In this document: positions 1 to 64,000 of the stretch, piece after piece | Numbering within the stretch: the first letter of the stretch is position 1 | How the letters are laid out: every line of letters begins with the position of its first letter | NCBI GenBank assembly: GCA_964016885.1 | Contig: OZ024741.1 | Span: 82,956,001 to 83,020,000 of the forward strand | Direction of reading: 5' to 3' | Source of the DNA: Eledone cirrhosa | Lineage: Eukaryota | Length of the DNA stretch: 64,000 bases | Notes under the pieces: model-generated | The model's input: only the letters and a program-made list of their open reading frames with translations | Told to the model about the DNA's origin: nothing | The model's database searches: none | Program-made: the position numbers and the translations under genes

Positions 1-499
1 TCACTCATTTCTATTTAACATTTGACGAGTCATAGGGACGTCACAACGGCGTATCTTGGGCATTAAAACTGTTTGTCAAAGCACACCTCTTTCCAGATTT
101 GAAAGCAACTGAATTAATTGCGTAATAGAGAGAGAAGTAGAAAGAGGTTAGAGAAAATGAGAAAATAATATAGATGTATAATCGACTACAGTCTGGTAAT
201 TTATTTTATCAAAACCAAAAAGGAAAACGCATATTGACCACGGCGGTTTTTGAATTCATAATTTGGGGTGAGGGAACAAATACTACTTTTCCTACTGTGT
301 ATTGATATACAAATCTATATTGTTGGATCTTCGCCGTTTCCAATGGCAATTGCTATATTTGAATCAATCAAGGGAACCACTAACTTGTGAAATAATTGTG
401 TAAGCTTTTGAAGAAATCTGGTCAGAGGCGGCGTGACATAAGTATCTGGCACAAGGACACATTGTGTTTCCGGTCACTGAATTGATCTGATTGTTTACA

Positions 500-690
500 G
501 TGGATTGACAGTATTGGTAGAGCGTGAGACACAATTCTTTGAGGCATAGAGTTATGGACCTTTACGCTCTGTATTCAAATCCCGCTGAGGTTAGCTTTGC
601 CTTTCGTCGTTACAGGGTCGATAAAATAAAGTACCAGTAATGCACTGGAATAATTGTTGGCCTTGTGCCAAAAGTAGAAACAATTATTTC
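500..690 (+). mobile_element. tRNA-derived SINE (octopus-type), diverged
   Basis: tRNA-like head ...GGTAGAGCG...TTCAAATCCCGCTGAGGTTAGCTTTGCCTTTC...GGGTCGATAAAATAAAGTACCAG and tail GGCCTTGTGCCAAAAGTAGAAACAATTATT, shared with copies at 13380, 32248 and 42205. Confidence 0.8.
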
Positions 691-997
691 CAATCCTGAG
701 CCAAATACCGTAAACATTAAACCTCGCACCTTCACTATAAATCATAGTATATATTAACTTACATGTTATATTTTGGTGAATGCAATGTTTGATTGTATTT
801 AAAGCTCTCTGGTATTGCTGTTAAGCTCAAGAAAGGGGGGAGATGATTTGGTAGGTACTACAAGTCGACTGTTATTGTGGTGCCAGCTTTCTTGGTGGAT
901 TAACTAAAGTTAGCATATGAGAGATTCTTCAACCGAAATAGCCAATAAAGCGGAATATATTTATTCCAGTTTCCACCAGCATGAATATGTAGCGCCA

Positions 998-1120
998 CTA
1001 CTACTACTACTATTACTACTACTACTACTACTACTACTGATGATGCTGCGGCTGCTGCTGTTGCTGCTGCTACTACTACTACTACTACTGCCACTGATGT
1101 TACTATTACTAATGATAATA
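998..1120. repeat. (CTA)n/(CTG)n/(ATA)n compound trinucleotide microsatellite
   Basis: Direct reading; explains the poly-Leu and poly-Val ORFs at 900-1168. Confidence 0.95.
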
Positions 1121-1400
1121 ATTGTTTCTACTTTAGGCCCAAGGCCAGGAATTATCCCCTTGCATTAATAATGATAATAATGATTTCTGATTTACGCACA
1201 ATGCCACCAATTTTGGGGGAGGGAAAGGGGGAAAATCGATTAAATCGACCCCAAATTATGACTGCTATTTTATTTTATAGACCCCGTGAGGATAAAAGGC
1301 TAACCTCGGCAGTATTTGAACTCAGATCATAAAAGGCCGCAACTCCATGTTGCGAAGCATGGTGTTCGACGTTCAACCGATACTGCCAATCCACCACCGT
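1120..1400 (-). mobile_element. SINE remnants of the same family (nested or partial)
   Basis: Reverse complement of the SINE core: TTTTATAGACCCCG...GGATAAAAGGCTAACCTCGGCAGTATTTGAACTCAG...CGATACTGCCAATCCAC. Confidence 0.7.
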
Positions 1401-2039
1401 AATAAAAATGAGAATAATAGTGATAACAACACCCACACCACCATTTCTGCTGCTGTCATGCTGCATTTAGTGTTAATGAGGACGATGACCGCGTCGGATA
1501 GTGTGTTGTGAATGTTCATGAAGATGATGATGATGAGGACTATGATGATAAGAGTGATGATGATGGAGATGAGGATGGGGACGAGGTGGAAGAATATGAG
1601 GATGAGGAGAAGGATGAGGATACAATGAACATCGGTGCTGCCGCCCGCCGCTAGAGTTGCTGCTGCTACAAAAATAACAAGCACAAGAGTGCATGCAAAT
1701 TATCAATAAATAGGGGACAACAACAATGTCTTAGAATTTAGGGGTTCAACTAATATTTGATGCACGAAAGGAAGAGATCATGTTTGATCTAGAGCAGTGA
1801 GATTTTCAGTCTTATTCAATAACAGAATGCATACAATTGGCTAATAAATCCGCCATCACATAGATAATGTGATTGCCTCATCTGCATAATGTAAATAGAT
1901 GTGATTTATTATCTCTGAATTAGTAAATTAAGCTTGAGCCGTCCCTCAGCTATAGCTTCACTTTGGCCTTAATTTGTGTTGCATAATTATTCGCCAGTAA
2001 ATTGATAATAATGATTTCTATATTGGCCACAAGGGCCAA

Positions 2040-4960
2040 CGTATAGGGGACAATACAAAGACATGGACAGTGGGGGTTGTAGAAGCATCGAGTAAATACT
2101 ATATAAAAATAACAATCAAAAAGAATATTATAATATAAATTTCCCAATAGGGGAGAGAACCACCCGTGGTGCCTCAAGATCCCCATTAATCCAGAACCAT
2201 CCAATTCTCCGATAGCACCCAGGGAGGGCGTGCTTCCCCTCATCAAGTTAGCCAGCTTACAGGGGGACGCTCAGTGTAGGCACAATCACGAAACATTCAC
2301 CCACCTTTTAGCAAAGGTACTGAGGGGCAGCACTCGCATCTCCACCCTCACCTTCCTTTCGAAGTGAAACTTCGAAAGGGTTGATGAGGGCTCGACCAAA
2401 TAGAAACATGTCTGTTCTCAGTCTTTTCTACCTCCTCAACCACACAACCACTTTCACTACGGCCTCCATGAAGAGGAAAACTGTCTGCCCTTGCTGGCCA
2501 AAAGACGGCGTCTAGGCAATTTTCACTTGGTCGATATCCGGGTCTGTCCCACACGCGATAACAGCTGCACGATATAAATCAACGAGTCAGTAATGCACGG
2601 TTTAAGGACGAGTGCGCGAAGAAATGTTTTGTCGTTCTGTGCGTATCTCGGGCATTTCCATGCCTGTGGAATTTATCTCAAACCGGAAAAGATCCCCGGG
2701 AGTACTGTCAAAGTAGGGGTCCCCGGCTCCAAAGGCTTCCAGAAAAGACTGGTTGGTTCGATTTCGTAGACGCGCAGAGACTCTCTGAGAGTGACATTGC
2801 ACTTGCCCACCAATAAACCTCTATAGAACTGCAGAGTAGAATTTCCACTGCCCGCATTGATCACCTGTAAGAGAGCAGTGAGCGCGTGGCAAAAGTCAAG
2901 CTTCCAGTCCCGGTCTCTTATTTTGCATGTACTGCAGCCCAGTCAAAGAGACGGATTGCAGACAAATCTGTCTCACAAAGGGTGACCACACCTCTTCACC
3001 TTTTAAGAATATTTTAAAATGTCGTAGCCTAAGAGTGTTTGCGCATCATCAGTCACAACATGCCCAACATTCCATGGTGTGGATGCTGGCAGCAGATGAA
3101 CATCCTCACCATTGGAGCCTTTCCCGTCCACAAACAGTTGAAGAGCAGGCGTTCCCATTGCTGAGGTGGGAATGAGATCAGGACATGACAGAAAAGTGGT
3201 AGTAGATGACGGAAGTGGTGTACGCGTTCGCCATCTTCAGCCGATCTTTCAGGGATAGCTACCTATCGGCCAATTTCTCGGTGAGAGTGGCCATACTGCT
3301 CATTAAGTCAAAACAGTTCTTATCCATCTGTAGTCTGGTTCGAAACAGACCCTAAGCAACTTCACTTTTCCGTCCGTTCAGCGTCCAACAAACAACTCTG
3401 TGATCTGCATGGGTTTTTTTTCTCCAGCTGCCAAATTGCAAACACCTTGGCTTTTCCAGGTTAAGCTCTGCGGTCGTTAAACTTGTATATTCTTTTAAGC
3501 AGGTGCCGACCACCTCGATGTCAGATATACCCCGGTAATGTCGTCTGCGTATGCCTACACAGCTGTTACAAGGTTCGAACGATGTGCCCTCCAACAATTC
3601 CAGCTTCCGCAGCAAAGCCACGAGAGTCCTTATGTATCGGAGGAAAGAGAGGGGATACATTTGACGGATAGATCACGTGATCTGAAATGGTTCCGAAATG
3701 CGGCCAGTTACTATGACCACAGAGCAAATGCTACTGTGCATTGCAGTGATCCAGCCTCTGAAGACGAGACCTAAGCCATTTGCATTAATGACAGCCTCCA
3801 TAAATCGATAGTTGACCCTATTGAAAGCTTTCAATTGATCTAAATTGATTATAGCGCCACCGAAATACAATTTACGCCCTACCATCCCTAAGACGTATCG
3901 CATGAGGTGGAGGTTGTCGAGTATAGACCTGGTCGCGAGTGCATAAGTTGTAGCCTCTCCCACCAGACTCCAGACGACAAGCGCCAACCTCTTTGCTAAC
4001 ATCTTGGCCAAAATTTAAATTCTGTGTTTAGCATGTTTATGGGTCTGAAATTGCCTAATGTGTCCCTATACTTCTCGTCTTCCCTCATCAGTTTTACTAC
4101 GCCCTGACTCGGAGAACTGGAAATACTCCCGTTCTTCTGCCAGTTGCAGTAGAGGGCTTCCAGGAGATCGGAATACTGGTAGGGTAGACCATGCAAACCA
4201 GGTGACTTACGCCTCGTACAACACATAACGTAAGGGCATCCTGTATCTCGGTTGATGTTTTCAGTCTTTCGCTGCAGTCCGCCTCAGCTGGCGATAGATG
4301 CAGCAGGCCTTCGAGGTAGGAGTTGAAGTCCACTGTTTCCGACCACTCCACTCACTCTCCTCGAACACTCGTTCAACGTGCTGGCGAAAGGACGGCACAC
4401 ATCTGCTTTGAATCGTTCAAGACGCATTCGTCTCGGTCCACCAAAGACCAAATCATGGTTTTGTTACCACTCTGCGTCTCCACCACATGACCCATCAAAC
4501 AACTTTTGTTCGCTCATTTCTAAGAGTACGGACCTTAGCTCTTCTAGCGCAAACTTCGAGTTTCGCATTGAAGAAATGGTCTAATGCTATTCTTGCTTCT
4601 AGCACATCAGAAATTATGATCTTAATAGGTGACCGTTTGCAAATGTTGACAGCCTATACTATCCTTATCTACTGTCCTAATAAAAAACTAACCTAACTTT
4701 ATATAATCTAGATGACCCAATGCGGTGTGTTCAGTTCTACACTGGTGCATTAGGTAAATCGAGTCGGAATATTTTCAGACAGCTGGAATTGGCTGATCAG
4801 ATACTTAAGGCTTTGCACTCCCGCTCCTATCAGCTACTCTCACGCAATCACTGCTGCGTCTAATATGTCCTTTCAGTTCTTTGCTAAGAGTAGAAAGCGA
4901 GACGTTGCTAGAAAGTCCTCCGAGCGCCTAAAGAAATCCGCCGTTTGTTGTTGTTCACGT
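2040..4960 (-). mobile_element. Decayed L1/Tx1-clade non-LTR retrotransposon (RT remnant, frameshifted)
   Basis: Minus-strand fragments SPGLHGLPY, NFRPINMLNTEFK, ILDNLHLMRYVL, LDQLKAFNRV, FRGWITAM and AYADDI (~3538-3555) occur in RT order; higher GC than flanks; many stops. Confidence 0.85.
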
Positions 4961-5059
4961 CCAAGACCAACAAATCTTCTGGGTCCAGGGCGATGATTTT
5001 ACCTTGATATACAGCCCTTTCCTAAACAGCGTTGCTACCCCATCTAAAAGATGTGATAA

Positions 5060-6540
5060 CACCGTGTAACATGTTTTTTGTTCTCCGGTTCTAAGTGTCA
5101 TTTCATGGTTTGTTATATCCCCTTATTAAAAAAAACACTATTATTTAATCAGAAGTTTGGGTTTGTGGTCAGGAGTTTGATATTTCGAAATTTTCATATT
5201 TTTCAAGAAAAAAAAACATTTTTTTTTTTAATTTATCAGTTCATATAATTAAATCAACAGAGTATATATTTATTTTATTACACAAGCTTATCAAAAGCAA
5301 ACAAGTAAAAACAAATAACATTTATAAAGCAACTTATACACGTCAGAAATTACTCGATTTCCTGGATTTGCGGTTGTAGTCCAGGTCGCATTCCCGCACT
5401 AGCCCCCAGATATATTCCCCCATCATTTTTTCATTGTAGTGGCCCTGGTACCTCCGCTCTATCTCCTTCACATCTTGGTGTAATCGTTCGCCTTGTTCTT
5501 CTGAGTAGGCGCCCATATTGTCCTTGAATGTTTCCAGGTGAGCGTCCAGCATATAGAATTTAAGCGACATCCTGCATCCCATGGCGCCAAAAGCCTTTAT
5601 CACATCCTGCACCAGTTGCTGGTAATTTTCAGCTCTGTAGTTGCCCAGGAAGCCCTTAACAACTGCAGTGAAACAGTTCCATGCTGTTCTCTCAATCCTA
5701 TTGAGCTTATTGGAGAACTTGATAGACTCAAACACCTTCTTTAGCTGAGGTCCAACAAAAATTCCACCTTTGATATTGGCCTCAGATAACTTGGGGAATA
5801 ACTCAAGAAGGTACTTAAAAGCGGCTGATTCTTGATAGAGAGCCTTCTCAATCTGCTTCATCAACCCCAACTTAATGTGCAGTGGCGGAATGAGCACAAT
5901 CCTGGGATCAACTAGTAGCTCCCACATGACATTCCGGGTCCCAACTACAAATTCTGTTCGCTGCTCCCAGTTCTTTCTTTTGTAGTGGTCAGAGGTGGCT
6001 CTGCTGTCCCACAGGCAGAAGAAGCATTGGAATTTAATAAAGCGTCCTTGGAGTCCAAGCAGGAAAGCCACCATCTTGAAGTCTCCAATTATTTCCCAAG
6101 TGTACAGGTTGTATTGCAGCGCTTCCAACAGGACTTTCACACTGTAGTACTCTTCCTTCAGGTAGACTGAATGAGCTAGGGGCAGTGTCGGGAACTTGTT
6201 TCCATTGTGGAGGAGGACAGCCTTCAAACTTGTGGTGGAGCTGTCTATAAGTAGCCGCCACTCCTTGGGCACAAACGGCACCCCAATAACGTCAAGCAGT
6301 CCAGGCATGTCATGGCAGAAGCAGAGGCCATCCCTAAGAGTGTAAAAGCCTGACAAAGGTTCGTGTCGACTTCTCTGACTTGTCACCTGCACTTCCTCCT
6401 TGACCAAGTTCCACTGCTTCATCCTGGAGACGAATAGCTCTGCATTGGACTTGGTCAGACCCATATCCCTGACCAAGACATTGACTTCTTTTTGGTTTGG
6501 GAAGTGAGGAACTCTTTCTGGTACCCCAGTATCAATAAAT
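5060..6540 (-). mobile_element. Chapaev3-type (CMC) DNA transposon; one terminus retained, other end truncated
   Basis: Terminus-like CACCGTGTAACA at 5060 preceded by TAA; contains the transposase frame below; no matching inverted terminus seen upstream of the ORF. Confidence 0.75.
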
Positions 6541-6572
6541 CTCTTTAATCCAATTTTTAACAAGAGAGACAC
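5343..6572 (-). CDS. Chapaev3-like DDE transposase, N-terminally truncated but stop-free (409 codons)
   Basis: Motifs WRLLIDSSTTSLKAVLLHNGN, IIGDFKMV, CFFCLWDSRA, PPLHIKLGLMK and YSEEQGERLHQD...ERRYQG are typical of Chapaev3 transposases; frame opens at GTG and lacks the N-terminal Zn-binding region. Confidence 0.8.
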   Translation of the reverse strand: MSLLLKIGLKRFIDTGVPERVPHFPNQKEVNVLVRDMGLTKSNAELFVSRMKQWNLVKEEVQVTSQRSRHEPLSGFYTLRDGLCFCHDMPGLLDVIGVPFVPKEWRLLIDSSTTSLKAVLLHNGNKFPTLPLAHSVYLKEEYYSVKVLLEALQYNLYTWEIIGDFKMVAFLLGLQGRFIKFQCFFCLWDSRATSDHYKRKNWEQRTEFVVGTRNVMWELLVDPRIVLIPPLHIKLGLMKQIEKALYQESAAFKYLLELFPKLSEANIKGGIFVGPQLKKVFESIKFSNKLNRIERTAWNCFTAVVKGFLGNYRAENYQQLVQDVIKAFGAMGCRMSLKFYMLDAHLETFKDNMGAYSEEQGERLHQDVKEIERRYQGHYNEKMMGEYIWGLVRECDLDYNRKSRKSSNF

Positions 6573-6709
6573 AAAAAAAAGGAAAAAAAATATTTTTCTT
6601 CCTCATAATCGTCTCTTTCTCCCTGTTTTCATATATATATATATATCCTAACTCGTGTGCCTCCTCTCCACATTTTATTATTATTATATATATATATATA
6701 TATATACAC

Positions 6710-6782
<73 letters not shown>

Positions 6783-6786
<4 letters not shown>

Positions 6787-6970
6787 GTAGGAAATGTGGT
6801 AAGGAACCAAGTGGACCATAACGCACCAAAGTACTCAATACTTAGGGTAATAGAGTGGGTAATAGGAACCGGTAAGACCCCGACGGCTGAGCTCAAGCCG
6901 TTTCGACGGCTAATTCTGCAGAATTAGCCGTCGAAACGGCTTGAGCTCAGCCGTCGGGGTCTTACTGGTT

Positions 6971-6972
<2 letters not shown>
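6783..6972. mobile_element. Family A HHR-bearing element, fold-back copy in (TA)n
   Basis: GACCCCGACGGCTGAGCTCAAGCCGTTTCGACGGCTAATTCTG|CAGAATTAGCCGTCGAAACGGCTTGAGCTCAGCCGTCGGGGTC; TA tracts on both sides. Confidence 0.85.
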
Positions 6973-7035
<63 letters not shown>

Positions 7036-8656
7036 TTATGCATTTTTTTTTTTTTTTAAATCTGAGAAATATACTATATTCTATGTAGTTATATATTGTT
7101 TGTAAAGTGTTCCAAGATATAACAAATAGATTATTTAACTGATCTATGTGCCTCAGGGTATTTATAGAAAATACGAATGTTTTGACATAGGTTTGTGGCA
7201 ATATATTTATTCTCTCTCTCATATACATACACACCACACAATGCATACATACATACATACACACACACATTATATATACATGCGTGTTTATGTATGTGTG
7301 TGCCTGTGTGTGTAACTGTGTATGCCTGTGTGTGTGTGTGCATGTGGAGGAAACAAGAACACTACAATAACTGACGGGATTTTTCCATAGAAAAGATACG
7401 AGTAACGTATACATAGCTTGCAGTAAAAAGAGACTTTACTGATTCTGATTGTAAAAAGAAATATCATTCATTCGAATATATAATGAGGACTTTTGTGGAT
7501 TGCTGGTTTCTTTTCGATTAGGCTGAATTAACATATATTTCATAGATGCAAACAAATGTAAATAAAAATGCAATCTTAAAGTAGTCTAGCGTCCCACATC
7601 ATGTCCCGAAATTACTTCTTAGTAAAAATATTTGCTTTCTCTCTTAATGATTCAAGTATGACCCATATTGGAATGAGTCCTTCATACACCTGGTATATTT
7701 GGTGCGGTTGCTGTTTCCATTTCAGACGTAACCATTTAATAAGGAATTACGTAGAAAGGCAACCGACTAATTTTCAACAATTCCCTCACCAACTCATTAC
7801 AGCCTCTGCTGTAAAGACGTACCTTGTCACCCTGCGCCTCTCTTGCACCTTTTCTCACCCTATCTCGCTCTAATGTTCCTCCAACTCCTCTTCCACATTC
7901 AAGCCATTTGTGTCGTACAGATTTCCACAGATATGTATCTCATGTGCCAACAGTTGGCACATGAGCCGTTTTATAAGCCATTTTATTCTTAACAATCTGA
8001 AACAGATCTGAGAATGGCATGTGTTCTGTCACTTCATCTAAGAATTAAAATAAAAATGAGATGTGTAATATCCAACTGGATAAAAAAGCTGGTTTGGGAA
8101 ATACCTTGTTGAGATTGAAATTATGTTGTAAGGAAAAGGACTTGGTTATTTGCTTGGGTCATTGTGTAAAGGCTACGACATCGCGAATGGGATATTGATT
8201 GTTAAAAATACATGTTAAAAATACATTATAACAAATACATTTGAAAGCTTGACGTGAAGTGGTCAAAATATCCCTAATATTTCCGGCAAAAATCCCTTCA
8301 ACAAATGAAGAACTGAGGAAACGTTTGTTGGCAGTATCAGAATGGCATTGGCAAACTAAACATACACGTACTTTCTTCCGGTATAATTTTTGATAACTTT
8401 TTTCCTTTTTAATGTTGTTTACATTTCTATTGTTTTTTCTACCTCACATTCTATCTTCTGATGAAAGATTAACGTCCGAATCTCTAAGATATAACGCTAC
8501 TATATCAAACAATAAATTAAATGTATCATCATTCTACTACATGGTTCCCCGTGACGTATTTACACGTTGCCTTTTCACACATATACACGCTCACACACAC
8601 ATACACACACTCACGCACACTCACACATACACACACACGCACACACACACACACAC

Positions 8657-8689
<33 letters not shown>

Positions 8690-8691
8690 TA

Positions 8692-8875
8692 GGGTGGGTA
8701 AAATTCCCGAGATCGATGGACGGGTTCTCTCCTGTGGTCTCTGTCCCTCATTATCGCTGCCATGTCCTGCGTCTCCAACAGACCAGTGTCTGTCCTTAGG
8801 GTATCAACATACGTTAACATTGGTCTTCCTTCTCCAGTGTATCCATGTAGGTGCTCCCACAGGAGCACTGAGTGC
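8692..8875 (-). mobile_element. 3' end fragment of RTE-clade LINE
   Basis: LLWEHLHG...GRPMLTYVDTLRTDTGL...MRDRDHRR resembles the RTE ORF C-terminus (GRP..T..D.L..D.G...M.DR..WR). Confidence 0.65.
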
Positions 8876-8889
8876 AATGTCAACTCTGG

Positions 8890-9165
8890 ATGTGTTGAAC
8901 ATTTCAAATTATATTTAGCGAAAACTACATAATATATATACATATATGCGCGTGCGCTCTTGTGTGTGTGTATGCATGTATGATATGTATATACATAATA
9001 TATATACATATATGCGCGTGCGCTCGTGTGTGTGTGTATGCATGTATGATATGTATATATATATATACATATCATACATGCATACACACACACACGAGCG
9101 CACGCGCATATATGTATATATATTATGTAGTTTTCGCTAAAAATAATTTGAAATGTTCAACACAT
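8890..9165. repeat. Near-perfect palindrome centred on (TA)n; left arm has an internal ~65 bp tandem duplication
   Basis: ATGTGTTGAACATTTCAAATT...GCGCGTGCGCTC mirrored by GAGCGCACGCGC...AATTTGAAATGTTCAACACAT. Confidence 0.9.
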
Positions 9166-10368
9166 GAATGATGTTCAACAGTCAGCGTAACTTTATTCCA
9201 ATTGACGGCTCCAATACCCAGCTTGACGTAGCTTGAATTCCCGCGCTTTGTTGTTAATATAACAGAACTGAATCATTGAAAGAAAAATTGTATGGAATAA
9301 CTTTGAATCTGTTTTAGACATACGATGTTCCTTTCGTTCACTTGTGCTATAAACATTCGCTCGAAATTGTCATTATGAAGACAATACCTCTATTTGACAA
9401 GCAGCTCTATACTAAACAAAACTCGTTGACAAGTCTAGCGAAGAGCAATTCTCTGAGAATATCAATTCCAGCCATATGCCTTAATAATCCCCAAAGGTAG
9501 GAAAAATCTCATAAAAGTTGGCATAAAGCCATAAGGTTAATCTTAATATCTAAGCCTATTCTACTGTTTGTCACGCAAAACAGCACGTGGAGAAAGCATT
9601 ATAACTTTTGCTACTACTACTAATGCCATTAAATCAGTTATGTCACGATTCATAAGTACTCAATTTAGATGATTTTATTAGCATTTACAAGTAGAAACAG
9701 CTAATTTAGTGTGAACTTGGGGAATTCTCATGGAAAACAAAGTGTTAGAATGTGACTGGTTTAACATATATCAGGAGTTGAAGAGAATTGAAATTAAAAG
9801 TGTGAAAATAAAATATAAACGCACGTTAAAACGTAAAAAAACACTATGCCTGGGCGAAAACATAACTATGTGAGTAAGAATATCGTATTAAGTAGTCCAG
9901 AAATTTCAGCATTCGATTTCACTGATGGGAACTGAGGCAAGGTTTCTATCATATCCTGTGTTGGATCAGCAATGACATGTAATTGAAATTCCGTGGATGG
10001 AAATAGTTGGTGAACCCATCATCGATATAATGACAGCTCGACATTATCTATCCCTCCGTCAGACAAATATTACGATCAAACAAAAACATCTATTCAAAAG
10101 ATGTTATCAGTATTTCATTTTCTCTGCTCTTCTCTTCTCACTCTCTTTCTTTCCATATATGCATGTGAGTATGTGTGTATATATGTACATATGTATATAA
10201 AATATATACACACATTGTCATATTGGATCTCCCCAACAATTACTTTAAGTGTAGATCTTCAGTCACAAAATTTCACAAGTAGTTTGTTCAGGTCAAAGAT
10301 CTATAACACTCATCTACTAAAAGGACAGAAATTCATTCCATATGCTATACATACGTGCACACACACAG

Positions 10369-10400
<32 letters not shown>

Positions 10401-10488
10401 ACACACACACACACACACGCGCACACACACACGCACACACACACACACGCACATACACACACATACATACATATATATATATATGTGT

Positions 10489-10545
<57 letters not shown>

Positions 10546-11529
10546 AGCGTGTGTGTTTATGTATGCAATAACTAAACAGATGTAACAAAGGAAACGACAC
10601 AGTAGAATGGAGAACAATATTGGTTTAACGATTGATATAGTAGGAAAAGCGTTTTAATCATTCCGACGCTTGTCTTTTACCAGAAGGTAAAGAGAGAAAT
10701 AAAAGATGAAATAGAAGTTGATAGAGGTTGAAAAGAGGTAGGAACGGGAAAAAATGTTTTGAGAAAATACCACGTGCGTATTCAGTAAATCACTTTGGTT
10801 GTATATATATATTTTAAAAAAATTTTTATTTTCTCTAAAAACATTTTTTCCGATTCGGCCCCACACATCCCTTCAATGTTTGTAATTTCTCATTCTTTCT
10901 TATAATCAGAACTAGTGTCCGAAACGTTAAGACCCTCTTCCTGTATTTCAAGCGTTAAACTAATATATATATATATATATATATTACTCCGATACGAATC
11001 CATTACTCCGTTACATTTGATAATTTAGTTTCTTACAAATTTCTCTGTTCGTTGAGCACAATTTAATTTGAATGGTCATATGTTGCAATTTCTAGCAGTT
11101 TTATTTTCCTATCCAGGCATCTAGCTACTCTCTGAAGCTCGTATTTTCCCTTTTCTCTCTCCACGTCCTGGCGACTAGTTATCTAATTTCTAATAGAAGT
11201 GCAAGACATATTTTCTGAAAACAGCTGTGGATGATCTATGGGAAATGTGATTCTTGCAGTAATTTAGTGAAACAATCCCTCCTTGGGACTGTACAGAGTT
11301 ATCATAGTTATGAAGGTACGTTTTACATTTTCATTAATCTGTTTGATTGTAATGTATTTCCTGTATCTCTCAGAGTTTTTATGTTTTTGAATTTACTCGA
11401 ATTTACTACATGATTGGACTGGAGTAAGGTGTCATCTAATATAAATGAAAATTCGTGAATCTGTGTGTCCGTATAAAACTTAAAAATTACATATAATTAC
11501 ACAGACACAATTACAAACGCACACACACA

Positions 11530-11586
<57 letters not shown>

Positions 11587-11730
11587 GTTATTCCGGGTTG
11601 AATCGGAGGTAACCACAGTAAGTAAGGTACTCAATACATTGCAGAGTATAAAAGTTTTCATTCCTGATGATTTCTGATGATTTCTAAAGAATGAAACAGT
11701 TCTAGTCCTGTAGAATCTCATCTATATTAA

Positions 11731-11778
<48 letters not shown>

Positions 11779-11780
<2 letters not shown>

Positions 11781-12034
11781 CGAAGGAAATGTGGTAAGGA
11801 ACCAGGTGGACCATAACGCACCAAAGTACTCAATACTTGAGGTAGTAGAGTGGGTAATAGGAACCAGTAAGACCCCGACAGCTGAGCTCAAGCCGTTTCG
11901 ACGGCTAATTCTGGACTAAATGAAAATTTATCCTGGTATTTAAATAGCCGATCTTCTCAAGGGGTAATTTTCATTTAGTCCAGAATTAGCCGTCGAAACG
12001 GCTTGAGCTCAGCTGTCGGGGTCTTACTGGTTCC
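11779..12034. mobile_element. Family A element, longest copy (complete HHR plus inverted partial copy)
   Basis: Same sequence as 6783 copy but extends to TAGCCGATCTTCTCAAGGGGT before inverting; flanked by (TA)n. Confidence 0.85.
11872..11965 (-). ncRNA. Type I hammerhead ribozyme, U3:A8 core variant (family A)
   Basis: Minus strand: ACCCC-UUGAGAA-GAUCGGCUA...UAGCCGUC-GAAACGGCU-UGAGCUC-AGCUGUC-GGGGU; helices I, II and III pair by eye; GUC triplet. Confidence 0.75.
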
Positions 12035-12055
12035 TATATATATATATATATATAT

Positions 12056-24855: not shown

Positions 24856-25011
24856 TTATATTTATTAAAATAACAGATTAAAGTTTAAGCAAATAATCGC
24901 TGCTTTCAGCCTTAAAGGGATCTTCTGAAACTAACAAAGTCAATCTGTAAACGCAGAAGTGAATATTTCAAAAAACGTTGCAACCGGAGGAAGACAAGAA
25001 GACGATACTTT

Positions 25012-25282
25012 GGTTCGTGGAAACGTTCCCTGGCAAAGAACGGGAACAAACGAATATAATACGTCATTATTTGGAGCGGGGAAAAACAATTACACGCAAA
25101 GACAAAACCACGTTTATGGTATAAAGAAATCGTAGACTAATATTCTATTAGGTGGTTCATAGAGACGTTCTCTGGCAATGAACGGAAAAAACGAAGATAA
25201 TACGTCATATGTGGACCGGGTAGAACAATTGCACGCACAGACAAAACTACGTAAATAACTGAAGTCGTAGACTAAAGTTCTA
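25012..25282. repeat. Diverged tandem duplication, ~140 bp unit x2
   Basis: GGTTC.T.GA.ACGTTC.CTGGCAA.GAACGG...TAATACGTCAT...CACGCA.AGACAAAAC.ACGT...TCGTAGACTAA twice. Confidence 0.8.
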
Positions 25283-25537
25283 ACTAGGAAACGGAATGAT
25301 TCTCGGCTTCAGAATTAAGAAAAAAGTAAATAAAATACAGAGGTAATTGAAATTAAATAAATACATACACGCATGCAAATACGTATATACACAAGCATAC
25401 GCGAAAACACTCGCCATAGGTACACAAATACACGCACGTACACAAAAAAAAAATTTAAAAAAACGCACGCACTTACAAAACCCACGCAACGCCTGTACCC
25501 GCACACATACGAACGTATACACCAACTACACATAAAC

Positions 25538-25582
<45 letters not shown>

Positions 25583-25946
25583 CGTGTATACATATAATTA
25601 AATAAACGTATATAAATAAATAAATAAGTATATAACAAGCGCACACACATGCCTACATGTAAATACACATATGTTCGGAGACTTACGTCAACCAAAACAC
25701 AAAGTACACATATACACACACTCTACATACGTACGAACCTGCATACTCTCACAAACGCAAAACTCACGTATACGTATATATTTATATTTATGTACACATA
25801 GATATGCATATATATGTACATCCACACATGCATACATACATATATACATAAGCACATGTGGTGTAGTGGAAGGAGAAAGAGCATTGGAACGTTACACAAC
25901 TAAAGCATATTTATACACTATTATGCGTTCTCGGTGAAATTTTATT

Positions 25947-26001
<55 letters not shown>

Positions 26002-26623
26002 GTATGTGTGTATGTGCTTATATATATTAAAGATCTCTTTTTCTGAAACTCTGAAGTAAATATAAAATCATAATACTTACGCTTGTTTGCATCGGGCTTA
26101 CCCATAGTTTACGTGCACCAAATATTACTCTAGTCCGAGAGGCTACGGTAACTTAAAACAAATACCAAATGGTTGGAGCACGACCGGATCACCACCTCCA
26201 TTTAGTTAATACAAATATAATTCTGCATTTATAAACTTTCAAAATTACAAATTTGTTATTTAGGGATATGACGAAGTAATTGTTGGTAAAATATTATATT
26301 AACCCATATACATAAGAGTTTCTTTATTTTATAGACCACGAAAGGATGTACTGCAAATTTGACACTCATTCCTCTTACAAATTGTCTATATATTGCATAA
26401 ATATAAAACCTTTTTCGGTGTTGATCTCCACTTTTAAAATTAAATATCAAATACAAGTGAAACCATGTCGTGCTGAAACAATTGTATCTACACATATATA
26501 AATGTTAGTACAGCATTAACGAAGCTTTATGCTGCGGCTAAGCTAACGAATGCAAATTCGGAATGTAGCTTTAGTACTCTATAGAGTGTAATAACCCAGA
26601 TTAATAACAATACGTTTAGACAG

Positions 26624-26672
<49 letters not shown>

Positions 26673-27687
26673 GTGTACGTGCGTGTGTGTGTTTGTGTGC
26701 GCGTGTGCGTGTGTGTATGTATGTTTGTATGAATGTATATACATATTGCGCATAAGCCAAAATCCTGAATTGGTGGGATATACGGCGAACAAACAAAAAA
26801 TAAGTCAGTTTTACTTATATATTGTTCCCAACCGTGGATTCTGGAATTTTGAAACAGTATTTATTATTTCAATAGAATAAACAACCAATATTGGAAGAAT
26901 TTATCCGTCTTCAGGTTTAGCGGTAGTATATGTCCAAAACTGATTTCTTTTCGTCTAGCTTTTTGTTGGAGAACTTTCTCGCATTCCCCGGTGGCGATTG
27001 TCAAACTGAGATCAGGTTGTGCTGAGATGTGTGACTATATATAAGAGAGATTTGGATGTGTTTGGGATGTGGGGTGTGGTGTTAATGAGTATTGAATATT
27101 TGGAGGAATTAAAGCATACACACACACACACACGCATACACGCACGCACACACGCATATATATATATATACACTCAGAAAATGGTGGGGTTGCAAGATGA
27201 GTGTGTTTGAGAAGGTGGTTGTAAACATCCCCTCCTGCTAGTTTTATTTCATTGGCTGACCTTTGATGAGTATATAATGGCAGGGTGATTTTCGAATTCG
27301 TTTCTTATAGTTGAATCAACTTTCTTAAATTTATAAAGCATATCTTCTACAAATTTCTAAATCAAAGATGAATTTAGGTGCGTGTCTGGGTTTTAATGAG
27401 GTGTAAGATACATTTCTTTTGATAAGAATGGGATGACACTAAAAAGAGAAAAGAAGGATAGATTTGGAATATTTGTGTAAAATGTGATGTTGATATTGGT
27501 TTGGGAGAGGAAGTGTGTGTGAGGGGGGGACATACAAGCTCACATATTCACTTCCATATATGTAAATATATTTACAGTCCATATATATTACATACATACA
27601 CACACACATACACACACACATATATATACACACATACACACCCACACACATATATATACACATATATATACATATATACATATATAC

Positions 27688-27718
<31 letters not shown>

Positions 27719-28129
27719 CACACATATATATATATACACATATATATATATATACATATATAAATATATATATACACATATATATACATATATACACACA
27801 GATACATATATACACACACTCATGCATACGCATATATATACATATACACACACACATATACACCCACATATATATATGTGGGTGTATATACACATGCACA
27901 CCCCCACACATACATGTACGTATATAAGCATACACACACACATATATACACATATATATATATATATATATAATCATACACATATATATATATATACACA
28001 CACACACATATATAAAAACATATCTATACATACATATATGTACACACATCTACTCAAGTGTTTAAGTTCACATATACATTGGTGTGGAGAAGGGGAAATT
28101 ATTGAAATGTTATTGTACCTCTGAGGGTT

Positions 28130-29200
28130 TTTCTTCTCTTCAGCGATCGAATGTTTGAAAGTACGAGTTTCAGCAATTATTTTTCTTTTTCAATGTGAGA
28201 TTCTTTTCAAAGAAAAGAGAGGGGGAGAATCCCGTTACTTGAAGATGGAATATCACTTTTTTTGTGTTCAGTATTTTCAGTGTTTGTATTTTCTAATAAA
28301 GAATTCTTCTCTATATTTTCTGAAATGTTCGTTGTCCGACCATATCTTAAATAAGAGGAAATTGTGAAATTTCCCTTTCCGCATGTTGCGAAGTGTTCAC
28401 AGCAATGTGGTGTTTCTGACAGAGGGGTCTCTAATTTGTTGTTTATGTACTCGAACTGTGTCATGTAGACCCGTTACGGTTTCACCAATGTGTTATTCAT
28501 TACATTGTGGGCAGGTTGCACAGTAAATCAAGTTTTTGATTTTGCAATTCATGTTTCCATTAACTGTGAAAGACTGGTTGTTTTTAAAGGAGATTTGTCC
28601 GCCCTTTTCAATGTGCTCGCAAGTTCCGCATCGAGGGTCCCCGCATTTCTTAACTTGCATTGCTTCATTATTAGACGTAAATTTTGCCTTGGTAAGCAGT
28701 TTCTTTAGGTTGGGTGCTTGGCGTCTACTATATATAATGTGTGCGTCTTTTATGAGTGCATTCATTTTAGGGGACTACTGGAGAATCGGGAAATATAGTT
28801 TGGCAGCTTTCACAATGTTGAAGTTCCTTGGATTGTGAGGTGATGACAAAAGGGATAACTGTTTTTTCCATTCTATTTTGTTGCTTTGTTTTTTGTCAGT
28901 TGTCACTGGGGTGTTCTGGGCTTTGGAGATGGCTGTGTTGATGAGGTTCACCGGATATTCTTGTCTTTTAAGGAACTCTTTTAATTCATATAATCTGTTT
29001 TCCTGTAGTGTGGGGTGTGTTACTATGGTGCAGCTACGTCTTGCCATGTTAAAAGGAATGTTCATTTTGGTATCTGATGGGTGTGCTGAACGGAAATTCA
29101 AGTATTGGTGTGTGTCTGTTGGTTTGTAAAATAAGTCCGTTTGATATTTTCCCCTTCCTTAATGATAAGGATATCCAGAAACGGTAATTCATTTTAATTA
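28130..29200 (-). mobile_element. Decayed Penelope-like element (RT thumb, linker, GIY-YIG)
   Basis: SAHP..TK.NIPFNMARR..TIV, HNPRN, RRQAPNLKKLL, CGDPRCGTC, NCKIKNLIYCATCPQCN, REEFFIRKY. Confidence 0.85.
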
Positions 29201-29239
29201 CATTCCACAGTTCCTTTACCGGATGGCATGCTTTGAATT

Positions 29240-31430
29240 CCAGACATATGAACAACCCAAATAAAAATACGGATTGAACTTCCACAAATATTTATAAGAG
29301 AATTGGAATGGCTACTTGGATGATTGCCTTATTCTTTTGTCTCACACACTCGACCAACTAAATGATTTCAAACAATTAATTACCGGCATCAGTAACCACA
29401 TCCAATTCACAATGGAATACAGCCAAGATCAACTCCAATTTCTGGGCATCTTAATCATAAAAAAAGACACTACAAACCAACAGATTCCAAACAATACCTG
29501 CTATTCACCTCCAACCATCCAAAGCACACGAAGACGAACATCTCTTTTAACATAGCAAGAATAATTTGTACAATTGTCTCCAATTATGAAACGCGAAATA
29601 AAAGACTTCAAGAATTAAAGGAAATTCTGCTCGAAAGACAGTACACACCATTACTAATAAATAATGGAATAGAAAGGGCTAAAACAATAGGCATTGAGGA
29701 ATTACGAAAACAGAAACAAATTCAAGGTTCGTCCAATATTCTATCATATATCTCAACACACAACCCAAGAAATGCGGAAACATACAACATTATTCACAAG
29801 AACATCCCACTATTGAAATAAACCCAAGAAACGACCTTGAAACACACAAAATAATCAAAAGCAATAGACAACGTAAATCACTAAAAACATTACTTAGCAA
29901 TGCCAAATTACCTACCACAAATCCACAACTAACTATCAAAAAATGTGGTCGCTCTAATTGTGGACCATGCACTCACCTCTTTGAAGGCACCATGTATACA
30001 TTTCATTCAGGACAACATTTTGTTTTAAAAAATCACTTTACTTGCTCATCAAAAAATTTGCTTTATGCCATTAAATGTAAAGGATGCAATGAAGATTATA
30101 TAGGGCAAACTAAACTCAAACTCAGAAACAGAATGACAATTCATCGCCAACAATTACGAGATCCTACAACAAGACAGATATCACTCAGTGCACATCTAGA
30201 TATATGTACAAGCGATACAAAACCCAAATTCCAAGTCTTCCCACTTTATCTTTGCGCTGACAGTGCAACAGAACAAATACGAATAAATAAGGAAAATATG
30301 TTTATTGAAAAATATAGCGCAGCATTAAATATATTTTAATATACATTATGTTAACGCCATTACAGGCTAACCATCCAAACAGACACATACATACACACAC
30401 ACATAACACCTATATTCCAAAATAAAAGCTAGAGCTAAATAAACCTTAACGTACGTTAATACTCTAACAACTTAACATGCTAAACATACCCCCACACACA
30501 CATAACTCCCTCCCCCATTTCTACTAACGGAATCATTTTCCTACACACACACACAAATATATATATTCTCTCCAGCTTAACATGCGAACCATAGTCCCAC
30601 ACACACGTACACACACATATAACACCCATACACACACACATAACTCCCACCCCATTTCTACCAATAGAATAATTTTCCTACACACACACATCAGCACACA
30701 AATAAAAATATATATCACTACTTTCTTTATTTCAATAGAATGTCTGAATTTTGACACCTCAGCACATCAGCCATTCTCCCTGAACCAGAACAATTCTCCC
30801 ATCCCTTTTTTCTTGATCATTATCTGTTGTTTGGCACACAATTCTCTAAATGGCTAGAAAGAATTCCAAAATACGGGCACGAAATTTAATGTACTTATTC
30901 ATCAAATTACATTTATAAAAAAACTTTTTTGAGCCAAGTTTTAAGTGAAAAGAAACCTCAACACGAACTGGCGCGAAAGTTGATGTGCTTATTCACGTGA
31001 CTGCATCAACAAACCAAATTTCGCTCATATAAGAAAAAAACAATCTGTCCCTTCTTTTTCTTACAGGCAAATATAATAAGAACTTTGTAACGCAAACTGG
31101 CGCGAAATTTATTATACTTATTCATGTGACAGTCATCAACCCACCAAATTACTTTTCTAAAAAAACCTAGCATTTCGAGCCACTTTTTTCCACATAAAAC
31201 AGAAGTAACATTCGAACACCAACCAGATGCGAGAAAAACCACAAACCCTTCATATCAATTCTACTTTTGAAAAGCATAAGAAATGCGAAACCAGTAATGG
31301 AACAAAATAAATATTCTTAAAAAGACTTCAGTTGCATTTTCGATTTCATCATCCTTTTTACTTATACTTTCACTTGTGTAGGACATCTCGTTTTTTCTTT
31401 CATTTTGGAAAAAGAAAACTCATTTTCTAA
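29240..31430 (+). mobile_element. 5'-truncated Penelope-like element (RT end, GIY-YIG, family B terminal repeat with HHR)
   Basis: W..YLDDC, IQFTME..QLQFL.ILI, CGRSNCGPC, FTCSSKNLLYAIKCKGCNEDYIGQT..LRNRM..H; ends in (TA)n. Confidence 0.88.
29992..30339 (+). pseudogene. GIY-YIG endonuclease domain of PLE (open fragment)
   Basis: LLY...YIGQT, R...H and E..FI..Y...LN motifs with Cys/His residues; upstream RT is frameshifted. Confidence 0.85.
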
Positions 31431-31444
31431 TATATATATATAAA

Positions 31445-31665
31445 TGGAATAGAATGAAACGAAATTTAATTTCTCACTCTTAGCACGGCACTGACTTAAA
31501 TGTAAATATGTATGTATACGTACATACATATATGTATACAGACGTACTGTAGTATGTATATATATACATACATGCACACATATATATATATATGCACGTA
31601 TCGGTTTACCAAACATTTATTATAATGCTCGGTTTGTTTGTTTGTAAACAAACAACTCCTCCTGT
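31445..31665 (-). mobile_element. Family E 3' fragment
   Basis: Reverse complement of 12330-12527. Confidence 0.75.
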
Positions 31666-31676
31666 TTGCTGACATC

Positions 31677-32082
31677 ATGGATGTTTGGTTCTTATAGAAT
31701 TCTAGTAAATAATGAGGAACTGATTATACAGAGCGGTTGCCGGTCAAGCAGAAATTTAAAATTAGAATTGGTGCTCTGAAATAGCTATATATATATGCAT
31801 GTATATATAGTGTATTTTGCAATACACTGTATGCTTAATTAAAAGCATTTCGAAGACCTTATGCTATTGTTTTAGAGTAGTGACAGTCTCACTTACTTTA
31901 AATTTTCAGCAAACAGGGGAGATAAAGCTGACAGAGCTCTGCTTCGTACTGATTGGTACATATCAAATCCAAGTACTCCACCTGTTTGCTCAAAATCATG
32001 AATGTTTGATTCTTATAGAATTCTAGTAATAATCACGAACTGGTTATACAGAGCGGTTGCGGGTCAGGGAGAAATTGAAAAG
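31677..32082. repeat. Element with ~85 bp diverged direct repeats (31677-31760, 31997-32082) ending at (TA)n
   Basis: CATG.ATGTTTG.TTCTTATAGAATTCTAGTAA...GAACTG.TTATACAGAGCGGTTGC.GGTCA twice. Confidence 0.75.
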
Positions 32083-32610
<528 letters not shown>

Positions 32611-33984
32611 TACGTCATTTTTATTTCTCTCTCTATATATATATAGTAATAACAATAATAAAAATCCAAAGAGGACTCGGAAAGATTTGTAGAGAGAATA
32701 TTTTCATTAGTACATATTCAAACTTTAAGCAAAACATTTCATCAGCTTATTGTCCATACGATTCGTGTTATACAGTTTATTCTTACATGCTGTGATTGCC
32801 ATAGAATTTTTTTTTTAGTTCGTTCGTTGGCTTAAAGGATTCCCAGGGCTTCAGCAGCACAAAGATTATGCGGTATTTTATTTCCGCTTTAGCTAAGCTT
32901 TCCAGCGTAATCTATATCGGATGTTATTCTATTTTAAATTCCAGATATAGGCTGAAAGTGATGCCATATTCCTTCTTAAAGGGTTTCGAAATGAATAAGA
33001 ATGCATGTATATACACGGCTTATAGCTAATATGATATTCTTAATGTGTTTCTATTAAAAATCTTGTCATATATATGTGCTAAGTGTAAATTAAGAAAGTC
33101 TTTAGCTATTATGTATTCATTTCCATATTATATGGTGGATTATACCATTAATCTATGTTGCTCTATTTTGGTTTTTGCTTGTACTTAGTGTATTCTAATT
33201 TATCTAGAAATCCGCTCCAAGCTAGAGTTTCATTGTAATATGTTGATAAATGTAATATGCTGATAAATGAGAATGCCTCAATGACATGTTTTGACCAGAT
33301 ATTTAGTTATACTGGCTGGATTGTTAGAATACTTAAAAATTGAAAGTGTAATTTGACTTTCTATACGGATAGTACATGTCTTCCAAGGAAATTCATTACA
33401 GATATGTTGGTCACAACTTCAATGGAATGGTAAAACGTATTTTAAGAAATTGATTAGTTATTTTCTAAACGTATCAATAGCCTGGGGACCGCAAACGACC
33501 ATCATCACCTTAGAAACCCTCGCCAATATTAGGGAATTCATCCTTGATGGAAAATAAATTATTCCACAAGGCTTAAAGGGACCATATCTGAAATTTTGTG
33601 TAAAATCATCTCTCAACTACTTTTACTAAGCCTACCTAAATTATAATTAGCAGGGGTATGAGCCGAATTGATAGGTTGTTATCAATTTTGTTTAATGCTT
33701 CTTCGGAGTAAAATGGGGAGAAAAGTGTTCAGAGGTTCAGTCCAGTTCTGGATATTAAGTTCCGATGTGAAATTACGCCAGCGTTCGAAACATCTGAGGC
33801 AACTTCAGCTTGTAAGCCTATTCTGTATGAGATAACTTTGTATTGAAGCCAAAAACTACAGTATGGAAATTATGCTAATGATACATGTCATTATATGGTA
33901 GCTAAGACCAATCTAATTCTATATTCAATTTATATATATATATATGCGTGTATATACATAGAGAGAGACAGACAGAGAAAAGAA

Positions 33985-34155
33985 AACATCTTACACATAT
34001 CGCTAATGGGTCGATAAAATATTGTTCCCTGGGGATATATAAAATCTCAAGCAACTTAAATATAAGGAGGCTCCTTATATTTAAGTTGCTTAAGATTTTC
34101 TATATCCCCAGGGAACGATATTTTATCGATCTGTTAGTGATATTTATGAGATGTT
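33985..34155. repeat. Diverged palindrome centred at 34070
   Basis: GTTCCCTGGGGATATA...AGCAACTTAAATATAAGGAG-G-CTCCTTATATTTAAGTTGCT...TATATCCCCAGGGAAC. Confidence 0.9.
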
Positions 34156-34329
34156 CTATATATGTTTGCTTCTCTGAATAAGTTGTCTTAAATATGTCTT
34201 TTGATTGAGATGTTATGTTTGTTCGTCACGAATTTTTTATTGTGTATGATATATATATATATACATGTATATATATGTGTGTGTGCGTGTGTGTATGTGT
34301 ATGTATATATGTATATATATATATATATG

Positions 34330-34389
<60 letters not shown>

Positions 34390-34949
34390 TTATATATAAT
34401 GTATGTAGGTGTATGCACATATATATGTACGTACGCATGTATATTGCACGTATATACGTATGTGTGTGTGTGTGTACATTGCTGAGCACACAAGCAAATG
34501 CACGTGCACATATACATATGTACATGTGTATATACATTTTATACCGTACATCTTCCTTTACGCATACATCCATAACGTCCAGTGCATACTTATATATGAG
34601 CCTAAATCCGAAAACATTACTATTAATATTTACATTATTATTACTTTTACTATTATCAATACCCCTAGTACTACTATTAACGTCGTTTTCCATATACGGT
34701 AGCGGGAAATTATTCGGCTGCTCTAAAAAGTTTTTTAATGAAAATCATGATAGCAGGAAGTCTCCTTTATTTAGCTCCCTCTAAATTTCTCCTTAGCATC
34801 AGGATATATCTGTTGTTTGATCTTCCCTATCTGAAGCCGTTCTTGTTGTCTCTGAGCTTCTCTTCCATCTTGGACTGGACCATTTTTTTAGACCAAGGCC
34901 ATAGGATCCACGGTACTTGGTGGCACAAACCGATTTCGAAAAAGCGAAA

Positions 34950-37006
34950 ATAATCAATCTTTACATACAAACTTAACAACCCAACACATTACAATTCTCT
35001 CAAAATGACTGATATTCACACCAATACCACAATGCTCTAACCGCAATGGTATAAAAGATGATATTTCACATAGTAGAATATTAAGTCTAACAGGAATTCT
35101 TTTGCTAAGGAGAATAGTGATGAATCAATTGTACGGAATAAAAGCAGCCCATCAAAGGGCAGGAATAGAGCTTTGGACAAATTTTGTGACCACATATCAA
35201 CATTCCAATACCATGAACTACCACAGCCTACACCCATACCCAACACGAGTGGACGGTAATGGGAGATTATCCATGAATTAAAACATGCTGACATTGTAAT
35301 TAAGGATCGGATAAGGGAAACACTGTCGTCATTATGGATGAACATTATAAACATTCAGCAATAAGAAACGATGACCATATTAAACGCATTCATTTGTCAA
35401 TACCAGAAATACTTAACTAAAAAAGGAACACATTTTGAATGCTAAACCAGTACCTTTAAGGTGCTCCGTAGATCCACAAGTGTAAAACAATTAACGATGC
35501 CTGTAAAGAATCCTCAACCTCGTAGACATACAACACCCCATTGACCTCCCTAAACATGTCCACAACGACACTATTATTGTGTATTTCGATGTCGTGAAAC
35601 TCTACACGATGATCCCATAACAATACGGACTAGAAGAAATAGGATTATGGCTAGTAAAATACCCCAATGAAATCTCGGAAAGAATAGTAAAAAGCTTCAT
35701 CACTGAAGGATTGATTTTACAAAACAACTTTTTTTTATTTTGATGGCAACACTTCGAAACAAATATCGGGGACTGCTATGGCTACAAAGTCGCTCCAACT
35801 TACACTAACTTAGTCATGGCATACATGGAAGTCCAGATATATGAACATTCCAAATGAAAATACGGCTTGAACTACCACAAATATTTGTCAGAGAATTGGA
35901 AACGATACTTGGGGGACTGCCTTATTCTAATGTTTCATACACTCGACCAACTAAATAAATTCGAAAATATAATTAACAGCATCAATACCCATAACCGATT
36001 CACAATGAAATACAGTAAAGACCAACTCCCATTTCTGGACATCTTAATCATAAAAAAGGACACACATATTGAAACTGACATCCATTACAAAGCAACAGAT
36101 TCGAAACAATACCTGCTATTCACCTCCAACTATCCAAAGTATACGAAGACGAACATTCCTTTTCATCTAGCAAGAAAAATTTGATGAATTGTCTACAATT
36201 ATGACACGCGGAGTAAAAGACTTCAAGAATTAAAGAAAATTCTGCTCGAAAGACAGTAGTCGCCGTTATTAATAGATAATGGAATAGAAAGGGGTAAATC
36301 AGTTGACATTGAAGAATTACGAAACGAACTGAAGGTGCATCCAATATTATATCATATATCTCAACACACAACCCAAGAAATGCGGAAGCATCCAACATTA
36401 TTCTCAAGAAATCCACTATTAAAACAAGACCCAAGAATGAAAAAAACACTTACAAATACACAAAACAATCAAAAGCAAAAGTCAACGTAAATTACCTAAA
36501 ACATTACTCACCAATGACAAATTACCCACCACAAACCCCAAACCAACTGTCAAGCAATGTGTTCGCTCTAACTGAGAAACTTGCACACGTATATTGAAGG
36601 CACACTTCAATCAAGACAAAATGTTGTTGTAAAAAATCGTTTCACTTGCTCATCAAAAAATGTAATTCATGCCATTACATGTAAAGGATGTAATGAAGAT
36701 TATATAGGGAAAACTAAACTCATCCTCAGAAAAAGTATTCATCACCAACAATTGTGAGACGCTACCACAGGACAGATACCTCTCAGTGGACATCGAGATA
36801 AATATTCAAACAATAGACACCCAAATTTCGAGTCTTCCCACTTGTTAAGATCACCAGGTAACAAAACAACAAACCAAAGAGGATTAAATAAGGGAAATAT
36901 GTTTATTCCAAAATATAGATCAGCATTAAATATAGTTTAATATACGTTAATATGTTAACACCACAAATGCTAACCATCCACACACACGCACACACACACA
37001 CACACA

Positions 37007-37055
<49 letters not shown>

Positions 37056-37975
37056 ACACATACACACACATACACCCACACACACACACACACACACACA
37101 CCCACACACACAGATAACATGCTTCTCTATATTCGAAAATAAAAGACCAGAGCTAATTATACATACGTTAATATTTTAACACCATAACCTGCTAACCATA
37201 CCCCCCAACCCATACATACATACAAACACACATAACACCTTTCTCCATTTCTACTAATAGAATCATTTTTATTTCTATTATCAAACACGCCCACCCACAC
37301 AGACCCGCACACAAATAAACATATATTTCTCCTTTGTCCCTTGCCACCACCATCGCCGCTGCACCACTATCTACACAAATATTCAATTAATTACAGTAGA
37401 AATTCTGAATTTTGACACCTCCGCGCGACATCCGCCATACTCACTGAACCAGAACTATCCCCCCGTCCCTTTTCTTGACCATTATCTTTTATTTAGCACA
37501 AAACTTTCTATGACAAATGATCCTTTTCTGGCACCTATACTATATGACCAATCATGTGACTGTGTAAATGGCAATAAAGAACCATCAAACACAAACTGGC
37601 GCGAAATTTGATGTACTTATTCACGTGACAGTCATCAACCAACCAAATTACACTCATTAAAAAACAACAATATGAGCCACAATTCATAATGCAAAAACAA
37701 TAAGAAATGTGGAACACGAACTGCCGCGAAATTTATTGTAATTATTCACGTGACAGTCATCAACCAACCAAATTACTTTTAAAAAGCACCAGAAATTCGA
37801 ACCACTCATTCCACATAAAACCGAAAGAACGTTCGAACACCAACCAGATGCGAGAGAAACCACAACCGTCCATCTCTATTCTACTTTTGAAAAGCATAAG
37901 AACTGTGAAACCGGTAAAATAGATAAATAAATATTCTTAAAAAGAATCCCGTTGCAATTTCGATTTCTTTTCCTT
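34950..37975 (+). mobile_element. Long decayed Penelope-like element (RT, GIY-YIG, family B terminal repeat)
   Basis: FDVVKLYT.IP, GTAM, APTYTNLVMAYME, WKRYLGDC, FTMKYSKDQLPFLDILI, TDIHYKATDSKQYL, FTCSSKNVIHAITCKGCNEDYIG; same family as 29240 copy. Confidence 0.88.
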
Positions 37976-38021
37976 ACATACATTACATCAATGTATTAAA
38001 AAAATGGGTGCACACACTAAT

Positions 38022-38052
<31 letters not shown>

Positions 38053-38212
38053 GGAACATGTTTAACAACGATGACAGAGCTCAAGCCGTTTCGACGGCTT
38101 GAGTTCTGGTGTCGGGGTTAAACATGTTTCTATTACCCACTCTACTACCCTAAGTATTGAGTACTCTGGTGCGTTATGGTCCATCTGGTTCCTCACCACA
38201 CATCCTTGGTTA
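38053..38212. mobile_element. Family A fold-back copy, diverged
   Basis: GACAGAGCTCAAGCCGTTTCGACGGCTTGAGTTCTG...GTATTGAGTACTCTGGTGCGTTATGGTCCATCTGG; TA-flanked. Confidence 0.8.
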
Positions 38213-38554
38213 TATATATATATTTATATATAATATATGTATATATTTGTGTATGTGTGTATAATCAAAAAGTTTTCATCTAAGTTGTTTTCAGCTCATG
38301 GCTATAAATCATTTAAACTAATTCAATGTCATGAAGAATGATAGGAGTAGCCTTGTTATATGACAATAATGAAATTACCTGGTGATCTTAACAAGGACTT
38401 ACATGTTCCCCGAGGCATTTTTTTATTTTGGAAAGTTAAGCTTCTTTTGTTTGATCTGGAGAACATCCTTCTTTGTTTATGTAACATATTTTTTTTTATT
38501 ATTCAACCGTAATGTATCAACATTAGAACATATTCTATAGTATTCTGAATAACA

Positions 38555-38770
38555 GGGCGGTGGATTAGAGGTCTTGGTACGTCATCAGGTGTTATGATTG
38601 GTGATATTTAGTGACGATTTTATACGTTTTGAGTTCAAATTCGAGTGAGAACTCTTTTTACATTTCATCCTTCTGGTGTCAATAAGATAAAGATACTAGA
38701 TCAATACGATCGACGTTGCCATTTTTCCAAAATTGCTGGCCTTGTGCCCGTATTAAAAATACTTATACAG
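38555..38770 (+). mobile_element. Diverged SINE
   Basis: GAGTTCAAATTCG...CATCCTTCTGGTGTCAATAAGATAAAG...AAATTGCTGGCCTTGTGCC. Confidence 0.65.
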
Positions 38771-39184
38771 AATCATAAATATATTAACGTGAGATCACAT
38801 CTTAGAAACAATACTTTCATATTGTTTAAAGTTTTACATAAGAGTACGATTCAGTTTCAGAAATATGTACTTTGTTCACAAATATAAACCTGTATTCATC
38901 ATCATTTCAACCTATTTTAACCTACAATAAATATTAATGTAATAATTTCAAACAAACTTTTCAAAAGTAGCATTTTTATTCAATATGAAATTTTAATTCT
39001 GAATATAACCGATGCTTTTATTAGATGTACTTTGTCAAATTTGACAAGAATCTTAAAAATAAATAGTACAAATAAAACCAACAAACCCCACAAAGTAACA
39101 ATATTGAGAAATTAAAATCTAGGAATAGAGCTGCATTTATTAACAAAAAAATTTCAGTAGGAAGACACATAATTATATCAAGTG

Positions 39185-39185
<1 letters not shown>

Positions 39186-39259
<74 letters not shown>

Positions 39260-39280
39260 GTTATTATTATTATTATTATT
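39186..39280. repeat. (ATT)n microsatellite
   Basis: Direct reading. Confidence 0.97.
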
Positions 39281-39737
39281 TGCATTCTGTTCCTCCAATA
39301 TAATTTAGATGAAACAAAAGGCCTATTGCATACAAATTATTAAATTTTCCGTCAGGTATTTTTATTCAACATTTATGTTTATTTTAGAATCTATAAAATT
39401 TTAATTAATTTATTTCAAGTTGTGCGAAAAGGAAAGTAGAGGCGAATGAACAAAATACAACAAATAAACAAAAATATAAAAATATAAATAAATTTAAGAT
39501 AACAACAAATACAAGATAAAGCAAAAATATTGCTCAAAGAACAATAACCATAACAAAAATAAAAAATAAAATAATGAAATAAATGTACAAATATATCCCT
39601 CAACATCTTTCCTCGTGTAATATAAAGGTTTTATATCTTATATATCTTTCAATATAGAAACCTGTATGATTGACTTATTCATTTATTACAAATTTATGAC
39701 AGACAATACATGTAAGTATGTATGTTTGTGGCAAGGT

Positions 39738-40255
<518 letters not shown>

Positions 40256-42204
40256 ACCTATTTCAGATTCACTAATGAAAATTCTACACATGTTGAGATT
40301 CTTTAAGTTATTGGAAGCATCAGTTCCATTATATATGTTTCTACTTTTTTTCAGATGTTTCAATTTTAAATTTGTTCCTGAATATTAAATTTACAAGTAT
40401 AATACAAAATTCATTGTGTATTCTTCTTTTATTCTTCTCTGTCATTCGGAAGCACAGGAACGAATATATAGAAGAGGAATCATTTTCAGGCATAATGGAG
40501 AGATAATTTTTCCAGCAGTAGTGCTGAAACGAACTTATGTATGAATGAACCCATGACTTCCGATAGAATCTCCGAAACACGTTAGTGATATCTGGCGTGT
40601 CATTTGGATTTTACACCTGAAAGATCCCATCCATCTTTAGCTTGAAACACAGAGGTTTTTCTCACCGAGCAGTAGAAAGAATAATAGAGATAAAATAAGA
40701 AGAGAAACAAAAGACGCATCGATCCCAGTACTGGACTCGTATTTTTATTGATCTCGAAAGGATGAAAGGTAGTGCCGATCTCGACAGTATTTGAAATCAG
40801 TGTGCACAGAGATGTTACAATTTCCACAAAGTATACTCTCCGAAGTTGAACCTCATACCTTACTGTATTTTACACAGTTCTTTCAATGACGTTATTTCGA
40901 TTCTTGTCCGTGGTAGTACGGAGTTATATACATTTTAGTTGAAAGTCTCTTTGGCTTGTTCATGTAATTTCCTATCTTTTACCTAGGCATCTGCTTCAAG
41001 TTATCGTGATGTTCACTCTAAGGGCTGACAAGATTACAAATATCTTAGTTTGAAGATGGTGAAGAACATGTGATTGAAAGGACTATTTCCTTCAGAATGC
41101 ACGTTTTTTTGGGATCTCATGTTGGAGCATGTTAACAATGCTATTTCGTAATTGAGATATGAGTAGAGAATGGTCAACGTATTATCCATGATGCTGTGAG
41201 CAAAATGCAGTCCAGTAACCAATTCCACCTTTTGGCGCTCCATTCACCAGATGGCTTCCTCACTCTCAATCACAGAAAGTAGGCAGGTCAGATAATATAA
41301 CCTGGATGTACTGAAGGGCTGCATAATAAAGACATAATTGTTCCGATATTCAGCGCTCTGTGTCCAAACATCGCGATGAAAATTATTTTATTATTGGCTT
41401 CGAATCCCCCTCTGTCTGTCAACATTTCTCTTTCTCTACCCGTCTCTCTCTATCTCTGGAAGAAATCGCCTGTTTTCGGATATGCCAGGGACATGTCTTA
41501 TGTAATCGCAGCGTCCCTACGACTTCTTCGGGAGTTAAGGGCCATGAAAATAGAAAAATTATATATATATATATGTGTGTGTGTGTGTGGGTGTGTGTGG
41601 GTGTATGTGTGTATGTATGTGTGTGTGCACGTATTTCCTGCATGTGTGCGTGTGGCTGTCTATATTTACGATTGTGTATATGTCTATGTTTACCTCGTTA
41701 ACCTACCAATTTCACAAAAATAAGTAATCGAGAATATAAATAAATGGCTTGAAAAAATTACTACCTAGTCTCATATAATTGAGTACGTCAGGGCGGATTA
41801 TCAGCATAACCACTGTCTCACGACTGACACTATTAATGCGTGAACGAATAAGTGCATCATTATTTTCTTTGCCAATCTATTTATACAACAAAACATATGG
41901 TGTGCTCCGAAGAAATTTGATTTCAGCTTTCTGTTTAATCATACTGATTATACTAAGTTGAACTTAAATCATTTTTATTAGCAATCATTATACATCTAGC
42001 TTTTGTACATTTATTTGCAACTCAGGTCGCGTCGTTCAGAACTGAGCACTGTTAACGAATAAAAAGGACGGCAAAAATAAAATCAAACACGATGAGCATT
42101 ACAAAAACAACAGCAAAACTACAACAGCTGGCATTTTAATCTGTCCTCGTCTAGCGAAAATATTGATTGTTAGCAAAGTATCGGCATTATTAAATAAGAT
42201 ACAT

Positions 42205-42402
42205 AGGGCAGTGGATTGGCAGTATCGGTAGAGGGTCGGATGCCATGGTCGGATGCCAAATAGTTACGTCCCTTTATGGACTGAGTTCAAATCCCGCCGA
42301 GGTTAACTTTGCTTTTCTTCCTTTTGGGGTCGATGAAATAAAGTACTAGCAATACTCTGGTATAATTGCTGGGTTTGTGCCAAAAGTGGAAACAATTATT
42401 AA
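42205..42402 (+). mobile_element. tRNA-derived SINE, near full length
   Basis: GGGCAGTGGATTGGCAGTATCGGTAGAG...CTGAGTTCAAATCCCGCCGAGGTTAACTTTGC...GGGGTCGATGAAATAAAGTAC...GTGCCAAAAGTGGAAACAATTATT. Confidence 0.88.
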
Positions 42403-42541
42403 ACACAATATCGATATATATATATATATAATGTGACAGACAGCAACATATGTTTTGTATTACAATAGAAGGAATGTAATGTATGTATGTATATATATAT
42501 ATATATATATATGCATACATTACATATATATATACATTTTT

Positions 42542-42723
42542 AAAAAAACGGAGTTAAAAATCGCGTTAGTCCCCTGTAATTTACTGGGCTAGTGGTTGTC
42601 TACCCCCTCCTCCCGCTAAATTTAAAACATACCTGTTTCTCTATATTATGACGGCTCCGGTATCTATACATTGAGCTCATTAAATTGCAGGGGATTAACG
42701 CGAGTTTTTAACTCCGCTTTTTA
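42542..42723. repeat. Inverted repeat (~48 bp arms) at the start of an unclassified TA-flanked element
   Basis: AAAAAACGGAGTTAAAAATCGCGTTAGTCCCCTGTAATTTA vs TAAATTGCAGGGGATTAACGCGAGTTTTTAACTCCGCTTTTT. Confidence 0.8.
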
Positions 42724-43155
42724 ATTTGATATTTGGGTCTCCTAATTCATTTCTTTATGTAAATTGAACTTCTGAAGTTGAATAGTTCTGGGCTGCTATT
42801 TCTGGCGGTTATTTTTTTTATCCATTCAAGCCACTATGAACAGTGTGCCGCGCGGGTTTTTGACTGTTTTTAGCATGTTCGTTATTTTATTTGTCTCAAG
42901 TATTTTTATAAGTGTGGACCATACTGTCGTTATATAAGTTGAAAACTCCTAAACGGTGTGGTATCAACACATTCTCTTATTAGAGTTTGTCCAGGTATTT
43001 ATAATTATAAAAGGTTTGGTCTGTGCATTTTCATTTACACTTTTATTTAATATGTATTTTCCACTCCTTTCGTATAGTTTATGATATTCACTCTTGTGCG
43101 TCTCTACCCCGCGTAATTCAAAACATACCACTTACTGTTTTCTTTCTATATAGCG

Positions 43156-43198
<43 letters not shown>

Positions 43199-43420
43199 CA
43201 ATATATTAACAGAGAAAGCCTTAAGCTATACTCTGACTGGCTTCCATCTCACTCAACAAACATTAGGATATACCTTAGTATAATCACAATTTTTGTTTGG
43301 GGTGCTAACTATATGTATTTTGCGGAAGACCAGTAGTATTATTTTATATGAGACATAATTAAAATATATATATATTTATAGTTTTGAGAGGTTTTTTATA
43401 TGAAATCATGTGTCGAAACA

Positions 43421-44127
43421 AATATTGTTATACTTGGTGAGGGTCATATTTGTGTAATATTGCCAGAATTAATAACGGAACACACTCACTCTTTGGTTGG
43501 TTTTCGCTTTTCGCTTCTGTGTCTTTTATATCGGTAATCTAATTTATTCGGTCCTCAATGTTGCCATTGACTGACCAACGGTAAAATATAATACATATAC
43601 AATATAGACACAAACACATATATATAGTTTATCAGAGTTCTTTCGTTGCACATCTGCAACATCGTCAGTGGTGCTATTGTTTCCTCCCGTTACATTGTAT
43701 GTCTAGGCCATCTTTATTTAGTCTGTTTATATATTTATTTATTTATTTGTTTGTTTGTTTATTTACTTTCAAAGAAGACAAAATAAAATAGACAAACAGA
43801 CAAATAAATAAATAAATATATAAACGGACTAAATAAAGATGGCCTAGACATACAATGTAACGGGAGGAAACAATAGCACCACTGACGATGTTGCAGATGT
43901 GCAACGAAAGAACTTTGATAAACTATATATATGTGTTTGTGTCTATATTGTATCTGTATTATTTTTGACCGTTGGTCAGTCAATAGCTACATTGAGGACC
44001 GAATAAATTAGATTACCGATATAAAAGACACAGAAGTGAAAAGCGAAAACCAACCAAAGAGTGAGTGTGTTCTGTTGTTAATTCTGGTAATATTACACAA
44101 ATATGACCCTCCCCAAGTATAACAATA

Positions 44128-44128
<1 letters not shown>
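43421..44128. mobile_element. Family L fold-back element, ~340 bp near-identical arms, each with an HHR-like core
   Basis: Arms are reverse complements; CUGACGA-U-GUUGCA GAUG UGCAAC-GAAAG at 43882-43910 (+) and 43640-43668 (-). Confidence 0.85.
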
Positions 44129-44169
<41 letters not shown>

Positions 44170-44684
44170 CCTGACGTTGAGAACTCTATTCGATTTGTGA
44201 TGTTTTTGCATTCTTGCAAAAATATACACAACTGAATTTATTCGCATGATATAGGGGCTGCCTCCCTTGCCGATCCCCACGTAGAGTCAGCAATAGTCAG
44301 TCCTTGTATTAACAGTGGACTAAAACCTGTTGAGAAAGTGGCTTCCTTGTTCAATCATCTTACCAGAAGCCTGACATTATTTATCTAAGCGGACGGTACT
44401 TGATTTAGGAGCCGCAGAAACCCAAATACTTGATTTTACCAACCTTCCAGGGGTCCGGGTAAATTTTCAATACCCGAATTACTTGATCGTTATTTTGGCT
44501 ATGCGAATGATTGTTTAACCATCGTCTCAGTGTGTTTGGCCTTTAACGTTTGTTATAGCTCTGGTTCATCTGAATCATTGAGCACTTGCCTCACATCTCG
44601 GTGGTTGTTTTTCGTTATTTCGTGGGCCGAAATGCGAATCTCGATAATTTATGTTTATATATATATAGATGGATAGATAGATAC

Positions 44685-44742
<58 letters not shown>

Positions 44743-44819
44743 GGAGGGTGAGTATGTGCAAATGGGCGGTGTCTGTGTAATTATAGACACACACATGCAC
44801 ACACACACAACCACACAGA

Positions 44820-44913
<94 letters not shown>

Positions 44914-44994
44914 TACATATATATATATAAACTTAAGAAAATTAATAAAGAAAGGACAAGACAACGAACGAAGACAAAAGAAAACAAATAATTT

Positions 44995-45684
44995 TTGAAG
45001 GGGAGACCTTAAAACATTATTTTGAAAACAATATACAAACAAAGGACACAGAATACCATGGTCATCAGCCGTTGAGAAGGTCTTAGGCAGTTTCGACCCC
45101 TACCAAGGGTACTGCTGGGAGAGGGAAGGGTCAACCTGAGTCACAGCGTCTGACACAAGCCAAATGATTTCCAAAGGAGAAACCGACGAAAGAAACATAA
45201 ATTTATAGTGGTTCAGCTACAAAAAGAATTTGTGAAATGTTAGGGAGATTTTCTGGTGCCTCATAGAAACATGAGTGAACCAAAATAAAAAGAAAAAAGA
45301 AAGAAAAAAAGAAGCAAGTAGAAGAAACAAAGATATCGTATTACAACATGTAAGCCATAGCAATATATGGGGAGAAGAGATACATACGTACGTCACATTA
45401 GTAAATAAAGCTTTTAAGGAGAAACCTTAAAAACATTATTTTATTATAAATATACAAACGAAGGATACAGAATTCCATGGTCATTGGTCATGAGATGGAC
45501 TTAGATAGTTTCGACCCTGACTAACAGTACTACTGTTCCAACCGGGTTCACAGTTCTGGCATATGCCAAATGCTGTCCAAATGAATAGGAGACGAAATAC
45601 AAAGATTAATTTATAGTCGTTAAGCTACAAAAAATAAATATAATTTTATGTGACGTTAGGGAAATTTTCTGGTGCCTCATAGAA
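44995..45684. repeat. Diverged direct duplication (~275 bp; 44995-45270 and 45413-45684)
   Basis: GGAGA.CCTTAAAACATTATTTT...CCATGGTCAT...GTTTCGACCC...TTTTCTGGTGCCTCATAGAA twice. Confidence 0.8.
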
Positions 45685-45959
45685 CACGCTCTGATGAAGT
45701 TACAGTTTGAGAGTTCTGTCGAATATGGGAATATGCTTTAGTCACAATTTCTCCCAATACCGCTCTGTCCTGGGACGGCAGTACCTGCCAGGGTCCCAGT
45801 TGTGGGTTAAATAGTCTTAGTAGCAAGGTTTGTTGTTCCAAGACCCGGAATTTACGCACATGTTGGGTAGCATCCAGCAATCATGCCCCAGATTGAGTAA
45901 CTACACCCGTGCCTAGGAGCAATATTTTTGAGCCAGAGGCTTGGAGAAGGACTCTCTGA

Positions 45960-47740
45960 TGTAAAGGCCTAAGTGATATGTCCTCGACCACCAACCACTT
46001 CAAGCTCTATTGCGATGGGAAAAGGTGCGAAAACGACAGGTGTACGGTGATATTGGAAGCCGTAGATCCAATCCTGCATGCAGGCGGTTCAGGCGTCTGC
46101 TTTAAAACAGTTAGCTTAAACAAAGCTCGTCATCTACAGCACACAGTTGGCAAACCATAGTCAACGGGCATCTTCTCGCGAAGTGGAGAAAGAATGAAAA
46201 CATACATACCCACCTGTACGGATGTGAATGGACTGAAAATCGTATGCTGGAACATCAAAAGCATGCTAGTCAACAGCAGTCATCCAGTACGTCAATCTTT
46301 TCTAATTGTACACGAGCGAGCGAGAGGGAATGATAGCATTGCTTGTTATTGAAGTCGGCTTCCCAGAAGAAGGTAGCCTACAAGAGTATGCCACCGGATA
46401 CACTCACTGCTGGTCATGCAGACCAGCAGCAGAGAGACGCCTTTCAGTAGTGGTATTCATGGTTAGGAGTTCTAACGCGCCATTCTGGCGGCAATATTTC
46501 TGTGGACCACCCACTGAGTAAGCCAACACATGACACACTTTTCAGTGTGTACTCACCTACTCAAACAGTTCCTGTGGAAAAGAACAAGTTTTACTCTGAT
46601 CTGCACAGTCTCTTACAAGGCTCCGTTGCGGACGTTTCAACACCACAGTAGGCCGAGTTTCTGTAACTATGGAGGCAGTGCTTCGGAGATATGGCGTTGG
46701 AAACTGCAATGGATGCTTGCTGTTGGGATTTTGCACAGAACATCACAACTCTTCAAGAACACCCATCTTCCAGCAGAAGGACAGTTTGTAAACAACTTGG
46801 ATGCATTTCTTTCCAAACACTGAGACTTCATCGATTATATTCTGGTGCATCGGTGTGACCTGAAATACATCTTGCATACTAGACCAATTCCCAGTGCGAA
46901 ATGCTACACCGACCATCGTCTTATACGCTGCAAACGCAAGCTCCACTTTAAACCCAAATGAAAGAAAGGAGAGGCCGCCAGGAAAAAATTCAAGGTTAGC
47001 AGATTTCAATCAGCTGAAGGGGAAACTGACTTCCAGGCAGTTTTTCAGCTGTGACTTGAAGGTATGAGCATTCTCACAGATCCCTTTCCATAATCATTAA
47101 AAAAAATATCATTCTGCAGATCTGGGGAAGTTATTGGGTTAAGCTGAAAGAAGAACAAAAACTAGTTTGATGAAAACAACAAGGAAATTTAAGAATCCCT
47201 GGTGAAGAAAAGATCCACGCACCAGGCTCACTTAGCTCAGCCATCGTTTCCTGTGACGAAAGCTGCATTTAGAATTCGTAATCAGTAACCTCAAGCGTAA
47301 GCTTTGAGAGATTCAGAACAGGTAACATACCAACATCGATGAAAAACTCAGATGTATGCAGACACCGAAGATATTATGAGTTTCTACGGAGTCTTCAAGA
47401 TGTAGTATGAACCTGGATATCAAGTGAAGAGTCATCTGTGCAGTACAGACAGCGGGGCCCTCATCAATATTAAGCGTCCGTCTTAACCCGTTCGTCAGAA
47501 CATTTTCAGTTCCTTTTCAGCACTAACCACACTGTTCAAAAATCATCAATTCTCAGCATTCCCCAATAACCAATAAAGTAAAATTTGATGAGTTGCCCCC
47601 CATTGTTGAGACCATAGCAGCATACAGCATTTAATGAGTTACAAAGCAGCAGTAGTCGTTGGAATTCCAATCGAGATTTGGAAGCATGGGTGCCCAAGAC
47701 TAAACGCGAAACACTATAAACTCATCGTATGTTGCTGGGA
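45960..47740 (+). mobile_element. Decayed RTE/BovB-like LINE, 5' half (AP endonuclease and linker)
   Basis: CWNIKSML, EEGSLQE..GYT..WS, ERRLS.V.F, and DHRL-type motif (ACCGACCATCGTCTTATA); many stops. Confidence 0.75.
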
Positions 47741-47960
47741 GGATTCAACATCTCTGGGAACATATATTTGGCAATTGAAAGAAAATGGGAATACAAACTC
47801 TACCATCAAATGGATCATTGGGGTAAAGACGAAAGCATATAACGGACTAGGCATGAGAAAAGGTAAATACTCTCGCCTAATTGGAGGAATCATTACTATG
47901 AAAATTCAGCCTATATCGTTCCAAACATATCCACCTCATGGAAAACACCAAACCGCATAC
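47741..47960 (+). mobile_element. Probable PLE endonuclease C-terminal fragment
   Basis: STSLGTYIWQLKE....IKW.I....KAYN resembles the T.LS.YIW.LK motif of PLE GIY-YIG C-termini. Confidence 0.45.
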
Positions 47961-48509
47961 CGGATAACACACGGCCCCTGTGATTACCTATCGGATAACG
48001 AAGCGTACTGGATTGTACAAATGTCGAATACCCTGTCACGACCTCCTCAGCTATACATCATAGTTTTCTCCATTAGCATAATCCCATATAAATAGTTCAC
48101 CCCCCCTCGTATGTTACACTATAATTCTATATTTCACAATTGTATATTTTCATAATACTTTATTGCATTGCATTATAGTATATTATACATTATATTATAT
48201 TTCATTTTTCTCTACATTATATTCTCCATATTTTCTCTTAAATTACGTTAATTCGTATTTTATATATTTCTTCGATACGAAGCCCACCGCGATCACAACC
48301 AACAACTTCCACCCATCATAGTTATTTCTCTACCCACTATCATATATATACTCTTATATACACCATTTCTTATAAATTTACATTTCATAATATTTCATGA
48401 TACAATAATATTATTGATAATATCTTTAACTTATTTCATTTTATTTTAATTCTAATTTTAAATTTACTTTTCATTGAAAAATGTTCCACTGTGCATTGTA
48501 TCTTACACT

Positions 48510-48583
48510 TCTCTCCGTCTAACCCATGCTAGTGTGGAAGAACGGACGTAAAACGGTGATGATGATGATGATGATGATGATGA
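48510..48583 (+). mobile_element. SINE/LINE 3' tail with (GAT)n
   Basis: AACCCATGCTAGTGTGGAAGAACGGACGTAAAACGGTGATGATGATG. Confidence 0.6.
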
Positions 48584-48772
48584 CTACCACTCCACATAGT
48601 ATTTAACCCACCAAATATGCAGTGAAACATTCCATTCTATTCTGTCTATGCCATAAATGTTACCTTTTCTTCTTCACCATCCTCTTCTACATCATCCACT
48701 TCATTTTATCTTACTTCTGTAAAAAATTCTATTTCAGCTGACCAACTATTAAAACTAGTCTCTCTCTTCTCT

Positions 48773-48822
<50 letters not shown>

Positions 48823-49119
48823 AACAAAAACAGCTCTATGATTTGCATAGTAGACATAAAAAACGCTTAAGTCGTATTTCCTTTAAAAGTGGTACGTTAT
48901 TTTTTTTTCACAACTTTTCAAAATTATGTAATATTTAAATAAAGTATAGCTTGTATAAAGATTTGCATGGGTATTATTATTATTCTTGTATTCTTTGTGT
49001 TAATTTTTTTTCTGCTTTTGCATTCAGGCTGTTTTCATCTGTCATAGTTTATCCAAATACTGCAATGATGTTATTTTTGTCGTTGTTGTTAAGGATTCTG
49101 TTATATTTAGGTGTTATGT

Positions 49120-49169
<50 letters not shown>

Positions 49170-49365
49170 TAGAAGTAGTAGTAGTATATAATATGTTTGT
49201 GTTGACGGAAATTTCTGCAAATATAAAATTTATTCTCCGCTCTATGTAGTCAATACGTTTCTCAATGTCAGAAAAATACATTTCATTGAAATATTGTCTG
49301 AGCAGTTGTTTTAAAAATGCGTGTTTGAAAGGAATAACAGTTTCTCTTTCTCTATTATCTACCCC

Positions 49366-49396
<31 letters not shown>

Positions 49397-49413
49397 CACA
49401 CACATAACATAAC

Positions 49414-49510
<97 letters not shown>

Positions 49511-49537
49511 TTATATATATATATATATATATGTCTA

Positions 49538-49646
49538 TATATATATAATTTAACGCTCTTTTATAAATAAAGACTTGTCAGTGTATTATATATATATATA
49601 CATATATATAAGACATATATATATATGTACATCTATATATTTATTT

Positions 49647-49703
<57 letters not shown>

Positions 49704-49756
49704 ACATACATCCCCATACACTGAGAAGTCTTTATTTATAATAGAGCGTTAAATTA
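49538..49756. repeat. Inverted repeat (~40 bp unique arms) around a (TA)n core
   Basis: AATTTAACGCTCTTTTATAAATAAAGACTTGTCAGTGTAT vs ATACACTGAGAAGTCTTTATTTATAATAGAGCGTTAAATT. Confidence 0.85.
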
Positions 49757-50086
49757 AGGTATAAAACTTAAATGTGAAAAGAAAAACATTTATTTTCAGA
49801 AAAGAACGAAAGCACTTATAATTTATCGTACAAATGCAAATGTAAACATTATTAACAAAAAATCTACAACTACTTTTTCTTGTTCTCTTGTTGTAGCTAC
49901 CAGCTTTTCGATGATAAACTTATGTCATAACAATATATTGAAATATGTTTCCCAGAAAAATACTACAATGAATTTCAACACAAGAATATCATACAGACAT
50001 ACACATTTAAAACGGTAAATATATATTTATATATAGATATACACAAACATATATATATATATGATCGTGTGTGTGTGGGGGGGGGG

Positions 50087-50134
<48 letters not shown>

Positions 50135-50818
50135 ATGTGTCTGTCTGTGCATAGATATATATGTGTAACCAAAATCGCAACATGTGCAAAAACTGTTTAC
50201 TCATCGGCTCACTATATAGCTGCACAGTTTCCATTCGTTCCGACAATATTGTAGACACATGCGCGATCATAGACAATGCCAAGTTATTTAAACAATGCAC
50301 TGAAGAATTGTACAAAGCGAAATCGAAGCAGAAATTAGGTGAAATTAAATGGCTTTGTCATATTTTTCATTCATGTCGAACAATGTGTGACAAACAGAGA
50401 CGAAAATGTGCTCTGCTCCGGAAAGCCACATTTGGCGCTGCTGTAGCACTGAGACGAGAGAACTTGACAATTGCATCAGATGTTAGAAGACATGAGTTGG
50501 TATGTATATGTGTGTGTGTGTGTGTGTGTTTGTCACCTAGCTGTAAGCAGAGTAGGATGGACAGAGAAATGACCTGTCTTCTCTGAATGAACATGTATGT
50601 GAAAATTAATGTTTCTTACCCTGTTTATTTTCATTTTCTTCATCATCATCATTATTATTATCACTATTTGTACAAATATGCAACTTAACAATATTCTGCA
50701 TATCTGCAATTGACAATGTATTTAATTCTGAAACCTTATTGTAAATAAATTAATGTTTTTATATCTCACTGGAAAAAATATCTTCAACATTTTCTACTGA
50801 AAGAATCTTTTTCGTTTC

Positions 50819-50860
<42 letters not shown>

Positions 50861-50862
<2 letters not shown>

Positions 50863-51308
50863 CAAACGAATTGTTGTAAGGAAGCAGATGGACCATAACG
50901 GACCAGAGTACTCAATACTTGGGGTAGTATGACCCCGACGGCAGAGCTCAAGCCGTTTCGACGGCTATTTCTGGACTAAATCCAGATATCGCCGTCGAAA
51001 CGGCTTGAGCTCTGCCGTCGGGGTCATACTTTTTCCTATATATATATATATATAACGGAGGAAATGTGGTAAGGAACCAGGTGTACCATAACGCACCAAA
51101 GTACTCAATACTTAGGGTAGTAGAATGGCTAATAGGAATGAGTAGGACCCCGACGGCTGAGCTCAAGCCGTTTCGACGGCTAATTCTGGACTCAGTCCAG
51201 AATTAGCCGTCGAAACGACTTGAGCTCAGCCGTCGGGGTCCTACTACCACAATTATTGAGTACTTTGCTGCGTTATGGTACACCTGGTTCCTTACCACAT
51301 TTCCTCCG

Positions 51309-51343
<35 letters not shown>

Positions 51344-51405
51344 AACGAGTAGGACCCCGACGGCTGAGCTCAAGCCGTTTCGACGGCTAATTCTGGACTC
51401 AGTCC
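50861..51405. mobile_element. Cluster of three family A insertions separated by (TA)n
   Basis: Copies at 50861-51037 (fold-back), 51053-51311 (fold-back at CTGGACTCAGTCCAG) and 51341-51405. Confidence 0.88.
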
Positions 51406-51604
51406 ATATATATATATATATGTAAGAATATTTTCGAAACAGCGAGTTGATTTGAAATTATTAGAAATGTTAGTCAAAATACGGCGATAGCTAACATTTC
51501 TAATAATATATATATATATATATATATATCCAGGAAGTGTAACTTGGAGTTACTGTAGGTTTACTTCAGTGTCGAGGTGTAGAGCTAGACAGAGTGTATT
51601 AGAG

Positions 51605-51924
51605 TGAAATAAGATAATAAGGACGATTGGTTACTCCTTCATTACGTTCATTGGTTGGTGACGCGCGTTTCGTCACTGATCAGCTCAAAATTCGATCTGT
51701 ATCGATCTGACTCGACTCTGTAATCCGCGGCTCGTCAAACCCCTTGTAATATTAATGGGAAAACAAAATTCGATTAACATTACAAGGGGTCTGATATTCT
51801 GCGGTTTACATAGTCGGGTCAGATCGATACAGATTGAACCTTGAGCTGATCAGTAACGAAACGCGCGATACCAACCAATAAACGTAATGAAGGAGTAACC
51901 AATCGTCCTTGTTACCTTATTTCA
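51605..51924. mobile_element. Family N diverged fold-back with degenerate HHR in each arm
   Basis: ~150 bp arms; outward-reading GGGGU-(C/U)UGA(CGA)...AC-GAAACGCGCG(UC)-ACC. Confidence 0.7.
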
Positions 51925-52510
51925 ATGCAACAACGCAGCTCGCCATTTTTGATTCATATATGTTTTCCCCTTCGCTGTGACCTGTCTTTTTTCTTTTCCC
52001 TTACTGCTATCATCTTTCTCTCTCCCCCTTCTCTCACCTTCTCCCTCTTACTTTCACTCATCTCCTCACTCCCTCTCGGCTAACCTCTTCCTCGCACTTT
52101 CACTCACTCACTCTCTGCTCACTCTCTGCCTCACTTCCTCCATCGTCCCACACCGTACGCAATCCTTTTCCTCGGTCACATCCGTACGGCTAAGATGTGT
52201 CTTTATCTTCTCGTCAATATTCACCCGTTCTTATGTTCGAAATGAATTATTGACTTGATTTTTTCATTTTTTCCTCTCTTTACGTTGCCTCACCATTCGT
52301 GTCTGTTTACTTGTATTTCTCTTTCTCCACCCAACTCTTTTTATCCCAATAAATTATTTTAGTTATTGTATCGCCCTAGCTGGAGGTATATTGTCTGTAA
52401 TGCGAAGAAATACCTATGATGGTTAGTACTGATGATGGATATTCCTAACTTCTATTTCTAATTCTTCATTTATTATACTTAAATGCAACAACACAGCTCG
52501 CGATTTTTGA

Positions 52511-52566
<56 letters not shown>

Positions 52567-52577
52567 CATGTGTCTGT

Positions 52578-52619
<42 letters not shown>

Positions 52620-52717
52620 GTGTGCGTGTGTGTGTGGGTGTGGGTGTGTGTGAATGAACCCGTATTATCCTGACTGATGACCCTGTGACAAACAGGTGAA
52701 ATGATATGAATAAATAA

Positions 52718-52803
<86 letters not shown>

Positions 52804-53407
52804 CAGGTCACCACTTGGTGCTAGTGGTAACATGTATCCCAGTACAACCTGTCTCATGGTAGGGTCGTTGGCGACTAAACTGGCAACCCCACCAAGGTTT
52901 CTTGGTGAGGAGGGTGACTTTGGACATCCTGCAGGACTAAAAACAAAACCTGTCAAAGGGCAAAGGAGCTCTTAAGAGTCAATGGCCATCCAAAATCACT
53001 GGGAGAGATGACCCCTTAGCCTTTGTCAAGGCAGAATTCTAGGAGAAGGAAAACTCTGATATAACACCTGCAACCCTGATGGTATCCAATGATGTTGACT
53101 TGTTCTTCTTTTTGGTAAATATCATCTTGGTTAAGAGAGTGGGACTGGCTTTGTGCAGTGCCTTTGCTCACTATAAAAGCTTCACGGCACAGGCATTGCT
53201 TTATATCTGGAGATCTCTCTGCACTTGCCGTCACATGGTACCATGGGCCCAGCACTATGTGTCAATAATTGTCACAAGTGTAGTGTATGTACCAGAGTTT
53301 TCAAGTCGCTGGCTGGACTAAAAAGTCACACTCGTTCAGCGCATCGGTAGGGGTTCTCCTACATGGATATAAAGTAGTGGCCGTACTCGAAAACGAGTTG
53401 GCAGCCA

Positions 53408-53465
<58 letters not shown>

Positions 53466-54310
53466 CTGATTCTAAAACAATTACTAAAACAATTACTAAA
53501 ACATACACGTCTTTCTGTGAAAATAGGATTTCTAAACTTTGTATATTTGTAGTGAGAACGGAAGTATTATTGAACTGGGTGGATCCTCCGCAGAAGAGAT
53601 CAGTTTTCATTTCCGTAACAGGGGACGTAAATATAATTAGACTGTTGTAGGTTCGAACGATCCCTTATGATAGATTAGCCAGAGATAACGCCAATCCCTG
53701 GGTATCGTGGTCCGTCAAGTTACATAAAAACATTTCGAAGCGTGGGAGCAGCAGTTGAAAAAAGTCATCTAACTTGTTAAGGCAAGCATTGTTGCGTAAA
53801 CTCTGCAAGATATTTGATCTTTCATCCTTGCACAATCTCTAGATCTGTTTACATATGGTCTCGATTCCTTTAAGGATTTTCTATTTGACAGAAATTCACG
53901 CCCACCTGGTTGGGTGACCATATATGGCTTGCTAGTTTTGTGGTCGATCTCTTGTCCGTGTGTCTAGTCGTCATCTTTGAAATATATGCATGAACGTTAT
54001 TTAAAAACTTCGTTAAAAACATCAGCATTAGAATCTCAAATTATTTCTCTAACAGGGCCAACTTTGACGAAAGCGGCACCATATACCAACGCCATACTAT
54101 AACACATTCCAAAACGCGCACTTACACATACACGCGAATCCTTAAATGCTCGCGCGCTAACGCATATACGCACACGAATATCTGTGAATACACACCCGCA
54201 TTGCTGCCCTACGAATTACACCACAATACACACATACGCCCACACACAAAAAGGTAGGACCGATGCCTATATATATCTTATTAGCCCACGTAACACAACA
54301 AAAATATAAC

Positions 54311-54402
54311 ACCAGTCTGACGAGCAGGTCCATATTAGAGTCGGACCCATAACTCATAATGGTTACCTTGCGCCAATCCTCTGCGAAACGCGCGTAACAG
54401 GT
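54311..54402 (+). ncRNA. Type I hammerhead ribozyme with long helix II insert
   Basis: ACCAGU-CUGACGA-GCAG...CUGC-GAAAC GCGC GUA-ACAGGU; canonical core, palindromic helix III, one mismatch in helix I. Confidence 0.8.
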
Positions 54403-54539
54403 CGATACGAAATAAATACTGTACATATATAAACGAAACTTCCTCGTCTTTTTTTATATGATATACACACTGCCTGTGTGTAGAGTGTTTTATTTGGTAC
54501 CAACACCAGTATGTCACCGTGCTACCCTCACTACATATT

Positions 54540-54600
<61 letters not shown>

Positions 54601-54657
54601 GTGTGTGTGTGTATATGTGTGTATATGTGTGTATATATATATGTGTGTATATGTGTG

Positions 54658-54735
<78 letters not shown>

Positions 54736-56039
54736 TGTATGTATGCTGTATGTATGAGAATATAAAAAGAAACCAACGATAGAATTATTATCTGAGACTA
54801 TATTACCTCAGTTTCTCGTTTGATATGTTGTAGAACATACATTTAATGAAATTAATTGTTCCTTTCGATAAAGAAGTAATAGGATTGATGGAATGAGGTA
54901 TCTTTGAGGGTTAAATATCACTGCTAACCGTATATATACTTTGATTTAATTTACTCAACGGAATGAAATGAAATGTACGTGTATTTCAAAACGCCGGCTT
55001 TGTCGCATTCTAAAATTTGGTAGGGTTTGAACTGAAATCCTGAAGAACCAGTGCAATTATATACAGCAGCGCATTTCCTCCCCCATGTTAATGTTTCTGC
55101 CTTTTCATCAGTATATTACAGGAAACCTCACTCCCAAAAGTGTACTTTGTTTAGCTATTTATAATTTTCCCTAATTTTAACAGAAGACGAGAACTTTTTT
55201 TTCTGTGGAAGAGGAAAGTCCGGCTCAAATACTTGATTGGTACTTTATATTATTGACCCTGGAATGATGAAAAGCTAAATTCACCTAGACAGTATTTGAA
55301 CTCAACACCTGAAGTTTCTGTACAAATAAAAGAAAAAGCAGATTATTTTGACGGACTCTTTAATGAGTCTGAAAATACGGTAAACTGCACACGAAAGAAA
55401 ATAGCATCTTTTTTTTCTAGTAATTATGGGTATGTGTATGCGCGAACATATTTGTGTTAATATGTAGCTATGTTTAAAATGGTAAATTTCGCATTATTCT
55501 TTCATACAATATGTTGTTCTACATTATACCTATTACTGTCTTTTGATGTGTATTTATTAACATTGGAACTAAACTCGCGACTTCAATAAATGGTTTACAC
55601 ATTGTAGATTCGTACACGGAGAAGACAATGCATGAATTTGTGTATATTAGATGCGACTTATGTAATGCTCTGAGGGATATTTATGTAAACATCATTCATT
55701 TATCAATTCTGTTCATTAAAAGGGTTTAAATAAAATAGTCTCCAACTATCATTTACTCTTTCTATGATGTGTTATGTGTGATATATCTTTAGAGGTATGA
55801 ATGTTAGTAATACTTGTTGTTGGGACAGTTTTATGATTTAATGAATTTAGCAATGTAATAAAAGCGGATAGAAGGAATTGCGGTATTTGGTCTGCCTAAA
55901 TAGTCCAAATCCCACCGAGCCCACTTTTCTTTTCCTATTTTTGAGGTCGATAAATAAAGTACAGTTTGGAACAGGAGTCCATTCTCTATATTTTGCGGCG
56001 TCTGGGTATTGCTGTTAATGTTGATGAGTATAACATATT

Positions 56040-56148
<109 letters not shown>

Positions 56149-56244
56149 TATTATGGACACTGTGCTAATGATATACGTTATGATGTGGTAGCTAAAAATA
56201 ATCGAAATTTATACTTAATTTCTCTATCTCTTTTTCTCTCTCTT

Positions 56245-56297
<53 letters not shown>

Positions 56298-56394
56298 TGT
56301 GGCGGGGTATTATATGTATGTAGGTGTATGTGCATGTATATTTATGAAATATGTATATTGCGTATATATATGTATATTGAATGTATATGCATCC

Positions 56395-56512
<118 letters not shown>

Positions 56513-57432
56513 ATTTTTGCGCACACACGCAAATGGACTTCCGTGGATGTGTATATGCATCCGTGTGTGTATTATTTCAGACACAATATCTTCGTTTATT
56601 CATGCATCCAAACCAGTCAACGGATGCTTATGTATGAGCCTAAACCGGTCGACATTACTATTAATGTTCTCATTTATCGAACTCCAGGCGAACGTTTCGT
56701 AAGATAGAATAACGCAAAATATTGATCTAAGTGATCGATTATCGATTACCAACTATCGATTTTGGTAATGTGTTAATATACCAAATTTTACTCGTCAGTG
56801 GTTATTGTCTTCATATATGTCTCACGCTGTACATTAAGCTATATATCTGACCAGACGAATAATTTAAAATTGCATCCACATGGTGTGAAAACAACGGTTA
56901 AAAGTGAAGGCAGATTAAAAAGGACAAGACGTTATAGGTGCTGGAAATAACTCCGAAAAACCTGTGTCAGTCACTCAGCTGTAACAAATTAATAAAATGT
57001 GAAGCAGTTCTGTATAGAGTATGTAAAGGTATTGACTCGTTTGAAATACGTAACGATCGTGTTTCTCAAATAGAAAAGCTCAATAGACCTTTGTTCAGAG
57101 CAACAATTATACAAGTTTAAAAGAGTTATATATATATAGAAAGAGAGAGGAGAAACACGATTGTTACATATTTAATGGGTATCGATAACTTTACATAACT
57201 TTACATAGTACACACACAGACACACACACATGTATATAAATATATATATATATATATACATAATAAATGTAATCTGTGTCTTTCGAATATTAACAATGAC
57301 ATTCGATTCGTTTGCAATTATGCAAACAAGACTCAATTGTATAGCCATATCAGTAGAATGAACCCTTCCTTCTTGCTCTTGTGTTGGTATGTGAACAGAA
57401 CTTTTTCTTTTATATATATATCTATATATATA

Positions 57433-57624
57433 TAACGAAGGAGTTGTGGTAAGGAACCAGATGGACCATAACGCACCAGAGTACTCAATACTTAGGGTAG
57501 TAGAGTGAGTAATAGGAACAAGTATGACCCCGATGGCAGAGCTCAAGCCGTTTCGACGGCTATTTCTTAGTCCAGAAATAGCCGTCTAAACGGCTTGAGC
57601 TCTGCCGTCGGGGTCATACGTTTT

Positions 57625-57626
<2 letters not shown>
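57433..57626. mobile_element. Family A fold-back copy
   Basis: AACGAAGGAGTTGTGGTAAGGAACCAG...GAGCTCAAGCCGTTTCGACGGCTATTTC then inverted short arm; TA-flanked. Confidence 0.85.
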
Positions 57627-57676
<50 letters not shown>

Positions 57677-57704
57677 AAAACGTATGTGTGTGTGTGCATA
57701 TATA

Positions 57705-57759
<55 letters not shown>

Positions 57760-57784
57760 GTGTGTGTATACGTATATACATATA

Positions 57785-57819
<35 letters not shown>

Positions 57820-57832
57820 GTATACACACACA

Positions 57833-57878
<46 letters not shown>

Positions 57879-58355
57879 CTTGGCTTCAGATAGAGATCTC
57901 TTTCATGGCATGCGGGGGTGTTTTATTAGCTTTTGATGCTACATGAGTTAGAATGTCTTCATCTGCGATCCAGGGGCGCTACAAATACCACAGTGGAATA
58001 GTAGAAATGGTTTCTACTACTTTCCGCTGCAAATCATAATCATCGAGACCCTCAGATTTTTAATATGTAAGTGTCAGCTTAATGGAGGTCCTTATTCGAT
58101 GGTGGATGATAAACAACATTAACAACAGCGTCAGTAGTAATAACAACAACAATAGCAGTAACAAAGATCACAATCATAGTAGCAACAAGAGTAGCTATGA
58201 GAAATAAACGAATAATCCACCTGACCGTTTCATATGAAATATTGGCTTGATTTAATGCAGCTGACATTGAAATATTAGCTTTACTTCCTGCTTCCGGTTA
58301 TAAATGTTGAAATGCAACCTATTCTTCCTTGCATGTATATATATATATCTTGTAC

Positions 58356-58419
<64 letters not shown>

Positions 58420-58426
<7 letters not shown>

Positions 58427-58990
58427 TATGTATACGTACATACATATATGTATACAGACGTACAGTATTATGTATATATATATATATATACATACGTGCA
58501 CACATATATATATGTACGTATGGATTCACCGAACATTTATTATTTAGGTAACAGCCGTACTAAAAGTGAGAAATGAAATTTCGTTTCATTTTTTCCGTTT
58601 ATCGTTTTCGGTACCCCGGTCGTTTAACCCACTCGATATGCAAATTAGGCTGCTCAGTCGTTAATATGCATAAGGAAAGTATATAATTTCAGACGTTCAA
58701 TCATGCTGACGATAGCTAATAAGCTTAAAACTAGTACAGCGTTCCTTTGTCAGTGTTGAACAAACGAGCAACGATAGTTACTAGACACTCTACGGCTTAA
58801 TTCGGGATGCATTATAATAAATGTTCGGTAAATCCATACGTACATATATATGTGTGCATGTATGTATATATATATACATACTACTGTACGTCTGTATACA
58901 TATATGTATGTACGTATTCATACTTCTATTTAAGTAACAGCCTTACTAAGAGTGAGAAATGAAATTTCGTTTCATTTTTTCCGTTTATAT
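58420..58990 (+). mobile_element. Family E copy with partial tandem repeat and degenerate HHR (~58706-58745)
   Basis: CUGACGA-UAGCUAAUAAGCUU-AAAAC UA GUA (G12 lost); repeat unit ends at ~58600 and ~58990. Confidence 0.75.
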
Positions 58991-60555
58991 ATATATATAC
59001 ATCATTTATATAGCATGTATGTATACACGCAGACACACACACCCACACACACAAAAACACACACACACACATATACACACGTACTCACACACACACATAT
59101 ATATATATAGTATTTATATATACCATCATGTATATCACATGTATGTATACACACATCTCGTATATATACATCATCTGTCTTAATGGTAGTGCCAATGTTA
59201 GTGCCACGCGTTCTGAAGGGCAAGTCATCTATGATATATTGTCCAAAGTGATCGCAAACCAGTTGAAATAATGAGATCTATGTATACTATATTTATTGGT
59301 TATCACTAAATAGAGTATCTCTATCCTCTACATTATAGGATCTATTGACAAAACCTAGCTGGGGCTAACAACACAACCGCAGCAGCAGCAAGAACATCTT
59401 CACCACTACCAGCAACAATATTGACAAAACAACTTCAACAACAACGACAACAACAAGCATAAAAACATCAACTATAAAGTCACCAAGAGCCACAAGATCG
59501 TATATACTACTGAGGCTAAATATAATAATTCGCATCCACCATCATTACAATAAAGGAACAAGCCAATAAGGCATAGTTAATGAAAGGAATGATACTTTGT
59601 CATATGATTATGTAGAAAACGCTACCAAATCTCCATCAAATTAAACCCTTATGCTTTAAAAAAGGATCAATTAAATGGCGTGGCTGTGGTTACACGGAGC
59701 CTTGTAGTGGAAAATGGACAACATATAAAGTCTTTCACCATAGGTCTATTCTATCAGAGATGACCAAGACCCAAAGAACAAAAGAAATATGGTGCAAATC
59801 AACAAAAAACCTTATATGTTGTTACTCTAACTGTCAGAAATAGCAGTCAAACCTTGCTCAAATAAAATCCTTCGATCTTTAAGCATAGATCGATTGCGTT
59901 AAGAAATGCTTACATAGCTGAGGCTAGAACATATATTATAAATGTGTTCCTTCACATTCAATCTTGTGCTAATGAAAAACAGTAACATATATATAGGTTG
60001 GTCACACTTGGCAGTAAGTTATTTGATGATTGCTGTAATTGTGCGCACCTAACGTTAGGGTAAACCTGATCGCCAGGAGCACCACAAGTAAAAATAAGAA
60101 TATCACCATCCACAACAGCAATACTAACAACAAAAACAACTCTACCAACGCAGCAGTTTCAAATCTAGAACTACAGTAACAAGGTATAAAATAGTGGTTT
60201 CTAATTTCGATACAAGGACATTTTGGAGTGAAAGGGAAGTCCATTGATACTTTATTTTATCGACACCGAAAGGATAACTGGCAAAGCTAACATTGGCAGA
60301 TTTAGAACAAATACTGCAAAGTATTTAGTCAGGATGTAATGTCGATTCTACAAATGCAAACTCTTCAACATATGTAATAATAACAATGTTAAAAATTATA
60401 ATAATAACAACAACCACGATAAAGCCAACCCCAGCAAATAAGGAGGCATCTACGAGTGTATTCGACCTAACAGATGCCACAAAACACACTCTTTATAACA
60501 CACGCACATGTACACATATGCACACACACACACCCGCATATATATATATATATGT

Positions 60556-60603
<48 letters not shown>

Positions 60604-60714
60604 TGTAAAAGGTAAACAGAAATAACAACATAATCGATTCTGTATATGGAAGGAATATATTAGTTTAACGCTTGAAATAACAGATTCAGACTTAGATGTG
60701 AGCAGTAGATAGCA

Positions 60715-61730
60715 TGATGCCTGGATGCTGGGATGGTTTGATGTTGCATTGTTCGATGGCTGCAACTGTTTATCTAGTTGGCTGGATCACTGGCTTTTTC
60801 ACCGGTTGTTTGGATGGCTGGCTTTCTTCTAGCTGATTGACTGCTTGGTTGACTATTTGGCTGCTTGACTTACTGGCTGTTTGGCTGGCTGTTCACTGGA
60901 ATGTTGGGCTGTATAGGTGGATGACTGCTTGACTCACCGGATGATTTGCTGGATGGTTGGCTGGAGTTGTCTTTTCAATTGTTAAGGGGCAGGCTGGCTG
61001 GCTAGCTGACTTGGAAATGGATGCTCTTTGGATATCCAGCTAGTCACCTGGCTCGCTGGTTACTTGTTAGATTTAAAAAAAAAATTATAAGTACATATTT
61101 ACATGTTTATTTTCAATATAGAAACAATAAAAAATGAGGAAACAAAAGAAAACAACGAATAGGAAAATATAGAGGAAAAAAAGAGGAGAGAAAAAAAAGA
61201 AGAAAAACGATCGGGAAGGGGAGGGTATGGCAAGAGCTTTGGTCTCGCTGAAGAGAGGGGTAAAACAACCTAGCTTGTTGGCATTTGGTTGGCTGTTTGA
61301 GAATTGTCTAATTGGTTGGCTGTTTCTTAGTTAGTTGGCTGCTTGGTTGGTTGGCTGGTTGTTTGGTTAGCTGGCTGCTTGGTTGGCTGGTTGTTTGGTT
61401 AGTTGGCTGGTTGACTGGTTGGTTGGTTGGATAGGAGCTCGATAATGGGCTGGTTGAAAGTCCGGCTGTTTTGCTGGCTGGCTGGGTGTTGGTTCGTTGG
61501 CTTGACGGCTGCCTGGCTGATTGCTCTGTGCTTCGGCTGGTTAATTAGTTAGCTACCTATTTGGTTGGCTAGCAGGCTGGTTGGCGACAAATCATTTACC
61601 TGGCTGTTTGTTTAGCAGGTTAATTGTTTAATTAACTAGCTAGCTCGATAATTGTTGGTTTGGCTTGGGTGGTTGGCTGAGTTTTTGGCAGACTGGCTTG
61701 TTTAGCTGGCTGTTCGTTGATTGGATGAAA
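60715..61730. repeat. Degenerate (TGGC/TGGT)n low-complexity tract
   Basis: Repeated GGCT/GGTT tetramers with strong G+T strand bias, interrupted at ~61070-61270. Confidence 0.85.
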
Positions 61731-62508
61731 ATAGATATATCAATTACGCCTCTCAGGAGATAGCAGTTGCGATAAAAAAAAGACAGAGGGGTCCGGGGTG
61801 AAATGGGACATGGATAAATAAATTCATTGTCACTTTTGATTCAAACAATTTTGCAATGTTGAATTCTTAGAATAGCAGCAGCACTAGCAACATGTGATAC
61901 CAAAAACGAAATAAAATCTGTAGCGACACTAACGGTAAAAATTAGCATATGTCGTGTTTGACTGCCAATGTTTCTGTTCGATCAATGGAAAAATGTGCTT
62001 GTGCTATTTAAATGTAAGTGGTTTAACAGTGCTGAAGCGTTTGTACCCTTAACATAATTGTCAGGGAGAATTAACTTGACGGAATATGGGACGAGACTGA
62101 ATTACAGGTGCAAACCATCCGATGCGTTTGAAAATAGCTTAACGTGTACAAATGTAGAAATTTTTTCACGTTCTTGGATTGTACCTGGGAATTCGTGATT
62201 ACGAAGCACATGTCTTAAGCAATTGGCCAAGCTGCATCCTTTTAAACATTAATCAGAGTCATCATGTTAACAACAGGCAAATCAATGTATGTTAGAATTA
62301 ATATTATACTAATGGGTTATATCAACACAAGAGTCATGCTAATGCAATGCACATGTTTATAAATAAAGTCCAAACATTATTAATTTGCGGCCTGATTTGA
62401 TATTTTCCTATTAAATCGTAAACTAATAATAAAAGTTTCTAGGGATTTGTTTTAATAGACACATACACTCGGACAGACACATACACAAACACACAGACAC
62501 AGCCATAC

Positions 62509-62587
<79 letters not shown>

Positions 62588-62601
62588 TAGATATATGTAT
62601 A

Positions 62602-62669
<68 letters not shown>

Positions 62670-62884
62670 TAGATATATGTATATATATATACATAAATGT
62701 GTGGGTGTGTGTGTGTGTAAATGCATATATATATATAAGTATATATAGAGAGACTGTGGCGCTGAGATTGGGGAAACCACTAATCATGGGAGTAATCAAC
62801 GCCCTGGCACCGCGGTCGGGATAATAAGTATATATATATATATTTACACATACACACATATATATATTTTTTTGAACGATCGAC

Positions 62885-63050
62885 TTTCGTCAAATCGGAC
62901 CGAGGAACCAATGTTTCCATTGGTCTTTCCAATCCAGGTAGAAGGAGCAACGTGAAATAAAGTGTCTTTCTCAAGGACATAATGCATAGCCCGGTGCGAG
63001 AATCGAACTCACAATATCCCGATTGGGAATCCACTCTAACCACTCAGTAT
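62885..63050 (-). mobile_element. tRNA-derived SINE of a second family
   Basis: Minus strand GAGTGGTTAGAG...GTGAGTTCGATTCTCGCACCGGGC...GTCCTTGAGAAAGACACTTTATTTCACGTTGCTCC (A/B-box-like head plus central core). Confidence 0.75.
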
Positions 63051-63097
63051 ACAAAATCACTGATTGGTAGATCCCTCCTCCTCCCCTACTCCTGCTC

Positions 63098-64000
63098 ATT
63101 CTTCTTCTTCTTCTTCTTCTTCTTCGCCGCCCATTCACTCCTGAGAAGGCCATGGGGACAGAGACCTGAAACATGCCTGCCCGTAAATCTTGTCAAAAGT
63201 AAACGTCTCCAATTATACGGCTAGATGCCCAATCTCATGGGCGTTATCCAAACATCTTTCTCGAGCTCAACCACTGGGTCTCCTACTGATTGGGTTTGGC
63301 CGTAAAATCTATCCAGCGATTCTTTCCTGGGACATGCTAACCACATGCATATTGTATCTATCAATTCGGAGAACTAGGGTCTCTATCTCAAGTGAAGCTC
63401 TAATGACCGAATTACGCACTCCATTTAGAAACTTACCTCCATAAAACATTCGAAGTAATCCCATTTCAGCTGCTTGTATTCGTGATCGAATTCTTTCGAT
63501 CATTACAAAAGATTCATGTCCATATTGAAGAGTTGGTATGAATACCGAATTGAAGATAAAAAGTTTGACTCTTACAACTACTTCTGTTCTTCTGATTAAT
63601 GAATTCTTAACCTGGTGCATTACTGCACCATATTCCTAAAATCCTTGAAATTAATTCAGCCTCCTGACTTCTATCCCGCATGAACATGGCACCGAGATAC
63701 TTGAACACATGTACCTGCTTCAATGGAGCTCGATTCACATGTAGAGTGCACTGCACAGGCCTCCTTGAGAGGACGAGTGTCTCAGGTTTTACAGCCCTGA
63801 TTTTCCATCCAGCCTGCAACACGCGAGTAGAAGTCGGAGATCACCTTCTGTCGAGTTAAATAACACCATGCCGCCTCCAAATTCTAGCCAACTGACGTTG
63901 AAGATATCAGTCACGACACCACTTCCAAACCGGATGCGTATGTCAATCCTGTTTAAGTAAATACTGATTAGGACAGGTGACAGTACGCACTCCTGATTTG
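63098..64000 (-). mobile_element. Decayed RTE-clade (Expander/Rex3-like) LINE 3' part with (GAA)n tail
   Basis: LKQVHVFKYLG, SVFIPTLQYGHESFVM.ERIRSRIQAAEMG.LR, VRNSVIR..LEIE.L; trinucleotide tail at 63098-63125. Confidence 0.82.

Follow-up and report, generated by a model that had tools for sequence, protein, structure and literature searches.

In a 64,000-nt window of the Eledone cirrhosa genome (the whole stretch of DNA that we analysed), the minus strand of 11872–11965 holds a complete type I hammerhead ribozyme (helix I open), which on its sequence context lies in a young Penelope-like element (PLE), as part of that element's terminal repeat (pLTR). The explanation that best fits the whole of our observations is that this pLTR hammerhead probably cleaves itself in vivo after GUC with a U3:A8 core pair. 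A fuller account, in which the promoter would split the ribozyme, both kinds of 5′ end would be preserved as stumps, and C3·A8 cores would still have been cut while the 3–8 pair walked from U·G through U:A and C·A to U:A, is one that we put forward tentatively, at somewhat below even confidence.

A hammerhead in the pLTR of a Penelope-like element

Helix I, the core UUGAGAA, helix II, GAAA, helix III and GUC, all named in the initial annotation, are each present on the minus strand (Table 1), and its claim of a complete hammerhead with a U3:A8 core was borne out by the sequence, by shuffles and by covariation. Scanning the window with a type I descriptor gave a single match, the motif at 11872–11965, and 200 dinucleotide shuffles searched on both strands gave no match as good and five loose ones. 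The minimum-energy fold of 11866–11970 is the hammerhead fold, with a probability of 0.56 for the isolated window motif; the fold energy is not beyond that of shuffles (z −0.61). Rfam models found no hammerhead in the window at the gathering score, nor in an intact copy at E ≤ 10, probably because the long loop II and the variant core defeat them. Helix III has 6 bp in the window copy and 5 bp in older subfamilies. In intact copies helix I is predicted to extend (GGAAUU/GGUUCC) beyond a 6-nt bulge, an extension absent from the window copy, and no loop I–loop II contact motif was identified.

Table 1 Features of the hammerhead and its host copy in the window (positions in the 64,000-nt window; +1, inferred transcription start)
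Feature	Position	Strand	Evidence or remark
Helix I 5′ strand ACCCC	11961..11965	-	94.7% of cells paired across 19 copies
Core positions 3–9 UUGAGAA (U3, A8, N7 free)	11954..11960	-	N7 = all four bases among copies listed
Helix II 5′ strand GA(U)CGGCUA, begins with G10.1	11945..11953	-	Two-sided changes at 3/11 helix II pairs in subfamily B
TATA-like TATTTAAA	11939..11946	-	First base 29 nt upstream of inferred start; sequence only, function putative
Loop II, 37 nt, contains inferred transcription start	11908..11944	-	Sequence, arm ends
Inferred transcription start +1 (A of TT|AGTCC)	11917	-	Arm ends, untemplated G
Helix II 3′ strand UAGCCGUC, ends with C11.1	11900..11907	-	Sequence, pairing across copies
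Core G12 A13 A14 (GAA)	11897..11899	-	G12–A14 conserved in alignment
Helix III (6 bp, one G·U; strands 11896–11891 / 11883–11878), loop UGAGCUC	11878..11896	-	
Palindrome GAGCUC in helix III loop	11884..11889	-	
Predicted cleavage site GUC^G (C17 = +41 at 11877, G1.1 = +42)	11876..11877	-	Paired arm ends elsewhere in genome
Helix I 3′ strand GGGGU	11872..11876	-	Sequence
Inner insertion 3′ end TTCCTAT| (+61), putative second start of reverse transcription	11857..11863	-	Arm ends
80-nt 'tail' ending at CTTCGTTAT| (+141)	11777..11856	-	Arm ends; in intact elements continues into 5′ UTR and ORF
Inverted 72-nt arm (−11..+61), head-to-head join at AATT	11966..12037	+	Pairs perfectly with ribozyme 3′ half
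(TA)n target flank, tail side	11734..11779	.	Sequence
(TA)n target flank, inverted-arm side	12035..12055	.	Sequence

Intact elements are 3.53-kb units, often in arrays of 2–4, with one 717-aa ORF and a 1.1-kb 3′ UTR, and the ribozyme lies ~280 nt upstream of the start codon. The ORF contains, by eye, the motifs QFDIESYY, YRDD and YIGLT, representing a reverse transcriptase (RT) together with a GIY-YIG-type endonuclease at the C terminus. A Pfam search with it returned no family; 2,049 homologues were found among 8,000 scored proteins, the best of which has Pfam GIY-YIG. Its RWR, DKT, CxCx5C linker, CNLC (CxxC) and CKH (CxH), together with the (TA)n targets, match the Hydra clade of PLEs, an assignment made by motifs against the published description. 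Other traits of EN+ PLEs are present, namely pLTRs from partial tandems, an adjacent inverted copy and a tail. Insertions have two fixed 3′ ends on (TA)n, +61 and +141, with 63 of 144 arms ending at +61 (a count that includes some duplicates from overlapping loci), and the priming sites have short TAT matches to the target. Loose ends at +61 were seen at L067 7817.

We rejected a non-LTR retrozyme, since the 5′ half is missing from the short copies, which are head-to-head stumps, and the tandem units are 3.5 kb long and coding; a non-autonomous element that is copied as a unit is unlikely, as the junctions differ between copies. The genome holds more PLE families, because divergent PLE ORFs with 30–43% identity lie beside family copies (L015:1858–3169 and L069:194–790, both minus strand). 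Within the window, 32899–33557 (minus strand) carries decayed fragments of a distant PLE ORF, 29–50% identical to the protein of intact elements. Other repeat families contribute long inverted repeats or palindromes at 43397–44153, 19003–20039, 12834–14131, 51605–51924 and 33985–34155, and the hammerhead descriptor gave no match on these five.

The window copy itself is a 196-nt arm (11969–11774), an end fragment of ~200 nt sharing 99% identity with the terminus of intact elements, and its ribozyme matches that of the intact 3.53-kb elements. When this arm is folded together with its inverted arm, a predicted 72-bp stem absorbs the whole 3′ half and the probability of the hammerhead falls to about 0. 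As modelled, the window copy is probably an inert, dead-on-arrival stump of an active family, its ribozyme sequestered by the inverted arm.

The core 3–8 pair across subfamilies

Core types were counted genome-wide (3.0-Gb genome) as exact matches in the frame ACCCC-YUGANRA-GNUCRGCUA, because our DNA similarity search favoured copies with rare words; reversed-pattern controls gave 0 matches. U3:A8 was found in 4,556 of the 6,162 motifs, C3·A8 in 1,534 (25% of the copies with a 5′ half), U3·G8 in 60 and C3:G8 in 12, the last three counts being obtained by subtracting the G8 list. A Watson–Crick 3–8 pair is thus absent from 1,594 motifs (C·A, U·G). We found no canonical C3:G8 subfamily genome-wide, the 12 copies being scattered and comparing with ~18 expected from independent changes. 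One lineage was sampled without fixing the core (first 100 of 1,557 matches): 67 copies had C3, 30 had U3 and 3 had another base, and the remaining six core positions had 0–2 variant copies each. A shifted core register that would yield G8 was rejected, since only the stated register puts the freely varying base at position 7.

Position 3 has therefore changed at the scale of subfamilies without position 8, and the 3–8 pair has not been steadily compensated. This divides the initial annotation's proposal of a compensated U3:A8 core: U3:A8 is the majority state, whereas steady compensation is contradicted by the C3·A8 quarter of the motifs and by older subfamilies that include U3·G8. The segment ACCCC-UUGANAA does belong to the family, as the intact elements carry it. 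N7 takes all four bases among the copies listed.

The trees were built with the tested columns masked, from a short alignment that gave rough support, with G8 and C3 rows picked by pattern and with a direction taken from branch lengths, without an outgroup. At the base of the ladder lies the distant subfamily B, which among the copies fetched is mostly U3·G8, with some U3:A8 and two C3:G8. Next come a UUGAAGA group (U3·G8) and then UUGAAAA/UUGACAA (U:A), followed at the top by several CUGAGAA rungs (C·A) and then the youngest U:A groups. With this rough support, the trees suggest that the 3–8 pair passed through U·G, U:A, C·A and U:A in that order.

In subfamily B, the pairing of helix II is kept through two-sided changes at 3 positions, and helix I has none. 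The covariation score was reached by none of 500 shuffles; the independent events are few, since all derive from one lineage split. GAGCUC is retained in subfamily B although other loop bases change, and YAG at the loop II boundary is kept across all subfamilies. A subfamily B arm in the window (14697–14773) has the same end position in loop II, and another copy of such an arm lies inside a ~7.3-kb tandem duplication with identical flanks (L143, L144 and L145; G000:C3:89.75–90.22 Mb).

Genomic 5′ ends at the predicted cut site and inside loop II

If the hammerhead cleaves its RNA, some genomic copies might end at G1.1, that is, at +42. Arms with a purine before GGGGTC number 951, and of the 30 such loci that we fetched, 19 were truly truncated, 6 carried point mutations and 5 had a G inserted. 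A control at +48 gave 221 matches, of which 8 of 15 were truncated and none was symmetric. For tail arms alone, the +42 excess over this control is only about 2-fold (951 × 8/30 versus 221 × 8/15). No clear peak at +42 emerged from a smaller sample of 179 arms anchored in the tail: 4 ended at +41..+43, including two internal deletions, which agrees with a class that makes up only 1–2% of arms. The base before +42 in the true truncations was G in 5 and A in 14, with no G bias, which, set against the G at +1 described below, is expected of uncapped versus capped ends.

The paired ends are more telling than the single arms. Head-to-head junctions gave 838 matches on both strands, and the first 100 listed contained 56 distinct junctions, counted by eye. 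In 22 of the 56, both arms end at +42 with 1–6 untemplated, mostly A/T bases between them, and in 9 one arm ends at about +42 with a partner trimmed by 1–3 nt. Of the rest, 11 resemble CCCCGGGG and are ambiguous, a microhomology deletion would account for 8, and 6 are of other kinds. No listed junction had both arms at +41 plus a spacer, and only one had both ends downstream of +43. The paired +42 ends are likely fossils of self-cleaved RNA: an uncapped template cut after GUC would yield such ends when the RT ran off it.

The U3:A8 lineage of the window copy itself accounts for ten of the 22 paired junctions, and a lineage that is two-thirds C3·A8 for 6, where cutting of its U3 third alone would predict ~2 (P~0.007, a rough value). 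This is a weak hint that the mismatched C3·A8 cores may have been cut, either in cis or in trans. We looked downstream of +42 for sites that would separate C3 from U3 copies and found none, so that the footprints are not assignable to a core type.

It is a real possibility, if not the one we would choose, that cleavage does take place but depends on a dimer, on a trans arrangement or on the protein of the element, which would be a variant of the best explanation. The 5′ half at an RNA's 3′ end, or that of a second RNA, would pair with the cap-proximal 3′ half, or RNAs would join through GAGCUC. Such routes could account for cutting of C3·A8 lineages, including the 6 footprints above, and they fit with the retention of GAGCUC in subfamily B and with a self-dimer that is far more stable in silico than the monomer (−27.7 versus −5.6 kcal/mol). 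The anole PLE ribozyme is described as requiring its protein (PMC11167929). Folding predictions speak on both sides. The hammerhead fold has a median probability of 0.00–0.19 in the older subfamilies, which as monomers are predicted to favour a misfold, and of 0.57–0.64 in the youngest; the youngest subfamily, with its 6-bp helix III, is predicted to fold as a monomer (P~0.57). That C3 and U3 copies are alike downstream of +42 also weakens the footprints as an argument for these routes. The youngest subfamily carries changes at 11952 (A at 10.2) and 11880 (U, helix III 3′ strand) on the minus strand; the fold predicted without them is a competing AGCCGU-CGAA-ACGGCU hairpin, and with them the predicted probability of the hammerhead rises from 0.02 to ~0.6. 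Copies with the 11952 change alone are already predicted to fold as the hammerhead.

The far more abundant class of ends lies within the ribozyme. Exact matches genome-wide gave 6,162 5′-half motifs and 70,198 3′-half 16-mers, about 9%, and within the window 1 of 16 family arms reaches helix I, in agreement with the earlier estimate that about one in ten copies keeps the 5′ half. Of 130 arms drawn from the window, from 200 kb of neighbours and from a position-ordered list, 99 end at −6..+8 of +1, within 14 nt inside loop II, and 16 reach helix I. Six further palindromic stumps of this family in the window (6789–6975, 15358–15549, 15973–16105, 38042–38210, 50862–51399 and 57435–57629) all have 5′ ends at −8..+7; at 51192/51194, two arms both end at +1 with a single C/G base between them. 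Contig depth rises ~15–20-fold in the +1 region in X2–X4, three runs of one sample; the contigs come from four runs of one study and have no bearing on expression. Run X1, with more depth downstream of the cut site than X2–X4, was left unused.

A purine precedes +1, where the element has T or C, in 7,341 copies. This untemplated base is G in 87 and A in 13 of the first 100 matches (P about 1e-14 versus 50:50), and 30 fetched copies were truncations at or beside +1 with 25 G and 5 A, of which ~9 of the 25 G cases could derive the G from the partner arm. Several +1 junctions carry an extra G on both arms. For L1/SVA, the untemplated G that retrocopies may carry at the 5′ end is described as an established footprint of the cap (PMC3287187). 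The G at +1 is likely such a cap footprint, and we infer that RNA polymerase II would start inside the ribozyme, in loop II. The TATA-like box occurs in young subfamilies only and is absent from subfamily B. Most copies most likely lack the 5′ half because their RNA starts inside loop II, rather than through decay.

The loop II boundary could also be a 3′ splice site (TTAG| or TCAG|) or a hairpin at which the RT stops, a reading that we consider unlikely. YAG is kept in all subfamilies, the Penelope intron of D. virilis ends at its hammerhead, and the ends scatter over about 14 nt, as this reading would allow. The extra G, however, precedes the A of AG and does not follow it; the junctions show no common upstream exon, and the ends at +2 and +3 no common leader; and the loop II hairpin is weaker than helices that the RT had already crossed.

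Slightly less probable again is a vestigial ribozyme, the +42 ends arising where the RT stalls at the helix III base or through repair of palindromic DNA, and the core being kept by overlap with a promoter or protein site. The 1,534 copies with C3·A8, the U3·G8 of older subfamilies and the lack of an Rfam match would agree with lost function, and +42 does adjoin the helix III base, with three arms ending at +25 near another predicted hairpin. These points are outweighed by the 22 of 56 listed junctions in which both arms stop at one base with untemplated additions, never both at +41 with a spacer, by the free drift of N7 next to neighbours that do not drift, and by the helix II pairing maintained through two-sided changes. 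A chance fold in repeat DNA, which would suit a fold energy no better than that of shuffles, is refuted by the fixed position upstream of a PLE ORF, by the 0 of 200 shuffles and 0 reversed-pattern matches, and by the covariation, and has next to no probability.

We therefore return to the self-cleaving pLTR hammerhead and propose the following course of events. RNA polymerase II would start at +1 in loop II, so that the cap-proximal repeat would hold the 3′ half of the ribozyme only and the whole ribozyme would be found only in the downstream repeat. Priming by the element's RT would occur at two sites, +61 and +141, each on its own DNA strand. From capped RNA the RT would run off at +1 and copy the cap as an extra G, giving the short palindromic stumps (~88%), and on cleaved 5′-OH RNA it would run off at +42, giving on the order of 1–2% of arms. 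The ends so preserved would run to tens of thousands of stump insertions of the capped type and hundreds of the self-cleaved type. Copies that cross into the 5′ half (~10%, the window copy included) would come from read-through multimers, from circles ligated at the cut site or from end-to-end template jumps, and cleavage would trim multimeric RNA to unit length.

The coding copies bear on this last step. Among 26 ORF-leading copies, the 5′ half is present upstream in full in 20 and in part in two more; a start at about +42 was seen once and a start at +1 in none. Their templates thus exceeded the length of one capped unit, which multimers, circles or template jumps would provide. In one ORF-leading copy (L043, about 1300) the 5′ end lies at ~+41/+42, as expected of unit-length RNA cut at both ends; it is a single case. 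Two four-unit arrays, L067+L068 (G000:C1:437.20 Mb) and L070+L331 (G000:C1:91.47 Mb), have variants alternating A-B-A-B, which rests on 1 site in one array and on 3 sites and an indel in the other, and a three-unit array at C2:320.55 Mb is A-A-B. The alternation points to two rounds of copying of a two-unit template or to templates that alternated; a later duplication is also possible. Cleavage is probably not strictly required, since the C3·A8 lineage kept amplifying. The case for cleavage in vivo is further weakened by the anole PLE, whose cleavage is reported as dispensable for insertion in vitro (PMC11167929).

Comparison with known hammerheads

The ribozyme, then, is a known kind in a known kind of element, whose anatomy varies in a 5–6 bp helix III and a long loop II. 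What it adds, all by genomic inference, would be a start site within the ribozyme, ends at the cut site and a drifting 3–8 pair. The function of PLE hammerheads has been called unclear, and they have been considered as possibly mere parasites (Craig et al., PMC8557442). If the stops of both arms at the cut site are true cleavage marks, they would amount to in vivo evidence of cleavage, open to scoring wherever a genome is rich in PLE stumps. Were transcription to start inside the ribozyme, both the absence of the 5′ half from most copies and the escape of the RNA's leading end from cutting would be accounted for. With its U·G, U:A and C·A states, the natural series provides ready variants for testing the tolerance of the 3–8 core. 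Our literature searches, judged mostly from titles and abstract openings, listed no description of PLE copies ending at the cut site in a genome, nor of transcription starting inside a PLE hammerhead.

The U3:A8 core itself is not new, as U3-A8 cores in PLE hammerheads have been in print since 2014, when a dedicated descriptor gave ~1,300 matches (Cervera & de la Pena 2014, PMC4209133). As described there, minimal PLE hammerheads, among them the U3-A8 variant of Cercyon elements in Schistosoma mansoni, share with the Eledone element a type I motif in the pLTR, a short helix I of 5 bp and a long helix II of 7–8 bp, G10.1-C11.1, U3-A8, a palindromic loop 3 and mostly solo truncated copies. The Eledone element differs from that description in its 5–6 bp helix III, where metazoan PLE motifs are given none or a small one and a large helix III is described for fungi and protists. 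It differs also in the 37-nt loop II with its inferred start, in having no extra base between 9 and 10.1, in C3·A8 and U3·G8 at subfamily scale, and in its ends at the cut site. A long helix III may already be present in published supplements (the Hydra drawings in file S2, the Cervera alignments and Lunse et al.), as may U3-A8 in the Hydra drawings.

The Hydra clade, as characterised by Craig et al. 2021 (PMC8557442), shares with the Eledone element a single ORF, RWR for RWK, DKT, CxCx5C, CxxC and CxH, as well as (TA)n targets, a pLTR hammerhead and the tandem and inverted arrangement. Its members are described as generally <3 kb with tails typically of 30–40, whereas the Eledone element has 3.5 kb and an 80-nt tail, a 1.1-kb 3′ UTR and tens of thousands of copies.

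The green anole's Poseidon element PAc (Frangieh et al. 2024, PMC11167929) is similar in that two internal RT starts define a tail, the target is AT-rich and the hammerhead lies upstream of the RT starts. Unlike the Eledone motif, that of PAc is a C3:G8 minimal motif overlapping the start codon. Another difference lies in the short TAT matches of the Eledone priming sites to the target. The PAc study found no RNA ends at the cut site, and this too counts against our preferred reading; genomic copies of the Eledone element do end there. Finally, natural U3/A8 covariation, stated to be active in vitro, was described by Perreault et al. 2011 (PMC3088659) for the compensated pair only, whereas the Eledone lineage appears to pass through U·G and C·A.
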